From Deltaproteobacteria bacterium YD0425bin51 (GTDB lineage Bacteria > Desulfobacterota > Desulfobacteria > Desulfobacterales > YD0425bin51): 64,000 bases of DNA. Positions within the stretch are counted from its first letter, which is position 1, and the number at the start of each line of letters is the position of its first letter. The notes under the pieces were generated by a model. It ran no database searches. It saw only the letters and a list, made by a program, of their open reading frames with translations, and had not been told where the DNA came from. The stretch lies in contig PDZS01000015.1 in the NCBI GenBank assembly GCA_002753225.1, positions 27,223 to 91,222 of the forward strand. Reading direction: 5' to 3'. A program made the position numbers and the translations under genes. Of the stretch, positions 1 through 64,000 are shown one piece after another.

Positions 1-451
1 TTGTTGAGTTTAACATTTTCGTCATACGATCCAAAGATTTACCTAATATATCTTTTTCAGAATATATTACTACTTCATTTGTTAAATCTCCGTTTGCAAT
101 TTGTTCAGTTAAAGCAGCTTTTTCTTTTAAACTATCAACAATTTTTTTTAAAGATCTAAACACTCCGCACATCTCATTATCATTTTCTAAAAACTCCACA
201 TTAAGATCTCCTTTTGAAATTGTTTCAGCAATTTCAAAAAGATCTTTAGGATGATTTCCAAGCTGTTTTGATGTGATTTTTATGAGGTAAAATAGAGCAA
301 AGCCTCCTATCAAAACAGCTAATATATTTAATATAATGACAGAAAAAAAAGATTTAAGCTCTAAATAAGATATAAGCGAAATAGTTATGTTAATTATTAT
401 AAGTAAAAGATAAGATGCTGCTATCTTATTTATAAAATTTAGACGTTTCAT
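1..451 (-). CDS. N-terminal fragment, truncated at the window edge, of a membrane sensor with tandem HAMP-like segments (methyl-accepting chemotaxis protein-like)
   Basis: Minus-strand translation from the ATG at 451 reads MKRLNFINKIAASYLLLIIINITISL. One TM segment is followed by ETISKGDLNVEF and EQIANGDLTNEVVIYSEKDILGKSLDRM, which are HAMP/MCP-like motifs. The ORF runs off the window start. Confidence 0.45.
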   Translation of the reverse strand, partial: MKRLNFINKIAASYLLLIIINITISLISYLELKSFFSVIILNILAVLIGGFALFYLIKITSKQLGNHPKDLFEIAETISKGDLNVEFLENDNEMCGVFRSLKKIVDSLKEKAALTEQIANGDLTNEVVIYSEKDILGKSLDRMTKMLNST

Positions 452-481
452 ATTTTTTTCCCTTAAACAAACGTTTTTATC

Positions 482-1906
482 TTATTTTTCAATTTTTATA
501 ACTCCAATACCTCCTCTTGCGCGTTTAGCAAATAATGTTATAGTATCTCCCTTCTTAGCTTTATTTACTGTTGCTTTATAATCGTCAACTGTTTTTATTC
601 TTTTGTGATTAATTTCTTTTATAATATCTCCCATTGAAAGTCCTGCTTGATCTGCTTTACTTCCTTGCTCAACTCCAATTACAATAACTCCATCTTTATC
701 AGGAATATTGTATCTGTTAGTAATCTCTGGCGTTAAATCTGATACTCTAATACCTAGGTCATCTTCTGAAGGCATTATCTTACCATTCCCGCCACCTTTA
801 AGAGAGGCAATTTTTGAGTCTTGTCTTTGGGCTATAGTTACATCAAATGTTTTCTCTTTACCATCTCGGATTAAAGTTATTTCAGCAGTTTTACCAACTT
901 TAATTCCTGCTACAAGTCTTGTTAATTCACGGCTTGTTTCAACTTTTTTGCCATCCACCGCAATAATTATATCTTTTGCTTGAATACCTGCTTTATCTGC
1001 AGGGTCACCTGGAAAAACCTCAGTAACAAAAACCCCTTTTTTAGCTTTGGTTCCTGAATATTCAGCAATTTCTGGAGTAATATCTTGAATTGCAACACCA
1101 AGCCAGCCTCTTGAAACCTCTCCGCTTTGTTTAAGCTGTTCAATTATACCTTTTGCCAGATTAACAGGAATTGCAAATCCTATACCCTGTCCTTGAGCAA
1201 CAATTGCTGTATTTATCCCTATTACTTCCCCTGCCATGTTAAGAAGAGGTCCGCCACTGTTCCCAGGATTTATTGAAGCATCTGTTTGAATAAAGTCATC
1301 ATAAGGACCTGCTCCGATTACTCTCCCTTTAGCGCTTACAATTCCTGCTGTAACAGTATGATCTAATCCAAATGGATTTCCTATTGCGACAACCCATTGT
1401 CCAACTTTTAATGCGTCAGAATCTCCAAGCTTTATAGAGGGCAAATCCTTTTCAGGTTTAATCTTAATTAGAGCTATATCAGTATTAGGGTCTCTTCCTA
1501 TAATTTTTGCGCTGAATTCTTCCCCGCTGTTTATTTTAACTTTTATTTCGTCTGCTTCTTCAATAACATGGTTATTTGTTACAATATATCCTTCTTTATC
1601 AATAATAAAGCCTGAACCTAAGCTTCTTTCTTTAAATTCCTTTTGATTCTCTTCTCCAAAAAATTTATTAAAGAAGTCATTAAACTGATCTTGATCCCCC
1701 CCAGGAGCTCTAAAGAAATGTCTAAAAACAGGACCTCCACCTTTTATGGTTTTCTGTGTACGTATATTAACTACAGTTTTACCTCCAGATTCAGCAAGAT
1801 CAGTAAAATTGTCAGGAATTCCAGATGCGGATATTGACTCTGAAATAGTAAAGTTTATGATAATCCCTATTGATAAAATAATAATTAAACAAAATTTTTT
1901 ATTCAT
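482..1906 (-). CDS. htrA: Periplasmic serine endoprotease DegP/HtrA with two PDZ domains
   Basis: 474 aa with a signal peptide, a trypsin-like domain carrying the GNSGGPL catalytic Ser motif and a TNNHV His region, and two C-terminal PDZ-like segments. Confidence 0.9.
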   Translation of the reverse strand: MNKKFCLIIILSIGIIINFTISESISASGIPDNFTDLAESGGKTVVNIRTQKTIKGGGPVFRHFFRAPGGDQDQFNDFFNKFFGEENQKEFKERSLGSGFIIDKEGYIVTNNHVIEEADEIKVKINSGEEFSAKIIGRDPNTDIALIKIKPEKDLPSIKLGDSDALKVGQWVVAIGNPFGLDHTVTAGIVSAKGRVIGAGPYDDFIQTDASINPGNSGGPLLNMAGEVIGINTAIVAQGQGIGFAIPVNLAKGIIEQLKQSGEVSRGWLGVAIQDITPEIAEYSGTKAKKGVFVTEVFPGDPADKAGIQAKDIIIAVDGKKVETSRELTRLVAGIKVGKTAEITLIRDGKEKTFDVTIAQRQDSKIASLKGGGNGKIMPSEDDLGIRVSDLTPEITNRYNIPDKDGVIVIGVEQGSKADQAGLSMGDIIKEINHKRIKTVDDYKATVNKAKKGDTITLFAKRARGGIGVIKIEK

Positions 1907-2031
1907 TTTTTAATACCTCCAAAAGTTAAAGTTGAAATTGTTCTATATGAACTTGTAGTTTTTATTTAAGCCATATATAATCTTTTGTCCAAGTATTTTT
2001 TAAATATATATAATTTTTTGGAGATTTCAAT

Positions 2032-3636
2032 ATGTCTAATGAACAAAAACATGTTTTAAGAGTGGCACTTATTGCATCGCCATATCCTTTGGAGGAAGCC
2101 CCTGCTCCACCTCTTGGCATATCTTATGTTGCAAGCGCCTGTGAAGCTTCAGGAGCTATTGTTAAAATATTTGACTATATAGTACGAAAATATTCAGAAG
2201 AAAAACTAAAAAAAGAGATAGGCGATTTTTGCCCGGATGTTATTGGGACAGGTTCTGTTACTTTAAATTTTCCAAAAGCTGCAAACATTATAAGAACTGC
2301 AAAAAAACTTTTTCCAGATGCAGTTACCATGATGGGTGGTCCACATGTTTCTTTTGATATCAAAAATACATTAACCAAATATCCAGAAATTGATATGATT
2401 TTGGTTGGTGAAGCTGAAGATACTTTGAAAGAGCTTTTACCTGTTATAAAAAATAAAGAAAAATGGAAAAATATAAATGGTATAGCTTTTTTTGATAATG
2501 GTTCTTTAATACAAACACCGAAAAGGGAGCTTATTTGTGATCTTGATTCTCTTCCTCTGCCAGCAAGGCACTTACTTCCAATGTCCAAATATCAGGCATT
2601 AGGATATCCAATCAGTATAATAACAAGCAGGGGATGTCCTTATAAGTGTATATTTTGCCTTGGAAGAAAGATGGTTGGCGCTAAAGTTCGTTATAGAAAT
2701 CCAAAGCTCGTAGCTGATGAGATAGAGCATATACTGTCATATGGAATAAACAGAATAAATGTAGCTGATGATCTTTTTACATCTAATAAAGAAAGAGTTC
2801 ATGCGTTATGCAATGAGATTAAAGACAGGAATTTAAAATTTCATTGGAGTGCTTTTGCAAGGGTTAATACTGTTGATAAGGAAGTGCTTAAACTTATGAA
2901 AGATACTGGATGTGATTCAATATGTTTTGGAATTGAATCAGGTGACAGTGAGATGTTAAAGAGAATAAAAAAGGGAATAACTGTAGAACAGATAAAGAGA
3001 GCTATTTCTATATCTAAAGAAGTTGGAATAACTGCTTTTGCTTCATTTATAATTGGGCTTCCTGGTGAAACCCATGAATCCCTTAAAAATACTAAAGAAG
3101 TAGCAGAATCACTTGATACTGCTTATGGTTATCATATGCTTGCCCCTTTTCCAGGGACTACTGTTCGGGAAGAAATTAAAAATTTTGATTTAGAGATTTT
3201 AACAGATGAGTGGGAACTATATGATGCAAACAGACCAATTGTTAGAACATCTCAAATTGGACCACAGGATATGGAAGAATTTATCTCTGACCTTGTAGAT
3301 TTTCATAAAAAAAAGTGGGACATTCTGGTTGAGCAATATAAAAATGATACCTGCAATAAAGAAGATTATCTTATTATAGAGGGATTTCATAGAACTCAAT
3401 TAATTTTTAAACTTCTTTCAGAAGACTTGATTGAAGATTATGGTTACTTTGAAGAAGAAGGGGAGCCAACATCTCTTCTTTTAAATAAAATGTCTGAGCT
3501 GATAGACATGGAAAAACCTTTTATTGATCGCACAATTGTAAGCCTTATCTCAGCTAATTATCTTAAATATGAGAAAAAGGGTAACGGTATCAAATGGTTT
3601 TGGAAGCATAATAAGCATGTTGATCACTTAGAGTAG
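2032..3636 (+). CDS. B12-binding (class B) radical SAM protein
   Basis: 534 aa. The N-terminal region looks like a cobalamin-binding domain (VALIASPYPL, MMGGPHVS) and is followed by a radical SAM core with SRGCPYKCIFC (CxxxCxxC). Confidence 0.8.
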   Translation: MSNEQKHVLRVALIASPYPLEEAPAPPLGISYVASACEASGAIVKIFDYIVRKYSEEKLKKEIGDFCPDVIGTGSVTLNFPKAANIIRTAKKLFPDAVTMMGGPHVSFDIKNTLTKYPEIDMILVGEAEDTLKELLPVIKNKEKWKNINGIAFFDNGSLIQTPKRELICDLDSLPLPARHLLPMSKYQALGYPISIITSRGCPYKCIFCLGRKMVGAKVRYRNPKLVADEIEHILSYGINRINVADDLFTSNKERVHALCNEIKDRNLKFHWSAFARVNTVDKEVLKLMKDTGCDSICFGIESGDSEMLKRIKKGITVEQIKRAISISKEVGITAFASFIIGLPGETHESLKNTKEVAESLDTAYGYHMLAPFPGTTVREEIKNFDLEILTDEWELYDANRPIVRTSQIGPQDMEEFISDLVDFHKKKWDILVEQYKNDTCNKEDYLIIEGFHRTQLIFKLLSEDLIEDYGYFEEEGEPTSLLLNKMSELIDMEKPFIDRTIVSLISANYLKYEKKGNGIKWFWKHNKHVDHLE

Positions 3637-3648
3637 AGACGCGTAGCC

Positions 3649-3676
3649 GTAGAGACGCACGGCCGTGCGTCTCTAC
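3649..3676 (+). terminator. Perfect 12-bp GC-rich palindrome (GTAGAGACGCAC-GGCC-GTGCGTCTCTAC) directly after the radical SAM stop codon; probable intrinsic terminator
   Basis: Read directly: a 12-bp stem with a 4-nt loop, followed by ATTT, in an otherwise AT-rich intergenic region. A near-duplicate of the 5' arm (AGAGACGCGTAGCC) sits just upstream. Confidence 0.5.
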
Positions 3677-3689
3677 ATTTAGAGGATTT

Positions 3690-4262
3690 ATGAAATTAAC
3701 AAGTATTTTAGCAATTTCTGTAGCTTTAGCAATGGATGCATTTGCTGTTGCTTTTGCTACAGGAGTAGGATTAAAAGCTTTAAATTTTCGTCAAATATTT
3801 AGATTATCATGGCATTTTGGTTTTTTTCAGGCAATGATGCCTGTAATAGGATGGCAGCTTGGTCTTAAAGTTAGGGTTTATATTGAGCAATATGACCATT
3901 GGGTTGCTTTTATTCTTTTAGCTTTTGTTGGTGGTAAAATGATTTTTGAATCATTCTCACATAAAGAAGAAGAATCTATAAAAAAAGACCCAACCAAAGG
4001 TATGAGTCTTGTTGTACTCTCAGTTGCAACAAGTATTGACGCTTTAGCTGTTGGTTTAAGCATAGCAATGCTTAGGATATCTATTTTACTACCTGCAATA
4101 GTAATTGGAATAACGGCTTTTATTTTTACTGTAACAGGTATGATTTTAGGAAGAAAAACAGGTTCAATATCTTATTTAAGCCAATATGCAGAACTTTTAG
4201 GCGGTATAGTTTTATGCGGAATTGGCTTAAATATAATATATGAACATGGAGTTTTGGGCTAA
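3690..4262 (+). CDS. mntP: Manganese efflux pump MntP
   Basis: 190 aa, about six TM helices, duplicated LAMDAFAVA / SIDALAVG motifs typical of the MntP/YebN family. Confidence 0.85.
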   Translation: MKLTSILAISVALAMDAFAVAFATGVGLKALNFRQIFRLSWHFGFFQAMMPVIGWQLGLKVRVYIEQYDHWVAFILLAFVGGKMIFESFSHKEEESIKKDPTKGMSLVVLSVATSIDALAVGLSIAMLRISILLPAIVIGITAFIFTVTGMILGRKTGSISYLSQYAELLGGIVLCGIGLNIIYEHGVLG

Positions 4263-5242
4263 ATTTTTACAGCGCCCCTTACTTCTTCCATAGTTGCTTT
4301 GGCAACTTTTCTGGCTTTATTTCCGCCTGTCATTATTAGTTCAGCAACTATTTCAGGATGGCTTTCATAATAAATTCGTTTTTCTCTAATTGGAGCAAGG
4401 GCTGAACTTAAATTTTTTGCAAGTATTTTTTTGCATTCCACACATCCTATTTGAGCCTTTCTACATTCTGTATCAGCTCTTTCAACAATATCTTTTTCGC
4501 TGTATAGTTTATGAAATTCAAAAACATTGCATACTTCAGGATTTCCTGGGTCGCTTTTTTTTGCCCTTTGAGGGTCAGTAATCATTTGGGACACTTTTTT
4601 TGCAATTTCATCAGGTGACTCTGATAAATAAATTGCATTATTATAGCTTTTACTCATCTTCCTTCTATCTAAACCAAGAATTTTAGGTGTTTGCGTAAGT
4701 ATTGCCTGAGGCTCTGGAAATATTTCTCCATAAAAATAATTAAAGCGTCTTGCAATTTCACGGGTAATTTCAACATGAGGAACTTGATCTACCCCAACAG
4801 GAACTCCATCTGCTTTATATATGATAATATCTGCTGCCTGCAAAACTGGATAACCTAAAAATCCAAAAGTTGATAAATCCTTATTTGAAAGCTGTGCTAT
4901 TTGTTCTTTATATGTAGGATTTCTCTCAAGCCACGGAACTGGTGTTATCATTGATAAAAGCAAAAAAAGTTCTGCATGTTCCTTAATATGTGATTGGACA
5001 AATAGGGTGCATTTTTCAGGTGATAATCCAACGCTAAGCCAATCAATCATCATGTTTTTTACAAAACCCTTTATATTTTTAGTGTTTTCATAATCGCTTG
5101 TCAATGCATGCCAGTCTGCAATAAAGAAAAAACAGTCATATTCTTCCTGCATTTTAACCCAGTTTTCCAATGCACCGTGAAAATTACCCAGATGAAGCTG
5201 TCCTGTAGGACGCATTCCGCTTAACACTCTTTTTCTATTCAT
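4259..5242 (-). CDS. trpS: Tryptophan--tRNA ligase
   Basis: 327 aa class I aaRS. HIGH-type motif in GQLHLGNFHG, KMSKS present, matching TrpS length. Confidence 0.92.
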   Translation of the reverse strand: MNRKRVLSGMRPTGQLHLGNFHGALENWVKMQEEYDCFFFIADWHALTSDYENTKNIKGFVKNMMIDWLSVGLSPEKCTLFVQSHIKEHAELFLLLSMITPVPWLERNPTYKEQIAQLSNKDLSTFGFLGYPVLQAADIIIYKADGVPVGVDQVPHVEITREIARRFNYFYGEIFPEPQAILTQTPKILGLDRRKMSKSYNNAIYLSESPDEIAKKVSQMITDPQRAKKSDPGNPEVCNVFEFHKLYSEKDIVERADTECRKAQIGCVECKKILAKNLSSALAPIREKRIYYESHPEIVAELIMTGGNKARKVAKATMEEVRGAVKI

Positions 5243-5260
5243 AAGAATTCTCCTTAAAAT

Positions 5261-5923
5261 TTATTTTCCTAATAAAAAATCAATTAGAGGTGTTGCAAAA
5301 AAATTAATTACTTTGTTTAAAGAATCTGTTGCTAAAAGAATCATTATTATTATTAAACCAAAGCGCTCAATAGAGTTAAAACTTTCTCGTATTTTGTCTG
5401 GCAAAAATATTGCTAAAATACGGCTGCCGTCTAGAGGAGGGATGGGAATAAGATTAAATACAGCTAATACTGAATTTATGATTATGCTGTTTATAAGCAT
5501 ATAAAGAAGATCCATAATAATTGGTTTTAATAAGGTAGTGGCCCATGACTTCTCAAAATAAATGAAAATATGCAGAATTATGGCTGACAAAACTGCTAAA
5601 ATAAAATTAGCTGTAACGCCTGCAGCAGAAACATAAATAGTACCTTTTTTAAAGTTATGAAAATTATAAGGGTTTACTGGTACTGGCTTTGCGTATCCAA
5701 AAATAAATGGTGAGCCGGAAAGTTTTAAGAGCAAAGGGAGAATAATTGACCCTACAATATCCAAATGGTATATAGGATTTAAAGTAAGTCTTCCAGCTAG
5801 TTTTGCTGTCATATCTCCCATTTTATATGCAACATATCCATGTGCAACTTCATGGCATGTTACAGAAAGAATAAGAGGAACAAGCATTACCACCCATTTA
5901 TTTAATTCAATATCAAGAGACAT
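5261..5923 (-). CDS. Site-2 protease family zinc metalloprotease (M50, SpoIVFB-like)
   Basis: 220 aa polytopic membrane protein with HEVAHGYV (HExxH) in the first TM region and a later LDG motif. Overlaps the upstream gene by 11 nt. Confidence 0.8.
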   Translation of the reverse strand: MSLDIELNKWVVMLVPLILSVTCHEVAHGYVAYKMGDMTAKLAGRLTLNPIYHLDIVGSIILPLLLKLSGSPFIFGYAKPVPVNPYNFHNFKKGTIYVSAAGVTANFILAVLSAIILHIFIYFEKSWATTLLKPIIMDLLYMLINSIIINSVLAVFNLIPIPPLDGSRILAIFLPDKIRESFNSIERFGLIIIMILLATDSLNKVINFFATPLIDFLLGK

Positions 5924-8555
5924 AATTTTTCACAAAAGAAAGTTCATCTTCTCTGTTTGATAGAAGACCGTTTAGTTTTGCATCCAAAACTGCGTTTAAA
6001 ATTTTGCCATAAATTGGTCCTTCTTTTATATTTATGGCTCTTAAATCCTTACCAGTTATTGAAATTTTTTCATTTTTAAGCTGTGTCAAATAAAATGATA
6101 TAGCTTTTTTAACTTTTTCATATTTTGTTTGAGCCATCATATAAAGTATAAGCTCAGTTTTAAATATAGAGAGTTTACTATAAAGCAAGCTGTTTTGAGT
6201 AGGTAAGTTTTGCTCTAGCCAGAAAAGAATTTGATTAGCTATTATTCTTTCTTTGGAAAAAATATCTCTCTGACGAACAGGAAGTTCAAAATTGTTACAT
6301 ATTTCTTCACTGATTTTTTGATCTAAATTTTTAAGAAGCGCTAGAAAATAAATGGCCCATTTCATTAATCTTTCTTCTAAAAAAAGCAAATCATGCCATG
6401 CTAATGTTTTTTTTACTGAATCAAGTTGGGATATTATTTCTTTATTTAATTTAATTAATGGGTGTATCGCACTTAAAAGATTATAATCATTCAATCTAAT
6501 GATTGCATTTGTTGGATTTTCTTCTTCTAATATTTGTTTTACTTCAGCAAAAACTCTTCTACCACTTAAGCGTTTAAAAAAATCCATTTTCACTGCATTT
6601 TCAATAAGACTGGAAGTTAACTTACCTATTGTAAATCCAAATCTTTGTTCAAATCTTATTGCCCTGAAAATTCGGGTTGGGTCTTCAACAAAGCTAAGGT
6701 TATGTAAAACTCTAATAATTTTTTCCTTTAAGTCTTTTTGTGAACCAAAAAAGTCAATAAGAGTGCCAAATTTATCATGGTTTAACTGAATAGCTAAAGC
6801 ATTTATTGTAAAATCCCTTCTGAATAGATCTAATTTTATTGAACTCATTTCAACAACAGGGAGTGCTGCTGGAAATTTATAATATTCTATTCTAGCAGAT
6901 GCTACATCTATTTTAGATCCATCAGAAAACTTGATAATCGCTGTTCCAAAGGTTTCGTGAGAATATATCTTTGCTTTAAATATAGATGCAAATTTTTTAG
7001 CAAAAGCTATTCCATCCCCTTCTATTACAATATCAATATCTTCGTTAGTTTTATATAGAAATAGATCTCTTACAAAACCTCCTACTATATAGGCGTTTAA
7101 ATTGAGTTCATCTGCTATTTTTCCTATATCTTTAAGCTTTTTTATTAAACGATCAGATAATCTTTCATTCATGAATTTTATAATATTTCTGGTTCTAGGT
7201 CCTACAGACTCATTTAAATATATATTTCCTTTATCTGATTTTATATGGGTTTGATATACAAGTACATTCAAAAGATCAGTTCTTGTTATAACACCTATAA
7301 GCTTATTATTATCAACAACTGGTAAAATTCTCTGTTTATTATCAATTATTTTTGTCTGTATTTCACTAAGATGAGCGTCAGGATTTACAGTTACAATTTC
7401 TGTATTCATATATTCACAAACAGGTACTATATCCAATTTATGAAACAGAGCTTTTTCAATGATCTGTCTGGATATAAAACCAAGGATAGAATCATTATCA
7501 GTTACTATAAGAGTATTTATATTATAGCGTGTTAAAATTGTGCTTGCTTCCCTGCAGGTTACATTTGGCGAAATTGTAATAACCGGGAATGACATAAGCT
7601 CTTTTGCATAACGTCTTGCTTTAATTTTTTGATAAAGAGTGCTTATAAGCTTTTGTTCAACTTGAGTAAGAGTTTCTCCTTTAACTGTAGCTGATGCTGC
7701 AAAACTATGTCCTCCACCCCCAAATGTTAATAAGATATCTGCTACGTCAACTTCAGAAATTCTGCTTCTTGCAACTATATAAATATTATCAGCCATTCTA
7801 GCTATTACAAAAATAGCATTTAGATTCTCCATTTTAATAATTTTTTGTACTAGAAGTGCAATGTCTGCTACATAATTATCTCTGGAAAAAATTGTAATTA
7901 CTATATCAACGCCATGAATGCTGTAATGAGTTAAGGACTGAATCATGTCGCTAAGTAGTCCTATTTGCTCTGGTGTTATTTCTCTTGATATGAGGTTAGC
8001 TATAATATTTAAATTAGCACCTTTGGATAATAAAAAAGCAGCGGCGCTGAAATCTTTTTCTGTTGTTGAAGAGTAAGTAAATGAACCTGTGTCTTCATAT
8101 ATACCAAGACACATTATTGTAGCTTCATCTGGAGATATGGGAATTCCTTTATTTTTTATTATTTCAGTTAATATAGTTATAGTTGCTCCTGTTAATTCAT
8201 TTACTTCAAAATTGCTTTTGATATCGTTTATTGCTGGAGGATGGTGATCATAAATATGAATCTCAATATTTGATTGTTGAAGAAGAGAAGAAAGCTTTCC
8301 GATGCGATTAGCTTGTCTTGTATCTACTAAAACTAGTCTTTTTACAGAAGAAAGATCTATATCTTTAATATCTGCCATATTAAAAAGATAGAATATGGAT
8401 TTTATGAAAAAGTTTCTTAAAGTTTTTTCTTGAGAGCCTGGAAAAACTAAAAGAGCATCTGGATAGAGCTTTTGAGCAGCAAGCATTGAGGCTACAGCGT
8501 CAAAGTCAGAATTTATATGGGTTGTAATAACAGTAAGGTTTTGATTATTTTGCAT
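5913..8555 (-). CDS. Multidomain DHH/DHHA1 phosphoesterase - CBS pair - poly(A) polymerase/CCA tRNA nucleotidyltransferase family protein
   Basis: 880 aa. The N-terminus has DHH (HINSDFDAVAS, YDHHPP) and DHHA1 (GGGGHSFAAS). The middle has two CBS modules. The C-terminal half carries the Pol-beta NTase head GGFVRDLFL...DIDIV plus the tRNA-NT tail. Confidence 0.75.
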   Translation of the reverse strand: MQNNQNLTVITTHINSDFDAVASMLAAQKLYPDALLVFPGSQEKTLRNFFIKSIFYLFNMADIKDIDLSSVKRLVLVDTRQANRIGKLSSLLQQSNIEIHIYDHHPPAINDIKSNFEVNELTGATITILTEIIKNKGIPISPDEATIMCLGIYEDTGSFTYSSTTEKDFSAAAFLLSKGANLNIIANLISREITPEQIGLLSDMIQSLTHYSIHGVDIVITIFSRDNYVADIALLVQKIIKMENLNAIFVIARMADNIYIVARSRISEVDVADILLTFGGGGHSFAASATVKGETLTQVEQKLISTLYQKIKARRYAKELMSFPVITISPNVTCREASTILTRYNINTLIVTDNDSILGFISRQIIEKALFHKLDIVPVCEYMNTEIVTVNPDAHLSEIQTKIIDNKQRILPVVDNNKLIGVITRTDLLNVLVYQTHIKSDKGNIYLNESVGPRTRNIIKFMNERLSDRLIKKLKDIGKIADELNLNAYIVGGFVRDLFLYKTNEDIDIVIEGDGIAFAKKFASIFKAKIYSHETFGTAIIKFSDGSKIDVASARIEYYKFPAALPVVEMSSIKLDLFRRDFTINALAIQLNHDKFGTLIDFFGSQKDLKEKIIRVLHNLSFVEDPTRIFRAIRFEQRFGFTIGKLTSSLIENAVKMDFFKRLSGRRVFAEVKQILEEENPTNAIIRLNDYNLLSAIHPLIKLNKEIISQLDSVKKTLAWHDLLFLEERLMKWAIYFLALLKNLDQKISEEICNNFELPVRQRDIFSKERIIANQILFWLEQNLPTQNSLLYSKLSIFKTELILYMMAQTKYEKVKKAISFYLTQLKNEKISITGKDLRAINIKEGPIYGKILNAVLDAKLNGLLSNREDELSFVKNYVS

Positions 8556-8618
8556 CTATATTTTACTTTTTATTAAATTAATTTGAAATATCTTTTTTTT
8601 ACTTTAATATATAAATCC

Positions 8619-9554
8619 ATGAGCTTTCAATATCTTTTTGGACCAGTTCCTTCAAGACGCCTTGGTATTTCCCTTGGAGTTGACATTGTACCTCACAAAA
8701 CATGCACATTAGACTGCATATATTGTGAATGCGGTAAAACTACAGATCTAACAATAGATAGGAAAATATATTTTAACGTAAATGAAATAAAAAGAGAACT
8801 AGATTTTTTTTTATATGAAAAACCAAAATTAGATTTTATAACATTTTCAGGTTCTGGTGAACCAACTTTAAATAGTAAAATATCTGAAATTACAAGATTT
8901 ATAAAATCAAAATTTCCAGAATACAAAATAGCTCTTTTAACCAATGGTACACTATTTTATGATTCAAATGTTAAATCTGAAATTTGTGATGTTGATTTAT
9001 TAAAAATTTCGATAGATGCTGCAACAGAAAAAACATTTCAGCTTATTAATCGTCCACATCCTGAGCTTAATCTATCACAAATAATTGAAGGAATATTTGA
9101 GTTAAAAAAAGATTTTTCTTCTAAAATTTGGATTGAAGTATTTCTTGTTTCAGGTTTAAACGATACAGATTCAGAACTGTCAGAACTTAAAAAAGTAATA
9201 TCTTTAATAGAACCTGACAAAATCCAGTTGAATACAATAGACAGGCCCGGAACAGAGAGTTTTGTAAAACAGGTTGATGAAAAAAAACTTAAAGATATCT
9301 CATCTTATTTATTCAATGCTGAAATCATAAGCCGCTTTAATTCAAAAATCAAAACTGGCGTTTTTAAAGATATTACAGGTGAAGCTATTTTGGCTACATT
9401 AAAACGAAGACCATGCACGGTAAAAGATATTTCAGAAATACTTTCATTAGACGAAGAGAATATAAAAAACTATTTGGAACTACTTTTAAATAGTAACAAG
9501 ATTTTAAAAACAACTATGCAAAGAGGAGTTTTTTATTTAGCAAAGGAGAAATAG
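8619..9554 (+). CDS. Radical SAM protein (FGPVPSRRLG N-terminus, CTLDCIYCEC cluster motif)
   Basis: The radical SAM CxxxCxxC motif lies near the N-terminus. The start is placed at ATG 8619 because the track's 8583 start is a TTG only 27 nt from the divergent upstream gene. Confidence 0.8.
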   Translation: MSFQYLFGPVPSRRLGISLGVDIVPHKTCTLDCIYCECGKTTDLTIDRKIYFNVNEIKRELDFFLYEKPKLDFITFSGSGEPTLNSKISEITRFIKSKFPEYKIALLTNGTLFYDSNVKSEICDVDLLKISIDAATEKTFQLINRPHPELNLSQIIEGIFELKKDFSSKIWIEVFLVSGLNDTDSELSELKKVISLIEPDKIQLNTIDRPGTESFVKQVDEKKLKDISSYLFNAEIISRFNSKIKTGVFKDITGEAILATLKRRPCTVKDISEILSLDEENIKNYLELLLNSNKILKTTMQRGVFYLAKEK

Positions 9555-9557
9555 TAT

Positions 9558-10769
9558 ATGGCAATTTATATATGGGAGGGAAAAGATAAAAAGGGTGAAG
9601 TAAAAAAGGGTGAGATGGAAATTGCTAGTGAAGAAGCATTACGAGGTTATTTAAAAAGGATCAAAATTACACCAATCAAAATCAAAGAAAAGCCGAAAGA
9701 TATTTTAGCAAATATTAAATTCCTTCAGCCTAAAGTACTTCAAGCTGATGTTATTCTTTTTGCAAGACAGTTTTCAACAATGATTGATGCCGGTCTTCCA
9801 ATAGTTCAATGTTTAGATATTCTTTATAACCAAAATGAAAACAGTACCTTCAAAAAAATATTAAAAGAGATAAAAGAAGCAGTTGAAAGTGGTGCAACTT
9901 TAGCCGAAGCATTAAAAAAATATCCTGATCTTTTTGATAATTTGTTTGTAAATATGATAGCTGCAGGCGAGGCTGGAGGTATTATTGATACAATTCTACA
10001 GCGTTTAGCCGCTTATATGGAAAAAGCAGCAACTTTAAAGGCTAAAGTTAAAGGAGCAATGACATATCCTGTAATTACTTTATGCATAGCTATTATTGTC
10101 GTTGCTGTTATTATGGTTTTTGTTATACCAGTATTTGAAAAAATGTTTAAAGAATTTGGTCAAGCCCTTCCTGCCCCAACTCAAGTTGTTATAAAGATAA
10201 GCAATTTTGTTCAGGCTAATATTGTATATATGATTGTTGCACTTTTTTTATTTATGTTTGCTTTTAAAAAATTTTACAGGACAACTAATGGAAGAGCAAT
10301 TGTTGATAATATAATGCTTAAGCTTCCTATCTTTGGTTCATTAATTAGAAAAGTTGCAGTAGCTAAGTTTACACGAACAATGGGAACAATGTTATCTAGC
10401 GGTGTTGCTATTTTGGAGGCTTTAGAGATAGTTGCAAAGACAGCCGGCAATATGACTGTCGAAAAAGCGATCTATAATGTGCGGACAGGTATAGCAGAAG
10501 GACGTCCTATGGCAGATCCTTTAACTGAAAGCGGAGTTTTTCCATCTATGGTATGCCAGATGATTGCTGTTGGAGAATCTACAGGAGCGCTGGATACAAT
10601 GCTTATTAAAATAGCTGATTTCTATGATCAAGAAGTTGATCAGGCTGTTGAAAATTTAACTTCAGCAATTGAGCCTCTAATGATGGTTTTTATGGGAGGT
10701 ACGATTGGAGGACTTGTGGTATCAATGTATTTGCCAATATTTTCAATGGCAGGAGCGGTCGGAGGATAA
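9558..10769 (+). CDS. Type II secretion / type IV pilus inner-membrane platform protein (GspF/PilC family)
   Basis: 403 aa with the duplicated T2SSF domain architecture and three TM segments, typical of GspF/PilC. Confidence 0.85.
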   Translation: MAIYIWEGKDKKGEVKKGEMEIASEEALRGYLKRIKITPIKIKEKPKDILANIKFLQPKVLQADVILFARQFSTMIDAGLPIVQCLDILYNQNENSTFKKILKEIKEAVESGATLAEALKKYPDLFDNLFVNMIAAGEAGGIIDTILQRLAAYMEKAATLKAKVKGAMTYPVITLCIAIIVVAVIMVFVIPVFEKMFKEFGQALPAPTQVVIKISNFVQANIVYMIVALFLFMFAFKKFYRTTNGRAIVDNIMLKLPIFGSLIRKVAVAKFTRTMGTMLSSGVAILEALEIVAKTAGNMTVEKAIYNVRTGIAEGRPMADPLTESGVFPSMVCQMIAVGESTGALDTMLIKIADFYDQEVDQAVENLTSAIEPLMMVFMGGTIGGLVVSMYLPIFSMAGAVGG

Positions 10770-10800
10770 TTAGAATTATTATAAGAGTAAGGAGAACAAT

Positions 10801-11856
10801 ATGTATCGAAAATTGAGTTTAATGATTTTTAGTTTTTTTGTTGTAACAGGCTTTATTGTCTATAAAGCAACAGCTTGTTCTTTGGCAGTTCTTAAGTCAA
10901 AAGAAAAGAGTATTATAGCTCGCAATATGGACTGGATTTCTCCAGATGGATATGTAGTTAAAAACTATCCTGGAGTAGAACGCAGGGCTAAATTAATTCT
11001 TATAAATCCTTATAAATGGAAATCAAAATATGGAAGCATAACAATAAATCTTGAACAAGATACTCATATTCCTGGTATAGGAAAGCAGAATGTAGCAGGA
11101 TGCGGGTTAAATGAAAAAGGGCTCTTTGCTGGCGAACTTTGGGTAGTAGGTCCTCCAAAAGTTAACTATCCTGTTGACTATGGAAAGTCATGGTTAGCTA
11201 CTGCTGAAGTAGTGCAGACGATTCTTGATACTTGTGCCAATGTAGATGAGGCAATATCACGTTTTAAAGAATTTAGTTTAGAAGGATTTACATTTCTAAG
11301 ATGGGCAGGCGTTGCTTTGGATTTGCATTGGTTTGTATCTGACAGCTCTGGGAAAACTGCAATTTTGGAATATCCTGATGCAAAATGGTCGGAGCATAAT
11401 CCCCCCATTTATTCAGCCATGACAAATCATTATTATGAAAGAAGCAATGAGGAACTTAAAAAGTATAAAGGTTTTGGCGGAAATAATGATATTCCTGATG
11501 AAGTGCCTTTTGATAAGAAAACAAGCCTTATGCGTTTTGTCTTAACCTGTGATTCTGTTGTCGATATTCAAACTACAGGAAATGTGACTTTAGATTCAGG
11601 ATTTGAACTTTTGAAACGAGTTAGCGCTCAAGATAGTCCTGTTTTAGAAGGTGGATCAGAGAAAATTACTACTCACTGGTCAGTTGTATATGATTTAAAA
11701 GAGAGAACAATTACATGGATTTCATCAAAAAATGCTGGTAGGCGCTGGATTGATCTAGATGGAATTGATTTCCCAGTTCGAAATAATAGAGATGATAAAA
11801 GAATATCTGTGCAATCCTCCGATGTAGGTGATATTACAAATAAATTTCAAAACTGA
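10801..11856 (+). CDS. Linear amide C-N hydrolase, choloylglycine hydrolase/penicillin V acylase (Ntn) family
   Basis: 351 aa. The signal peptide ends ...KATAC-SLAVL, giving a Cys as the predicted N-terminal nucleophile after cleavage, followed by ARNMDW, as in the CBAH family. Confidence 0.6.
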   Translation: MYRKLSLMIFSFFVVTGFIVYKATACSLAVLKSKEKSIIARNMDWISPDGYVVKNYPGVERRAKLILINPYKWKSKYGSITINLEQDTHIPGIGKQNVAGCGLNEKGLFAGELWVVGPPKVNYPVDYGKSWLATAEVVQTILDTCANVDEAISRFKEFSLEGFTFLRWAGVALDLHWFVSDSSGKTAILEYPDAKWSEHNPPIYSAMTNHYYERSNEELKKYKGFGGNNDIPDEVPFDKKTSLMRFVLTCDSVVDIQTTGNVTLDSGFELLKRVSAQDSPVLEGGSEKITTHWSVVYDLKERTITWISSKNAGRRWIDLDGIDFPVRNNRDDKRISVQSSDVGDITNKFQN

Positions 11857-13169
11857 TGAAAGTATCAATTAAGCAGTATAAAGATGACCTAGGTAAGAAG
11901 CTTAAATGGCTAATAATATTCAGGATTATTTTCACAACTATTTTACTGGGCTCTACAATTTTTATTCAATTCCAGTTGCATGATGATTTATCGCCTCTTG
12001 CAAAATCGCTTCTTGCCCTTTATGCTCTTATTGTTATAATTTTTTACTTATCTATTATCTATGCATTTATCCTTCCTTACATAAAAAATGGAATTATTTT
12101 TGCTTACATTCAGATAATTAGTGATACTTTTATAGTAACCCTTATCATTTTTTGTACAGGTGGTTTTGGAAGTATATTTTCTTTCCTTTATCTTGTAGTA
12201 ATTATGTATTCAAGCCTCCTTTTATTTAGAAAAGGGAGTATTATTATGGCTTCAATTTGCAGCATTCAGTATGGAGTCATGATTGATTTAGAATATTACA
12301 AAATAATTATACCTTTTGGAATAGAAGAAAATATACTTGCTTTAAGTTATGACTGGGTTTTTATATTGTATAGAATAATAATGCTTATAATGGCTTGTTT
12401 TGCAGTTGCATTACTTAGTGGATTTTTATCTGAGCAGATTAAAAGGACAAGAAAAGAACTTTTAGTAATGGAAGAACAGGTTAAACGTGTTGAAAAGGTA
12501 GCTGTTATTGGTGAAATGGCAGCTAGCATGGCTCATGAAATTAAAAATCCTTTAGCATCGTTAATTGGAGCTATCCAGATATTAAAGGAAGAGCTTCCTC
12601 CAAATGCTCATCAAGATAAGCTGATGGCAATTATAAATAGAGAAGCTGAAAGACTTAATATGTTGCTTACTAATTTTTTGTTTTTCACAAAACCTGTGAC
12701 TAGCAGTATTAAAGCAATTGATTTAGCTAAAGTAATAGATGAAATAGTATCGCTTTTTGAAAAAGATAAATGCTGCAGAGATAGAATAACAATTTCTACA
12801 AAGTTTAATCCAAATATTTTTGTTGAAATGGATCAGTCTCATTTATGTCAGGTAATGTGGAACCTTTTAATTAATTCTGCAGAGGCAATAAAAGATAAAG
12901 GGATTATATCTATTGATATATATAAAACAAAAAGAGGGTATGCATGTATAAGAATTTCAGATAATGGATGTGGAATTTCAGAAAAAGATTTAAATTCTAT
13001 TTTTGACCCATTTTTTACTACTAAGAGTAAAGGTACAGGTCTTGGATTATCTATTGTTAATAGAATATTAGAATCATATGATGGAGAGTTAGATGTAGAA
13101 AGCAAAATTGGAATTGGCACAACATTTACATTGAGTTTAAAGTTGATTAATTTTAATATTGATAAGTAA
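11856..13169 (+). CDS. Membrane sensor histidine kinase
   Basis: 437 aa. About six N-terminal TM helices, the HisKA H-box MAHEIKNPL, and HATPase_c motifs (DNGCGI, GTGLGLSI). Confidence 0.8.
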   Translation: MKVSIKQYKDDLGKKLKWLIIFRIIFTTILLGSTIFIQFQLHDDLSPLAKSLLALYALIVIIFYLSIIYAFILPYIKNGIIFAYIQIISDTFIVTLIIFCTGGFGSIFSFLYLVVIMYSSLLLFRKGSIIMASICSIQYGVMIDLEYYKIIIPFGIEENILALSYDWVFILYRIIMLIMACFAVALLSGFLSEQIKRTRKELLVMEEQVKRVEKVAVIGEMAASMAHEIKNPLASLIGAIQILKEELPPNAHQDKLMAIINREAERLNMLLTNFLFFTKPVTSSIKAIDLAKVIDEIVSLFEKDKCCRDRITISTKFNPNIFVEMDQSHLCQVMWNLLINSAEAIKDKGIISIDIYKTKRGYACIRISDNGCGISEKDLNSIFDPFFTTKSKGTGLGLSIVNRILESYDGELDVESKIGIGTTFTLSLKLINFNIDK

Positions 13170-13206
13170 AGTGATCTAAAAATTCAAATTAATAAAGAGG
13201 ACTTTT

Positions 13207-14685
13207 ATGGATAAAGAAAGTGATATTATTGAAAAGCGTAAAAAAAAGAATGAAGATTTATTAAATCAAGGTATTAACCTTTTTCCAAATGATTTTAAAG
13301 TATCAAATACAATAAAAGATTTTAAGGCAACAGTTGATAGTTATTCAAGCGAATGCCATGAAGGGAAAGAAGTATTGGTAGTTGCCGGTCGTATGATGGC
13401 AATTAACAGATTTGGCAAAGCATCTTTCATAAGAATTAAGGATAGAACAGGTCTTGTTCAAGCATATATTGCAAAGGAAAAAGTAGGAGAAAACTCTTAT
13501 GCTCTTTTTAAACAACTTGATGTAGGTGATTTTGTTGGAATAAAAGGGAGTCCTTTTAAAACTAAAACAGGTGAATGGACTCTTTTAGCAACTGAAATAT
13601 CTCTTTTATGTAAAGCAACTAAACCTTTGCCCGAAAAATTTCATGGATTAAAAGACCCTGAAAAGCGTTACCGTCAGAGATATATAGATCTTATAATGAA
13701 CTCTGAAGTACGAGATATATTTATTAAAAGAAGTAAGATTGTACAAGCAGTTAGAGCTTTCTTATTATCCTATGATTTTCTTGAAGTTGAAACTCCTATG
13801 ATGCAGCCAATTCCTGGAGGAGCAGAAGCTGCTCCTTTTGTCACTCACCATAAAACATTAGATATGAACATGTATCTTAGAATTGCTCCGGAGCTTTATC
13901 TAAAAAGGCTTGTAGTCGGAGGGTTTGAAAGAGTTTTTGAAATTAATAGAAATTTTAGGAATGAAGGTGTTTCAACTCAACACAATCCTGAATTTACAAT
14001 GATGGAATTTTATATGGCATATGCCACTTATCTTGATCTCATGACATTAACAGAAGAAATGTTTAGATATGTAGCAAAAGATGTGGTTGGTTCAGATACT
14101 TTTTTGTATCAAGAAAATAATATTTCATTTTCTGGAACATGGAAAAGAATTCCACTTTTAAATTCGCTTATAGAAATAGGAGGAGTTCCTGAAAATATAA
14201 TTAATGATAAAGCAAAACTATTGGATTTTGCTTCCTCAAAAGGTATTAAAATAACAAATGTAAACAGATTTGGAAAAATAATTACAAAATTATTTGATGT
14301 TTTGGTTGAGCCAAAGCTTATTCAACCAACCTTTATTACAGGTTATCCAGTTGAGGTTTCTCCTCTTTCGAGAAAAAGCGATGAAAATAAAGAACTAACA
14401 GATAGATTTGAACTTTTTATTGCGGGTCGTGAAATTGCAAATGGATTTTCTGAGTTAAATGATCCAATAGATCAGAAGTATAGATTTATGGAACAGTTGA
14501 AGGATAGAGAAGCAGGGGATGAAGAGGCTCATCATATGGATGAAGATTATATCGAAGCTTTAGAATATGGTATGCCTCCTACAGCAGGTGAAGGAATAGG
14601 AATTGATAGACTAGTAATGCTTCTTACAAACTCACCATCGATTAGAGAAGTAATTTTATTCCCTCATATGAGAACTAAAAATTAA
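13207..14685 (+). CDS. lysS: Lysine--tRNA ligase (class II)
   Basis: 492 aa. N-terminal OB anticodon-binding domain, class II motifs (FRNEG, GIDRLVML), and the C-terminal FPHMR. Confidence 0.93.
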   Translation: MDKESDIIEKRKKKNEDLLNQGINLFPNDFKVSNTIKDFKATVDSYSSECHEGKEVLVVAGRMMAINRFGKASFIRIKDRTGLVQAYIAKEKVGENSYALFKQLDVGDFVGIKGSPFKTKTGEWTLLATEISLLCKATKPLPEKFHGLKDPEKRYRQRYIDLIMNSEVRDIFIKRSKIVQAVRAFLLSYDFLEVETPMMQPIPGGAEAAPFVTHHKTLDMNMYLRIAPELYLKRLVVGGFERVFEINRNFRNEGVSTQHNPEFTMMEFYMAYATYLDLMTLTEEMFRYVAKDVVGSDTFLYQENNISFSGTWKRIPLLNSLIEIGGVPENIINDKAKLLDFASSKGIKITNVNRFGKIITKLFDVLVEPKLIQPTFITGYPVEVSPLSRKSDENKELTDRFELFIAGREIANGFSELNDPIDQKYRFMEQLKDREAGDEEAHHMDEDYIEALEYGMPPTAGEGIGIDRLVMLLTNSPSIREVILFPHMRTKN

Positions 14686-14699
14686 GAAAATATAATTTT

Positions 14700-15917
14700 A
14701 TGTCATTTGAATCTTTTATTGGCAAACGATATTTAAGAAGTAAGCAAAAGCATGCTTTTATTTCTTTAATAACTCTTTTATCAGTTGCAGGTGTAACAGT
14801 TGGTGTTATGGCTTTGATTGTTGTAATTGCTGTTATGTCAGGGGCTGAAGCAGATTTAAAATCTAAAATACTTTCAGTTGTATCGCATGTTGTAGTAATG
14901 AAACATGGTGGAGCTTTTTCAGATTATAAAAATACAATTGAAAATATTGAAAAAACAGATGGAGTTAATGCTGCTACCCCTTTTGTTTATACTCAGGTTA
15001 TGCTTAAATCGTCATCTAATGCGGCTGGAAGTATTTTAAGAGGAGTAGATCCTGATAATTTTGGAAAGGTTAGTAAAATATTAAGCGATCTACAACTAAA
15101 AAAACTATCAAATATAGACAGCAAAATACCACAAATAACCTTGGGAAAAGAGTTAGCAAAAACTCTTCAGGTTGATGAAGGAGATAGTCTTTATATTATT
15201 TCTCCTAGAGGAATGCTGTCCCCAATTGGTCATGTACCATCTATGCGAAGATTTCAAGTTGTTGGAGTTTTTAAGTCTGGAATGTATGAATATGATGGTA
15301 CCTTAGCATATATACATATTAAAGAAGCTCAAAAGATGCTTCATATGGATAATGCAGTAACTGGGATTGAAGTACGAATAAAAGATATTTACAAGGCAAA
15401 AGAAATCTCAGATAGGATCCTTTCAAATTTAGGGTTTACTTATTGGGCAAAAGACTGGATGGAAATGAATCAAAATTTATTTTCAGCCTTAAAATTAGAA
15501 AAAACTGTAATGTTTATTATATTAACCCTTATTATTTTAGTTGCCGCATTTAATATAGCCAGCATGTTAATTATGATGGTGATGGAGAAGACAAAAGATA
15601 TAGCAATTCTTAAGGCAATGGGTGCAACTGATAAAAGTATTTATAAGATTTTTGTTTTCAAAGGTATGGCTATAGGGAGCTTGGGAACAATTTTGGGACT
15701 TGTTTTAGGACTTATTTTATGTATTCTTCTTAAACAATATCAATTTATAGACCTTCCCGGCGATGTCTATCCTTTTAGTAAATTACCTGTTAAAATAGAG
15801 ATATTAGATATTTCCTCAATTGCTATTTCAGCAATGTTTATATGTTTTTTGGCAACGCTTTATCCAGCGAGGCGTGCATCTAAATTAAATCCTGTTGAAG
15901 CTATTCGTTATGGTTGA
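14700..15917 (+). CDS. lolE: Lipoprotein-releasing system permease LolC/LolE (FtsX-like)
   Basis: 405 aa. TM1, a large periplasmic MacB-like domain, then three C-terminal TM helices; N-terminal MSFESFIGKRYLRSK is typical of LolC/E. Confidence 0.85.
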   Translation: MSFESFIGKRYLRSKQKHAFISLITLLSVAGVTVGVMALIVVIAVMSGAEADLKSKILSVVSHVVVMKHGGAFSDYKNTIENIEKTDGVNAATPFVYTQVMLKSSSNAAGSILRGVDPDNFGKVSKILSDLQLKKLSNIDSKIPQITLGKELAKTLQVDEGDSLYIISPRGMLSPIGHVPSMRRFQVVGVFKSGMYEYDGTLAYIHIKEAQKMLHMDNAVTGIEVRIKDIYKAKEISDRILSNLGFTYWAKDWMEMNQNLFSALKLEKTVMFIILTLIILVAAFNIASMLIMMVMEKTKDIAILKAMGATDKSIYKIFVFKGMAIGSLGTILGLVLGLILCILLKQYQFIDLPGDVYPFSKLPVKIEILDISSIAISAMFICFLATLYPARRASKLNPVEAIRYG

Positions 15918-15934
15918 TAAAATAATTGTCTTGT

Positions 15935-16597
15935 ATGTTGAAAATTAATTCATACACAATCAGAGATGAGATATTTATGGATGTTTTAGAAATCATCCAT
16001 AAATATTTAAGTGAGATACCTTATGCTATAGTCGGAGGAGGGGCTGTACAGATATATACATCATCAATTGCAATAAAAAAAAAAGTTATAGATTCAATAA
16101 AAGATATTAATGGCTTGTCATTTATGTTCAGAAAAACTGGAGATATTGATTTGTCTTTTTTATATGATCTATCTGAGCTTATCAAAACCTTTAATATGAT
16201 TATAGAACAATATTCAGATGTCTATAAATTTCATAGTTTCATTAAAAGATTTGTTATTCAAAAAGGTAATCATAGGTTAAATCTGAATTATCAAACAGAA
16301 CCTAATGATTTAAAAGGAATTCGATCATATTATGATGATATTATACATACCGCAATAACAGTTTGCCTTCCATACAGGAATAAAATCATCGAAGTCAAAA
16401 CTGCAAAACCTGAATATATAGTTGCATCTAAGCTTACAAGGATTAAACCTAAAGATCAGATAGATATAATGATTTTACTTAAAGCTGTAGATATGGATAA
16501 TTATCCCTTTGATTCTGAAGAAGTGAGATCTATCCTCAAATCAGTAAATAAAGAAGACAATTATTCAATTCTTATGGATATCATGGATTCTATGTAG
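15935..16597 (+). CDS. Hypothetical protein with a nucleotidyltransferase-fold-like GG...DID motif, inserted between lolE and lolD
   Basis: The ORF has no recognisable family. AIVGGGAVQ ... GDIDLSF resembles a minimal NTase GS/DxD signature. Start is uncertain: the track uses TTG at 15926, the first ATG is 15935. Confidence 0.35.
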   Translation: MLKINSYTIRDEIFMDVLEIIHKYLSEIPYAIVGGGAVQIYTSSIAIKKKVIDSIKDINGLSFMFRKTGDIDLSFLYDLSELIKTFNMIIEQYSDVYKFHSFIKRFVIQKGNHRLNLNYQTEPNDLKGIRSYYDDIIHTAITVCLPYRNKIIEVKTAKPEYIVASKLTRIKPKDQIDIMILLKAVDMDNYPFDSEEVRSILKSVNKEDNYSILMDIMDSM

Positions 16598-16670
16598 TTC
16601 TTGACACTTAACTTTAAATAGGTTAGCAAGGAGAACTTATTTTTCAATATTTTATAATTTATGAAAATTT

Positions 16671-17363
16671 ATGCAAAATGACAATTATAGTTTTATAAGT
16701 CTTAAAGGTATTTATAAGACCTTTAAGAATAATGGTGTTAATGTAGAGATTCTAAAAGAGCTTTGTTTTGATATAAATAAAGGTGATACTATTGCTATTG
16801 TTGGTGCATCTGGAATTGGCAAGTCAACCCTTCTTCACATTTTAGGTACATTAGACAGACCAGATATAGGAACAATTTTATTTGAAGAAAAAGATGTTTT
16901 CCTTTTTGATGATAAAAAATTAGCAAAATTTAGAAATCAGTTTATTGGATTTGTTTTTCAATTTCATCATCTTTTACCTGAATTTTCTACTATTGAAAAT
17001 GTTATGATGCCTGCTTTGATTCAAGGTTATAATAAAAAAGAATCAAAAGATATGGCAGAATCAATTTTAGTTAGAGTTGGATTAAAAGAAAGACTTTATT
17101 TTAGAACAAATCAGCTATCAGGTGGTGAACAGCAGAGGACTGCTCTAGCTAGATCTCTTATCATGAATCCAATGGTACTTTTAGCAGATGAACCAACAGG
17201 TAATCTTGATAAAAGGAATAGTAATCAAGTTCATGATCTACTAATGGAACTGAATCGCGAGTTATCCATGACTATGGTTGTTGTAACGCATAATATGGAA
17301 CTTGCAGGTTTAATGAATCATCGCGTAACTATTGTTGATGGACAGTTATTAGAAACAAGTTGA
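16671..17363 (+). CDS. lolD: Lipoprotein-releasing system ATP-binding protein LolD
   Basis: 230 aa ABC ATPase with Walker A GASGIGKST, signature LSGGEQQR and Walker B LLADEPT, directly upstream of bamA and next to lolE. Confidence 0.88.
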   Translation: MQNDNYSFISLKGIYKTFKNNGVNVEILKELCFDINKGDTIAIVGASGIGKSTLLHILGTLDRPDIGTILFEEKDVFLFDDKKLAKFRNQFIGFVFQFHHLLPEFSTIENVMMPALIQGYNKKESKDMAESILVRVGLKERLYFRTNQLSGGEQQRTALARSLIMNPMVLLADEPTGNLDKRNSNQVHDLLMELNRELSMTMVVVTHNMELAGLMNHRVTIVDGQLLETS

Positions 17364-17374
17364 GGTGTTTTCAA

Positions 17375-19987
17375 ATGCAAAGGTATTTTTTATTGTTTAT
17401 TTTTTGTCTTTTTACTTCACTTGCCTATTCAGGCCAAGATAATCCACGAATAATAATCCTTCCTTTTGATATTCATTCAAAAGAAGATATATCTTATTTA
17501 TCAACTAAGATACCAGATGTTATTAAGAAAAATTTGAAAGAACATCAAGCAGTAATAATTGATAATGTTATTTTTCCTAAACAAATTAAAGATAATTTAG
17601 AATTAAAAAAAATTGGGATCACAAATGATGCAGATTATATAATTGCAGGAACTCTTACAAGAATAGGAGAGGAATTTAGCTTAGATTTAAGATTAATTCA
17701 GACTTTTTCAAATGATCCTGTTAAACCTTTTTTTGTGCAAGGTAAAGGAATTGAAAATATTTCTGGACTTGTTGAAACTTTATCAACTGATATAATTGCA
17801 AATATTTTTAAAGAAACAAAGATTGCTGTAATAGAAATATTGGGAAATAAAAGAATTGAAGCTGATGCAATCAAACGTTCCATAAAGAGCAAAGAAGGGG
17901 ATATATTTAGTTCTGAAAAACTCTCAAAAGATTTAAAATCTGTTTTTGCAATGGGATACTTTGAGGATGTAAGGGTTGAACAGGAGGAGATAAAATCTGG
18001 AAAAAAAGTTAGCTTTTTTGTAGTTGAAAAACCTACAATAAAAGTAATCAATATAAAAGGTAACAAAGCTTATACAGGTGAGGAGATAAAAAAAGCATTA
18101 ACAATTAATACAGGCTCTATATTAAATATTAAGCAGCTTAAAAGTAACGTTTCAAGAATAGAAGAGCTTTATAAGGAAAAAAATTATCATAATGTTAAAG
18201 TAAGCTATAAAACAAATGCTTTGGATCATAACCAAGTTGATCTTGATTTTGTTATAGAAGAAGGGGAAAAACTTAAAATAAAAAAGATTACTTTCATTGG
18301 TAATAAAGCTTATAAAGAAAAAGAATTAAAGAAATTAATGAAAAGTTCTGAGAAAGGTTTTTTTTCATTTCTTACTTCTTCTGGTGAGTATAATATTGAA
18401 AATTTAAATAGGGACGGGGCAGAAATTGCTAATTTTTATCAAGATAATGGCTACATAGACTGTAAAGTCAGCGAACCTCAAGTGGATTTTAAGGATAACT
18501 CAATATATATTACAATAAAGTTAGATGAAGGTATGCAGTTTAAAGTAGGTAAAGTTGATATTGAGGGAGATTTTATTTTAACTAAGGATGATTTATTAAA
18601 AGATGTCAAAATAAAAAAAGAAAAAATTTTTAGCAGGAAAGTTGTTCAGGATGACATTATTAAACTTACTGATAATTATTCTGATAAAGGTTATGCTTAT
18701 GCTGACATAATGCCGCGAGTGGATAAAAATGTTGAAAAATTATCAGTTGATATTACTTACGTAATAGAAAAGGGTAAAGAAGTTTATTTTGAGAGAATTT
18801 TAATAAGTGGGAATACAAAAACCAGAGATAAAGTGATTCGTCGTGAGCTTCCAGTCTATGAGCAGGAATTATATAGTGGTCAGAAATTAAAAAGGGGTGT
18901 TCGTAATCTATATCGTTTAGATTTTTTTGAAGATATTAAAGTTGATACAGCAAAAGGAAGTTCTGATGATAAAATGGTTTTAAAAATTGATTTAAAAGAG
19001 AAACCAACAGGAGCTTTTACTTTTGGAGGCGGATACAGTAGTGTTGAGTCATTTTTTTTAACAGGTTCTGTTTCACAAAAGAATATGCAGGGACTAGGTC
19101 AGGTACTTCAATTGAAAGCTCAATTTGGAGGAATAACAAATCGCTATACAGTAAGTTTTACAGAACCATGGTTGTTTGATATACCTCTTTCAGGAGGTTT
19201 TGATCTATATAACTGGGACACAGAATACGATACCTATGATAAACACAGCATAGGAGGCGGGCTTAGGTCTAGTTATCTAATATTTGACTTTACAAGGGCA
19301 TATATTTCCTATTCTTATGAAACTGCAAATATTGAAAATGTAACTGTTGATGCTCCTGATGTAATAAAGGAAATGATTGGAGAAAATGTTACAAGCACAA
19401 TAACTACAAGTTTAGATTATGATTCAAGAGATAGAATTTTTAACCCTACTGAAGGTTCTCAGCATACTGTCACATTTCAGTATTCAGGTCTTGGTGGAGA
19501 TGTTGGTTTCACAAAGTATTTGATAGAGAGTGGAAAATATTTTCCATTGTTTTGGGATACGGTTGGATTTTTACATGGTGCATGCGGATTTGTATATCAA
19601 AATCCAGCAAAAAAATTACCATCATATGAGCGTTTTTATCTTGGTGGCTTAAATTCTTTACGCGGTTTTAAGTGGCAGGAGCTTAGTCCTGTTGATAATA
19701 ATGGAATAAAGATAGGTGGAAATAAATTTGTTCAGTTTAATGTAGAATATTTAATACCTTTAATAAAAAAAGCAGGGCTTGTTGGAGTTGTTTTTTATGA
19801 TACAGGTAATGTCTGGGATAATAATGTAGATATAGATTTAGGAAATCTGCGCAGATGCGCAGGATATGGATTTAGATGGTATTCTCCAATAGGTCCAATT
19901 CGTTTGGAATGTGGTTATATTCTTGATAAAAAAGATGGAGAAAGCGAAGGAGGGCGCTGGGATTTTACGATGGGAACAGCGTTTTAA
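17375..19987 (+). CDS. bamA: Outer membrane protein assembly factor BamA (Omp85)
   Basis: About 870 aa. Signal peptide, POTRA repeats, a C-terminal 16-strand barrel and terminal ...GTAF. Start placed at ATG 17375 because the track start at 17360 is TTG. Confidence 0.92.
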   Translation: MQRYFLLFIFCLFTSLAYSGQDNPRIIILPFDIHSKEDISYLSTKIPDVIKKNLKEHQAVIIDNVIFPKQIKDNLELKKIGITNDADYIIAGTLTRIGEEFSLDLRLIQTFSNDPVKPFFVQGKGIENISGLVETLSTDIIANIFKETKIAVIEILGNKRIEADAIKRSIKSKEGDIFSSEKLSKDLKSVFAMGYFEDVRVEQEEIKSGKKVSFFVVEKPTIKVINIKGNKAYTGEEIKKALTINTGSILNIKQLKSNVSRIEELYKEKNYHNVKVSYKTNALDHNQVDLDFVIEEGEKLKIKKITFIGNKAYKEKELKKLMKSSEKGFFSFLTSSGEYNIENLNRDGAEIANFYQDNGYIDCKVSEPQVDFKDNSIYITIKLDEGMQFKVGKVDIEGDFILTKDDLLKDVKIKKEKIFSRKVVQDDIIKLTDNYSDKGYAYADIMPRVDKNVEKLSVDITYVIEKGKEVYFERILISGNTKTRDKVIRRELPVYEQELYSGQKLKRGVRNLYRLDFFEDIKVDTAKGSSDDKMVLKIDLKEKPTGAFTFGGGYSSVESFFLTGSVSQKNMQGLGQVLQLKAQFGGITNRYTVSFTEPWLFDIPLSGGFDLYNWDTEYDTYDKHSIGGGLRSSYLIFDFTRAYISYSYETANIENVTVDAPDVIKEMIGENVTSTITTSLDYDSRDRIFNPTEGSQHTVTFQYSGLGGDVGFTKYLIESGKYFPLFWDTVGFLHGACGFVYQNPAKKLPSYERFYLGGLNSLRGFKWQELSPVDNNGIKIGGNKFVQFNVEYLIPLIKKAGLVGVVFYDTGNVWDNNVDIDLGNLRRCAGYGFRWYSPIGPIRLECGYILDKKDGESEGGRWDFTMGTAF

Positions 19988-20025
19988 CTTATTATTTATA
20001 AATTAAATTATTTCAAGGAGGATAA

Positions 20026-20556
20026 ATGCAGAAGAAGGTTGTAGTTTTTTTAATTGGTTTATTTTGTTTACTTGTTATTCCTGTTTATTCAGCAGAAGTT
20101 AAAATTGCAGTTATAGATTTTCAAACTATTTTTGATGTTTCTGAGATAGGAAAGGCAGCAAAAGATGATGTAAATCGACAAGGTGAAAAAATGGCTGCAG
20201 AAGTTAAGAAAAAAAGAGCAGAGCTTGAAGAAATGAAGAAACAGTTAGAGCGTGATTCAATGGTTGGAAATAAGACTAAACTTGAAGAAAAAGCACGCGA
20301 CTTTAGAATAAAAGTAGAAGATTTTAAATTTATGGAACAAAAATATAATGATGAATTTAGGAAAGTGAATGGAGAAGCAGTAAACCGTATTCAGGGTGAA
20401 GTAATGGTAATCATCCAGGAAATTGGTAAAAAAGAAGGATATACTTTGATTTTAGAAAAGCGAGAAACCGGGACATTATATTTATCTAATCAGATTGATA
20501 TAACAGATAGAATTATTCAACTTGCAAATGAAAAATTTAAACAAAAGAAAAAATAA
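20026..20556 (+). CDS. skp: Periplasmic chaperone Skp/OmpH
   Basis: 176 aa. Signal peptide, highly charged coiled-coil body, and canonical position between bamA and lpxD. Confidence 0.8.
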   Translation: MQKKVVVFLIGLFCLLVIPVYSAEVKIAVIDFQTIFDVSEIGKAAKDDVNRQGEKMAAEVKKKRAELEEMKKQLERDSMVGNKTKLEEKARDFRIKVEDFKFMEQKYNDEFRKVNGEAVNRIQGEVMVIIQEIGKKEGYTLILEKRETGTLYLSNQIDITDRIIQLANEKFKQKKK

Positions 20557-20563
20557 ATAAATT

Positions 20564-21589
20564 ATGGAACTATCACTTGGCGAGGTAACAAAACTTGTTT
20601 CAGGAAATTTGATTGGTAATCCAGATAAAAAAATTTATGGAGTTGCCCCTTTTGAGAATTCAACAGAGCTTGATATCACTTATGCTGCAGCTCCAAAATT
20701 TTTAAAACAAATTGAAAACACGCACGCTTGCGCTGTTATTGTTCCAAAATCATTTAAAGAAGGAAATAAATTCCTTATTCAAGCAGATAATCCCCAAATT
20801 GCTTTTATTAAAGTATTATCTGCTTTTCACAAACCACTAAAACCACGATACACTATCTCCGAATCAGCATATATTGGAAAAAATGTAATTTTAGGCAAAA
20901 ATGTTTCAATTGGTCCTTGTGCTGTTATTCAGGATAATGTGAAAATAGGAGATAGAGTTACTATTCATCCAGGAACTGTTATAGGAAATGATGTTCAAAT
21001 TGGAGATGATACGCTGATTTATCCAAATGTCACTATTTTAGATCGTTGTATTTTAGGGAAACGTATTATTATTCATTCAGGTACAGTAATTGGAAGTGAT
21101 GGTTTTGGTTTTGCTTATGATGGTAAAATGAACCATAAAATTAATCATATAGGGATTGTTCAAATAGATGATGATGTTGAAATAGGCGCAAATAATACTA
21201 TAGATAGAGGTACTTTTGGAAAAACATGGATCAAAGATGGAGTAAAGACAGATAATTTAGTTCATATAGCTCATAATGTAACAATAGGCGAAAATAGCAT
21301 AATTGTTGCTCAAGTTGGAATAGCTGGAAGCACAAAGCTTGGAAAACGTGTCATATTGGGAGGACAGACCGGAGTTGCTGGTCATATTACAATTGGCGAT
21401 AATGTTATGGTTGCAGGTCAATCTGGAGTTAGCAAATCTGTTCCAGAAGGTAAAATTGTATCAGGAACCCCTGAGATGCCTCATGATACGTGGTTAAAAG
21501 TTCAAGCTATTATACATAGATTACCTGAAATGAGAAAAAAAATAATAGATTTAGAAAAACAATTAAATGAATTAAAAGCAAAGGATTAA
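20564..21589 (+). CDS. lpxD: UDP-3-O-(3-hydroxyacyl)glucosamine N-acyltransferase
   Basis: 341 aa. N-terminal LpxD domain and left-handed beta-helix hexapeptide repeats; sits in the skp-lpxD-lpxA context. Confidence 0.9.
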   Translation: MELSLGEVTKLVSGNLIGNPDKKIYGVAPFENSTELDITYAAAPKFLKQIENTHACAVIVPKSFKEGNKFLIQADNPQIAFIKVLSAFHKPLKPRYTISESAYIGKNVILGKNVSIGPCAVIQDNVKIGDRVTIHPGTVIGNDVQIGDDTLIYPNVTILDRCILGKRIIIHSGTVIGSDGFGFAYDGKMNHKINHIGIVQIDDDVEIGANNTIDRGTFGKTWIKDGVKTDNLVHIAHNVTIGENSIIVAQVGIAGSTKLGKRVILGGQTGVAGHITIGDNVMVAGQSGVSKSVPEGKIVSGTPEMPHDTWLKVQAIIHRLPEMRKKIIDLEKQLNELKAKD

Positions 21590-21593
21590 TTTT

Positions 21594-22364
21594 ATGATAC
21601 ATCCAGCCGCAATTGTTGATCCAACAGCTAAAGTAGCATCTGATGCTGAGATAGGACCTTACACTGTAATTTCTCATGATGTCATTATCGGAAGCGGAAC
21701 AATTATTGGACCTAACGTTGTAATTGAACCTTATACTGAAATTGGTCCAAAATGCAGGATTTTTCAATTTGCTTCCATTGGCGCAATTCCTCAGGCTATT
21801 AAATTTGAGGGTGAAAAAACACTTTTAAAAATTGGCGGAGGAACTGTCATTAGGGAGTTTGTAACAATTAATCGTGGAACAGGATTTGGGGGAGGAAAAA
21901 CAGAAGTTGGAGAGGAAAACTTTTTAATGGCATATAGTCATATTGCACATGACTGCAAAACAGGAAAAAGAGTAGTTCTCGCTAATAATGCAACTTTAGC
22001 TGGACATATTACTATTGGTAATTATGCAACAATAGGAGGGCTTGTTGCTATACATCAATTTGTCAAAATCGGAGACTATGCATTTGTTGGTGGAAAATCT
22101 GCTGTTGTTAAAGATGTTCCTCCATTTGTCATTGCATCAGGTGATAGAGCAAAGTTATATGGACTGAATTCTGTAGGTCTTAGGCGAAATGGTTTTACAG
22201 ATGAAAAATTGATTCTTTTAAAGAAGGCTTATAGAATTATATTTAGAATCGGGCTTGCTTTAAATGAAGCTATACAGCGTGTTAGAGCAGAGATAGAACA
22301 GATTCCAGAAGTTGTTGAATTTATATCTTTTATTAAATCTTCTGAAAGAGGAATTACTCGTTAA
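21594..22364 (+). CDS. lpxA: Acyl-ACP--UDP-N-acetylglucosamine O-acyltransferase
   Basis: 256 aa. Begins MIHPAAIVDPTAKV like LpxA, with hexapeptide repeats and the C-terminal helical domain. Confidence 0.9.
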   Translation: MIHPAAIVDPTAKVASDAEIGPYTVISHDVIIGSGTIIGPNVVIEPYTEIGPKCRIFQFASIGAIPQAIKFEGEKTLLKIGGGTVIREFVTINRGTGFGGGKTEVGEENFLMAYSHIAHDCKTGKRVVLANNATLAGHITIGNYATIGGLVAIHQFVKIGDYAFVGGKSAVVKDVPPFVIASGDRAKLYGLNSVGLRRNGFTDEKLILLKKAYRIIFRIGLALNEAIQRVRAEIEQIPEVVEFISFIKSSERGITR

Positions 22365-22371
22365 TTTAAAT

Positions 22372-23175
22372 ATGAATAAAATAGGACTTATTGCTGGCAA
22401 TGGGCAGTTTCCCATTATGTTTGCAAAAAAAGCTAAAGAAAAAGGTATATCAGTTTATGCTGTTGCTCATATAAATGAAACAGAAGAAAGCTTAAAAGAT
22501 TTTGTTTTTAAGATTGAATGGATACATGTGGGACAGCTTAAAAAACTGATAGATATGTTTAAGTCCAATGGTGTAACAGATGCAGTAATGGTTGGCGGAA
22601 TTAAGAAAACTAGAATGTTTTATGATGTAAAACCAGATATTAAAGCTATAAAACTTATATCCAATATAAAAACCACTCATGATGATGGACTGCTTAGAGC
22701 TGTTGCTGATACAATAGAACAAGAAGGAATTACAATAAAAGCCTCTACTTTTCTTATGCCTGAACTTATAGCTGATAAAGGATGCTGGACAAAAAGAAAG
22801 CCTAGCCGTACTGAAAGAGCAGATATTGATATAGGCTGGAAAATAGCAAAAGAGCTTGGAAAACTAGATGTTGGGCAATCCGTTGTAGTCAGCAAGAGAT
22901 CAGTTCTGGCATTAGAAGCTATAGATGGGACTGATGCTACAATTTCAAGAGCTGGAAATTTGGCTAAAGCTGAAGAAATAGTAGTTGTAAAAGTCTGCAA
23001 GCCTAATCAGGATATGCGTTTTGATGTACCAGCAATTGGTTCAAAAACAATACAAACAATGTATGAGGCAAAAGCTACAGCTCTTGCAATTGAAGCAGGA
23101 AAAGCTCTTGTTTTTGATAAAGAAGAAATGGTAAGTTTGGCTAATAAATTTAATATTTCTATAATTGCTTTATAG
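22372..23175 (+). CDS. lpxI: UDP-2,3-diacylglucosamine pyrophosphatase LpxI (DUF1009)
   Basis: Begins MNKIGLIAGNGQFP as LpxI proteins do, with the LpxI_C region (DVPAIGSKTIQTMYEAKATALAIEAGK). Lies between lpxA and lpxB. The track start at 22312 is a TTG overlapping lpxA. Confidence 0.72.
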   Translation: MNKIGLIAGNGQFPIMFAKKAKEKGISVYAVAHINETEESLKDFVFKIEWIHVGQLKKLIDMFKSNGVTDAVMVGGIKKTRMFYDVKPDIKAIKLISNIKTTHDDGLLRAVADTIEQEGITIKASTFLMPELIADKGCWTKRKPSRTERADIDIGWKIAKELGKLDVGQSVVVSKRSVLALEAIDGTDATISRAGNLAKAEEIVVVKVCKPNQDMRFDVPAIGSKTIQTMYEAKATALAIEAGKALVFDKEEMVSLANKFNISIIAL

Positions 23176-23185
23176 GTTTATTTTT

Positions 23186-24142
23186 ATGAAAAAAATTCGA
23201 GTAGGCGTTGTTGGCGTTGGATATCTTGGAAAATTCCATGCAGAGAAGTATGCAAATATTGAAGATGTTGAACTTGTAGGTGTTGTTGATGTAAATCATG
23301 AAAATGCTTGCAAAATAGCTGAAAATGTCAAAACCAGACCTTATTGTAATCATAAAGAGCTTATAGGTAAAGTAGATGCTGTAAGCATTGTTGTTCCAAC
23401 ACAATTTCATTTTTCTGTTGCCAAGGATTTTTTAGAAAATGGAGCTGATGTTTTAATAGAAAAACCAATAACAACAACTGTTGATGAAGCAGATGAATTA
23501 ATAAAAATTGCCAATTCAAAGGGCTTAATTATACAGGTAGGTCATCTGGAAAGATTCAATCCTGCAGTTTTGGCTGTGAAAGATATTGTAAATAAACCAA
23601 TTTTTATAGAATCCCATCGCTTGGGAATTTATAAAGAAAGAGGAATTGATGTAAGCGTAGTTTTAGATCTGATGATTCACGATATTGATATTATAAGAAG
23701 TTTTGTAAAATCAGATATAAAAGAACTAAGAGCTTCAGGCGTTGCTGTTATATCCTCAAATATTGATATAGCAAATGCTAGAATTGAATTTAAAAGCGGA
23801 TGTGTGGCAAATGTAACAGCAAGTCGAATTTCCATGAAAAACGAGCGCAAGATAAGACTATTTCAAAAAGATGCTTATGTATCTGTTGATTTTGCAAATC
23901 ATGAAATTGTTGTAATACAGCCTACAGAAGGTAAAACAGGAGATGAACTGATTCCTGGCATGAATATTAATAAGCGTTCTTTTGATAAAAGCGACGCTCT
24001 ATACGAAGAATTAAAATCATTTGTAAAATCAGTTAAAAACCGTGAAACTCCAGAAGTTTCAGGAATTGTTGGAAGAGATGCCTTAAAGGTTGCTCTGAAT
24101 ATAATAGATCAAATAAAAATTTCCATGCCCTCATATCCATAA
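23186..24142 (+). CDS. Gfo/Idh/MocA family NAD(P)-dependent oxidoreductase (possible UDP-GlcNAc 3-dehydrogenase GnnA)
   Basis: Rossmann N-terminus MKKIRVGVVGVGYLGKFH, a conserved EKP motif and the GFO_IDH_MocA C-domain. Its position between lpxI and lpxB is what suggests GnnA. The track start at 23165 is TTG. Confidence 0.78.
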   Translation: MKKIRVGVVGVGYLGKFHAEKYANIEDVELVGVVDVNHENACKIAENVKTRPYCNHKELIGKVDAVSIVVPTQFHFSVAKDFLENGADVLIEKPITTTVDEADELIKIANSKGLIIQVGHLERFNPAVLAVKDIVNKPIFIESHRLGIYKERGIDVSVVLDLMIHDIDIIRSFVKSDIKELRASGVAVISSNIDIANARIEFKSGCVANVTASRISMKNERKIRLFQKDAYVSVDFANHEIVVIQPTEGKTGDELIPGMNINKRSFDKSDALYEELKSFVKSVKNRETPEVSGIVGRDALKVALNIIDQIKISMPSYP

Positions 24143-24149
24143 AATTCTA

Positions 24150-24569
24150 ATGAAATTCGTCAAGAATGAAATAATAATTAAAAAAGTTCAGCAAGAATTA
24201 GATAAAATAGAATCTGTAGTATCTGCCTATATTTTTGGATCTATTTTGAAAAAGGGTGTTTTTAACGATATTGATATTTTGATACTTCTAAACAATCAAG
24301 CAGATAAAAATTCTATATTCTTAGAATTACCTTGTAATTTGGCTAGATCTTTAAATATTTCTTCTAATAAAATTGATATTCTTAATTTTGATCTAAGAGA
24401 AGCAAATCCTATTGTTTTAATTAAAGCAGTCAAAGGAAGATTAATTAAAAATGTAGATGATGAACTCTTAACAGACAAATTAGAAGAACTATCATGTTTT
24501 TTTTTAATGAATGAGCCTATTTTATATTATAGAAAAGAGCTTTTGAGAGAATTATTATATGAATATTGA
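24150..24569 (+). CDS. Minimal nucleotidyltransferase (MNT) antitoxin of a HepT/MNT toxin-antitoxin pair
   Basis: 139 aa. GSILKKGVFNDIDILI matches the GSx(n)DxD NTase signature. Overlaps the downstream HepT gene by 11 nt. Confidence 0.7.
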   Translation: MKFVKNEIIIKKVQQELDKIESVVSAYIFGSILKKGVFNDIDILILLNNQADKNSIFLELPCNLARSLNISSNKIDILNFDLREANPIVLIKAVKGRLIKNVDDELLTDKLEELSCFFLMNEPILYYRKELLRELLYEY

Positions 24570-24894
24570 TGTATATAGGATTTCTCAATACCTAAATGAA
24601 ATAGATGAACAAATCTCCTTGATAAATAAAATCCTTAAAACAGATGATAACGAACTTCTAAATGATTTAATTAAGCTTAATGCTCTCAAATATTCTGTGA
24701 TTCTTATCTCAAGCGAGCTAAAAATAAAATTAAAACCTTTTTTTCGAGTTAGAAATATGATCGTTCATAGATACTGGAAATTAGATAATTCAAATTTTCT
24801 TAAGGATTTAAGACAAGGTGTTGAAGATTTTCGTGAATTTCATGTTGAAGTCAAACAATTTTTACAGGGTTGTGTAAATGAAAAATCCCTTTGA
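24559..24894 (+). CDS. HepT-like (DUF86, HEPN) toxin
   Basis: 111 aa. RNMIVHRYW matches the HEPN Rx4HxY motif. Overlaps the MNT gene. Confidence 0.7.
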   Translation: MNIDVYRISQYLNEIDEQISLINKILKTDDNELLNDLIKLNALKYSVILISSELKIKLKPFFRVRNMIVHRYWKLDNSNFLKDLRQGVEDFREFHVEVKQFLQGCVNEKSL

Positions 24895-26023
24895 ACAAAA
24901 ATGCGTTATGATTATTGCTGGAGAAGCATCAGGGGATCTTCATGGCTCAAACTTAGTTTATGCAATGCGGAGAAAATGCAGCTCTATTTTTTTTTGTGGC
25001 ATTGGCGGCGAAAGGTTAAAGGATAGCGGGGTAAGAATTCTATTTGATGCTGCAAAATTATCTGTAGTTGGAATTACTGAAGTCATTTCAAAACTTCCAA
25101 CTATTTTAAAAGGTATGAATATTTCCAAAAATACTTTAAAAATCTTAAAACCTGATCTTTTGATTTTAATTGATTTTCCTGATTTTAATTTTGTAGTAGC
25201 ATCTTATGCTAAAAAGCTTAATATTCCTGTTCTCTATTATATAAGTCCTCAAGTTTGGGCTTGGAGGCAGGGAAGGGTGAAAAAAATCAGAAAATTAGTA
25301 GATCACTTAGCTGTTATTTTACCTTTTGAAGCTTCTTTTTTTAAAAAACATGATGTTCCAGTAACATTTGTTGGTCATCCCCTTCTTGATCACTTAAGCT
25401 TAGAACCAATAAAAAAAATACCGCAAATTGTTTCAGCAATAGGTCTTTTGCCTGGTTCACGAAATAGTGAAATTAAAAAACTTTTGCCTACAATGATAGA
25501 GACAGCAGAGGTTTTGACTAAACGTATAGGTAATATTAAATTTATTCTTTCTGTATCTCCAACAGTAGACAGATTGTATGTAGAAAAAATTATAAATACT
25601 TATCAAAAAGAGAGTGTTATTGAAATATCAACAGATAATGTTTATGAAGTTTTTAAAAGAAGTATTATGGTAATCGCAGCATCTGGAACAGTAACTTTAG
25701 AAGCTGCAATTGCCTGCATTCCTACTGTAATTATTTATAAAGTATCATCTTTAAGCTATTTTTTAGGTAAAGCATTGATAAAAGTCAATTTTATAGGTTT
25801 AATTAATCTTATTGCAGGTGAAGAAATTTTCCCAGAACTTCTGCAAAAAGAAGCAACACCAGAAAATATTTCTGAAATAGTTTATAAAATGATAAGTACG
25901 CCATCTACTCTGAATCAAATAAAAGATAAGCTTTTCAATGCTAGAAAACTGTTAGGTGAACCAGGCGCTTCAAACCGCACCGCAGATATTGCAATTAATA
26001 TGCTCGAAGGTATGAAAATATGA
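24878..26023 (+). CDS. lpxB: Lipid-A-disaccharide synthase
   Basis: 381 aa with a GT-B fold. Begins MIIAGEASGDLHGSNL, characteristic of LpxB. Confidence 0.9.
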   Translation: MKNPFEQKCVMIIAGEASGDLHGSNLVYAMRRKCSSIFFCGIGGERLKDSGVRILFDAAKLSVVGITEVISKLPTILKGMNISKNTLKILKPDLLILIDFPDFNFVVASYAKKLNIPVLYYISPQVWAWRQGRVKKIRKLVDHLAVILPFEASFFKKHDVPVTFVGHPLLDHLSLEPIKKIPQIVSAIGLLPGSRNSEIKKLLPTMIETAEVLTKRIGNIKFILSVSPTVDRLYVEKIINTYQKESVIEISTDNVYEVFKRSIMVIAASGTVTLEAAIACIPTVIIYKVSSLSYFLGKALIKVNFIGLINLIAGEEIFPELLQKEATPENISEIVYKMISTPSTLNQIKDKLFNARKLLGEPGASNRTADIAINMLEGMKI

Positions 26024-27747
26024 CAGATAGATATAAAAACTTACTTCTACTTATAAAAGAAAACTGGCATAGACTAGTTTTAGCAATGTTTTGCATGCTA
26101 CTTGTCTCTATTGCAACATCAGTAACAGCTTTTTTAGTAAAACCTGTTTTAGATGACATATTTTTTAAACAAAACGCAAAAATGTTAATATTTATACCTA
26201 TTGCAGTTGTTTTTGTATATTTAATTCGTGGAATTGGATCTTATGGCCAAGAATATCTGATGAATTATGTTGGAGAGAGTATTATTAAACATTTGCGTGA
26301 TAGTCTTTATTATAACATACAAGATTTACCACTCTCTTTTTTTCATAAAGAAAAAACAGGTGTTTTAATGTCAAGGATTACAAATGATGTAAATATTGTA
26401 AAAACTATGGTATCGACTGCTGTAACTAGCTCCCTTAGGGATATCTTCACAATCTTAGGTTTGACTATTGTTATTTTTTATAGAGATTGGATAATGGCAT
26501 CTTTTGCTTTTATTGTTTTGCCAATAGCTTTTTTTCCTATTGTCAAATTTGGGAGAAAAGTTAGAAAGGTAAGTACTGGAAGGCAAGAAGTGATGGCAGA
26601 TTTAAATACTTTTCTGCATGAAACATTTTCAGGAAATATGATTGTTAAAGCTTTTTGTATGGAAGAATATGAAAAAAAGAGATTTTTTGAAAAAACAAAG
26701 AATCTATTCAGGCTTGAAATGAAGGCAGTAGTTGCAAAGTCTCTTTCTTCACCAATTATGGAATTTTTAGCAGGAGTAGGTATTGCTTTTATAATCTGGT
26801 ATGGAGGATATATGGTAATAAAAGGGACATCAACTCCTGGTACATTTTTTTCTTTTATGGCTGCAGTACTTATGCTCTATGATCCAGTAAAAAAATTGAG
26901 TAATTTAAATAATGCTGTTCAAGAGGGAATTGCTGCTGCAAACAGGGTCTATGATATAATTGAAAAAAAATCAGAAATAAAAGAAATTGAGAATCCTATT
27001 CTTCTTAAGCAGGGACCACATAATATTAATTTAAAAAATGTTTATTTTAAATATGACGAAAATAGTACAGTTTTACATGATATAAATTTAAATGTGCTAT
27101 CAGGTGAAATAATAGCCTTAGTTGGCGAAAGCGGAGGAGGAAAAACTTCTCTGGTAAATTTAATTCCCAGATTTTATGATGTAAGTTCTGGATTGATCTT
27201 AATTGATGATATAGATATTCGAAATATATCATTACATTCACTCAGGAGCCAAATAGCAATTGTAACGCAGAGCCCCATCCTTTTTAATGATACTATAAGG
27301 AATAATATAGCTTATGGTAATTTAGATGCAAATGAAGAAGATATAATAAATGCAGCGAAAGCAGCATTTGCTTACGAATTTATTGAAAGTTTTCCTGATA
27401 AATTTAATACAAATATTGGGGAGCTTGGTAGCCGACTTTCTGGAGGGGAAAAACAGCGCCTTTGCATAGCAAGAGCTATACTAAAAAATGCTCCTATACT
27501 TATTATGGATGAGGCAACTTCTTCATTAGACGCTGAATCTGAGATGTGGGTGCAAAAAGCCCTTGAAAATTTGATGAAGGGACGTACAACATTTGTTATT
27601 GCCCATAGATTGTCTACAATAAGTTATGCAAATAAAATTATAACAATTGTAGATGGTAGAATTGTTGAAGAGGGTACACATGAAGAGCTTATGGCTCTTT
27701 GCGGAGAATATTACAAATTACATCAGATGCAGTTTTCCCAAGAATGA
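26020..27747 (+). CDS. msbA: Lipid A export ATP-binding/permease protein MsbA
   Basis: 575 aa. Six-TM ABC exporter domain plus NBD (GESGGGKTS, LSGGEKQR, ILIMDEATS), directly after lpxB. Confidence 0.88.
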   Translation: MTDRYKNLLLLIKENWHRLVLAMFCMLLVSIATSVTAFLVKPVLDDIFFKQNAKMLIFIPIAVVFVYLIRGIGSYGQEYLMNYVGESIIKHLRDSLYYNIQDLPLSFFHKEKTGVLMSRITNDVNIVKTMVSTAVTSSLRDIFTILGLTIVIFYRDWIMASFAFIVLPIAFFPIVKFGRKVRKVSTGRQEVMADLNTFLHETFSGNMIVKAFCMEEYEKKRFFEKTKNLFRLEMKAVVAKSLSSPIMEFLAGVGIAFIIWYGGYMVIKGTSTPGTFFSFMAAVLMLYDPVKKLSNLNNAVQEGIAAANRVYDIIEKKSEIKEIENPILLKQGPHNINLKNVYFKYDENSTVLHDINLNVLSGEIIALVGESGGGKTSLVNLIPRFYDVSSGLILIDDIDIRNISLHSLRSQIAIVTQSPILFNDTIRNNIAYGNLDANEEDIINAAKAAFAYEFIESFPDKFNTNIGELGSRLSGGEKQRLCIARAILKNAPILIMDEATSSLDAESEMWVQKALENLMKGRTTFVIAHRLSTISYANKIITIVDGRIVEEGTHEELMALCGEYYKLHQMQFSQE

Positions 27748-28835
27748 AAATTATAACCCGCTATATATTCAAGGAAATGCTCCCCCCTTTTTTTATAAAT
27801 ATCATATTTTTCACTTTTATTTTCTTAATGGTTCAGCTTTTAGAAATTACTAACATGGTAGTTAATTATCAAATGAGTATAATAGTTGTTGGGCTTATGC
27901 TTGTTTATTCAATGCCTTATTTTTTAGTCTTTGTAATTCCAATGTCTGTTATGATGTCAGTTTTATTAACTTTTTTAAGACTATCAAGCGATAATGAAAT
28001 TGTAGCTTTAAAATCTTGCGGTTTTAGCAATTATACATTTTTAAGACCTGCATTTTTGTTTGCATTTATTGGTTGGGCAATCACTTCTTTAATGATTATT
28101 TATGGTATGCCAAATGGGGAAATGGCATTTAAAGGTTTAATCTCTAAAATAGCTCAATCCAGCTTGCATATTGGACTGAAAGAAAGAACTTTCAACGATA
28201 GCTTTAAAGGTGTCACGATCTATGTATCCAAAATTAATCCCAAAGATAAATCTCTTCAGGACATATTTATAGAAGATCAAAGAACAGAGAACATGATTAG
28301 CACAGTTATTGCACCAAAAGGAGTTATTTTAAAAGATATTAATCAAAATATCTTTCATCTGAGACTACATGATGGAACTATAAATCAAGTTTCTCTTGAG
28401 AGAAAAACAACAAATGCCATTCATTTTGATGTATATGATGTTAAACTTGATTTAGAAAAAGCAATTTCAGGTGTAAAAACTGATACAAAATCTGAAAAAG
28501 AGATGCTGCTGTCAGAGCTTAAAGATACATTAAAGAGTAAGACAAGAGATAGGAAATATTATGCAGCAGCAATAGAATTTCATAAAAAGTTTTCAATACC
28601 TTTTTCATGTATTGTTTTAGGATTCCTTGCTGTGCCTCTGGGATTACACGCTAAATCTTCAAGACCTTCTTTAGGGCTTGGTCTTGGACTTATTTTTTTT
28701 CTTCTTTACTACCTATTATTATCAGCAGGGAGAGTTTTTGCTGAAAAGGGGACATTTCCGCCGGAAGTCGGCATGTGGTCCCCTAATATTTTAATGGCTT
28801 TAATTGGTATATATTTATTTTATAGACGTCTATAA
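27744..28835 (+). CDS. LPS export ABC permease, LptF/LptG (YjgP/YjgQ) family
   Basis: Begins MKIITRYIFKEM, the typical YjgP/YjgQ start. Six TM helices with a periplasmic beta-jellyroll. The ATG overlaps the msbA stop (ATGA). Confidence 0.75.
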   Translation: MKIITRYIFKEMLPPFFINIIFFTFIFLMVQLLEITNMVVNYQMSIIVVGLMLVYSMPYFLVFVIPMSVMMSVLLTFLRLSSDNEIVALKSCGFSNYTFLRPAFLFAFIGWAITSLMIIYGMPNGEMAFKGLISKIAQSSLHIGLKERTFNDSFKGVTIYVSKINPKDKSLQDIFIEDQRTENMISTVIAPKGVILKDINQNIFHLRLHDGTINQVSLERKTTNAIHFDVYDVKLDLEKAISGVKTDTKSEKEMLLSELKDTLKSKTRDRKYYAAAIEFHKKFSIPFSCIVLGFLAVPLGLHAKSSRPSLGLGLGLIFFLLYYLLLSAGRVFAEKGTFPPEVGMWSPNILMALIGIYLFYRRL

Positions 28836-28842
28836 TAAATAA

Positions 28843-29637
28843 TTATTGCAGCCATTTTTTCCTTATTTCATCATATTTTCCACTCTTTTTTAATTCAATT
28901 AGTTCTTTTTCAAATTTTTCTCCAACTTCTTTTATGTTTGGATAGCTAGATTTCTTTGCAAATGGCATTGGATAGTTTTTAGAATATAATACCGTTTCAT
29001 AATAAGTAATTTCATTTTGCAAGTTTAATTTTTTTACTCCATAAAGTCCTACAGTCTTATCTACGATATATAGGTCAATTCTTCCTGCAGCTAGTTTTTT
29101 GATGTTTGTTTCCATATCAACAGCTTCATCCAGTTGTGCGTTTATTTTTTTCTTTTCAGTATCAGCATATGGAAAAGCCTGCCAAAAAGCATCATTATAT
29201 GAGTTTCCTCTAATAACACCTATTTTAAGGTTATTTTTTTTAGCGTCTTCATAACCTTTAAATTCAGGAAGTTTTTTATCTTTTTTCACAAAAAATACGA
29301 CTTCGCTAACCCACATGCTCTCATTTGGATAGTATAAAAACTCTTCACGTTCTGCTTTTTTAGAAGTTGAAAATGAGGCATCAGCTTCACCTTTTTGAAG
29401 CATTTCCCATGCTCTTGCCCAAGGTAGTATTTTTACTTCGAAATCAATATTTAATTTTTTTAAAATTTCTGAAGCAATATCAACATCAATTCCAGTAGGT
29501 TTTTTATCCTGATCTAAAAATTCAAATGGAGGCCACTCCTCTGCAACTACAATTATTTTTTTTTCTGCAGCTAAAACATTTGCATAGATAAATAAAACTG
29601 CAAAGAATGTTAAGAAATACAAAGTAGATTTTTTCAT
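28843..29637 (-). CDS. ABC transporter periplasmic substrate-binding protein, family 3 (polar amino acid type)
   Basis: 264 aa, signal peptide, SBP_bac_3-like. No cognate permease or ATPase is adjacent. Confidence 0.68.
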   Translation of the reverse strand: MKKSTLYFLTFFAVLFIYANVLAAEKKIIVVAEEWPPFEFLDQDKKPTGIDVDIASEILKKLNIDFEVKILPWARAWEMLQKGEADASFSTSKKAEREEFLYYPNESMWVSEVVFFVKKDKKLPEFKGYEDAKKNNLKIGVIRGNSYNDAFWQAFPYADTEKKKINAQLDEAVDMETNIKKLAAGRIDLYIVDKTVGLYGVKKLNLQNEITYYETVLYSKNYPMPFAKKSSYPNIKEVGEKFEKELIELKKSGKYDEIRKKWLQ

Positions 29638-29665
29638 TTTTCCCCCTTAATTATTTTTTTTACTG

Positions 29666-30463
29666 TTAATGCGGCTTATATTTTATAGCCTCTGGAATTT
29701 CTGACTTTATCTCCCTAATCCGCCTTTCATCTGCAGGGTGAGTACTCAAAAATTCAGGAGGCGCTCCGCCTTTTTTGTTCTTTGCCATCCTTTCCCAGAA
29801 AATAACTGCAGTTTCAGGATTATAGCCTGCCATAGCCATAAAAACTAGTCCTAAGTGATCTGCTTCTGACTCATGTAATCTGCTGTAAGGAAGCAATATC
29901 CCAACCTGTGTTCCTATCCCGAATGCTGTCATAAAGAGCTGTCTAGTTTGGGATGGTTTTTCAGCTAAAGCTGTAGAAAGAGCTACACCTCCTAATTCTG
30001 CAAGAAGACCTTGACTCATACGTTCACTTCCATGTCCAACAACTGCATGAGCTACTTCATGACCCATAATAACTGCAAGTCCTTCTTCATTTTGAGCAAT
30101 AGGGAGTATTCCTGTATAGACAACTACTTTTCCACCAGGCATAGCCCAAGCATTAACAGCATCATCTTTCACAAGATTAAATTCCCAATTATATCCTTCT
30201 AATCTATTCATGAGATTTTGTTCTTTAAAATACTTCTCAACTGCTCTCTGAATCCTTCTACCTGCTCTATTTACCATTTCTGCTTCAGGAGTACTTTTTA
30301 TTATTTCGTTTTTTGAAATAAACTGTTTATAAGAACTAAAACTCATTCCTAAAATTTGGTTTGAAGGGATTAAATTTAATTGCTGCCTCCCTGTTATTGG
30401 AACAGTTTGACATGAAAAAATAAATATGATTGTTATAAGAAATAATATAAGTTTTTTGTTCAT
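29666..30463 (-). CDS. M48 family zinc metallopeptidase lipoprotein
   Basis: 265 aa. Lipobox (IFSC), HEVAHAVVGH (HExxH) and a downstream glutamate. Confidence 0.75.
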   Translation of the reverse strand: MNKKLILFLITIIFIFSCQTVPITGRQQLNLIPSNQILGMSFSSYKQFISKNEIIKSTPEAEMVNRAGRRIQRAVEKYFKEQNLMNRLEGYNWEFNLVKDDAVNAWAMPGGKVVVYTGILPIAQNEEGLAVIMGHEVAHAVVGHGSERMSQGLLAELGGVALSTALAEKPSQTRQLFMTAFGIGTQVGILLPYSRLHESEADHLGLVFMAMAGYNPETAVIFWERMAKNKKGGAPPEFLSTHPADERRIREIKSEIPEAIKYKPH

Positions 30464-30471
30464 AATTTACC

Positions 30472-30888
30472 TCATTCAAAAATATCTATAATGGAAAGTT
30501 CTATATTAAAGAGATTATCAATAACTTTGTCATCAGAATATGTTTTATAATGATCCAAACTGGAATAAATCACAATGCTTTTTGCATGAGGTATAACTAG
30601 CCAACAAGATTTAATTCCAGCATTAAAATATATTTCAAATTTATCTATTAAATCTTGAATAGGTTGAGTAGGAGACAATATTTCAATTGTAACTAATGGC
30701 AATTCAACCATTTTAATAATATCTTTTTGTTGGATCCTTTTTTTTTTAGAATATATGCTAATGTCTGGCTTATGTTCTACTCCATTAATTTCAATACTTA
30801 ACTCTGGGAATATTTCATACTTGTCTATATTTCCCAAAAGTCTTATAAGCCTTCCATGTACAAAACTATGATTGAATGATGTCATCAT
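30472..30888 (-). CDS. Uma2-family (DUF820) restriction-endonuclease-like protein
   Basis: 138 aa. PDISIYS ... IEILSPTQ ... YF.AG ... CWLVIP matches the Uma2 PD-(D/E)xK-like core. Confidence 0.5.
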   Translation of the reverse strand: MMTSFNHSFVHGRLIRLLGNIDKYEIFPELSIEINGVEHKPDISIYSKKKRIQQKDIIKMVELPLVTIEILSPTQPIQDLIDKFEIYFNAGIKSCWLVIPHAKSIVIYSSLDHYKTYSDDKVIDNLFNIELSIIDIFE

Positions 30889-30904
30889 AATTTATAACCC
30901 TCGT

Positions 30905-32551
30905 TTACTTTAGTGAATTGTATAATATAAAACCGCCTGAAATTCCTTTGGCATTAAATCCATATTGCCTTAAAATTCTTGCTGCAATATATGATCTTTT
31001 ACCAACAACACAATATGTAAGTATTTCTCGATCTTTAGGAATTTCTGAGATTTTATCTCTAATTTGATGCAAAGGAATATTAATGCTTCCTTGAAGGTGG
31101 CTTTTTGAATATTCAAAAACTGTTCTGACATCTATAATGTAAGGAGAATTATCATTTATATTTTCCCAATGAGCAACAGGAGAATAACCTCTAATTGAAT
31201 TTGATGCAATCATACCAGCCATATTTACAGGGTCTTTTGCTGAACCATATGGTGGAGCATAACATAATTCAGCTTCTTCAAGGTCAAAAACAGTTCCATT
31301 TTTTTGAATAGCCATGGAAATAACGTCAATCCGCTTATCAACTCCTGCCATACCTACAGCTTGTGCGCCTAAAATTTTTCCATCTGACTGTGAAAATATG
31401 AGCTTCATTGTTATTGTTTTAGCATCAGGGTAATAACCAGCATGATTGTCCGGATGAAGGTAAATCTTTTCATATTCATTCATTTTATTTCTTTTCAGTG
31501 CTTTTTCTGAAAGACCTGTAAATGCAACAGTTAAACCTAGAATACCGCATATAGATGTTCCTTGAACTCCTCTGAATTTAGGCAATGGGTCTTTTCCAAA
31601 AAGAACGTCAGCAACTATTCTACCTTGTCTATTAGCTGGACCAGCAAGCGGAATAAGTGCAGGTATTCCTGAAATATAATCTTTAACTTGAACTGCATCA
31701 CCTACTGCATAGATATTTTCATCACTGGTCTGCATATATTCATTAACTTCAATTCCTCCAAGTTTGCCAATGGATAGTCCTGCCTGTTTTGCCAGATCAA
31801 TTTCCGGTTTAACACCAATACTTAAAACCACAATATCAGATTGTATAACTTTCCCTGTATTAGTTAAAATTCCTATACTTCCGTCCTTTTCCTGTTTAAA
31901 TCCTGTTACAGAAGTTTTTAATAAAAGAGAAATATCATATTTCTTTAGGTGTTCATGAATAAAGCTTGCAATTTCTGGATCAACTGGAGGCATAACTTGA
32001 GGCTGCATTTCAATAATAGAAACATCCAAACCATGCCTTTTTAGATTTTCAACCATTTCAAGCCCAATAAAACCTCCTCCAACAACAACAGCCCGTTTTA
32101 TATGTTTCTGTTTTATCCAGTTTATTATATTTCTGGAATCAGCTATGTTTCGCAGAGTAAATATGCCTGGTAAATCGATTCCATCTAGTTTAGGTTTGAT
32201 TGGAGAAGCTCCAGGAGATAGAAGGAGTTTATCGTATGATTCTTTATAAATTTTACCTGTTTTTAAGTCCTGAACTTCAATCTCTTTTTTTTCTCTATTT
32301 ATTGAGCAGACGTTATTTTCAGTTCTTACTTCAATATTAAACCAGCCTTTAAACATTTGAGGAGAAGCTACAAGAAGGTTTTCTTCTTTTGTAATTACAT
32401 TTCCAACATAATAAGGAAGTCCGCAGTTTGCAAATGAAACAAATTCACCTCGTTCAAAGATAATAATTTCAGTATGTTCTGAGAGCCTTCTAGCACGAGC
32501 TGCGCATGATGCTCCTCCTGCAACACCTCCGACAATTAATAATCTCTTCAT
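30905..32551 (-). CDS. CoA-disulfide reductase / NADH oxidase family flavoprotein with C-terminal rhodanese domain
   Basis: 548 aa. FAD motif IVGGVAGGASCAAR, redox-active Cys in SFANCGLPYY, a second NAD-binding GGGFIGLE, and a C-terminal rhodanese CVVGKRS active-site loop. Confidence 0.8.
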   Translation of the reverse strand: MKRLLIVGGVAGGASCAARARRLSEHTEIIIFERGEFVSFANCGLPYYVGNVITKEENLLVASPQMFKGWFNIEVRTENNVCSINREKKEIEVQDLKTGKIYKESYDKLLLSPGASPIKPKLDGIDLPGIFTLRNIADSRNIINWIKQKHIKRAVVVGGGFIGLEMVENLKRHGLDVSIIEMQPQVMPPVDPEIASFIHEHLKKYDISLLLKTSVTGFKQEKDGSIGILTNTGKVIQSDIVVLSIGVKPEIDLAKQAGLSIGKLGGIEVNEYMQTSDENIYAVGDAVQVKDYISGIPALIPLAGPANRQGRIVADVLFGKDPLPKFRGVQGTSICGILGLTVAFTGLSEKALKRNKMNEYEKIYLHPDNHAGYYPDAKTITMKLIFSQSDGKILGAQAVGMAGVDKRIDVISMAIQKNGTVFDLEEAELCYAPPYGSAKDPVNMAGMIASNSIRGYSPVAHWENINDNSPYIIDVRTVFEYSKSHLQGSINIPLHQIRDKISEIPKDREILTYCVVGKRSYIAARILRQYGFNAKGISGGFILYNSLK

Positions 32552-32555
32552 TTTA

Positions 32556-34397
32556 TTAAACCTCCTGTTTTCTTTTAGATGCTTCTTTTAGATGCCTTTG
32601 ATGGCTAGAAAGTACACTTTTTCTTAGTCTTATTGATTTTGGTGTAACTTCTATCAGCTCATCATCTTTAATAAAGTTAATAGCGCGCTCTAAAGTCATT
32701 TGTTTTATAGTAGTTAAGATAATATTTTCATCTTTTCCAGCAGCCCTCATATTACTTAATTTTTTTTCTTTGCATGGGTTTACATTAATATCATTATGCT
32801 TGCTGTGTTCGCCAATTACCATTCCTTCATATACAAGATTACCGGGTACAATAAAAAGTTGACCTCTTGGCTCTAGATTAAATAAGGCATAAGCTACAGC
32901 ATTTCCTGATCTGTCACTTACAAGTGAACCAGTAAATCTGGTTAAAAAATCACCTCTATAAGGCTCATATCCAATAAAGTAAGAATTTATAATTCCTGTA
33001 CCTTTTGTGTCAGTTAAAAGTTCTTCTCTGTAACCTATAAGCCCCCTGGAAGGTATACTAAATTCTATTCTTACCCTTCCTTTGCCGTCATTTGCAAGAT
33101 TCAGCATCTTTCCTTTTCTAATGGAAAGTTTTTCAGTAACAATTCCCATAAATTCTTCATTACAATCAATAAAAAGATGTTCAATTGGTTCTAACTTTGT
33201 TTTATCCTCATATTTATATATAACCTCAGGTCTTCCAACGCACATTTCAAAGCCTTCTCTCCGCATGGTTTCAACCAAAATAGCCATTTGGAATTCCCCA
33301 CGTCCTTTTACTGTAAAACTTTCTTTATCATCTGTCATTTCAACTTGAATAGCAACATTTTTCAATGCTTCTTTTTGAAGTCTTTCAAAAATTCTACTAG
33401 ACTGAACGTAGGCTCCTTCTCGACCAACTAAAGGGGAGTTGTTTCCAGAAAATTTCATGCTCACTGTAGGCTCGTCAACTCTAATTCTATTTAATGCTTT
33501 AGGCGAGCTTTTTGTACAGATTGTATCACCTATTGTAACATTTTCAATACCTGATAAAACAACTATGTCTCCTGGTTCTACAAAATCTGCAGGAACGAAT
33601 TTAGGTCCTTCGTAAACTTGAAGTCTTATAACTTTTAAAGGAATACTTTCTCCTTTTCCGTTTATACAGATTAGATTATCATTAGACATTGTTTTACCAT
33701 TTATTATTCTCCCAATTGCCAGTCTTCCCATATAATCGGAATATCCTAAATCAGCAACCAGCATTTGAAAAGGCTCATCTATTTCATATTTAGGTCCTGG
33801 TATATATTCAAGTACTGTATCAAAAAGAATTTCTAAATTTTTATTTTCATCTTCTAAATTTTTCTTGCAAACTCCATCTCTTCCAATTGAATAGAGTACA
33901 GGAAAATCTATTTGCTCCTCTGTTGCATCCAGATCAATAAAAAGGTCATAGATTTCATCTAATACCTGAGTGATTCTAGCATCTTTTCTATCAATTTTAT
34001 TTATAACTACTATAACCTTTAATTTAGCCTCCAATGTTTTCTTTAAAACAAATCGAGTCTGGGGGAGAGGTCCTTCTGATGCATCAACTAAAAGAAGAGC
34101 ACCGTCTGCCATAGCAAGAGCACGTTCTACTTCTCCTCCAAAATCAGCATGCCCTGGCGTATCTATTATATTAATCTTTACATTTTTCCAAAACACTGAA
34201 CAATTTTTGGCAGCAATTGTGATTCCTCTTTCCCTCTCTAAATCAAGGTTATCCATTACTCTTCTGGCTATTTCCTGGCCATCTCTAAAAACTCCGCTTT
34301 GTTTAAACATAGCGTCAACTAATGTTGTTTTTCCATGATCAACATGTGCAATAATAGCAATATTTCTTATTTTGTCATTTACAGCAATTCGCTTCAT
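32556..34397 (-). CDS. typA: Translational GTPase TypA/BipA
   Basis: 613 aa. G-domain AHVDHGKTTL and DTPGHADF, EF-G-like domains II/III/V and the BipA C-terminal domain. Confidence 0.93.
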   Translation of the reverse strand: MKRIAVNDKIRNIAIIAHVDHGKTTLVDAMFKQSGVFRDGQEIARRVMDNLDLERERGITIAAKNCSVFWKNVKINIIDTPGHADFGGEVERALAMADGALLLVDASEGPLPQTRFVLKKTLEAKLKVIVVINKIDRKDARITQVLDEIYDLFIDLDATEEQIDFPVLYSIGRDGVCKKNLEDENKNLEILFDTVLEYIPGPKYEIDEPFQMLVADLGYSDYMGRLAIGRIINGKTMSNDNLICINGKGESIPLKVIRLQVYEGPKFVPADFVEPGDIVVLSGIENVTIGDTICTKSSPKALNRIRVDEPTVSMKFSGNNSPLVGREGAYVQSSRIFERLQKEALKNVAIQVEMTDDKESFTVKGRGEFQMAILVETMRREGFEMCVGRPEVIYKYEDKTKLEPIEHLFIDCNEEFMGIVTEKLSIRKGKMLNLANDGKGRVRIEFSIPSRGLIGYREELLTDTKGTGIINSYFIGYEPYRGDFLTRFTGSLVSDRSGNAVAYALFNLEPRGQLFIVPGNLVYEGMVIGEHSKHNDINVNPCKEKKLSNMRAAGKDENIILTTIKQMTLERAINFIKDDELIEVTPKSIRLRKSVLSSHQRHLKEASKRKQEV

Positions 34398-34479
34398 TTC
34401 TATTTTTTTTAACTCCTTTCATTATTTTATGGTATTATATCATCTTTTTAAATAATAACAAACATTAGGAGGGGAAAAA

Positions 34480-34935
34480 ATGGGAGCATTCAGAGACGCT
34501 CTTTTAAGTGATGTTAATAGACAGAATCTGATTGCAAGTTGCGTTAATCTGATTGAAAGTGAAGTATCAGGGAAAAAAGGAGCATCAGGAATAATGATTA
34601 GAGCTGCTTATAAAGCATTTAAGTCAATAAAGCCTAAAATAGTTGAAAAAGGAGTTTTATATATTTTAGATGATTTTACTTATGTTCTTGAACAGCAGTA
34701 TTCATTATATCTATACAATGAGACATCAAATATTTCCGGCTTTGATGAATGGCTGATTCAAAGATCTATTTTTATTGCAGAAGATATGCTAAAGATAACA
34801 GACAATATTATAGAAAAATCTAATAAGATAGTTTTAAAAAAGATATATGGGAAATTAAGAGATATAGCATCTCAAAATGTAGCTTTAGCTATGCCGAAAA
34901 TTGCAGAAATTATTATGAAGTTTTTAAAAAAATAA
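34480..34935 (+). CDS. Hypothetical protein
   Basis: 151-aa ORF preceded by a strong RBS (AGGAGGGG). No recognisable motifs. Confidence 0.3.
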   Translation: MGAFRDALLSDVNRQNLIASCVNLIESEVSGKKGASGIMIRAAYKAFKSIKPKIVEKGVLYILDDFTYVLEQQYSLYLYNETSNISGFDEWLIQRSIFIAEDMLKITDNIIEKSNKIVLKKIYGKLRDIASQNVALAMPKIAEIIMKFLKK

Positions 34936-34995
34936 TAATGGATTTTATAATAAAACAATGGTAATTTACTCTTAAATTAGGAGGTATAACACCAG

Positions 34996-35958
34996 ATGGA
35001 ACTTATAAATTTAGAAGATGATTCTGTTGAAAAAAAAACATATGATTTATTAATTTTAGGCGGAGGTGCATCAGCAATGACAGCTGCTATTTATGCAGCT
35101 AGAAAGATGTTAAAGATTGCTTTGATGACCAAAGATATAGGTGGACAGATTACTTATACTTCAGAAATAGAGAACTATCCAGGGTTCCAAGCAATTACAG
35201 GAAATGAGCTTACAGATAAATTTCAAGCCCAAGTTAAGGCTTTTGATATTCCCATATGGCTGGACAATATTTCTAAAGTCCGAAAAGAAGAGGATTTGTT
35301 TTATGTTGAAACAGAAAGTGAAACAGTTTTTAAGGGGAGAACTCTTATAGTTGCTACTGGAAAACGTTATAGATCACTTAATGTTCCTGGAGAAAAGGAA
35401 TTTGTTGGAAGAGGAGTAGCTTATTGCAGCACATGTGATGCTCCTTTTTATAGAAATAGAAATGTTGTAGTTGCAGGAGGAGGAAATTCAGCCGTAACTG
35501 CTGCATTAGATTTGCTTAAAGTTGCAAAACATGTTTATTTAGTCAATTATTCCAAAGGGCTGCAAGCAGACCCAATTATGATATCTTCTCTAGAAAAATT
35601 TAAGGATAAATTAACGCTTTTGGATGAAAGTGCCATAACTAAAATTGAAGGTGATAAGTTTGTAACAGGTATTTATATAAAAGATAGAAAAGATAATAAA
35701 GAAAGAATAATTGAAGCAGAAGGAATTTTTATTGAAATTGGTTTGATACCAAATTCAGAAATAGTAAAAGATTTTGTTGAGCTTAATAAAAATAATGAAA
35801 TTGTTGTTGATTATAAGTGTTCTACTAATATACTAGGGTTATTTGCAGCAGGTGATGTAACAACAGTTCCACACAAACAGATTATAATAGCTGCAGGAGA
35901 GGGAGCAAAAGCAGCACTGTCTGCTTATGAATATCTATCTAAACAGGGCTATGTCTAA
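34996..35958 (+). CDS. Thioredoxin-disulfide reductase-like flavoprotein
   Basis: 320 aa. FAD motif LILGGGASAMTAAIYAA, redox CxxC in YCSTCDAPFY, NADPH-binding VVAGGGNSA. Confidence 0.75.
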   Translation: MELINLEDDSVEKKTYDLLILGGGASAMTAAIYAARKMLKIALMTKDIGGQITYTSEIENYPGFQAITGNELTDKFQAQVKAFDIPIWLDNISKVRKEEDLFYVETESETVFKGRTLIVATGKRYRSLNVPGEKEFVGRGVAYCSTCDAPFYRNRNVVVAGGGNSAVTAALDLLKVAKHVYLVNYSKGLQADPIMISSLEKFKDKLTLLDESAITKIEGDKFVTGIYIKDRKDNKERIIEAEGIFIEIGLIPNSEIVKDFVELNKNNEIVVDYKCSTNILGLFAAGDVTTVPHKQIIIAAGEGAKAALSAYEYLSKQGYV

Positions 35959-36478
35959 CAAATCATTTTTTTTATATATAATATTATTGTTTTCAACAAA
36001 TTCATATGCTCATCTTGATGATCATCTGATAAAAGCAGGTTTTTTAGAAAAATTTGCGCTTTTTACAGAATGGCCTCCTGAATCTAAATTTAAAGATTGC
36101 TCCAAACCTTTTATCATTTCAGTTTTAGGTCAAGATCCAATTATTAATGATCTGGAAAAAATATATAAACATTATAGAATTAATAATAAAGATGTTAAAA
36201 TAAGGACTATTTCCAAGATAAATGAAATAGAAGATTCTGATATTTTATATCTTACAGAATCCATTAAAGATAATATTCCTGAAATTATCAAATATACAGA
36301 AAATTTGCCCATAATAACTGTTTGTGATACAGAAAATTGTGCAGAAATTGGTTGTCATATTGGTTTTTATATTACAGATAAAGGAACAGTTCATTTTAAG
36401 ATTAACGTATCTAAAATGAAGCAAGCTGGACTAAAAATGAATGTTTTAGTCTTAGACATAGCAAAAATTATTAAATGA
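35951..36478 (+). CDS. DUF4154 (YfiR-like) periplasmic protein
   Basis: Signal peptide MSNKSFFLYIILLFSTNSYA, then LIKAGFLEKFALFTEWP, which resembles the DUF4154/YfiR core. Translationally coupled to the downstream kinase gene. An alternative ATG at 35927 overlaps the upstream gene. Confidence 0.55.
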   Translation: MSNKSFFLYIILLFSTNSYAHLDDHLIKAGFLEKFALFTEWPPESKFKDCSKPFIISVLGQDPIINDLEKIYKHYRINNKDVKIRTISKINEIEDSDILYLTESIKDNIPEIIKYTENLPIITVCDTENCAEIGCHIGFYITDKGTVHFKINVSKMKQAGLKMNVLVLDIAKIIK

Positions 36479-38796
36479 GAATAAGGCAATTAAAAATGTT
36501 TTCAAAGAAAAGCTCGATTCGAAAAAAACTAATTAATATTATTATTCTATCTTGTGCTTTTGTTATTGTATTTGGAATATCCATAATTACAATAGGTTAT
36601 ATTAGATATATAAAACAAGATATAATAAATCGAACTATAATGGAAACAAAACTTATTGGCGAATACTGTGTTACCCCCCTTAGTTTTGATTATCCTGAGA
36701 GAGCAAAAGAGGTTTTGGAAAAATTAAGATTCTGGCCAGATATTATAGCAGGAATAGTTTTTGATAATAAAGGCAAAATATTTGCTGAATATAAAATCGA
36801 TGGCGCAAATACAAAGATTTTAATTGATCGCAATAATAAAAATATTGGGACATATCATCTGTTTGAAGATGATAAATTACATGTTTGCTCAAATATTTTT
36901 TATAAAAACATGCAATATGGCTCTATTTATATTATCCTCAATACAAAGATTACAGAAAAGATAGATAAATTTCTTGTTCTTATATCTTTACTTATGTTTT
37001 TTTTATTGATTTTAGCATACCTTGTTGCAAATAATATGCAGAAATTTATATCAAAGCCTATTTTAAAGCTAACAAATATTGCAGAAGAAATTTATAAAAA
37101 GACTAAAGGTGATGTGGAAATTTCTTATGATGATAATGATGAGATTAGTAAATTAAACATGGCATTTAATTTAATGGTAGCATCTTTAGAAACAAGAGAA
37201 ATAGAGATTAACATGATTATTGAGACTGCTAATGCCCCTATATTTGCTATAGATAGAGATGGTACAATAGTTAAATGGAATAAAAAAGCTGAAGATATAA
37301 CTGGTTACAGTAAAGATGAAGTAATTGGAAAGAAATCTACTATGGATATCATAGAACCAGATTCCTACTTGCTATACAATAATATTGTAGATAAAGCTTT
37401 CTCAGGGAATAGCGATTCAAATATTGAAATTTTCTTTATTACAAAAAGTAGAAATAAAATAGACATACTCTTAAACATTTCTCCCAGAAAGGATATAGAA
37501 GGTAATATTATTGGAGCAATAATCATGGGTCAAGATATTACAGATAGGAGACGCTTTCAGGAAGAATTAGAGCATGAAAGAGAATCTTTAGCCCAGCGCG
37601 TTCAAGATCGAACTAATAAGCTTATGACAGCAAATGCTGAATTATCAAGGGCAGCAAGGCTTAAAGATGAATTTTTAGCAAATATGAGTCATGAATTACG
37701 TACTCCTCTTAGTTCAATTTTGGGAATGACTGAAGTGCTAAATGAACAAATATATGGTCAATTGAATGAAAAACAATTATCGTTTTTAAAAACTATTGAA
37801 GATAGCGGCCGTCATTTGTTAAGTTTAATAAATGATATTTTGGATATTTCAAAAATTGAAGCAGGTAAATTAAAGGTTCAGATCTCGCCTGTATTTATAC
37901 CATCAATATGTGAGATCAGTTTAAGATTTATAAAACAAATAGCCGCCAAGAAACGGATCAAAGTGCAATCAAAATTAATGAATATTGAAAAGACTATTGG
38001 TGCTGATGAAATTAGACTAAAGCAAATTTTAGTAAATCTCTTATCCAATGCAGTTAAGTTTACCCAAGAAGGCGGAAATGTTGGCTTAGAAGTTTATGAG
38101 GATAATGAGAATTCTGTTACCCAATTTACAGTTTGGGATACAGGAATCGGAATTGCAAAGGAAGATATAAGTAAACTATTTCAGCCTTTTATTCAATTAG
38201 ATACAAGCCTTTCAAGAAAATATGAAGGGGCAGGACTAGGGCTTGCTTTAGTATCTCGTTTAGCTAAAATTCAAGGCGGTGATGTAAAAGTAGAAAGCAC
38301 ATTAGGACAAGGAAGCAAATTTACGGTTTCAATACCATGGAATAATTTAGATGACAATAAAAACAATAACCCAAAAGAGATAATAGATGAAGATACAGAT
38401 GACCCCCTATTTTCAAATAAAGAAACAGGTATTTTGATTTTAATTGTTGATGATGTTAAAGAAAATCTTAATACATTTTCATATTACTTAAAAGCAAAAG
38501 GATATAGCATTATTACTGCACAAAGCGGTACTGGAGGGATTAAAATGGCTATTTCAGAACATCCTGATTTGATTTTAATGGATATCCAGATGCCGGAAAT
38601 GGATGGTCTAGAAGCAATTAGCCGTATTCGTTCTTATAATGAATTAAAATCTATTCCAATTATTGCAATCACTGCTTTGGCAATGCCGGGTGATGACAAA
38701 AGATGCTTAGATGCTGGAGCTAATATGTACATAAGTAAACCAGTTAAGTTAAAACAGCTTGTTATAAAAATTTCTGAACTTTTAAATAGGGCTTGA
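36475..38796 (+). CDS. Hybrid sensor histidine kinase with periplasmic sensor, PAS, HisKA, HATPase and receiver domains
   Basis: 773 aa. Two TM helices, PAS, H-box MSHELRTPL, HATPase (DTGIGI, GAGLGLALV) and a C-terminal REC domain (DIQMPEMDG). Confidence 0.85.
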   Translation: MRIRQLKMFSKKSSIRKKLINIIILSCAFVIVFGISIITIGYIRYIKQDIINRTIMETKLIGEYCVTPLSFDYPERAKEVLEKLRFWPDIIAGIVFDNKGKIFAEYKIDGANTKILIDRNNKNIGTYHLFEDDKLHVCSNIFYKNMQYGSIYIILNTKITEKIDKFLVLISLLMFFLLILAYLVANNMQKFISKPILKLTNIAEEIYKKTKGDVEISYDDNDEISKLNMAFNLMVASLETREIEINMIIETANAPIFAIDRDGTIVKWNKKAEDITGYSKDEVIGKKSTMDIIEPDSYLLYNNIVDKAFSGNSDSNIEIFFITKSRNKIDILLNISPRKDIEGNIIGAIIMGQDITDRRRFQEELEHERESLAQRVQDRTNKLMTANAELSRAARLKDEFLANMSHELRTPLSSILGMTEVLNEQIYGQLNEKQLSFLKTIEDSGRHLLSLINDILDISKIEAGKLKVQISPVFIPSICEISLRFIKQIAAKKRIKVQSKLMNIEKTIGADEIRLKQILVNLLSNAVKFTQEGGNVGLEVYEDNENSVTQFTVWDTGIGIAKEDISKLFQPFIQLDTSLSRKYEGAGLGLALVSRLAKIQGGDVKVESTLGQGSKFTVSIPWNNLDDNKNNNPKEIIDEDTDDPLFSNKETGILILIVDDVKENLNTFSYYLKAKGYSIITAQSGTGGIKMAISEHPDLILMDIQMPEMDGLEAISRIRSYNELKSIPIIAITALAMPGDDKRCLDAGANMYISKPVKLKQLVIKISELLNRA

Positions 38797-38805
38797 TCAT
38801 AAGTC

Positions 38806-48769: not shown

Positions 48770-48819
48770 ATTTTAAAAAAATAAAGCGAGCAAGGTAATT
48801 TTTTACCTTCCCGCTTTAT
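48770..48819 (-). terminator. Intrinsic terminator or attenuator between the lipase and foldase genes
   Basis: Hairpin ATAAAGCGAGCAAGG...ACCTTCCCGCTTTAT. On the minus-strand transcript it is followed by UUUUUUAAAAU. Confidence 0.5.
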
Positions 48820-48849
48820 CTTGTCTGTTTGATGTTTTAGTAAATTAAA

Positions 48850-49860
48850 TTATAAGCCTTTTGCTTTTAAATCTTTGACAATAGCTTCAAATTTATCTGG
48901 TGCGCTGAAGAAACCTGTAATTCCGTATGGTAAGCCTGTTGCATTGCAATGGTCAATTCCTGCTATTTGAGCCCATCCACCGTCATCTACTCCTCTATAA
49001 TTTGCCCATGTAGCGCTTTTAACACTAACAATACCATCACTATCTTGATGAGGACCGCCTTTATAACCTATTGTTTCTGCCAAACATTGAACCGGCATAG
49101 TTAAAGCCATCAATTGAATTAAGCCTATTTGAGGAACTGGCAAGCATAATAATTGTTTCATTTTATGAGTATAGCTTTGACAATAAACACCTGGGATACC
49201 ATTATTGCCGCCCATGCTTTGATATAAACTAGCAGCTCCATCTATAGACAAATCGAATCCATTTGCTTTAGAATCTCCATATACATCAGATTCTTCATTT
49301 CCAAATAGAGTTCCAAAACCTAATGTATAAGCAGCGTTGATTAATGTAGTAAGAGCGCTGTTAGTTCCATAATCTACAGCTAAAAGGGCATCTGCTACAG
49401 GTGAACCTTGGTTAGGTGAATCAATTTGTGTTAAACTTGCAATACGGGTTGATGGTAAAGACCATGTTTTAGTACCATATTTAGGACTTGTATAAGATTG
49501 ATTTAAGATAGCAAATCTTGTATATATTCCACCATGAGAATGCCCAATAATATTTACTTTACTATGCTTTGGCAAAACATTTGTATTTAAATAATTTGCA
49601 AATTGGTATGCTTTTGTGCCTGTTGCTGCCATTTTATCTACTTGAGCAATGTAAACTGTTGCACCTTTTGATCTTAATCTATCTGCAACTTTATTAAAAT
49701 ATTCTATATAACCAGGAATGTCATTCATTGCTATACCATGTGCTAGTACTATTGGATTTTGAGTTTGACAAGATGTATCAGTTTTAGTTCCTCCTGCAAT
49801 AGCTGTATATGGAATTAAAACAGCCACAAAAAATAGAATCATTATAAATAATTTTTTCAT
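48850..49860 (-). CDS. Secreted triacylglycerol lipase (family I.1/I.2-like alpha/beta hydrolase)
   Basis: Signal peptide MKKLFIMILFFVAVLIPYTAIA, NPIVLAHGI oxyanion region and the GHSHGG nucleophile elbow, like the Pseudomonas/Burkholderia lipases that need Lif. Start is chosen at ATG 49860; the track ORF extends to 49962. Confidence 0.7.
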   Translation of the reverse strand: MKKLFIMILFFVAVLIPYTAIAGGTKTDTSCQTQNPIVLAHGIAMNDIPGYIEYFNKVADRLRSKGATVYIAQVDKMAATGTKAYQFANYLNTNVLPKHSKVNIIGHSHGGIYTRFAILNQSYTSPKYGTKTWSLPSTRIASLTQIDSPNQGSPVADALLAVDYGTNSALTTLINAAYTLGFGTLFGNEESDVYGDSKANGFDLSIDGAASLYQSMGGNNGIPGVYCQSYTHKMKQLLCLPVPQIGLIQLMALTMPVQCLAETIGYKGGPHQDSDGIVSVKSATWANYRGVDDGGWAQIAGIDHCNATGLPYGITGFFSAPDKFEAIVKDLKAKGL

Positions 49861-50108
49861 AAGTTTGCTCCTTTCGTTAATAAATATGTTTTTTTTTAAA
49901 TTATTTTTTATAAAGCAAATAGTATGCCGTATATATGCTTGCAATAAAGTCAATAAACACAATAAACAAAAGGGTGCAACAAATATTACTAATGCAATAA
50001 AATTTGCATAGGTTTAAAAAATTATAATAATTCTTGATACGTAAGCTGATTTAATGTACTTTTTTACAAGTATATTAAAATTATAAATATTTAAGGAGAG
50101 TTGTTTTT

Positions 50109-51074
50109 ATGAAAACCAGATTTCATCTTGTTCATAATAATGATGGTTGGAAATTAGTTTTGAAACAAAATTTTGATCCCAATAATATAGTCAAAGGAAG
50201 GCGACCTGTTGTAATAATTCCAGGGTATGGGATGAATGCTTTTATATTTGGTTATCACCCTACTGGACTTTCAATGGAGGAGTATATAGTGTCTCAAGGT
50301 TTTGAGGTCTGGTCAGTGAATTTACGAAATCAAGGGGATGCTATTAGAGTAGATGGTGGGAGTAATTATACAATAGGAGATATCTCCTTAATAGATTTAC
50401 CACATGCTTTTGATTACATTATTGAAAATAATGAAACTGGAGCTGATTTGATAGATGGAATAGGTTGCAGTCTTGGCGGTACATATCTTTGTGTATATGC
50501 TGCTTTATGTGATGATCCTAAACTTGGTTCTCTTGTTTCAATGGGTGGGCCATTAAAATGGGTGGAAGTGCATCCTGCTTTAAAATTTGCCATGAGTTCT
50601 CCATGGCTGCTGGGTCTTATACCTCTTTGTGGAACTAGAGCTTTTGCTAAGATTGCTTTCCCAATGATTGCTAATTATGCGCCATCTTTGCTTAAAATAT
50701 ATATGCATCCTGAAATAGTTGATATATCTAAAAGTGCAGACTTAGTGCAGACTGTTGAGGACCCAAATCGATTTTTAAATCGTGAAATTGCCATCTGGGT
50801 TAAGAACAAAGACCTTTATGTTAAGGGACAAAATGTTACGGAGAAGCTTAAAAGATTTGTAAGTCCAATAATGTGCATGGTAGCTAATGCTGATGGAATT
50901 GTTCCTGAAAAAACAGTAACTTCAGCTCTTGAAGCCAGCGGTAGCAAGAATAAAAAGACAATTTATTGTGGAAATGAGTCAATAAAGCTTGCTCATGCAG
51001 ACATGTTTATAAGCGACTATGCCCATGAAATGGTATTTAAACCTTTGTGTGAATGGTTAAAATCTCAATATTAG
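50109..51074 (+). CDS. Alpha/beta-fold serine hydrolase (lipase/esterase-like)
   Basis: 321 aa with the GCSLGG nucleophile elbow. Divergent from the lipase gene. Confidence 0.6.
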   Translation: MKTRFHLVHNNDGWKLVLKQNFDPNNIVKGRRPVVIIPGYGMNAFIFGYHPTGLSMEEYIVSQGFEVWSVNLRNQGDAIRVDGGSNYTIGDISLIDLPHAFDYIIENNETGADLIDGIGCSLGGTYLCVYAALCDDPKLGSLVSMGGPLKWVEVHPALKFAMSSPWLLGLIPLCGTRAFAKIAFPMIANYAPSLLKIYMHPEIVDISKSADLVQTVEDPNRFLNREIAIWVKNKDLYVKGQNVTEKLKRFVSPIMCMVANADGIVPEKTVTSALEASGSKNKKTIYCGNESIKLAHADMFISDYAHEMVFKPLCEWLKSQY

Positions 51075-51096
51075 AAAGTAGAGGAGTAAATATATA

Positions 51097-53517
51097 ATGA
51101 CAACAGATACATCCCGTATAGGTGTTTATGTATGCCACTGCGGTTTAAATATAGCTCAGACAGTGGATTGTTCGGAAGTTAAAGAAAAAGCATCCAAATT
51201 AGAAGGAGTTGTTATATCAAAAGATATAGCTTACGCATGCTCAGAACCAGGTCAAAAAGAAATTAGAGATGACATATATAAAAACGAGTTAAATAGAATT
51301 GTTATAGCATCCTGTTCTCCTAGGCTACATGAGCCTACTTTCCGTAACATGATGGTTGATGCTGATCTAAATCCATATTTGCTGGATATGGCAAATATTC
51401 GTGAACAATGCAGTTGGGTTCATATGTCTGATAAAAGAGGAGCTACTGATAAAGCCATTGATCTTGTTAAAATGTCAGTGGGAAGAGTAAAAGAGCTTCA
51501 GCCTCTTTTTGAGGAAAGACTTTCTCTTACAAAAAGAAGTTTAGTCATTGGAGGAGGAATAGCTGGAATTCAGGCTGCTTTAGATCTTGCAGATAATGGT
51601 TATGAAGTTGTTTTAGTTGAAAAGAATGCATCCATTGGCGGAATTATGGCTAAATTAGATAAAACATTTCCAACAATGGATTGTTCCATCTGAATTTTAG
51701 GTCCTAAAATGACAGATGTCGGTCGACATCCTAAAATTAAACTTTTAACTCTTAGTGAAGTTGTTGATGTAAAAGGTTACGTTGGTAATTTTGAAGTAAA
51801 AATTTTAAAAAGACCAAGATATATAGAAGAAAAAGATTGCACATCATGCGGAGATTGCACTAAGGTATGCCCAGTTGTAAGACCAGATGAGTTCAATGTT
51901 GGATTATCTTCTAGGAAAGCAATATTTAAACCCTTCCCACAAGCTGTTCCTTCAGCGTATATTTTAAATATTTCTGAATGTCTTGGTCATAATCCTTCAG
52001 TCTGCGCTAAATGCCTTGAAGCTTGTGATAAAAAATGTATAAATTTTCATATGTCAGACAAAGAATTAGTTGAAAAGGTAGGTACAATTGTTGTTGCAAC
52101 AGGTGTTGAGCCTTATGATCCTAAAATTCTTGATGAATATGGATATACCCGTTTTGACAATGTTGTAACCAGCCTAGAATTTGAAAGATTAGTAAATGCC
52201 GGAGGTCCAAGCAAAGGGGATTTAATTCGTCCAACTGACATGAAAAGACCAAAATCAGTAGGTTTTATTCAATGTGTAGGATCTCGAGCTAAAAGGAAAG
52301 GAAAAGAGTACTGCTCTAATGTTTGCTGTATGAATACTATTAAAAGCACTCTTGTATTAAAAGAACATTTTGAAGATATTGAAATAAAAGTATTTTACAT
52401 TGATATCAGAGCGTTTGGAAAAGGTTTTGAAAATCTTTTTAAAAGAAGTAGAGAACTTGGAGTTCATTATTTGAGAGGACTTCCTGGAAGAGTTGAAGAA
52501 CTTGCGGATAAAAGTCTTCGCGTTGCAGTAGAAAATACAAGCACTGGAAAAATAGAATTTTATGATTTAGATATGCTTGTTTTAGCAATAGGATTAAACC
52601 CATCTAAAAGCACACAAAAAATTCAGGAAATGCTTGGTCTTCAACTTACTCCTGATGGTTTTTTCCTTGAAGCCCATCCCAAGCTTCAACCTGTAGATGC
52701 TGCAACTCGTGGTATCTTTTACGCAGGATGTGCTGAATCTCCTAAAGATATTAAAGATACTGTAACTCAAGCTTCAGCAGCTTCAAGCAGAGCTATAAGA
52801 ATTATGCATAAAGGAGAAATTTTAACTGAGCCAATTACGTCAGAAGTGATTGTTAATCTGTGCAAAGCATGTGGAAAATGCGCTGAAGTATGTCCCTATA
52901 ATGCTATTTCTGTAGATGTTAAGAAAAAAATATTAGCGAAAGTTAATTCAGCAGCATGTGCTGGATGTGGAACTTGTGCAGCAGAATGTCCTTTTGGTGC
53001 AATCCAAATGAATCATTTTAGCGATGTTCAGATTACAAATCAGATAGATGAACTCCTCTCTGATGACTCTGAGCAAAAAATATTAGCCTTTGCATGTAAT
53101 TGGTGTTCCTATGCTGGAGCAGATTATGCTGGAGTTTCAAGAGTTCAATATCCATCTAATGTCAGAATAATAAGAACAATGTGTTCAGGTCGTGTTAGTG
53201 AAGATTTTATATGGCGCGGATTTTTAAAAGGAGCGCCTGTTATATTAGTTAGTGGTTGCCACATTGGTGATTGCCATTATATCAATGCAAATCATTGGAC
53301 TGAGAAAAGAATAGAAAAAGTAAGAGCTAAAATGGAAAAAATGGGAATCAGACAAGATAGGCTCCAATTGGCATGGATTAGCGCAGCAGAAGGGATTTTA
53401 TTCGGAGAAGTTATGAATAAAATGGAGGTGTTAAGAAAAAGTGTTTCATCTAAGGAAATTGCAGAAACAATTGGTATTTTGACAAACAAACTTAAAAACA
53501 TAAGGACAAAAACATGA
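51097..53517 (+). CDS. hdrA: Heterodisulfide reductase subunit A-like flavoprotein fused to an MvhD-like domain; selenoprotein with in-frame UGA (Sec) at 51691..51693
   Basis: One continuous frame. GGGIAGIQAALDLA (FAD) ... KTFPTMDCSI-TGA-ILGPKMTDVGRHPK aligns with HdrA FPTNDCSMCILAPKLVEVGRHP, so the TGA sits at a conserved Cys. Two ferredoxin-type 4Fe-4S motifs (CxxCxxCxxxCP) follow, then a C-terminal MvhD-like domain (CNWCSY...CSGR...GCHIGDCHY). Confidence 0.8.
51694..51737 (+). promoter_or_regulatory. Bacterial SECIS-like stem-loop downstream of the hdrA UGA
   Basis: Apical hairpin GATGTC-GGUC-GACATC (51715..51730), whose GGUC loop matches the E. coli fdhF SECIS apical loop, begins 21 nt after the UGA. 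A lower stem AUUUUAGG (51694..51701) / CCUAAAAU (51730..51737) can enclose it. Confidence 0.6.
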
Positions 53518-53605
53518 AAATAAAAACAAATCTTAAAAGTGGCGGGCTTTTTAGTGAAGAAAATACAGGTTTATCATTATATGCAGCAGTAAGAGGGTAA
53601 GCAAA

Positions 53606-54757
53606 ATGATAGAACTTAGAAAATTTCTTGCTCCAGAATTTGTATTTGGGGAAGGAGCAATACATTTAGCAGGACAATATGCAAGAAATTTTAGCGCACA
53701 AAAAGTGTTAGTTGTAACTGATTCTGGTGTTATTCTCGCAGGATGGGCAGATAAAGTTACAAAATCATTAGAGAGTTCAGGGATTAACTATTCTATATAT
53801 CATAATGTTTCTCCAAATCCTAGGGCAGAAGAGGTGATGGAGGGAGCAGATTATTATCATAGCGAAGGATGTGATATCATAATTGCTGTTGGCGGCGGCA
53901 GTGCTATAGATTGTGCAAAAGGTATAGGTATTGTCAGCACAAATAAAAAAAATATTCTTGAATTTGAAGGTGTTGATAATGTAAGTATTCCAGGACCTCC
54001 TTTAATATGTATTCCAACCACATCAGGAACATCAGCAGATGTTTCACAATTCGACATAATTACAAACTCAAAAGATAAAATAAAAATTGCAATAATAAGT
54101 AAAGCAATGGTGCCTGATGTGGCACTTATTGATCCGTCTACTGCTTTAACTATGGATACTTATTTAACTGCATGTACAGGTATTGACGCCTTTGTTCATG
54201 CCATAGAAGCTTTTGTTTCAACTGCAAGTTCTCCTATTACAGATCTGCACGCCCTAGAAGCTATAAAATTGATTCATGAAAATCTTCTTAAAGTTATTAA
54301 TAATCCAAATGATATTATACTTCGCAGCAAAATTATGTTTGCAAGCCTTCAGGCAGGACTTGCATTTTCAAATGCAAGTCTTGGAGCAGTACATGCAATG
54401 GCACATAGTTTGGGTGGATATTTAGATCTTCCTCATGGTGAATGTAACAGCATTTTAATAGATCATGTAGTTGCTTTTAATTATAAAGAGGCAAATGATC
54501 GTTTTAATAAAATAGGTGATGTCTTAAAATTAGATTTAACTAGTATGACTTCTAAAGAAAAACAGAAAGCAGTACTAGAAGAAATTACCAGATTTAAAAT
54601 AGCTGCTGGTATTAGTTCTACACTTAGCAAAAAAGGAGTTTCAATTTCAGATATCCCTGAATTATCTAAAAAAGCATTATGCGATCCATGTATTGTTACA
54701 AATCCTAGACGTCCAAATAAGCGTGATATTGAGGTAATATATGAAGAAGCCATCTAA
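53606..54757 (+). CDS. Iron-containing (group III) alcohol dehydrogenase
   Basis: 383 aa. GGGSAIDCAKG motif and conserved His-rich metal site (HAMAHSLGG). Confidence 0.88.
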   Translation: MIELRKFLAPEFVFGEGAIHLAGQYARNFSAQKVLVVTDSGVILAGWADKVTKSLESSGINYSIYHNVSPNPRAEEVMEGADYYHSEGCDIIIAVGGGSAIDCAKGIGIVSTNKKNILEFEGVDNVSIPGPPLICIPTTSGTSADVSQFDIITNSKDKIKIAIISKAMVPDVALIDPSTALTMDTYLTACTGIDAFVHAIEAFVSTASSPITDLHALEAIKLIHENLLKVINNPNDIILRSKIMFASLQAGLAFSNASLGAVHAMAHSLGGYLDLPHGECNSILIDHVVAFNYKEANDRFNKIGDVLKLDLTSMTSKEKQKAVLEEITRFKIAAGISSTLSKKGVSISDIPELSKKALCDPCIVTNPRRPNKRDIEVIYEEAI

Positions 54758-56348
54758 TATTCATGATCAATGGAAAGATATGCGTAATCGCATTATTGGA
54801 TTTGGCGAAAAATCAATAAAAAAAAGCTATTACCCAGAATTACGAGAACAGCTTTTAGAGCTCACTGAGACAAAAGAAAAATATCGTCAGCTATTTGAAT
54901 ATGCAACAGATGCTATTTTTATCATTCAAAATCAATTTATTAAGTTTCCAAACCCTAAAACCCTTGAGCTTCTTGGTTATTCATCAGAAGAATTAGCAAA
55001 TACTGATTTTTTTAGCTTAATTAAGGAATCAGATATACCTTTAATTAAAGAATGGTGTCAAAAAAAACATGCAAATGATACAGAAAATAGCCCAATATCA
55101 TTTGTTATTTTACCTAAAAATAGAGAAAAATTATGGGTTGAACTAAATTCAGTAATAATAAATTGGGAAGGTAAACCTGCTCTCTTAAATTTTTTAAGAG
55201 ATATTACTGAGAAGAAAAGTCTTGAAACTCAACTTTTGCAGTCACAAAAGATGGAAAGTCTAGGGACTCTTGCAGGAGGTATTGCTCATGATTTTAACAA
55301 TCTTCTTATGGGAATACAGGGAACTTTATCCCTTACTTTGCTTGAGTCTAATATAACTGATAATATTTCCATTCAATTAAAAAAAATTGAGCAATATGTA
55401 AAACAAGCATCTGAGCTTACAAACCAATTATTAGGTTTTGCAAGAAAAGGAAAATATGAAGTTAAACCAGCTAATATTAATAATCTTGTAGAAAAAACCT
55501 CTATGCTCTTTGGCAGGACAAAAAAAGAAATTACCATAAATTCTCAATATCAAAAAGATGTATGGACAGTTGAAGTTGATATGTGCCAACTGGAGCAAGT
55601 TCTCCTTAATCTTTATATAAATGCTTGGCAGGCAATGCCAAATGGTGGGGAAATTCATCTTAAAACTAAAAATGTCGTTTTAAATAAAGACAATCTAAAA
55701 TCGATTTCTGTTACGCCTGGAAAATATGTAAATTTTTCTATTAGTGACACAGGTGTTGGAATAGATGAAAAAACAGTTCAAAGAATTTTTGAACCTTTTT
55801 TTACTACAAAAGAGATTGGGAGAGGAACTGGACTTGGTCTTGCGTCAGCTTATGGAATTATTAAAAATCATGGTGGATTTATCACAGTAAATAGTAAAAT
55901 TGGTGTTGGATCAACTTTTGATATATTTTTGCCAGCCTCAGATAAAAAACTTCCTATTGAGAATAGAACAGAAGAAGAAATAATAAAAGGGGATAAAACA
56001 GTTTTAATTATTGATGATGAGAAAATGGTACTGGATGTAATGCCTAAAATGTTAAATAAACTAGGCTATAAAACTCTAACTGCACAAAATGGTAAAGAGG
56101 CAATAGAGATTTATGAAAATAATATTAAAAAAATTGACATTGTTATTCTTGATATAATTATGCCAGAAATGAGCGGAGCAGATGTTTTTAAACATTTAAA
56201 GGAAATAGATCCAAATGTTAAAGTGCTTCTCTGCAGCGGATACAGTATTGAAGATGTAGCACCTCAATTACTTAATGAGGGGTGTAAAGGGTTTATAAAA
56301 AAACCTTTTAATATGATACAATTATCACATAAGTTAAAGGAGATTTAA
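54741..56348 (+). CDS. PAS-domain hybrid sensor histidine kinase with C-terminal receiver
   Basis: 535 aa. PAS, H-box GIAHDFNNLL, HATPase (DTGVGID, GTGLGLASA), REC (DIIMPEMSG). Start overlaps the ADH gene end. Confidence 0.85.
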   Translation: MKKPSNIHDQWKDMRNRIIGFGEKSIKKSYYPELREQLLELTETKEKYRQLFEYATDAIFIIQNQFIKFPNPKTLELLGYSSEELANTDFFSLIKESDIPLIKEWCQKKHANDTENSPISFVILPKNREKLWVELNSVIINWEGKPALLNFLRDITEKKSLETQLLQSQKMESLGTLAGGIAHDFNNLLMGIQGTLSLTLLESNITDNISIQLKKIEQYVKQASELTNQLLGFARKGKYEVKPANINNLVEKTSMLFGRTKKEITINSQYQKDVWTVEVDMCQLEQVLLNLYINAWQAMPNGGEIHLKTKNVVLNKDNLKSISVTPGKYVNFSISDTGVGIDEKTVQRIFEPFFTTKEIGRGTGLGLASAYGIIKNHGGFITVNSKIGVGSTFDIFLPASDKKLPIENRTEEEIIKGDKTVLIIDDEKMVLDVMPKMLNKLGYKTLTAQNGKEAIEIYENNIKKIDIVILDIIMPEMSGADVFKHLKEIDPNVKVLLCSGYSIEDVAPQLLNEGCKGFIKKPFNMIQLSHKLKEI

Positions 56349-56349
56349 T

Positions 56350-56943
56350 TTACCATTTTGAGTTATATATATCAAAAATCTGTTTTTTTGTATTTTCTAT
56401 GTGCGAACTATTATCTATTATAATGTTTGCTATCATTTTTTTTTCTTCTATAGGCATCTGTGATTTAATTCGAGATAGTGCCTCTTCTTTTGATATATCA
56501 TCCCTTTTCATTAGTCTTTCTAACTGAACCTCTTCATTAACATATACCAAAATTACATCAGGTATTCCTTTATGCATTCCACATTCAATTAAAAGAGGTA
56601 CATCCAATATAGCAATGCTTTCAGGTTTTGAATTTTTAAGTTTTTCTAATTGTTTTAGCATTTCCTGAAAAACATGTGGATGTACTATATTATTTAAGAT
56701 TTGCTTTTCTTTATGGTTATTAAAGATTATATTTCCAAGATATGTTCTATTAATTTCTCCATTTAAAAGCAGAACATTTTTTCCAAAGTGTTTAACAATA
56801 TCTTCCCATGCTGGTTTACCATATTTCACAACTTCGTGTGAAATTTTATCTGCATCTATAATAAATGCTCCTAATTCTTTAAATATAGATGAAACTGTTG
56901 ATTTTCCTGTTGCAATGCCTCCAGTAAGTCCTGCTATAATCAA
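56350..56943 (-). CDS. coaE: Dephospho-CoA kinase
   Basis: 197 aa. P-loop GLTGGIATGKST at the N-terminus, CoaE length. Confidence 0.85.
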   Translation of the reverse strand: MIIAGLTGGIATGKSTVSSIFKELGAFIIDADKISHEVVKYGKPAWEDIVKHFGKNVLLLNGEINRTYLGNIIFNNHKEKQILNNIVHPHVFQEMLKQLEKLKNSKPESIAILDVPLLIECGMHKGIPDVILVYVNEEVQLERLMKRDDISKEEALSRIKSQMPIEEKKMIANIIIDNSSHIENTKKQIFDIYNSKW

Positions 56944-57044
56944 ATTTAACCTCCTTGTTATAATAACTTCAATATTTTATACAATATTCTTGTTACTCTT
57001 GTATTATTAAAAAAAAATTATTACAATATGCAAATTAAATAATT

Positions 57045-57944
57045 ATGAACTATAAAATAAATCAACTTTCAAAAGAACTTTTTTTAATTACCCTTGTTCC
57101 AGACATTTCTGGCTTTGATGACTTTATTGGGGTTTTGCTTTACAAAAACGAAGTAACATTTTTAGTAGATGTTGGACCAGCATCTACTCATAGTTTACTT
57201 ATAAAAGCTCTTTTGGATTTAAAAATTGAAAATTTAGATTATATTTTTTTAACTCATATTCATCTGGATCATGCAGGCGCAACTCACGATATTTCGCTTC
57301 AATTTCCCAACACTCCTATAATTTGTCATTCTATAGGGATACCACATCTTATTGATCCTTCGCGTTTATGGGAAGGATCGGTTAAGACCTTAGGGGAACT
57401 TGCTCTATCCTACGGAAAAATTCTTCCAGTTCCTAAAGAGAGTTTAGTACCACATGATAAGTTTATCTCTGACATTATATTACCAATCCAAACGCCAGGT
57501 CATTCTGTGCATCATATTAGCTATAAAAAAGGAGACTATCTTTTTGCAGGGGAGCTAGGAGGAGTCTATTTGAAGATTTCTAATGATAAAGAATATCTAA
57601 GACCAGCAACGCCTCCCCGACTATTTTTGAACCAGTTTATAGAAAGTATAGATAAAGTTGTATCCCTAAAAGCTCAAAAAATATGTTATGGTCATTTTGG
57701 AATGTTAGATTGCGCAAGTTCAAATTTAAAAAAACAGAAAGAACAGCTTTTACTTTGGGAACGGATTATTTCTGATGAAATAAAAAAAAGAAAAGATGAT
57801 GATATTGTTTTATTATGTTTAAATCGTCTTTTAAAAGAAGATCCGTTTTTATCTAACTTTTGTCATCTTGATCATAAAAAACAAGATAGAGAAACATGGT
57901 TTCTAAAAAATAGTATAAAAGGATTTATTGAATATCTATGCTAA
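57045..57944 (+). CDS. MBL-fold metallo-hydrolase
   Basis: 299 aa with the THIHLDHAG (HxHxDH) motif. Confidence 0.75.
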   Translation: MNYKINQLSKELFLITLVPDISGFDDFIGVLLYKNEVTFLVDVGPASTHSLLIKALLDLKIENLDYIFLTHIHLDHAGATHDISLQFPNTPIICHSIGIPHLIDPSRLWEGSVKTLGELALSYGKILPVPKESLVPHDKFISDIILPIQTPGHSVHHISYKKGDYLFAGELGGVYLKISNDKEYLRPATPPRLFLNQFIESIDKVVSLKAQKICYGHFGMLDCASSNLKKQKEQLLLWERIISDEIKKRKDDDIVLLCLNRLLKEDPFLSNFCHLDHKKQDRETWFLKNSIKGFIEYLC

Positions 57945-59203
57945 CAACACAGGCTTTTTTATTTTTTATTTTTATTTTTCTTACAGCTTTATTTTCATGC
58001 ATCGAAACAGCTTTTATCTCTTTATCCGATATAAAGATTCAACATCTGATGGATAATAAAATAAAGGGAATACAGTTAGTAAAAGCACTCAAAGACAATT
58101 CTGACCGTCTTATAATAACTATTCTCATTGGAACAGATCTTGTACAGATAGCTGCATCATCTCTTGCTACTTCAATTGCCATAGATATTTTTGAGTCCCA
58201 TGCAATAGGCATTGCTGTTGGAGTTATGACAGTTATTATGCTTATCTTTGGCGAGATTATTCCAAAAAGCATAGGAATGTCTCAAAATGAATGGATAACC
58301 ATAAATACTGCTCCAATAATAAAAGTTTTGCAATATATTCTATTCCCAGTAATTAAATTACTAGAATGGTTTATGATCTTAACTTCAACTACCACCAGAT
58401 ATGATGATATTGATCCAATAATAACTGAGGCTGAAATAAAGAGCGTTGTTAACTTAGGTGAAAAAATAGGTGAGGTAGAAGAAGATGAACGTATTATGAT
58501 CCATAATATCTTTAGATTTACTGATCTAAAGGCTAGTGACATTATGGTTGATAGAATGAAAATGTTTTCTGTAAATGGAAAAGAAAGCTTAAAAAATACT
58601 GCTCCTGAGATGATTAGGCAAGGATATTCCAGAATACCTGTTTATGAAGGTCATCCTGATAACATAATAGGAATTCTTTATGTAAAAGATATTATTCCCA
58701 TAATATTTAGCTGTAATTATGATATTCCTATTCGAGATATAGTAAGACCGCCAATGTTTATTACTGAATCAATGCCAATTGATGATCTTTTAAAAGAATT
58801 TCAAAAAAAGAAAATTCATATAGCTCTTATTGTAGATGAACATGGCGGAATTGCAGGTCTTGTTACTATTGAAGATCTATTGGAGGAAATTGTCGGCGAT
58901 ATTTATGATGAAACAGATGGTGAGCCGGTAACTATAAAAAAGTTGAGTGAAACTAAAAGCCTTGTAAGAGGAGATACTGAAATTGAAGAAGTAAACAGGG
59001 AATTAAATCTTAATTTATCTGAAAATGAAGATTATTATACAATATCTGGTTTTATTTTACATGAGCTTCAAAGGATTCCTAAAGTTGGAGTAGAACTTAA
59101 AATTAAGGAAGATTACATCATTCGCATAACAAAAGCTGATAGAAAAAGGATAATTGAGGTGGAGATAGAAAAAATTATTCCCACTCCACCTGAAGAGAAA
59201 TAA
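57938..59203 (+). CDS. CNNM/HlyC/CorC-family transporter (DUF21 - CBS pair - CorC_HlyC)
   Basis: 421 aa. Four-TM DUF21 N-terminus, a CBS pair, and the C-terminal CorC/HlyC transporter-associated domain. Confidence 0.8.
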   Translation: MLTTQAFLFFIFIFLTALFSCIETAFISLSDIKIQHLMDNKIKGIQLVKALKDNSDRLIITILIGTDLVQIAASSLATSIAIDIFESHAIGIAVGVMTVIMLIFGEIIPKSIGMSQNEWITINTAPIIKVLQYILFPVIKLLEWFMILTSTTTRYDDIDPIITEAEIKSVVNLGEKIGEVEEDERIMIHNIFRFTDLKASDIMVDRMKMFSVNGKESLKNTAPEMIRQGYSRIPVYEGHPDNIIGILYVKDIIPIIFSCNYDIPIRDIVRPPMFITESMPIDDLLKEFQKKKIHIALIVDEHGGIAGLVTIEDLLEEIVGDIYDETDGEPVTIKKLSETKSLVRGDTEIEEVNRELNLNLSENEDYYTISGFILHELQRIPKVGVELKIKEDYIIRITKADRKRIIEVEIEKIIPTPPEEK

Positions 59204-61075
59204 TTACTCGATTATTATCTCATATTTTACCGTATAATTTGCTAAAATATCGTACACTCGTTTTTTGATAAATTCAGGGTCTATACTTTCACTTGCCTGT
59301 ATTTTTATTAAAGCTTTTGTCCCATATACTTTATCTTCACAAACAGTTACGTAAATTGATTTAACATCACTTTTTAATGCTTCTAGTTCCTGTGTGTAGA
59401 CTCTTTTTATGCTGTCCCATCTGAGAGCAGGTTTAAATATTTTTCCAACAGGAGTAAGAGGTATAACATCGACTATATGAATTTCTTTTGGAATGGCAGC
59501 TTTTTCACCAATTGTTTCCTTAACCATTTCTAAAATTTTATCTTGAGTAAGATTACTTTCTGGTGCAATTTGAACATAAGCAACAGGGACTTCACCTGCA
59601 TGGGGATCAGGTCTTCCAATTGCTGCTGCTACTTTAACATCAGGTATTCTATATAAAGGCTCCTCAATTGCTGCAGGATCAATATTGTGCCCTCCTCGAA
59701 TAATAAGCTCTTTTTTTCTTCCAGTAAGCCAGAAATAACCATCGGCATCTAATCTGCCTAAATCTCCTGTGTTAAACCAATCATCTATCCATATACCTTT
59801 ATTATGAACATCTTCAACATAGCCTTTAAAAACATTAGGACCTTTAATAACAATAGTACCAATTTCAGAAGTATTTGCATCCCTTAAATATTTACCTTGT
59901 TCATCTAAAATCACAACCTTCATTTCTTGATATGGTAGTCTTATTCCAATACTTCCAACTTTTCTCTCTCCATCTTTTGGATTTAAAGAAGAAGCACAAG
60001 CACCTTCTGTAAGACCATATCCTTCCAATACTTTCATTTTTGTATGATTTTCAAAGCGTTTAAAAAGTTCAACACTCAAAGGAGCAGCACCACAAATTGC
60101 ATATTTAAGAGAAGAAATATCTGTATCTCCTACAGGTAAAGTAAGTAAACCAGATAAAACAGTAGGAACAGAAGAGAAGAAATTAGCCTTATATTTTTCA
60201 ACAATTTTATAGAAATTTTTAATAATAGATGGTTCTCTATATCCAGCAGGTGATAATAAAACTACATGAGCACCAACAGAAAATGGAGCAAGTCCTGTAA
60301 CTGTAGTACCATTAACATGGAATAGCGGAAGACCACATAAGATTGTAGTTGTGCTTGTTATTCCCCCCATGACTATTATATCCCACGCCATAATAACTTC
60401 ATTAAAATGAGTTCTTTTTGCAAGCTTTGGCGTACCAGTTGTTCCTCCAGTGTGGTAAAGTGATGAAATATCATCAGGTTCAATTTTTCGTGAAAAAGTA
60501 AGCTTATCTCCTTGGTATTTTTCAATTGCTTGTTCAAAACTCAAGATATTTTGAGATTCGTCACCTGGTCCCATAACACTTATTATATGTTTTAATGTTG
60601 GAATTTCATTTTTAATAGCTTCTACTTTTCTCCAGATATTTGTTCCTGGTAAGTCTCCTAAAGCAACTAATACTTTTGTTTTTGCAGCACGGCAGATATC
60701 TTTGATTGTTGAAGCTTCTAAAAGAGGATTTATCGGATTAACAATTCCTGCAGCTTCTGCTCCCCATAATATAAAATGTGTTTGAGGCAAATTAGGAAGA
60801 AGATATGTAACAACATCAGAATGCCCAATGCCTAAATCATAAAACATATTGGCGCATTGTCTGATTTTTGTTATAAGTGTTTTGTAGGAAATCTGCGTTG
60901 GCTTATCATAAGCATAACCTGATGCGATGAAACTTAATGCAATACCATCTGGATTTGAGTTTGCTCCTTTTTCAATAGCTTCTAAGGTGTTTTTTTCAGG
61001 TACACGTTCAGAATAAGGAGTTTTTTCAATTTCTGATATATCATTGCCATTTCTAATGGTAAAAATTTCGTTCAT
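59204..61075 (-). CDS. AMP-forming acyl-CoA synthetase (ANL superfamily)
   Basis: 623 aa. AMP-binding motifs LYHTGGTTGTPK, YGLTEG, GDLG and the C-terminal PxxxxGKxxK-like lysine (PVGKIFK). Confidence 0.85.
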   Translation of the reverse strand: MNEIFTIRNGNDISEIEKTPYSERVPEKNTLEAIEKGANSNPDGIALSFIASGYAYDKPTQISYKTLITKIRQCANMFYDLGIGHSDVVTYLLPNLPQTHFILWGAEAAGIVNPINPLLEASTIKDICRAAKTKVLVALGDLPGTNIWRKVEAIKNEIPTLKHIISVMGPGDESQNILSFEQAIEKYQGDKLTFSRKIEPDDISSLYHTGGTTGTPKLAKRTHFNEVIMAWDIIVMGGITSTTTILCGLPLFHVNGTTVTGLAPFSVGAHVVLLSPAGYREPSIIKNFYKIVEKYKANFFSSVPTVLSGLLTLPVGDTDISSLKYAICGAAPLSVELFKRFENHTKMKVLEGYGLTEGACASSLNPKDGERKVGSIGIRLPYQEMKVVILDEQGKYLRDANTSEIGTIVIKGPNVFKGYVEDVHNKGIWIDDWFNTGDLGRLDADGYFWLTGRKKELIIRGGHNIDPAAIEEPLYRIPDVKVAAAIGRPDPHAGEVPVAYVQIAPESNLTQDKILEMVKETIGEKAAIPKEIHIVDVIPLTPVGKIFKPALRWDSIKRVYTQELEALKSDVKSIYVTVCEDKVYGTKALIKIQASESIDPEFIKKRVYDILANYTVKYEIIIE

Positions 61076-61090
61076 ATTAACCTTCCATCG

Positions 61091-61516
61091 TTATCTTGTT
61101 AAATATGGTTTTATACCGTCAATAACTTTATTTACCGTATCTTTTAATCCTTCTTTAAGTTCGTCTTTTGTAACCATCTTTGATTCTACAGAGCCTAATC
61201 TTGATTCCACAGACCCTAATCTTGATTCTACAGACCCTAATCTTGATTCTACAGAGTTAAGTTTTTCTTTTATGATAGAAACATCGCCTTTCATTGTAGC
61301 CATTTCAGCTTTAAGCTGTTCTAATCTGCTTACTATAGTTGCTCCAATAAGGCTTTTTAATGATTGGCTATCAAATTCTTCAGGAATTTTTTTTCTAAAT
61401 TTTTGTTCAACTATACCCTCCATAACATCAGAAAAAATATTTATTACTCTTGGGCTAAGTAATGTTGAAACTACAATATCTTCAAATTCTGGGCTATTAA
61501 ATGATAAGTTTTCCAT
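61091..61516 (-). CDS. Small coiled-coil protein with in-frame heptad repeats (SVESRLG x3.5)
   Basis: 141 aa. A strong RBS (AAAGGAGG) lies 6 nt upstream. The 21-bp tandem DNA repeats are in frame. Confidence 0.5.
   Translation of the reverse strand: MENLSFNSPEFEDIVVSTLLSPRVINIFSDVMEGIVEQKFRKKIPEEFDSQSLKSLIGATIVSRLEQLKAEMATMKGDVSIIKEKLNSVESRLGSVESRLGSVESRLGSVESKMVTKDELKEGLKDTVNKVIDGIKPYLTR
61182..61260. repeat. Tandem 21-bp repeat (GATTCTACAGACCCTAATCTT, about 3.7 copies with one or two substitutions)
   Basis: Read directly: copies at 61182, 61203 and 61224, and a partial copy at 61245. The repeat is coding (SVESRLG on the minus strand). Confidence 0.85.
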
Positions 61517-61533
61517 TATACCTCCTTTCTTTA

Positions 61534-62844
61534 TTAGATATTTAAAATATTAGTATTTATTGGCTCTAATTTTTCAGAAGGCTTTGCAAACAAATATCCT
61601 TGACCATATTTTATACCTAGTTTTTTTAATTCCTTATACTCTTCTTTTGTCTCAATACCTTCAACAATAATTTGGGAGCCGATTTTTGAGGATAGATTGG
61701 ACATAGCCTTCACAATTTCCTGTTTGATATAGTTTGTATCAATTCCTCTAATAAAAGACATATCAATTTTTAAATAACCAGGGTTTAATTCCATTATCCT
61801 CTCCATGTCTGAATAACCTGTTCCAATATCATCTCCAGCGTGAACAATTCCGATATCTGTATAATCTTTTAGAGCAGCTCTAAAAATATCATAATTATCA
61901 ATAGCCAGTTTTTCACTTATTTCAAAAATAACATTTTCTGGTTTGATTGCTAAATCATCTAGTAATTCTTTTAAATAAAGACCGCGAAATTGAGGATCAT
62001 GAATTGTCATGCTTAATGTATTTATAAAAATTTTTTTATCAGTAGCTAATTGAGGAATACGTTCAAAAGCTTTTTTACGGCATAATCTATCTAATTCAAA
62101 AGAGAGACCGCATTCTTGAGCCAGCATAAAAAGCATAAGAGGGTCTGAAAATCCAGAATTTTCAGGTCCTCTTGTCAATGCTTCATAACCAAGAACATCC
62201 AAAGTTTGCATATCGATTATTGGCTGATAAAGAGTGAGAACATCCTGCTCCAAGATAAGTTTTTGAAGTTCGAATTTGCTTTCATAATTCCTTTTTATAG
62301 AAGAGTATTCTGCCATTTTTTTAGAGTTTCTAATCAGGCGCATGACAATCCTCATATTATTTACCATAGGATTTTGAATTTCCATTGCATAGCCAATAAC
62401 TGGTCTTATGTACTCTTTAAGGTAGGGATAAATTAATTGAAAAATTTCTTTTTCTAAACTTAGCCTAATACGTTCAGAAATACTGTCTAAATGAGAGAGA
62501 AGCTGAGTTTTATAGCGCCTGGGAGATGATAGAAATAAAACAAAAGTATCAGGGTCATGAAAATCAACCACAAAAATATCTTTACCCCTAAATGATTTAT
62601 TTTTAATATCTCTCAAACGATCAGTAATTCGGTTTAATAGAGCATGGTAAATATTGCTTCCATATATATATTCAATTTTAGATAATTGTTCTACCTGAAC
62701 TGTTATGCAAGCAAGATAATGAGATTCTATGAGTATTTTTTCAATTTTTTCATACTCTCTAACAACAGTAGGAAGTCCTAAATATTCATTATAAAAAAAG
62801 CCTTCATGGATGTTAATTTTTGGATCTATTTGAGAGCCTGTCAT
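61534..62844 (-). CDS. EAL-domain c-di-GMP phosphodiesterase with N-terminal degenerate GGDEF-like/regulatory region
   Basis: 436 aa. LYQPIIDMQTLDVLGYEALTRGP (the EAL motif), downstream DD(FG)GTGYS and EGIET catalytic motifs. No intact GGDEF motif in the N-terminal half. Confidence 0.75.
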   Translation of the reverse strand: MTGSQIDPKINIHEGFFYNEYLGLPTVVREYEKIEKILIESHYLACITVQVEQLSKIEYIYGSNIYHALLNRITDRLRDIKNKSFRGKDIFVVDFHDPDTFVLFLSSPRRYKTQLLSHLDSISERIRLSLEKEIFQLIYPYLKEYIRPVIGYAMEIQNPMVNNMRIVMRLIRNSKKMAEYSSIKRNYESKFELQKLILEQDVLTLYQPIIDMQTLDVLGYEALTRGPENSGFSDPLMLFMLAQECGLSFELDRLCRKKAFERIPQLATDKKIFINTLSMTIHDPQFRGLYLKELLDDLAIKPENVIFEISEKLAIDNYDIFRAALKDYTDIGIVHAGDDIGTGYSDMERIMELNPGYLKIDMSFIRGIDTNYIKQEIVKAMSNLSSKIGSQIIVEGIETKEEYKELKKLGIKYGQGYLFAKPSEKLEPINTNILNI

Positions 62845-62858
62845 TTTACCTCCCCTCC

Positions 62859-63992
62859 TTATCTTTGATAATATTTTTCTAAAGTTTGATCTGCCTGCCT
62901 TAAAATAAGATTAAAATCACGCGGTTCTATTTCATCATGCTTGCATCCACACCCTATACATCCGCGGTTCCCTCTTTTTTCAAAATACCTGCATGGAAGG
63001 ATATTACCATTTTCATCTTTTCTCCTGCCATAAAATTCTTCATTAGGCAATAGAGATGAATTTGACATGCCGTGGTAATACCAGTTTGTAAGAACACATC
63101 CCCCTCCATTTTCAGGAGATGGACATGAGCATATTGTATATCGAGTATCAAGAAGTTTCATTGAAGAAAAAACAATTCCCTTAGAAAGGTATAATATTGT
63201 TGCCATTTCAAGACACAATTCTTTATTGATAGTATGTGCTTTATGATTTTTATGCATAGAGCGGATCCATGCTGGTGTATATTTTTCAAGAACAGGTAGT
63301 ATCTCAAAATCAGGATATGTTAATTCTAAAAAAGTCTCTAAAGAATATTCTTTTGAGTTAGATTTTCGTAAATCTGACATTTTTTCAAATATTAATTCAA
63401 ATTTTTCACTAGTGTCAGGAATAGATCCATGTTTTTGAACTATTGATGTATATTTATCCATCATACGATTCAGTAAAATATTTTTTTCTTCATCGTTTAA
63501 AATAGTGAAAACTTTTTTATTTTCATATTTATTTTCATAGAGATCATCAGCAATACCTGCGCTTCTGCACACACAATGACCTAAATAAACAATTGGAGAC
63601 TTTAAAATTTCTTCCCAGACCATTTGAACAGGAACAACAATACCATTTAAAACATTTTCAAGGGCAATATCTCTCATCTTTGGTATTACTTCACCTTTAA
63701 GCTGGCTTATCCACCAAGGGAGGAGAACAATTAGTTCATGAATTAAAGGTATGCTTGGTTCTCGCCGCCATAAAAAATAATCTCCTATTTTATTAGCCAT
63801 CCTCCTTATTACAGATCTTTTAAGTTCTGGTCTATCATCTACATGGAGAGAATCAAAAATAGCTTCTATAAATTCTTTTTTTTCAATTTTTGAAAACTGT
63901 TTTATTTGTAATTCTTCACTGTTTTCGGGTTTTATATCCTTTATTCTTTCAAGTAAAGATATAAGTTCATTAACATGCTTATTTTGTTCCAT
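62859..63992 (-). CDS. Cysteine-rich hypothetical protein (possible metal or Fe-S binding)
   Basis: 377 aa with clustered Cys: HCVCRS, CSCPSPENGGGC, CRYF, CIGCGCKH. No family recognised. Lies immediately upstream of the EAL gene on the same strand. Confidence 0.4.
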   Translation of the reverse strand: MEQNKHVNELISLLERIKDIKPENSEELQIKQFSKIEKKEFIEAIFDSLHVDDRPELKRSVIRRMANKIGDYFLWRREPSIPLIHELIVLLPWWISQLKGEVIPKMRDIALENVLNGIVVPVQMVWEEILKSPIVYLGHCVCRSAGIADDLYENKYENKKVFTILNDEEKNILLNRMMDKYTSIVQKHGSIPDTSEKFELIFEKMSDLRKSNSKEYSLETFLELTYPDFEILPVLEKYTPAWIRSMHKNHKAHTINKELCLEMATILYLSKGIVFSSMKLLDTRYTICSCPSPENGGGCVLTNWYYHGMSNSSLLPNEEFYGRRKDENGNILPCRYFEKRGNRGCIGCGCKHDEIEPRDFNLILRQADQTLEKYYQR

Positions 63993-64000
63993 TTTTGTAC

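What the first reader, a model, noticed from the sequence alone, without database searches (positions are those of the whole stretch)
24150..24894. MNT/HepT toxin-antitoxin pair embedded inside the lipid A biosynthesis operon
An overlapping MNT (GSx...DID) and HepT (Rx4HxY) pair sits between the lpxI-associated oxidoreductase and lpxB. It is co-directional with lpxD-lpxA-lpxI upstream and lpxB-msbA-lptFG downstream, and it overlaps the lpxB start. TA modules are normally in accessory regions. One interrupting an essential, otherwise syntenic envelope operon is unusual, and it occupies the position where a gnnB-type aminotransferase would be expected.
Basis: partly seen in the sequence, partly recalled or inferred. 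Interest (0 to 1): 0.6.

Follow-up and report, generated by a model that had tools for sequence, protein, structure and literature searches.

The report
Disarmed toxin-antitoxin pair inside lipid-A operon
A copy of the very common MntA/HepT toxin-antitoxin cassette has landed between two genes of the lipid A operon of an uncultured Desulfobacterales bacterium, but its toxin gene has lost a quarter of its length, so this is most likely a disarmed remnant and a curiosity, not a new system.

Summary
Two overlapping + strand ORFs, 24150-24569 (139 aa, MNT nucleotidyltransferase) and 24559-24894 (111 aa, HepT-like), fill the gap between a GnnA-like Gfo/Idh/MocA oxidoreductase and lpxB. The HepT stop overlaps the lpxB start by 17 nt.

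The pair is a lineage-specific insertion. In 111 related gfo-lpxB junctions (69 genomes, 42 metagenome contigs), 104 have gaps of 132 bp or less (genome median 14 bp). Five hold a DegT/GnnB-type aminotransferase. None holds an MNT or HepT.

The antitoxin is intact: all family-invariant catalytic residues are kept, the AF2 model has pLDDT 92, and the 13 significant PDB fold matches are all MNT antitoxins. The toxin is not intact. It has an in-frame 36-residue internal deletion compared with its full-length relatives (135-152 aa), although R65-x4-H70-x-Y72 survives. Other damaged HepT copies occur in the same subfamily.

The best reading is a type VII-like MntA/HepT cassette with a crippled toxin, co-transcribed passively with the lpx operon; its remnant ORF now abuts the lpxB start. 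It is a new member of a known kind and of low-to-moderate interest. No close relative of the host (LpxB identity above 59%) was available, so the age of the insertion is unknown.

The parts
20564..21589 (+). lpxD (context, start of the lpx run)
   Evidence: Pfam LpxD and Hexapep. 50-58% identical to relatives.
21594..22364 (+). lpxA (context). No fabZ lies between lpxD and lpxA, unlike in relatives.
   Evidence: Pfam Acetyltransf_11 and Hexapep. fabZ is absent from the window.
22312..23175 (+). lpxI (the likely true start is the ATG at 22369)
   Evidence: Pfam LpxI_N at 1.7e-40 and LpxI_C at 3.3e-52.
23165..24142 (+). Gfo/Idh/MocA oxidoreductase (GnnA-like, UDP-GlcNAc 3-dehydrogenase-like). 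Its stop codon is the upstream boundary of the insertion.
   Evidence: Pfam GFO_IDH_MocA at 1.1e-32. NCBIfam NF040723 at 231 bits, below the 450 cut-off. Orthologues sit directly upstream of lpxB in 111 loci.
24150..24569 (+). mntA-like MNT nucleotidyltransferase (putative antitoxin), apparently intact
   Evidence: PF18765 at E=3.9e-9, full-length match. Family-invariant Y27, G30, S31, D40, D42 and near-invariant D76 are all kept. AF2 pLDDT is 92. The 13 PDB fold matches with E<=1e-3 are all MNT antitoxins of HEPN/MNT systems; the best is 7AE2_B at 8.9e-7.
24237..24275 (+). MNT catalytic motif G30-S31-x8-D40-x-D42
   Evidence: Read from the sequence. These columns are invariant in alignment A3. 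The spacing is 8 residues, against 10 in the Shewanella MntA motif GSX10DXD (PMC7641770).
24559..24894 (+). hepT remnant: a HEPN/HepT-like ORF with a 36-residue in-frame internal deletion
   Evidence: PF01934 at E=4.5e-8, but only profile positions 71-117/120. Full-length relatives match 1-120/120. BLASTP shows a 36-residue gap against the 142-aa L081 partner. In the exhaustive search, the full-length hits (139-152 aa) match in two stretches. See also alignment A1.
24700..24705 (+). Deletion junction (codons I48 | L49)
   Evidence: Alignment A1, columns 53-88, are absent only from the window protein. By alignment this corresponds to Shewanella HepT residues ~45-80.
24751..24774 (+). Retained RNase/AMPylation motif R65-x4-H70-x-Y72
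   Evidence: Read from the sequence. N66, H70, Y72 and W73 are invariant and R65 is nearly invariant in A1. RX4HXY is the defining HepT motif, and its Tyr is the AMPylation site (PMC7641770).
24878..26023 (+). lpxB. Its start lies inside the hepT 3' end (17-nt overlap).
   Evidence: TIGR00215 at 306 bits, above the 190 cut-off. The start is supported by the N-termini of L001, L019 and L084.
26020..27747 (+). msbA (context)
   Evidence: ABC_membrane and ABC_tran.
27699..28835 (+). Single lptF/lptG-family permease gene (context, end of the co-directional run)
   Evidence: PF03739 at 2.8e-87. The next genes are on the - strand.

Best explanation
A two-gene MntA/HepT (MNT/HEPN, type VII-like) toxin-antitoxin cassette was inserted, in this lineage only, into the normally very short junction between the GnnA-like oxidoreductase gene and lpxB. 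This junction lies inside a conserved lpxD-lpxA-lpxI-gfo-lpxB-msbA-lptF cluster of an AT-rich uncultured Desulfobacterales bacterium. The antitoxin gene looks fully functional as an adenylyltransferase. The toxin gene has lost 36 internal residues: the second half of the helix carrying the family's 'AEA..LQHILAK' motif, plus the following helix. This most likely cripples the HEPN RNase. The cassette is therefore best read as a disarmed remnant. It has no promoter or terminator space of its own, so it is carried along on the lpx operon transcript. Its last codons now hold the lpxB ribosome-binding region and start codon, which would favour keeping the ORF open.

Shown here: the identity of the two domains, the deletion, the absence of the cassette from 111 related junctions, and the tight gene packing. 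Inferred: loss of toxicity, co-transcription, and translational coupling to lpxB.
For: The HepT-subfamily profile hits solved HepT toxins (7AE9 at 2.4e-7; 6M6U and 5YEP at about 1e-6).

The MNT is intact. The invariant residues Y27, G30, S31, D40, D42 and the near-invariant D76 are kept. The AF2 model has pLDDT 92. The 13 significant fold matches are all MNT antitoxins.

The HepT is deleted. There is a 36-residue gap against the nearest full-length partner. In the exhaustive search of 1.84 billion representatives, the full-length hits (139-152 aa) align as query 1-48 plus query 49-102 (alignment). Full-length relatives cover Pfam positions 1-120, while the window protein covers only 71-117. 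AF2 pLDDT drops to 52-54 over residues 51-70, and no PDB fold match reaches E<=1e-3.

The deletion is reproducible. The identical 111-aa protein, next to the identical MNT, is in two NCBI MAG records.

HepT damage recurs in this subfamily. L083 has a different 31-residue deletion. L169 keeps only the C-terminal 45 residues. L166 has the catalytic His changed to Tyr, compared with the 99% identical L167.

It is an insertion. Across 69 genome and 42 metagenome gfo-lpxB junctions, the genome median gap is 14 bp, and no MNT or HepT was found by tblastn, profile or phmmer search. The nearest homologous pairs sit in ordinary TA settings: next to a Phd/YefM antitoxin, in a PIN-rich island, or after topA.

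It is not a recent arrival. GC3 (14-20%) equals that of the neighbours, although total GC (25.0%) is the window minimum.

There is no + strand terminator-like site between 20000 and 29000, and promoter-like sites are not enriched (53 found, 44.3+/-7.3 expected).
Against: Every family-invariant residue in the retained parts of HepT, including R65, H70 and Y72, is still present, and the ORF is open. After long neutral decay, these would be expected to erode. So either the deletion is recent or the short protein is still under selection.

The retained parts are only modestly more diverged than expected. HepT/MNT identity to L081 and L164 is 42/54% and 43/55%, against about 47/45% and 49/46% between intact pairs. 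This is a small sample.

Loss of RNase activity is inferred from sequence and a medium-confidence model. It has not been measured. No close relative of the host (LpxB identity above 59%) was found, so the timing of the insertion and of the deletion cannot be resolved.
Confidence: 0.62

Rival explanations
1. The module is a fully functional type VII TA system. The 111-aa 'mini-HepT' still folds, dimerises and cleaves RNA, and the MNT neutralises it by AMPylating Y72. It acts as an addiction or phage-defence module that happens to be driven by the lpx operon promoter.
For: The RX4HXY motif and all invariant residues of the retained segments are intact. The MNT is intact. The ORF is open and identical in two MAG records. 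A second short HepT (P0010, 110 aa) is also paired with an MNT. The AF2 model is still an all-helical bundle with pTM 0.62.
Against: The deletion removes 36 of about 142-147 residues, including a nearly invariant Gln and the conserved 'AEA..LQHILAK' segment. The match to Pfam and NCBIfam HepT models is partial or below cut-off. Model confidence is lowest at the catalytic helix, and no significant HEPN fold match was found. P0010 has a different deletion and comes from a contig with about 2.4x coverage, so it does not define a short subfamily. Other relatives show clearly inactivating lesions.
Confidence: 0.2
2. The pair has been domesticated. The intact MNT, with or without the short HEPN partner, has acquired a host function tied to envelope biogenesis. 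Examples would be post-transcriptional control of lpxB-msbA-lptF, or nucleotidylation of a different target. This would explain why it is retained in an essential operon.
For: It is tightly packed into the operon: a 7-nt spacer after gfo and a 17-nt overlap with lpxB. GC3 is ameliorated, which suggests long residence. The MNT catalytic residues and the HepT motif are retained despite the deletion.
Against: There is no recurrence of any MNT or HepT in 160 related lpx loci. The nearest homologous pairs are in ordinary TA contexts with no lpx genes. Nothing in the sequence points to a new target.
Confidence: 0.08
3. The cassette is ancestral at this site and was lost elsewhere. Alternatively, the ORFs are chance or mis-assembled sequence and not genes.
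For: The host lineage is poorly sampled: the best LpxB identity is 59%. The region is very AT-rich (25% GC), and long ORFs arise more easily by chance in such sequence only if stop codons are avoided.
Against: 0 of 111 junctions across Desulfobacterales, Syntrophobacterales, Desulfarculales, Methylomirabilales and others carry it, so an ancestral origin would need many independent precise losses. Both ORFs pass Pfam gathering thresholds. The MNT gives a pLDDT-92 model that matches MNT antitoxins. Homologous pairs with 49-54% (MNT) and 42-48% (HepT) identity exist elsewhere. The same sequence is present in two MAG records.
Confidence: 0.04

Closest known systems
Shewanella oneidensis HepT/MntA (SO_3166/SO_3165), the type VII TA prototype (PDB 5YEP, 6M6U, 7BXO; PMC7641770)
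   Same: Gene order is the same, mntA then hepT, with overlapping ORFs. The MNT is under 150 aa with a GS...DxD motif and a third Asp. HepT carries RX4HXY, and by alignment the window's Y72 corresponds to the AMPylated Y104. The subfamily profile hits 6M6U_B and 5YEP_B at about 1e-6. The MNT model matches 6M6U_A and 7BXO_A at about 1e-5.
   Different: Sequence identity is only about 20% in the structural alignment. The MNT loop is GS-X8-DxD, not GS-X10-DxD. The window HepT lacks the equivalent of SoHepT residues ~45-80. Both proteins score below the NCBIfam equivalog cut-offs (23 and 33 bits against 60). The genomic setting is inside an lpx operon, not a stand-alone module.
Aphanizomenon flos-aquae HEPN/MNT (PDB 7AE2, 7AE6, 7AE8, 7AE9)
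   Same: This gives the best structural match for the MNT (7AE2_B, E=8.9e-7) and the best sequence-profile match for the HepT subfamily (7AE9_A, 2.4e-7).
   Different: That toxin is 157 aa (chain length) and complete. The window's short HepT model matches it only at E=0.31.
Closest sequence relatives: MNT+HepT pairs of uncultured Desulfobacterales (L164 from GCA_034520365.1; L081; L166-L168)
   Same: By BLASTP, MNT is 49-55% identical and HepT is 42-48% identical over the aligned parts. They share the GS-X8-DID loop and the gene order, and L082 shows the same 11-nt overlap.
   Different: Their HepT partners are 135-142 aa and cover the whole Pfam profile. They lie in accessory or TA-rich settings (Phd/YefM, PIN, CopG neighbours) or after topA, never in an lpx cluster.
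GnnA/GnnB arrangement (gfo-type dehydrogenase + DegT aminotransferase upstream of lpxB)
   Same: The window's oxidoreductase is 46-49% identical to the gfo genes that precede a DegT aminotransferase and lpxB in L025, L027 and L076. The TA pair occupies the same physical slot.
   Different: The slot is empty in 104 of 111 related junctions, with gaps of 132 bp or less. No DegT/GnnB homologue occurs in the window. The TA proteins are unrelated to aminotransferases.

Membership tests
Type VII HepT/MntA (HEPN/MNT) toxin-antitoxin system | Two adjacent, co-directional small genes, with the MNT gene upstream of the HEPN gene | tested here: met
   24150-24569 and 24559-24894, both on the + strand, with an 11-nt overlap.
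Type VII HepT/MntA (HEPN/MNT) toxin-antitoxin system | MNT-fold nucleotidyltransferase with a GS-X10-DXD motif and a third acidic residue (PMC7641770) | tested here: met
   PF18765 at E=3.9e-9. G30, S31, D40, D42 and D76 are conserved. The fold matches MNT antitoxins at E down to 8.9e-7. The spacer is 8 residues, not 10, as in its whole subfamily.
Type VII HepT/MntA (HEPN/MNT) toxin-antitoxin system | HepT carries the RX4HXY RNase/AMPylation motif | tested here: met
   R65-NMIV-H70-R-Y72. These columns are invariant or nearly invariant in A1.
Type VII HepT/MntA (HEPN/MNT) toxin-antitoxin system | Complete HEPN/HepT domain (full-length match to PF01934; about 135-150 aa helical bundle) | tested here: not met
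   Only profile positions 71-117/120 match, against 1-120/120 in relatives. There is a 36-residue internal deletion. No significant HEPN fold match was found.
Type VII HepT/MntA (HEPN/MNT) toxin-antitoxin system | Scores above the NCBIfam equivalog cut-offs (NF047751 HepT_toxin, NF047752 MntA_antitoxin) | tested here: not met
   33.4 and 23.3 bits against cut-offs of 60.
Type VII HepT/MntA (HEPN/MNT) toxin-antitoxin system | HepT is toxic (RNase) and is neutralised by MntA-catalysed AMPylation of the motif Tyr | not testable with these tools
   This needs expression and toxicity assays and intact-mass spectrometry.
Raetz-pathway lipid A gene cluster (lpxD-lpxA-lpxI-gfo-lpxB-msbA) | The flanking genes are bona fide lpx genes in conserved order | tested here: met
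   Pfam and NCBIfam hits (LpxB TIGR00215 at 306 bits, above 190). The same order is seen in most of the 80 genome loci.
GnnA/GnnB UDP-GlcNAc3N branch | A DegT-type aminotransferase (GnnB) accompanies the dehydrogenase | tested here: not met
   tblastn with the L076 DegT protein found no hit better than E=1.6 in the 64-kb window. A gene elsewhere in the genome cannot be excluded.

The most novel reading that the evidence does not exclude
The 111-aa protein is a naturally minimised, still-active HEPN partner. The intact MNT plus this mini-HEPN would then have been co-opted as a built-in post-transcriptional or translational-coupling control element for lpxB-msbA-lptF. That would tie LPS synthesis and export to ATP status or stress. 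It would be the first TA-derived regulator embedded in a lipid A operon, and a minimal HEPN RNase scaffold.
Probability: 0.07. Interest if true: 0.6.

Novelty: new member of a known kind. Interest (0 to 1): 0.25.

Why it matters
[quoted passage not shown] Three things are mildly instructive.

(i) A TA cassette can be tolerated in the middle of an essential, tightly packed envelope operon.

(ii) In this case the toxin is structurally disabled while the antitoxin stays intact. Independent lesions in related copies fit the view that chromosomal TA modules are often disarmed after insertion.

(iii) The remnant ORF now overlaps the lpxB start, which is a simple route by which selfish DNA becomes hard to remove.

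For annotation, motif spotting (Rx4HxY present) is not enough to call a functional toxin.

Tried and rejected
Exact-sequence contig look-ups for the window MNT and HepT found nothing on record. A cluster look-up did give two NCBI MAG accessions for each protein.

Word-index homologue searches with the single proteins returned almost only self-hits. An alignment-based search and the exhaustive phmmer search were needed.

I searched for closer relatives of the host with LpxB in genome and metagenome collections. Nothing above 59% identity turned up, so presence or absence within the genus could not be tested.

In L082, the closest full-length HepT (P0004) is also overlapped by 17 nt by a downstream gene. 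I checked whether that gene was lpxB. It is not (product MNPQNNNWVVRPL...).

There are no flanking direct or inverted repeats suggesting a mobile-element footprint. Within the ORFs scanned (not every ORF of the 64 kb), no transposase, integrase or other TA gene turned up. No relatives were found in viral contigs (one search failed because the alignment was too diverse). There are no Rfam families or tRNAs in the window.

The promoter/terminator scan gave no enrichment and no internal terminator. It cannot prove co-transcription.

phmmer of the MNT against PDB sequences found nothing. The relationship to MntA rests on Pfam and on the fold search. PADLOC gave only a weak PDC-S09 hit for the MNT and nothing for HepT.

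I rejected recent horizontal transfer. The total-GC dip is real, but GC3 matches the neighbours.

Full report
**1. What is in the sequence**

- ORF 24150-24569 (+, 139 aa) matches the Pfam MNT-type nucleotidyltransferase family Polbeta (PF18765, E=3.9e-9, profile 1-92/93) and NTP_transf_2 (2e-4).
- ORF 24559-24894 (+, 111 aa) matches Pfam HepT-like (PF01934, E=4.5e-8, above the gathering score), but only over profile positions 71-117 of 120.
- NCBIfam's type VII equivalog models are the only hits for both proteins, and both score below cut-off: MntA 23.3 bits and HepT 33.4 bits, against 60.
- The motifs are G30-S31-x8-D40-I-D42 in the MNT and R65-x4-H70-x-Y72 in the HepT-like protein (read).
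- The ORFs overlap by 11 nt.
- The HepT stop overlaps the lpxB start at 24878 by 17 nt. That lpxB start is supported by the nearest relatives, which share the same 10-residue extension before the conserved IIAGEASGD motif.
- The neighbours are LpxD, LpxA, LpxI and a Gfo/Idh/MocA oxidoreductase upstream, and LpxB, MsbA and one LptF/G-family permease downstream, all on the + strand.

**2. Is it an insertion?**

I fetched 80 genome loci and 80 metagenome loci around LpxB relatives. The best are only 57-59% identical and are mostly Desulfobacterales or Desulfosarcina, so the host lineage is poorly sampled.
- The order lpxD-(fabZ)-lpxA-lpxI-gfo-lpxB is widely conserved.
- Of 69 genome junctions with gfo upstream of lpxB, the median extrapolated gap is 14 bp. 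The four outliers are L025, L027 and L076 (about 1 kb) and L059 (225 bp).
- Of 42 metagenome junctions, 40 have gaps of 132 bp or less and two have gaps of about 1.1 kb.
- The ~1-kb gaps hold a DegT/DnrJ/EryC1 aminotransferase, that is, a GnnB-type gene.
- No locus holds an MNT or HepT. This was tested by tblastn with the window proteins, by an HMM of the HepT subfamily and by phmmer with the MNT, all at permissive thresholds.
- In the window the gap is 735 bp and is completely filled by the two ORFs.

The cassette is therefore a lineage-specific insertion. The gnnB remark applies only to a few distant lineages. The window has no GnnB homologue.

**3. The antitoxin half is intact**

A profile search found 201 relatives, all PF18765.
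- In a 34-sequence alignment the invariant columns are Y27, G30, S31, D40 and D42, with D76 nearly invariant. The window protein keeps all of them.
- In Shewanella MntA the equivalent G27/S28 and D39/D41 residues are required for AMP transfer, and D39, D41 and D71 contact the nucleotide phosphate in the AMP-PNP structure (PMC7641770).
- The AlphaFold model is confident (pLDDT 92).
- Its 13 significant PDB matches are all MNT antitoxins from solved HEPN/MNT TA complexes (7AE2_B at 8.9e-7, 7AE9, 6M6U_A, 7BXO_A, 8XEO).
- The only deviation is a GS-X8-DxD loop where the canonical motif is GS-X10-DxD. The closest relatives share this shorter loop.

**4. The toxin half is not intact**

- BLASTP against the 142-aa HepT that partners the closest MNT homologue (L081) shows one 36-residue gap between I48 and L49.
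- The exhaustive phmmer search of 1.84 billion representatives gave 77 hits. The full-length ones (139-152 aa) align in two stretches, query 1-48 and query 49-102, with about 36 target residues unmatched in between.
- The alignment (A1) shows that the missing block is the family's 'AEAxAxTLQHILAK....GY.E...KA....II' segment. It includes a nearly invariant Gln.
- By alignment to 6M6U_B, this corresponds to Shewanella HepT residues ~45-80. The same alignment places the window's Y72 on the AMPylated Y104 (PMC7641770).
- Full-length relatives cover Pfam positions 1-120.
- The AlphaFold model of the short protein is mediocre (pLDDT 74.9). It is weakest (52-54) over residues 51-70, which span the junction and the catalytic helix.
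- That model has no PDB fold match at E<=1e-3. A HEPN toxin is the top hit, but only at E=0.31, level with designed helical bundles.
- The deletion is not a one-off assembly error. Identical MNT and 111-aa HepT proteins, with adjacent accession numbers, are in two NCBI MAG records.

**5. Relatives of the cassette**

The nearest homologous pairs have MNT 49-55% and HepT 42-48% identical to the window proteins. They lie in ordinary TA settings:
- next to a Phd/YefM antitoxin (L081);
- in a PIN-rich island (L166-L168);
- after secDF-dprA-topA and before a CopG-antitoxin region in a 1.4-Mb Desulfobacterales contig (L164).

None is in an lpx cluster. Damage to HepT recurs in this subfamily:
- L083 has a different 31-residue deletion.
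- L169 keeps only the last 45 residues.
- L166 differs from the 99% identical L167 by a change of the catalytic His to Tyr.

**6. Anatomy of the insertion**

- Only 7 nt separate the gfo stop from the MNT start.
- No + strand terminator-like site occurs anywhere between 20000 and 29000.
- Promoter-like matches are not enriched (53 found, 44.3+/-7.3 expected).
- There are no flanking repeats suggesting a mobile element.
- In the ORFs I scanned, no transposase, integrase or other TA gene turned up.
- Total GC of the cassette (25.0%) is the minimum of the window; only 0.2% of equal-sized windows are as low or lower. Third-position GC (14-20%) equals that of the neighbours. The cassette is therefore compositionally ameliorated and not recent.

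**7. Interpretation**

The best-supported reading (about 0.6) is a type VII-like MntA/HepT cassette that was inserted into the gfo-lpxB junction and whose toxin has been disabled by an in-frame deletion. It is now carried passively on the lpx transcript, and its 3' end supplies the lpxB initiation region. That would select for keeping the ORF open. Co-transcription, loss of toxicity and translational coupling are all inferences.

The main counter-evidence is that every invariant residue in the retained HepT segments, including the RNase/AMPylation motif, is still present. So the deletion may be recent, or the short protein may still be selected. I therefore keep three rivals open:
- a functional mini-HepT TA (about 0.2);
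- a domesticated role (about 0.08);
- an ancestral or artefactual origin (about 0.04).

**8. Comparison with known systems and verdict**

By gene order, MNT fold and motif, and the HepT motif, it works like, or is derived from, HepT/MntA type VII TA systems (S. oneidensis SO_3166/SO_3165; A. flos-aquae HEPN/MNT). It fails two membership tests: it lacks a complete HEPN domain, and it scores below the NCBIfam equivalog cut-offs. I therefore file it as a divergent, degenerate member and not a bona fide active system.

TA cassettes sitting next to or inside housekeeping operons are not unprecedented. From my own knowledge, E. coli mazEF lies downstream of relA. The location here is a curiosity and not a new principle.

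Novelty: new member of a known kind. Interest: about 0.25.

Noticed in passing
window 21589-21594 (lpxD/lpxA junction) and the whole window: fabZ is missing from the lpx cluster. lpxD ends 4 nt before lpxA starts, and tblastn with the L001 FabZ finds nothing in the 64 kb. In contrast, 50 relatives have a gap of about 475 bp there, and in L001, the one gap I translated, it encodes FabZ.
   Followed up: partly
window 27699-28835 (+): Only one LptF/LptG-family permease gene follows msbA, and the next genes are on the opposite strand. The relative L018 has two tandem LptF/G-like genes.
   Followed up: partly
window 42892-45342 (-): An 816-aa protein has a major-vault-protein shoulder domain (PF11978, 7.8e-28) plus an SPFH/Band_7 match. 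This is a bacterial MVP-like protein.
   Followed up: no
window 30472-30888 (-): A 138-aa Uma2-family putative endonuclease matches only profile positions 28-148/172, so it may be N-terminally truncated. It hits the PADLOC candidate defence family PDC-S03 (2.7e-14).
   Followed up: no
window 5913-8555 (-): An 880-aa protein fuses DHH/DHHA1 phosphoesterase, CBS and poly(A) polymerase/CCA-adding head domains.
   Followed up: no
L166:6426-6833 versus L167:3653-4078; L169:3009-3143; L083:642-974: There are independent lesions in HepT partners of the same MNT subfamily. L166 has the catalytic His changed to Tyr, compared with the 99% identical L167. L169 keeps only the C-terminal 45 residues. L083 has a different 31-residue internal deletion.
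   Followed up: partly
L025:5079-5987, L027:4881-5963, L076:4896-5996, L093:2887-3969, L148:399-1492: In a few Gammaproteobacteria, Methylomirabilis and metagenome loci, a DegT/GnnB-type aminotransferase sits exactly between the gfo (GnnA-like) gene and lpxB. Most Desulfobacterota relatives keep the gfo gene without an adjacent aminotransferase. This raises the question of what the lone oxidoreductase does there.
   Followed up: partly
window 24150-24894: Identical MNT and 111-aa HepT proteins occur in two NCBI MAG records annotated 'Desulfobacterales bacterium' (MBF0118769.1/MBF0118770.1 and MBF0396687.1/MBF0396686.1). The longest contig is 183,244 bp.
   Followed up: yes

Follow-up and report, generated by a model that had tools for sequence, protein, structure and literature searches.

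The window, by which we mean the whole 64-kb stretch of DNA that was analyzed, contains two open reading frames (ORFs) at 51097..51693 and 51709..53517, which lie in a common frame and are separated by a TGA (51691-51693) and 15 nt, just as the sequence-only reading had described them. The first ORF comprises 198 aa and is terminated by this TGA, the second one comprises 602 aa, and the 15 nt between them read ATT TTA GGT CCT AAA. Reading through from 51097 to 53517 yields 806 codons with codon 199 as the sole internal stop, embedded in the context DKTFPTMDCSI*ILGPKM. A six-frame scan of the 64 kb for TGAs with a long open frame on both sides returned a single site, which is 51691-51693. The start of the gene, termed hdrA2 here, at 51097 is backed by alignments with homologues beginning at residues 3-7. 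Scans for promoter-like and terminator-like sequences around hdrA2 unveiled nothing above chance. All features of the locus are compiled in the table.

Table. Features of the hdrA2 locus (window coordinates)
Feature	Position	Strand	Remarks
Shine-Dalgarno sequence GAGGAG	51081..51086	+	read from sequence; 10 nt 5′ of the hdrA2 ATG
hdrA2, predicted selenoprotein gene	51097..53517	+	806 codons, TGA terminator at 53515-53517; product is an HdrA-MvhD fusion
FAD-binding GxGxxG motif (G152-G157)	51550..51567	+	Pyr_redox_2, FAD_oxidored and NAD_binding_8 begin at residues 148-150; aligns with 5odc_A
In-frame UGA, predicted selenocysteine codon 199	51691..51693	+	aligns with Cys197/Sec197 of archaeal HdrA
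Window-specific extended stem	51693..51738	+	51693-51701 (AAUUUUAGG) paired to 51730-51738 (CCUAAAAUU), around the SECIS hairpin
Bacterial SECIS hairpin GAUGUC-GGUC-GACAUC	51715..51730	+	apical loop GGUC at 51721-51724
Inserted ferredoxin-like domain, CxxCxxCxxxCP (residues ~241-300)	51817..51996	+	Pfam Fer4_2 at 241-260; aligns with 5odc_A
C-terminal 2x[4Fe-4S] ferredoxin domain (residues ~581-640)	52837..53016	+	Pfam Fer4_7, Fer4 and Fer4_9 at 584-639
Fused MvhD/FlpD domain (residues 662-777)	53080..53427	+	Pfam FlpD, E 1.4e-43

The read-through product, and only this product, matches the NCBIfam model NF040770 (CoB-CoM heterodisulfide reductase HdrA2) with 1179.4 bits (curated cut-off: 1100 bits), the match extending over positions 1-775 of the 777 profile positions and over protein residues 7-787. 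The Pfam domain Pyr_redox_2 covers residues 148-344 and spans the UGA, and the HdrA chain 5odc_A aligns with residues 6-656 (E 1.5e-229), again without a gap at the UGA. The proposal that both ORFs form one gene is therefore supported by a full-length match to the HdrA2 model as well as by Pfam and PDB alignments which run gapless across the TGA. Residues 658-774, the MvhD part, align with 5odc_D, and the MvhD chains 5odc_D and 9sw2_D both match at E ~1e-36. With a full-length model match above the cut-off and an HdrA domain set composed of a Cys-rich N-terminal domain, a thioredoxin-reductase-like FAD-binding domain and both the inserted and the C-terminal ferredoxin domains, to which an MvhD/FlpD domain is fused, the protein belongs to the HdrA2 family. 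The gene was originally named hdrA; its product is more exactly an HdrA2, i.e., an HdrA-MvhD fusion and not a plain HdrA.

The TGA had also been suggested to occupy the known Cys/Sec position of HdrA proteins. An alignment with Cys- and Sec-containing HdrA sequences confirmed that it coincides with the conserved Cys: without any gap it faces Cys197 in 'DKTFPTNDCSICILAPKM' of 5odc_A and X197 of 9sfi_A. Cys is likewise found at the UGA position in 11 full-length, more distant bacterial homologues, in which the motif reads DKTFPT[IM]DCSICILGPK. For M. maripaludis HdrA, Sec197 has been reported (PMC13518236), and Cys197 in the HdrA of 5odc is a ligand of the N-terminal [4Fe-4S] cluster in the partner protomer (PMC9012536). 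In the 80 best-matching loci (one genome per species, all Desulfobacterota, loci 72-79% identical) the codon equivalent to codon 199 is TGA in every single case and never TAA or TAG, and loci of the Desulforhabdus amnigena type also have a TGA at this codon. The motif DKTFPTMDCSI*ILGPK is invariant across the 80 species except for two single substitutions. The locus hence exhibits what characterizes bacterial selenoproteins, namely a Cys/Sec pair and a UGA which is kept in orthologues with the coding sequence maintained downstream.

As hdrA2 comes from a metagenome-assembled genome and a change from TGC or TGT to TGA needs only one substitution, a nonsense mutation (and thereby a pseudogene) or a miscalled base had to be considered. 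However, the same TGA is present in all 80 related species and in two sister assemblies of the source organism, both halves of the gene are intact over 806 codons in a genome with a G + C-content of 32%, and the SECIS hairpin described below is intact, too. On both sides of the UGA dN amounts to 0.16-0.27 with dS being saturated, and strong purifying selection acts on both of them. The conservation of the TGA and the selection data effectively refute a pseudogene or an assembly error, to which we attribute practically no probability.

Downstream of the UGA, the coding sequence contains a hairpin with a 4-nt loop (G-G-U-C) and a 6-bp stem, and 27 nt (51694-51720) lie between the UGA and the first loop base 51721. 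All these values are within the limits of the bSECISearch consensus, which are a loop of 3-9 nt, an upper stem of 4-16 bp and a distance of 16-37 nt between UGA and loop, together with a G at one or both of the first two loop positions and, as a rule, G or U as the next base (PMC13188914). In 73 of the 80 relatives the stem consists of 7 bp; in the window it has 6 bp because of an A·C mismatch at positions 24/41 (51714/51731; counted from the U of the UGA), where most relatives have a G-C pair. Across the 80 species the helix 24-30/35-41 is 98.8% paired. Pair 29-36 is realized as U-A in 44, as C-G in 27 and as U-G in nine of the 80 sequences, with not a single mismatch, and the covariation score exceeded those of all 500 shuffles and of all slid controls. 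The loop reads GGUC in 79 of the 80 sequences and GGGC in the remaining one (L062). Furthermore, the synonymous-codon entropy of hdrA2 has its minimum, with a mean of 0.31 bit vs. 1.40 bit overall, in codons +6 to +12. GAT, GGT and CAT are fixed in this stretch, whereas the means for conserved Asp, Gly and His columns outside it are 0.89, 1.82 and 0.85 bit, respectively. The SECIS structure is thus kept by selection, as evident from its covariation and from a constraint beyond that of the protein code. Two of the Cys homologues (L086 and L087) share the peptide MTDVGRHP but encode it with other codons and lack the hairpin. The closest full-length homologue (L088) has a Cys codon with the hairpin still being there, which is probably a remnant of the SECIS after a Sec-to-Cys conversion.

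When the region is folded as an isolated piece of 54 nt, the conserved hairpin reaches a pair probability of only ~0.41, as an alternative inner pairing competes with it. The minimum-free-energy fold, with -11.8 kcal/mol (z -2.2), contains the extended stem, whose pairs have probabilities of 0.94-0.97. A lower SECIS stem (4-9 with 42-47), to which this fold pointed, was rejected as a conserved feature, being 61% paired across the 80 species. Another hairpin, which follows the UGA immediately (4-10 with 14-20), pairs perfectly in the window but to only 76% overall; it was not counted as SECIS, as it is largely forced by the codons for ILGPKM and as its loop is too near to the UGA for the bSECIS model. 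Rfam searches of the whole window at gathering thresholds, and of 50-55 kb at E up to 10, returned nothing relevant; Rfam is not known to include a general model for bacterial SECIS elements. The SECIS palindrome at 51715-51730 was also picked up by the terminator scan of the minus strand.

Compared to the SECIS of E. coli fdhF and the bSECISearch model, the hdrA2 element is likewise a stem-loop within the coding region just 3′ of the UGA, with G and U on the 5′ side of a small loop. The apical loop of the fdhF SECIS is also GGUC. Its G and U are located at positions 23-24 (with the U of the UGA as position 1), and those of hdrA2 at positions 32-33. The hdrA2 hairpin also differs from this type in having no evident bulged U and a lower stem that is unconserved in the relatives.

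The two ORFs could in principle represent separate genes for a naturally split HdrA, in which a 198-residue N-terminal protein would assemble after translation with one of 602 residues that starts from ATG 51709. Automatic gene callers give exactly these two products (P0121 and P0002), an AGG is located 9 nt 5′ of ATG 51709, and some bacteria do have split or rearranged hdrA genes (PMC1794560). Such a split would, however, cut through the middle of the FAD domain, precisely at the conserved Cys/Sec codon, and the stop at this site is always TGA and never TAA or TAG. The Met at 51709 is moreover the conserved Met of ILGPKM, which also occurs in the unsplit Cys homologues and in archaeal HdrA, and the relatives do not have a conserved ribosome-binding site 5′ of its equivalent. 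Finally, the 15 nt separating both ORFs code for the invariant ILGPK, with amino-acid selection acting on them in 80 of 80 species. Two separate genes are therefore considered extremely unlikely.

With regard to the genetic code, the 52 long non-overlapping ORFs of the window end in TAA (34), TGA (11) or TAG (7), and nine long ORFs other than the hdrA2 halves end in TGA. As TGA is an ordinary terminator elsewhere in the window, the code is standard. A reassignment of UGA is ruled out by there being only one interrupted gene in 64 kb with TGA as a common stop.

Neither selA, selB and selD nor a gene for tRNA-Sec was found in the 64-kb window or within 10 kb beyond its 3′ end. A tRNA search gave no hit in the window and none in the corresponding locus of a sister assembly (L085), whose continuation beyond the window shows only chemotaxis and signaling genes. 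In an NCBIfam scan of 40 window ORFs, including every ORF of selA, selB or selD length, none of the three was found, and TypA was the sole EF-like GTPase among the scanned ORFs. A tblastn search of the window and 88 loci with SelA, SelB and SelD from E. coli yielded nothing but a cross-match with TypA. The Sec-decoding trait of the source organism is therefore one that we infer. This absence of Sec machinery from the window and the adjoining 10 kb would be in line with the UGA being read through without insertion of Sec, be it by near-cognate Trp or Cys or by Cys on tRNA(Sec), after a partial loss of the Sec machinery or under selenium starvation. The loss of the usual genomic partners of hdrA2 (see below) could mark a lineage in transition, and L088, with its leftover hairpin, exemplifies a Sec-to-Cys conversion. 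Nevertheless, the window retains an intact SelB-type hairpin with its GGUC loop, which counts against such a read-through, as the hairpin would not be expected to stay intact after a loss of SelB-dependent decoding. Lineages giving up Sec switch the codon to TGC or TGT, as seen in L086-L088, and in other genes of the window TGA terminates efficiently. Read-through without Sec thus appears very unlikely, if somewhat less so than two separate genes.

It is, judged from the sequence, highly probable that 51097-53517 is one gene, hdrA2, for an 806-residue FAD/iron-sulfur HdrA-MvhD protein with the UGA at codon 199 being decoded as selenocysteine. As the ribosome nears the UGA, the hairpin at 51715-51730 would be bound by SelB carrying Sec-tRNA(Sec), and SelB, competing with release factor 2, would deliver Sec at codon 199. 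No hairpin of this kind accompanies the second UGA (53515-53517), which would lead to termination. Going by the archaeal structures, the thioredoxin-reductase-like FAD domain would carry the Sec side chain where archaeal HdrA has Cys197. There it may serve as a ligand of the N-terminal [4Fe-4S] cluster in the partner HdrA protomer or, alternatively, as part of a Cys-Sec redox relay between FAD and this cluster.

The gene hdrA2 starts 22 nt after a gene for an alpha/beta-hydrolase and is followed on its 3′ side by genes for an ErcA-like alcohol dehydrogenase and a hybrid histidine kinase; it is thus located just 5′ of a pair resembling the alcohol-sensing ErcA/ErcS. A conserved operon with these neighbors was considered and rejected, as none of the 80 loci has a counterpart of the alpha/beta-hydrolase or of the ErcA-like alcohol dehydrogenase. 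Among the 80 relatives, 68-73 (~85-90%) have the Sec-hdrA2 as the last gene of a three-gene cluster, of which the first gene encodes a flavoprotein of ~1120 residues (NfnB/GltD-like plus HdrA-like, also describable as NfnB/HdrL-like) and the second one an MvhD-ferredoxin-CCG fusion of ~527 residues, which is of the MvhD-HdrC/B-like kind. While the window gene shares the UGA and the hairpin with these Desulfobacterota, it is not part of such a cluster, and the two partner genes were not found in the window. A tblastn search of the window with the MvhD-Fer4-CCG protein of the relatives matched only the MvhD and ferredoxin domains of hdrA2 itself. Among the scanned window ORFs (all but ~14 short ORFs at 15.9-36.5 kb) there was no gene with a CCG domain (hdrB/hdrC) and no hydrogenase gene (mvhA/mvhG). 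As hdrB/hdrC and mvhA/mvhG were not found in the window, the protein is termed HdrA2-like and not assigned as a CoM-S-S-CoB reductase. A rather speculative and, in our estimate, improbable idea is that in a low-G + C lineage of the Desulfobacterales Sec-HdrA2 became uncoupled from its usual partner genes and acquired a lineage-specific extended SECIS stem, and that it might act on its own or with a new partner, for example, in alcohol-linked electron transfer.

Sec-HdrA is an established selenoprotein family of the Deltaproteobacteria (Zhang et al., 2006; PMC1794560), with sulfate reducers and syntrophs as hosts (PMC5109826, PMC1794560). The genes of these bacteria resemble the window gene in having an in-frame UGA with a SECIS 3′ of it in the coding region and are typically split into two locus tags. 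One example is HdrA1 of Desulfococcus multivorans, whose gene is divided into dmul_C02770/80, which was detected by proteomics and whose host genome encodes selA, selB and selD (PMC5109826). In the HdrA of Methanococcus maripaludis (9sfi) and other Methanococcales the same residue is Sec (X197 in 9sfi_A) and the HdrA part has its domains in identical order, but in 9sfi the MvhD/VhuD homologue forms a chain of its own (9sfi_K) and is not fused as in the window protein. According to published work on Sec decoding in archaea (PMC13188914), their SECIS differs from the coding-region bacterial element present in the window gene. The archaeal enzyme moreover acts together with HdrBC on CoM-S-S-CoB. 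Sulfate-reducing bacteria are not known to make CoM-S-S-CoB. The best solved relative is the HdrA of 5odc (Methanothermococcus thermolithotrophicus/Methanothermobacter wolfeii), with which all four HdrA domains align. It differs in having Cys197 in place of Sec and an MvhD subunit that is not fused, and in being part of an HdrABC-MvhAGD complex, the other genes of which were not found in the window.

The expectation that a standard annotation would split or truncate the gene was correct only in part. The gene callers behind the protein collection did so, whereas the sister assembly GCA_015228685.1 has it intact in its NCBI record, with one CDS at the same coordinates and a product of 806 residues, as deduced from the gene table of L085, coordinate mapping and an accession gap (MBF0118792/…794). 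Of the 120 best homologues in the protein collection ~30 are fragments of ~600 residues, and some hdrA2 fragments are named "hypothetical protein" or "hydrogenase subunit delta". As Sec-HdrA is well known in sulfate-reducing bacteria, the finding is correct but ordinary; Sec at this position of HdrA is already established in methanogens and Deltaproteobacteria and no new biology. Its main value is annotation hygiene, as a split annotation hides a protein of the flavin-based electron-bifurcation type and leads to selenoproteins being undercounted in sulfate reducers. In addition, the 80-species alignment provides a clean textbook case of a SECIS located in coding sequence: the element covaries, its synonymous sites are frozen, and it is lost in Cys forms, with one probable remnant.

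The gene hdrA2 consists, as the sequence-only reading had stated, of two open reading frames that share one frame and are separated by a TGA and 15 in-frame nucleotides (see table). Continuous translation yields 806 codons with a single internal stop, codon 199, which lies within DKTFPTMDCSI(stop)ILGPKM. A six-frame scan of the 64 kb found a TGA with a long open frame on both sides at this site alone. Among 52 long ORFs of the window, 34 end in TAA, 11 in TGA (including hdrA2's own terminator at 53515-53517) and seven in TAG. As TGA is thus an ordinary terminator in other ORFs and only one site is interrupted, the genetic code is the standard one, in which TGA is a stop, and the interruption concerns a single gene. 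The 28-codon ORF which overlaps the hdrA2 stop has no Pfam match and probably arose by chance.

Features of hdrA2, its product and its surroundings (window positions unless stated otherwise)
Feature	Position	Strand	Remark
Shine-Dalgarno GAGGAG	51081-51086	+	good; 5' of first ATG
N-terminal ORF	51097..51693	+	ends in TGA 51691-51693
C-terminal ORF	51709..53517	+	same frame, 15 in-frame nt after TGA
SECIS hairpin GAUGUC-GGUC-GACAUC	51715-51730	+	positions 25-40 from U of UGA
7-bp hairpin AUUUUAG-GUC-CUAAAAU	51694-51710	+	perfect; directly 3' of UGA
Extra 9-bp lower stem	51693-51701 with 51730-51738	+	encloses SECIS hairpin; window only
28-codon ORF MKIKTNLKSGGLFSEENTGLSLYAAVRG	53514-53600	+	ATG overlaps hdrA2 stop (ATGA)
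Alpha/beta-hydrolase gene	22 nt upstream of hdrA2		
ErcA-like Fe-ADH and hybrid histidine kinase/response regulator	53606-56348	+	downstream of hdrA2; 17-nt overlap between the two
FAD/NAD-binding thioredoxin-reductase-like domain (Pfam)	residues 148-344		match spans TGA
Inserted ferredoxin-like domain (Pfam)			hdrA2 product
2x[4Fe-4S] ferredoxin domain (Pfam)			C-terminal in hdrA2 product
FlpD/MvhD domain (Pfam)	residues 662-777		C-terminal; E 1.4e-43
Degenerate hairpin GGAUGU-CGGCAA-ACAUCC	L088 4628-4681		after TGC, at SECIS position; -7.6 kcal/mol

The read-through product contains four Pfam domain sets and matches the NCBIfam model NF040770 ("HdrA2") with 1179 bits (cut-off 1100), the alignment covering positions 1-775 of the 777 in the profile. 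Its top solved relative is 5odc_A, the HdrA of the Methanothermococcus HdrABC-MvhAGD complex (E 1.5e-229, residues 6-656), while its tail matches MvhD chains, which are separate in solved complexes. Together, these domain, NF040770 and 5odc/MvhD matches identify the predicted protein as an HdrA-MvhD fusion, of which either half alone would be an incomplete domain.

The TGA had been proposed to occupy the conserved Cys/Sec site of HdrA, and the alignments bear this out. It pairs gap-free with Cys197 in the stretch DKTFPTNDCSICILAPKM of 5odc_A, and it also pairs with residue 197 of the Methanococcus maripaludis HdrA (9sfi_A), which is X in the PDB sequence. Eleven full-length bacterial homologues (58-73% identity) have a Cys at this site, within DKTFPT[IM]DCSICILGPK. 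One HdrA protomer uses Cys197 to ligate its partner's N-terminal [4Fe-4S] cluster (PMC9012536). The residue is Sec197 in the M. maripaludis super-assembly, and it has been proposed to form a Cys-Sec relay linking FAD and that cluster (PMC13518236).

Scanning one genome per species gave, as the 80 best matches, relative loci (72-79% identity to hdrA2), all from Desulfobacterota and including the isolates Desulfatibacillum alkenivorans, Desulfobulbus rhabdoformis, D. elongatus and Desulfogranum marinum. All 80, as well as Desulforhabdus amnigena-type loci, have TGA at this codon; none has TAA or TAG, and the surrounding motif is invariant save for two single substitutions. About 30 of the best 120 matches in the protein collection are fragments of 593-607 residues (77-79% identity), which are the same gene shortened by gene callers; the window's own halves are present there as P0121 and P0002. 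Compared with eight relatives, dN of hdrA2 is 0.16-0.27 with saturated dS both 5' and 3' of the UGA, which shows that the two parts are translated and selected.

The hairpin downstream of the UGA is maintained by selection and fits the published model of bacterial SECIS elements. Its helix is 98.8% paired over the 80 sequences, a seventh G-C pair (24-41) extends the stem in 73 of 80 species, and the loop GGUC is unchanged in 79. Pair 29-36 occurs as U-A (44 sequences), C-G (27) or U-G (nine) with no mismatch. The price of this change is a Val/Ala exchange on one side of the pair, and on the other CGA and CGG are switched. The covariation score was higher than in any of 500 shuffles or any slid control. 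As an independent test at synonymous sites, codons +6 to +12 have the lowest synonymous entropy in the gene (0.31 bit versus a gene mean of 1.40); GAT, GGT and CAT within this stretch are fixed in 82/82, 81/82 and 82/82 sequences, whereas conserved Asp, Gly and His columns elsewhere in the gene average 0.89, 1.82 and 0.85 bit. The bacterial model demands a loop of 3-9 nt, a stem of 4-16 bp and a UGA-loop distance of 16-37 nt (PMC13188914); the 4-nt loop, the 6-7 bp stem and the distance of 27 nt all fit, as does the loop sequence with G in its first positions, the next G and then U. The lower stem is not kept across relatives and was rejected as a conserved feature. The hairpin directly 3' of the UGA is also perfect in Desulfobulbus-type loci, is 76% paired overall and is largely a by-product of the ILGPKM codons.

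A clean control for the SECIS hairpin is given by the Cys-type homologues at loci L086 (Desulfogranum japonicum) and L087, in which the identical peptide MTDVGRHP is encoded by other codons and no hairpin is found. The closest full-length Cys homologue (P0001 at locus L088, 73% identical) has TGC at the codon, followed by a degenerate hairpin which is probably a leftover of a recent Sec-to-Cys conversion. At L088, hdrA2 overlaps a 904-residue FdhA-like molybdopterin gene on its 5' side.

With its full-length HdrA2 match, a UGA kept in every relative locus and a covarying hairpin, hdrA2 is very probably what had been claimed, a single selenoprotein gene whose UGA-199 is read as selenocysteine. 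Following the established bacterial pathway, SelB with GTP and Sec-tRNA(Sec) would bind the GGUC-loop hairpin and mediate this decoding, while the terminal UGA, lacking such a hairpin, would end translation. By analogy with the archaeal structures, Sec199 may fill the Cys197/Sec197 role in an HdrA2 dimer, where the FAD domain meets the N-terminal cluster of the partner. Neither tRNA genes nor selA, selB or selD occur in the 64-kb window or within 10 kb past its 3' end. A host genome devoid of Sec machinery nevertheless appears unlikely, because the hairpin is intact in the window, because lineages abandoning Sec switch the codon to Cys, and because the use of Sec, with selA, selB and selD present, is documented for related Desulfobacterales (PMC5109826, PMC1794560).

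In 68-73 of the 80 relatives (L005-L084), hdrA2 closes a conserved three-gene cluster, with its partners about 0-5 kb upstream: an NfnB/GltD-like and HdrA-like flavoprotein of roughly 1120 residues and an HdrC/B-like MvhD(FlpD)-ferredoxin(Fer4)-2xCCG fusion of roughly 527 residues, followed by Sec-HdrA2. Both partners are absent from the window, and the window neighbours (the hydrolase and the ErcA-like/kinase pair) have no counterpart in any of the 80 loci. The protein is therefore classed as HdrA2 and not as a component of a CoM-S-S-CoB heterodisulfide reductase. This orphan context is the sole mildly unusual aspect of the gene. The ErcA-like iron alcohol dehydrogenase scores 629 bits against NF041833 (cut-off 550); together with the 535-residue hybrid kinase, which has a NahK/ErcS-type C-terminus, it looks like a putative alcohol-sensing regulatory pair.

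The expectation that standard annotation would split or truncate the gene held only for simpler gene callers. The gene table of the sister assembly GCA_015228685.1 (contig JADGCY010000009.1) lists an 806-residue product, whose stop maps to window position 53517, so that its CDS corresponds to 51097-53517. The flanking proteins are MBF0118792.1 (locus tag HQK79_08145), MBF0118794.1 and MBF0118795.1, and exactly one accession number is absent between the two genes flanking hdrA2. From this gap and the 806-residue entry it follows that the NCBI record already holds the read-through gene, so that a public entry for this organism contains the annotated product. The finding is also already known at the family level, with Sec at its documented position: descriptions of Sec-HdrA in bacteria go back to 2006 (PMC1794560), one case comes from Desulfobacterales (PMC5109826), and Sec197 has been seen structurally (PMC13518236).

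Elsewhere in the window, an 816-residue ORF (42892-45342, minus strand) matches the Major Vault Protein shoulder (PF11978, 97 bits), a Vault_3 repeat and SPFH/Band 7; it has no NCBIfam match and is, by its domains, a predicted MVP-like protein in a bacterium. The 880-residue protein at 5913-8555 (minus strand) matches the A-adding tRNA nucleotidyltransferase model over its full length with 1004 bits, below the cut-off of 1440, and has an N-terminal DHH/NrnA-like part plus CBS-like parts. Two thiol-redox flavoproteins lie close together, both below the equivalog cut-off: a 548-residue CoA-disulfide-reductase-like protein that is extended at its C-terminus by roughly 100 residues (30905-32551, minus strand) and a thioredoxin-reductase/AhpF-like protein (34996-35958, plus strand).

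What the first reader, a model, noticed from the sequence alone, without database searches (positions are those of the whole stretch)
51694..51737. fdhF-like bacterial SECIS hairpin with GGUC apical loop right after the UGA
The apical stem-loop GAUGUC-GGUC-GACAUC begins 21 nt downstream of the UGA and its GGUC loop matches the E. coli fdhF SECIS apical loop. A lower stem AUUUUAGG / CCUAAAAU (8 bp) flanks it. This supports SelB-dependent recoding at 51691..51693.
Basis: seen in the sequence. Interest (0 to 1): 0.65.

Follow-up and report, generated by a model that had tools for sequence, protein, structure and literature searches.

The report
Selenocysteine insertion hairpin in hdrA gene
A small RNA hairpin just after an in-frame UGA in a heterodisulfide-reductase (hdrA2) gene is a genuine, strongly conserved bacterial selenocysteine-insertion signal, but it is an ordinary example of a known mechanism in a known selenoprotein family.

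Summary
The apical hairpin GAUGUC-GGUC-GACAUC (51715-51730) exists as described, 21 nt after an in-frame UGA (51691-51693). That UGA interrupts one HdrA2-MvhD fusion gene (51097-53517) at a conserved Cys position.

All 160 orthologous loci fetched (80 genomes, 80 metagenome contigs, 37-64% GC) have TGA at this codon and the same hairpin.
- The only stem pair free to vary switches U-A / C-G through U·G and never shows C·A. It needs at least 18-20 independent changes on a tree.
- Synonymous sites inside the hairpin are frozen, while flanking codons vary freely.
- Cys-type homologues that encode the same peptide (TDVGRHP) use varied codons, and none has the GGUC loop.

The hairpin meets every criterion of the published bacterial SECIS model.

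It is expected about 14% of the time from the peptide and AT-rich codon usage, and it overlaps the apical stem by one base.

The element shares only the GGUC loop with E. coli fdhF. It has no bulged U and sits 9-10 nt further from the UGA.

Verdict: a real SECIS and a new member of a known kind, of low interest. SelB dependence is inferred; no sel genes lie in the window.

The parts
51097..53517 (+). One selenoprotein gene: an HdrA2-type heterodisulfide reductase subunit A fused to an MvhD (FlpD) domain, 806 codons including the UGA. In the public protein collection it appears as two separate gene products (198 aa and 602 aa).
   Evidence: The read-through translation is continuous apart from the one TGA. 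NCBIfam NF040770 HdrA2 scores 1179.4 bits against a cut-off of 1100. Pfam FlpD matches residues 662-777. PDB 5ODC_A HdrA matches at E = 8e-231. Both fragments are separate entries on the same 91,222-bp NCBI contig.
51691..51693 (+). In-frame UGA, read as selenocysteine (inferred). It lies in the motif FPTMDCSI-U-ILGPKM and aligns with Cys in Cys-type homologues and with Cys197 of HdrA in 5ODC.
   Evidence: TGA is present in 81 of 81 and in 80 of 80 further loci. Cys is at this position in 88 full-length homologues. The alignment to 5ODC_A is ungapped, with query residue 199 matching chain residue 197. This is the only TGA-split long ORF in the window, and 8 of 44 other long ORFs end in TGA, so the genetic code is standard.
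51715..51730 (+). The SECIS core: a 6-bp stem (51715-51720 paired with 51725-51730) closing the 4-nt loop GGUC (51721-51724). It encodes Asp-Val-Gly-Arg-His-(Pro). In most orthologues a seventh G-C pair is added; in the window that position is A51714·C51731, which is unpaired.
   Evidence: Sequence. Energy is -7.1 kcal/mol. The RNAalifold consensus structure consists of exactly this hairpin. With the seventh pair, 98.8% of cells are paired, and pair 41-48 is UA 43 / CG 29 / UG 9. Third-position entropy is zero in the hairpin codons. Pair probability is 0.97-1.0 once the 9-15 nt after the UGA are left out.
51693..51701 (+). The 5' arm of an AU-rich lower stem found only in this window (AAUUUUAGG). 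It is probably incidental.
   Evidence: It pairs with 51730-51738 in the MFE structure. It is not conserved. P = 0.14 from the peptide plus codon usage.
51730..51738 (+). The 3' arm of the window-specific lower stem (CCUAAAAUU). C51730 is shared with the apical stem.

Best explanation
The hairpin at 51715-51730 (6-bp stem, GGUC loop) is the core of a bacterial selenocysteine insertion sequence (SECIS) inside the coding region of an hdrA2-mvhD fusion gene.

Inferred mechanism: when the ribosome reaches the UGA at 51691-51693, the first roughly 10-15 downstream nucleotides lie in the mRNA channel. Any lower stem is therefore melted, and the apical hairpin stands just outside the ribosome. [quoted passage not shown] It then delivers Sec-tRNA(Sec) to the UGA. 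Translation continues, giving one 806-residue protein with selenocysteine in place of the Cys that corresponds to Cys197 of methanogen HdrA. According to PMC9012536, that residue is a ligand of the N-terminal [4Fe-4S] cluster of the partner HdrA protomer.

Shown here: the in-frame UGA at a Cys position; the hairpin; its conservation, covariation and synonymous-site constraint; and its coupling to TGA rather than TGC/TGT.

Inferred: SelB binding, actual Sec insertion, and the role of the Sec residue.

For: 1. Gene context. The UGA splits a single HdrA2-MvhD reading frame. The homologous residue is Cys in 88 full-length homologues and Cys197 in 5ODC_A.
2. Conservation. 80 of 80 genome loci and 80 of 80 metagenome loci (70-79% aa identity, 37-64% GC) have TGA at this codon and the hairpin G(G)AUGYC-GGUC-GRCAUC(C).
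3. Covariation. The only pair not fixed on both sides by the amino acids switches U-A / C-G with U·G intermediates and no C·A: 93 / 53 / 15 / 0 in 161 sequences. It needs at least 18 and 20 changes of the two bases on an NJ tree of 146 distinct orthologues. None of 10,000 shuffles is free of C·A. Only the sense-strand RNA tolerates U·G.
4. Synonymous constraint. Third-position entropy is 0 bits in GAT, GTC/GCC and CAT, and 0.1 in GGT, against 0.8-1.8 bits in flanking codons. The window keeps GTC (6.5% of its Val codons) and CGA (8.2% of its Arg codons) despite 31.7% GC.
5. Control. Cys-type HdrA2 genes encoding the same (M/T)DVGRHP peptide use varied codons. Most keep 2-4 of 6 pairs, and none has a GGUC loop.
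6. Folding. The RNAalifold consensus is exactly this hairpin. It appears in the MFE of 69 of 81 orthologues. In the window its pair probability is 0.97-1.0 once the nucleotides that would sit in the ribosome are excluded.
7. Model criteria. It meets the published bSECIS model: 4-nt loop, 6-7 bp stem, GG at the loop start, 27 nt from the UGA to the loop, MFE -11.8 kcal/mol (PMC13188914).
8. Family. HdrA is a known selenoprotein family in Deltaproteobacteria (PMC1794560).
Against: - No selA, selB or selD gene among the 45 ORFs of 200 aa or more, and no tRNA-Sec in the 64 kb. The Sec machinery of this genome is therefore unverified.
- The strict MFE of the isolated window segment uses a different inner stem. 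In isolation the apical hairpin has only about 0.4 pair probability.
- No Rfam family matches.
- Given this peptide and AT-rich codon usage, some 6-pair hairpin would arise 35% of the time by chance, so the window alone is weak evidence.
- Compared with the experimentally defined E. coli fdhF element, it has no bulged U and lies 9-10 nt further from the UGA (PMC8659212).
Confidence: 0.9

Rival explanations
1. The functional SECIS in this organism is the full two-helix, fdhF-like structure the reader drew: the 8-9 bp AU-rich lower stem (51693-51701 with 51730-51738) contributes to recoding together with the apical hairpin.
For: The lower stem is part of the MFE and of the near-MFE structure that contains the apical hairpin (-11.5 against -7.1 kcal/mol for the hairpin alone). 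The window lacks the seventh G-C pair that most orthologues have, so extra stabilisation might compensate. In E. coli fdhF, pairing in the lower region has a modest effect on read-through (about 25% according to PMC8659212).
Against: It is not conserved: 61% of cells are paired and the inner pairs are broken in 49-66 of 81 orthologues. An alternative register is also only 60% paired, and RNAalifold drops it. It is expected in 14% (8/8 pairs) to 51% (7/8 or more) of random synonymous encodings of ILG...PKI with this genome's codon usage. Its 5' arm starts directly after the UGA, so it must be unpaired while the UGA is in the A site (established ribosome footprint; inference). It competes with the apical stem for C51730.
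Confidence: 0.12
2. The hairpin is conserved only because the peptide Asp-Val/Ala-Gly-Arg-His-Pro is conserved. There is no RNA-level function.
For: G-R-H-P is conserved in Cys-type homologues too. Five of the seven pairs are fixed on at least one side by non-wobble codon positions. With AT-rich codon usage the peptide forms some 6-pair hairpin 35% of the time.
Against: Synonymous third positions are frozen only inside the hairpin. Cys-type genes with the identical peptide use GAC, GTG, GTA, GGA, GGC, GGG, CGT and CAC, and lose the pairs and the GGUC loop. The Val/Ala second position covaries with the Arg wobble base.
Confidence: 0.03
3. The TGA is a real stop: either two adjacent genes (198 aa and 602 aa, as in the deposited gene calls) or a pseudogene. 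The hairpin is then an intercistronic or terminator-like element.
For: Gene callers produced two separate products. The downstream piece starts with an ATG (51709).
Against: The two parts are in the same frame, only 5 codons apart, and together match one HdrA2 model end to end and one PDB chain without a gap. TGA is maintained at exactly this Cys codon in 160 of 160 orthologues. No T-run follows the hairpin. The Met at 51709 is an internal conserved residue (CILGPKM) in full-length Cys homologues.
Confidence: 0.02
4. UGA is reassigned genome-wide (for example to Trp or Gly), or the palindrome acts at the DNA level as a protein-binding site.
For: The genome is AT-rich at 31.7% GC. The 16-nt element is a perfect DNA palindrome apart from the loop.
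Against: 8 of 44 other long ORFs terminate at TGA, and only one long ORF in 64 kb is split by TGA. The aligned residue is Cys, not Trp or Gly. U·G intermediates occur (15 of 161) but C·A never does. That asymmetry is expected for sense-strand RNA and not for duplex DNA.
Confidence: 0.01

Closest known systems
E. coli fdhF SECIS (minimal 17-nt upper stem-loop, nt 15-31 counted from the U of UGA)
   Same: It lies in the coding region directly downstream of a Sec UGA. The 4-nt apical loop GGUC is identical, and its GGU is an in-frame Gly codon in both. Both are short G+C-rich upper helices. G23 and U24 of that loop are the SelB contacts in E. coli (PMC8659212).
   Different: There is no bulged U (the U17 equivalent); the stem is a perfect 6-7 bp helix. 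The hairpin base is 21 nt (20 in most orthologues) after the UGA rather than 11. The loop occupies nt 31-34 rather than 22-25. There is no conserved lower helix. The stem sequences are unrelated.
Consensus bacterial SECIS model (bSECISearch; Zhang and Gladyshev 2005, as summarised in PMC13188914) and the predicted SECIS elements of Sec-containing HdrA genes of Deltaproteobacteria (PMC1794560)
   Same: All four model constraints are met (loop 3-9 nt, stem 4-16 bp, G in the first two loop positions, 16-37 nt spacing, MFE of -7.5 or lower). The protein family (HdrA) and the bacterial group (Desulfobacterota) are the same.
   Different: Nothing essential. This is the HdrA2-MvhD fusion subtype in a very AT-rich, unnamed lineage. 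The nucleotide-level description of this particular hairpin was not found in the papers read, and no Rfam family covers it.
Archaeal Sec-containing HdrA (Methanococcales, Methanopyrus)
   Same: The same enzyme family with selenocysteine (PMC1794560, PMC13188914).
   Different: Archaeal SECIS elements lie mostly in the 3' UTR and have a different architecture (GAA_A bulge) (PMC13188914). Here the element is in-frame and directly downstream, which is the bacterial type. Whether the archaeal Sec occupies the same residue was not tested here.

Membership tests
Bacterial SECIS (consensus bSECIS model, PMC13188914 Fig. 2 legend) | Located in the coding region immediately downstream of an in-frame UGA that aligns with Cys in homologues | tested here: met
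   UGA at 51691-51693 in the HdrA2 frame. Cys is at this site in 88 homologues and in 5ODC_A (Cys197).
Bacterial SECIS (consensus bSECIS model, PMC13188914 Fig. 2 legend) | Apical loop of 3-9 nt on an upper stem of 4-16 bp | tested here: met
   4-nt loop and 6-bp stem in the window; 7 bp in 74 of 81 sequences.
Bacterial SECIS (consensus bSECIS model, PMC13188914 Fig. 2 legend) | At least one G in the first two loop positions (mostly G followed by G or U) | tested here: met
   The loop is GGUC in 159 of 161 sequences and GGGC in 2.
Bacterial SECIS (consensus bSECIS model, PMC13188914 Fig. 2 legend) | 16-37 nt between the UGA and the apical loop | tested here: met
   27 nt (51694-51720); identical in all orthologues, with no indels.
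Bacterial SECIS (consensus bSECIS model, PMC13188914 Fig. 2 legend) | Minimum free energy of -7.5 kcal/mol or lower | tested here: met
   -11.8 (MFE) and -11.5 (structure with the apical hairpin) for 51691-51745. The hairpin alone is -7.1, slightly short of the threshold. The consensus orthologue gives -17.0.
Bacterial SECIS (functional definition) | Structure conserved with covariation in Sec-containing orthologues and lost in Cys-containing homologues | tested here: met
Bacterial SECIS (functional definition) | Binds SelB and directs Sec insertion at the UGA | not testable with these tools
   Needs biochemistry, a reporter assay or proteomics.
Bacterial SECIS (functional definition) | The genome encodes selA, selB, selC (tRNA-Sec) and selD | tested here: inconclusive
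   None is in the 64-kb window: no tRNA and no Sel family among the 45 ORFs of 200 aa or more. The rest of the genome was not available; one search found no record for the source contig.
E. coli fdhF-type SECIS | GGUC apical loop with exposed G23 and U24 | tested here: met
   Identical loop sequence. Exposure and contacts were not testable.
E. coli fdhF-type SECIS | Bulged U (U17) in the 5' strand of the upper stem | tested here: not met
   The stem GAUGUC/GACAUC is perfectly paired with no bulge in any of the 161 sequences.
E. coli fdhF-type SECIS | Upper stem-loop placed 11 nt after the UGA | tested here: not met
   21 nt in the window and 20 nt in orthologues with the seventh pair.
E. coli fdhF-type SECIS | Lower helix pairing the region next to the UGA | tested here: inconclusive
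   Present in the window. Not conserved in two registers and explainable by codon usage.
HdrA2 selenoprotein (NCBIfam NF040770) | Full-length match above the curated cut-off, with the UGA at the conserved Cys | tested here: met
   1179.4 bits against a cut-off of 1100, residues 7-787. Sec aligns with Cys.
Any Rfam RNA family | Covariance-model match at or near the gathering score | tested here: not met
   No match at gathering thresholds in the window. Only noise (E between 1 and 5, unrelated families) in 51000-52400.

The most novel reading that the evidence does not exclude
The HdrA2 element may define a distinct, unusually rigid SECIS subclass of Desulfobacterota. It is an 18-nt bulge-less hairpin, GGAUGYC-GGUC-GRCAUCC, placed 20-21 nt from the UGA. 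It is essentially invariant across more than 160 lineages spanning 32-64% GC. That would imply that Desulfobacterota SelB recognises the fdhF-type GGUC loop without the bulged U and at a spacing about 9-10 nt longer than E. coli tolerates. A related possibility is that, in this AT-rich lineage, the newly arisen AU-rich lower stem compensates for the lost seventh G-C pair. Neither is excluded by the data. Most of the rigidity, however, is already explained by the double constraint of coding and pairing.
Probability: 0.15. Interest if true: 0.35.

Novelty: new member of a known kind. Interest (0 to 1): 0.18.

Why it matters
Practical value: the gene should be annotated as one 806-residue selenoprotein, not as the two fragments (198 aa and 602 aa) now in the public collection.

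The selenocysteine replaces the Cys that, in the methanogen HdrA structure, ligates the N-terminal [4Fe-4S] cluster of the partner protomer (PMC9012536). This enzyme therefore probably has a selenium-ligated cluster in its electron-bifurcating module.

The alignment of 161 sequences is a clean textbook case of an RNA structure superimposed on a coding sequence. It could seed an Rfam-style model for automatic detection of Sec-HdrA2 genes.

It does not change what is known about Sec decoding.

Tried and rejected
1. Rfam searches, permissive on 51000-52400 and at gathering scores on the whole window, gave nothing relevant.
2. tRNA-Sec search in the window: none.
3. The source contig of the window could not be retrieved by exact protein look-up.
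4. I scanned the flanks of all fetched loci for other TGA-split ORFs followed by G-loop hairpins, to compare spacing in other selenoprotein genes. The 51 hits were almost all out-of-frame noise in GC-rich DNA, so I abandoned this.
5. Both were about 60% paired and not conserved.
6. A metagenome scan, run to find closer AT-rich relatives that could test the lower stem, found none above 77% identity. It did add 80 independent confirmations of the hairpin.
7. NCBIfam scans of all 45 ORFs of 200 aa or more looked for selA, selB and selD and found none. The 613-aa GTPase at 32556-34397 is TypA/BipA, not SelB.
Full report
**What is at the coordinates**

The sequence at 51691-51740 reads TGA ATT TTA GGT CCT AAA ATG ACA GAT GTC GGT CGA CAT CCT AAA ATT.
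- The TGA at 51691-51693 ends a 198-codon ORF (51097-51693).
- A 602-codon ORF (51709-53517) follows in the same frame.
- Translating 51097-53517 gives one uninterrupted protein apart from that TGA, with the local sequence FPTMDCSI*ILGPKMTDVGRHP.
- With Cys in place of the stop, the protein matches NCBIfam NF040770 (HdrA2) end to end, at 1179.4 bits against a cut-off of 1100.
- It carries a C-terminal MvhD/FlpD domain.
- It aligns without gaps to the solved HdrA chain 5ODC_A (E = 8e-231). The stop corresponds to Cys197 of that chain.
- According to PMC9012536, Cys197 ligates the N-terminal [4Fe-4S] cluster of the partner HdrA protomer.

**The observation**

The apical hairpin is exactly as described: GATGTC (51715-51720), GGTC (51721-51724), GACATC (51725-51730), starting 21 nt after the TGA.

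The E. coli fdhF SECIS sequence that I recalled was confirmed inside fdhF in 5419 of 5426 complete E. coli genomes. It folds with the same GGUC loop.

The lower stem AUUUUAGG/CCUAAAAU also exists. However, its innermost pair uses C51730, which the apical stem also needs.

Folding of the window sequence is less clear-cut.
- In isolation, the MFE of 51685-51745 or 51691-51740 (-11.8 kcal/mol, z = -1.8 to -2.5) keeps the lower stem but uses a different 4-bp inner stem.
- The structure with the apical GGUC hairpin is 0.3 kcal/mol higher. The hairpin alone is worth -7.1 kcal/mol.
It is not decisive, for two reasons.
- First, the hairpin's pair probability is about 0.4 in the isolated segment. It rises to 0.97-1.0 as soon as the 9-15 nt after the UGA are left out. 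Those nucleotides would lie inside the ribosome while the UGA is being decoded; this step is an inference from established ribosome footprints.
- Second, the consensus fold of the orthologues consists of this hairpin alone.

**Chance**

Within the window alone the case is modest.
- There are 48 perfect 6-bp/4-nt hairpins on the + strand, although only this one has a GGTC loop.
- The peptide DVGRH-P would form some 6-pair hairpin in 35% of random synonymous encodings with this genome's codon usage. It would form one with a GGUC loop in 1.6%, and use the observed codons in 0.13%.
- GTC and CGA are rare codons here (6.5% of Val codons and 8.2% of Arg codons) in a 31.7% GC window.

**Comparative evidence**

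A scan of one genome per species returned 80 Desulfobacterota loci at 72-79% protein identity. A metagenome scan returned 80 more at 70-77%.
- All 160 have TGA at the same codon and the hairpin G(G)AUGYC-GGUC-GRCAUC(C) at the same distance, with no indels.
- RNAalifold on the 81-sequence alignment predicts only the 6-bp hairpin.
- Counting pairs for the 7-bp version gives 98.8% paired cells.
- Five pairs never vary, because both partners are constrained by conserved residues and by pairing.
- The one pair that is free (the second position of the Val/Ala codon against the wobble base of Arg) is U-A in 43, C-G in 29 and U·G in 9. It is never C·A.
- Over all 161 sequences the counts are 93, 53, 15 and 0.
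- On an NJ tree of 146 distinct orthologues, built from the protein outside the hairpin, the two bases need at least 18 and 20 changes. The compensation has therefore happened many times independently. None of 10,000 shuffles avoids C·A.
- Tolerance of U·G but not C·A points to the sense-strand RNA rather than to DNA.

**Synonymous sites and the Cys control**

Third-position entropy is 0 bits for GAT, GTC/GCC and CAT, and 0.1 for GGT. The Arg wobble base varies only in step with its partner. Every flanking codon shows 0.8-1.8 bits.

Full-length homologues at 58-73% identity carry Cys at the site (88 of 88), and many encode the same (T/M)DVGRHP peptide. I fetched the DNA of eight of them.
- They use GAC, GTG, GTA, GTT, GGA, GGC, GGG, CGT and CAC freely.
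- Most keep 2-4 of the 6 pairs.
- None has the GGUC loop.
- Two look like fossils of the hairpin: L085 (6/6 pairs, loop GGAC) and L088 (5/6 pairs). This echoes the remnant SECIS-like structures in Cys genes reported in PMC1794560.

The hairpin is thus tied to the UGA, not to the peptide.

**The lower stem**

Its inner pairs are broken in 49-66 of 81 sequences. A second register seen in some orthologues is 60% paired.

Given the peptide ILG...PKI and the window's codon usage, 8/8 pairs are expected in 14% of encodings and 7/8 or more in 51%. Five of the eight pairs follow from the amino acids once Leu is TTR.

I conclude that it is incidental. A minor stabilising role in this lineage cannot be excluded, because the window lacks the seventh G-C pair of the apical stem.

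**Alternatives**
- A genuine stop, or two genes, is contradicted by the single-frame architecture and the perfect retention of TGA at a Cys codon.
- A reassigned UGA is contradicted by 8 of 44 other long ORFs ending in TGA, and by this being the only TGA-split long ORF in 64 kb.
- A terminator is unlikely because no T-run follows the hairpin.

**Comparison with what is known**

HdrA is an established selenoprotein family in Deltaproteobacteria, with up to seven Sec-HdrA copies in Syntrophobacter fumaroxidans (PMC1794560).

The published bacterial SECIS model requires four things (PMC13188914):
- a 3-9 nt loop on a 4-16 bp stem;
- a G in the first two loop positions;
- 16-37 nt between the UGA and the loop;
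- an MFE of -7.5 kcal/mol or lower.

All four are met: a 4-nt loop, a 6-7 bp stem, GG at the loop start, 27 nt of spacing, and -11.8 kcal/mol.

Against the specific E. coli fdhF element (17-nt stem-loop 11 nt after the UGA, bulged U17, loop G23/U24; PMC8659212), only the loop matches.
- There is no bulge.
- The hairpin base is 21 nt (20 in most orthologues) from the UGA.
- The loop occupies nt 31-34 rather than 22-25.

So it works like a bacterial SECIS and is a member of the consensus class, but it is not an fdhF-type element in the narrow sense. No Rfam family matches.

**What remains inferred**

SelB binding and Sec insertion were not tested. The window holds no tRNA gene and no selA, selB or selD among its 45 ORFs of 200 aa or more. 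The 613-aa GTPase is TypA. The remainder of the genome could not be retrieved.

**Verdict**

The lower-stem and 'fdhF-like' details are only partly right. It is a new member of a known kind, of low interest. The practical consequence is that the gene should be annotated as one selenoprotein rather than the two fragments now on record.

Noticed in passing
window 51097-51693 and 51709-53517: The public protein collection holds the two halves of this gene as separate products (198 aa and 602 aa) on the same 91,222-bp NCBI contig. The selenoprotein is therefore split and mis-annotated in the source record's gene calls.
   Followed up: yes
L085:1621-1680 and L088:1627-1686: Two Cys-type HdrA2 genes keep a near-intact copy of the hairpin. 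L085 has TGT followed by GATGTT-GGAC-GACATC (6/6 pairs). L088 has TGC followed by GATGTC-GGCA-AACATC (5/6 pairs). They may be fossil SECIS elements left after recent Sec-to-Cys conversion.
   Followed up: partly
L058:3577-3660 and L098:1588-1647: Two TGA-containing orthologues have the loop GGGC instead of GGUC (Gly codon GGG). This changes the base that corresponds to U24 of E. coli fdhF, which is reported as a SelB contact. The two may be the same or closely related organisms.
   Followed up: no
L073:6441, L083:6294, L084:6778: Several relatives carry a second, Cys-type HdrA-like paralogue (CI[LIM]SPKLVE..GRH) about 3 kb downstream of the Sec-type (L073) or Cys-type HdrA2 gene. It has no hairpin. 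The window has no such neighbour.
   Followed up: partly
window 53606-56348: Directly downstream of hdrA2 lie an ErcA-type iron alcohol-dehydrogenase-like regulatory protein (628.9 bits against a cut-off of 550) and an overlapping hybrid histidine kinase/response regulator. This resembles an ErcA/ErcS-like signalling pair. There are no hdrB or hdrC genes next to hdrA2.
   Followed up: partly
window 1-64000: The window is only 31.7% GC, whereas the 168 related loci are 37-64% GC. The closest HdrA2 in one-genome-per-species and metagenome collections is just 77-79% identical. The source therefore seems to be a divergent, unusually AT-rich Desulfobacterota-like lineage. Its identity was not established.
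   Followed up: partly
window 5913-8555 (- strand): An 880-aa protein matches the A-adding tRNA nucleotidyltransferase model over its full length (1003.7 bits, below the 1440 cut-off). This suggests split CC-adding and A-adding enzymes in this organism.
   Followed up: no
window 30905-32551 and 34996-35958: A CoA-disulfide-reductase-like flavoprotein (548 aa, with a C-terminal extension beyond the 439-residue model) and a thioredoxin-reductase/AhpF-like protein flank the TypA GTPase gene. Both are thiol-redox genes but neither contains an in-frame TGA.
   Followed up: no
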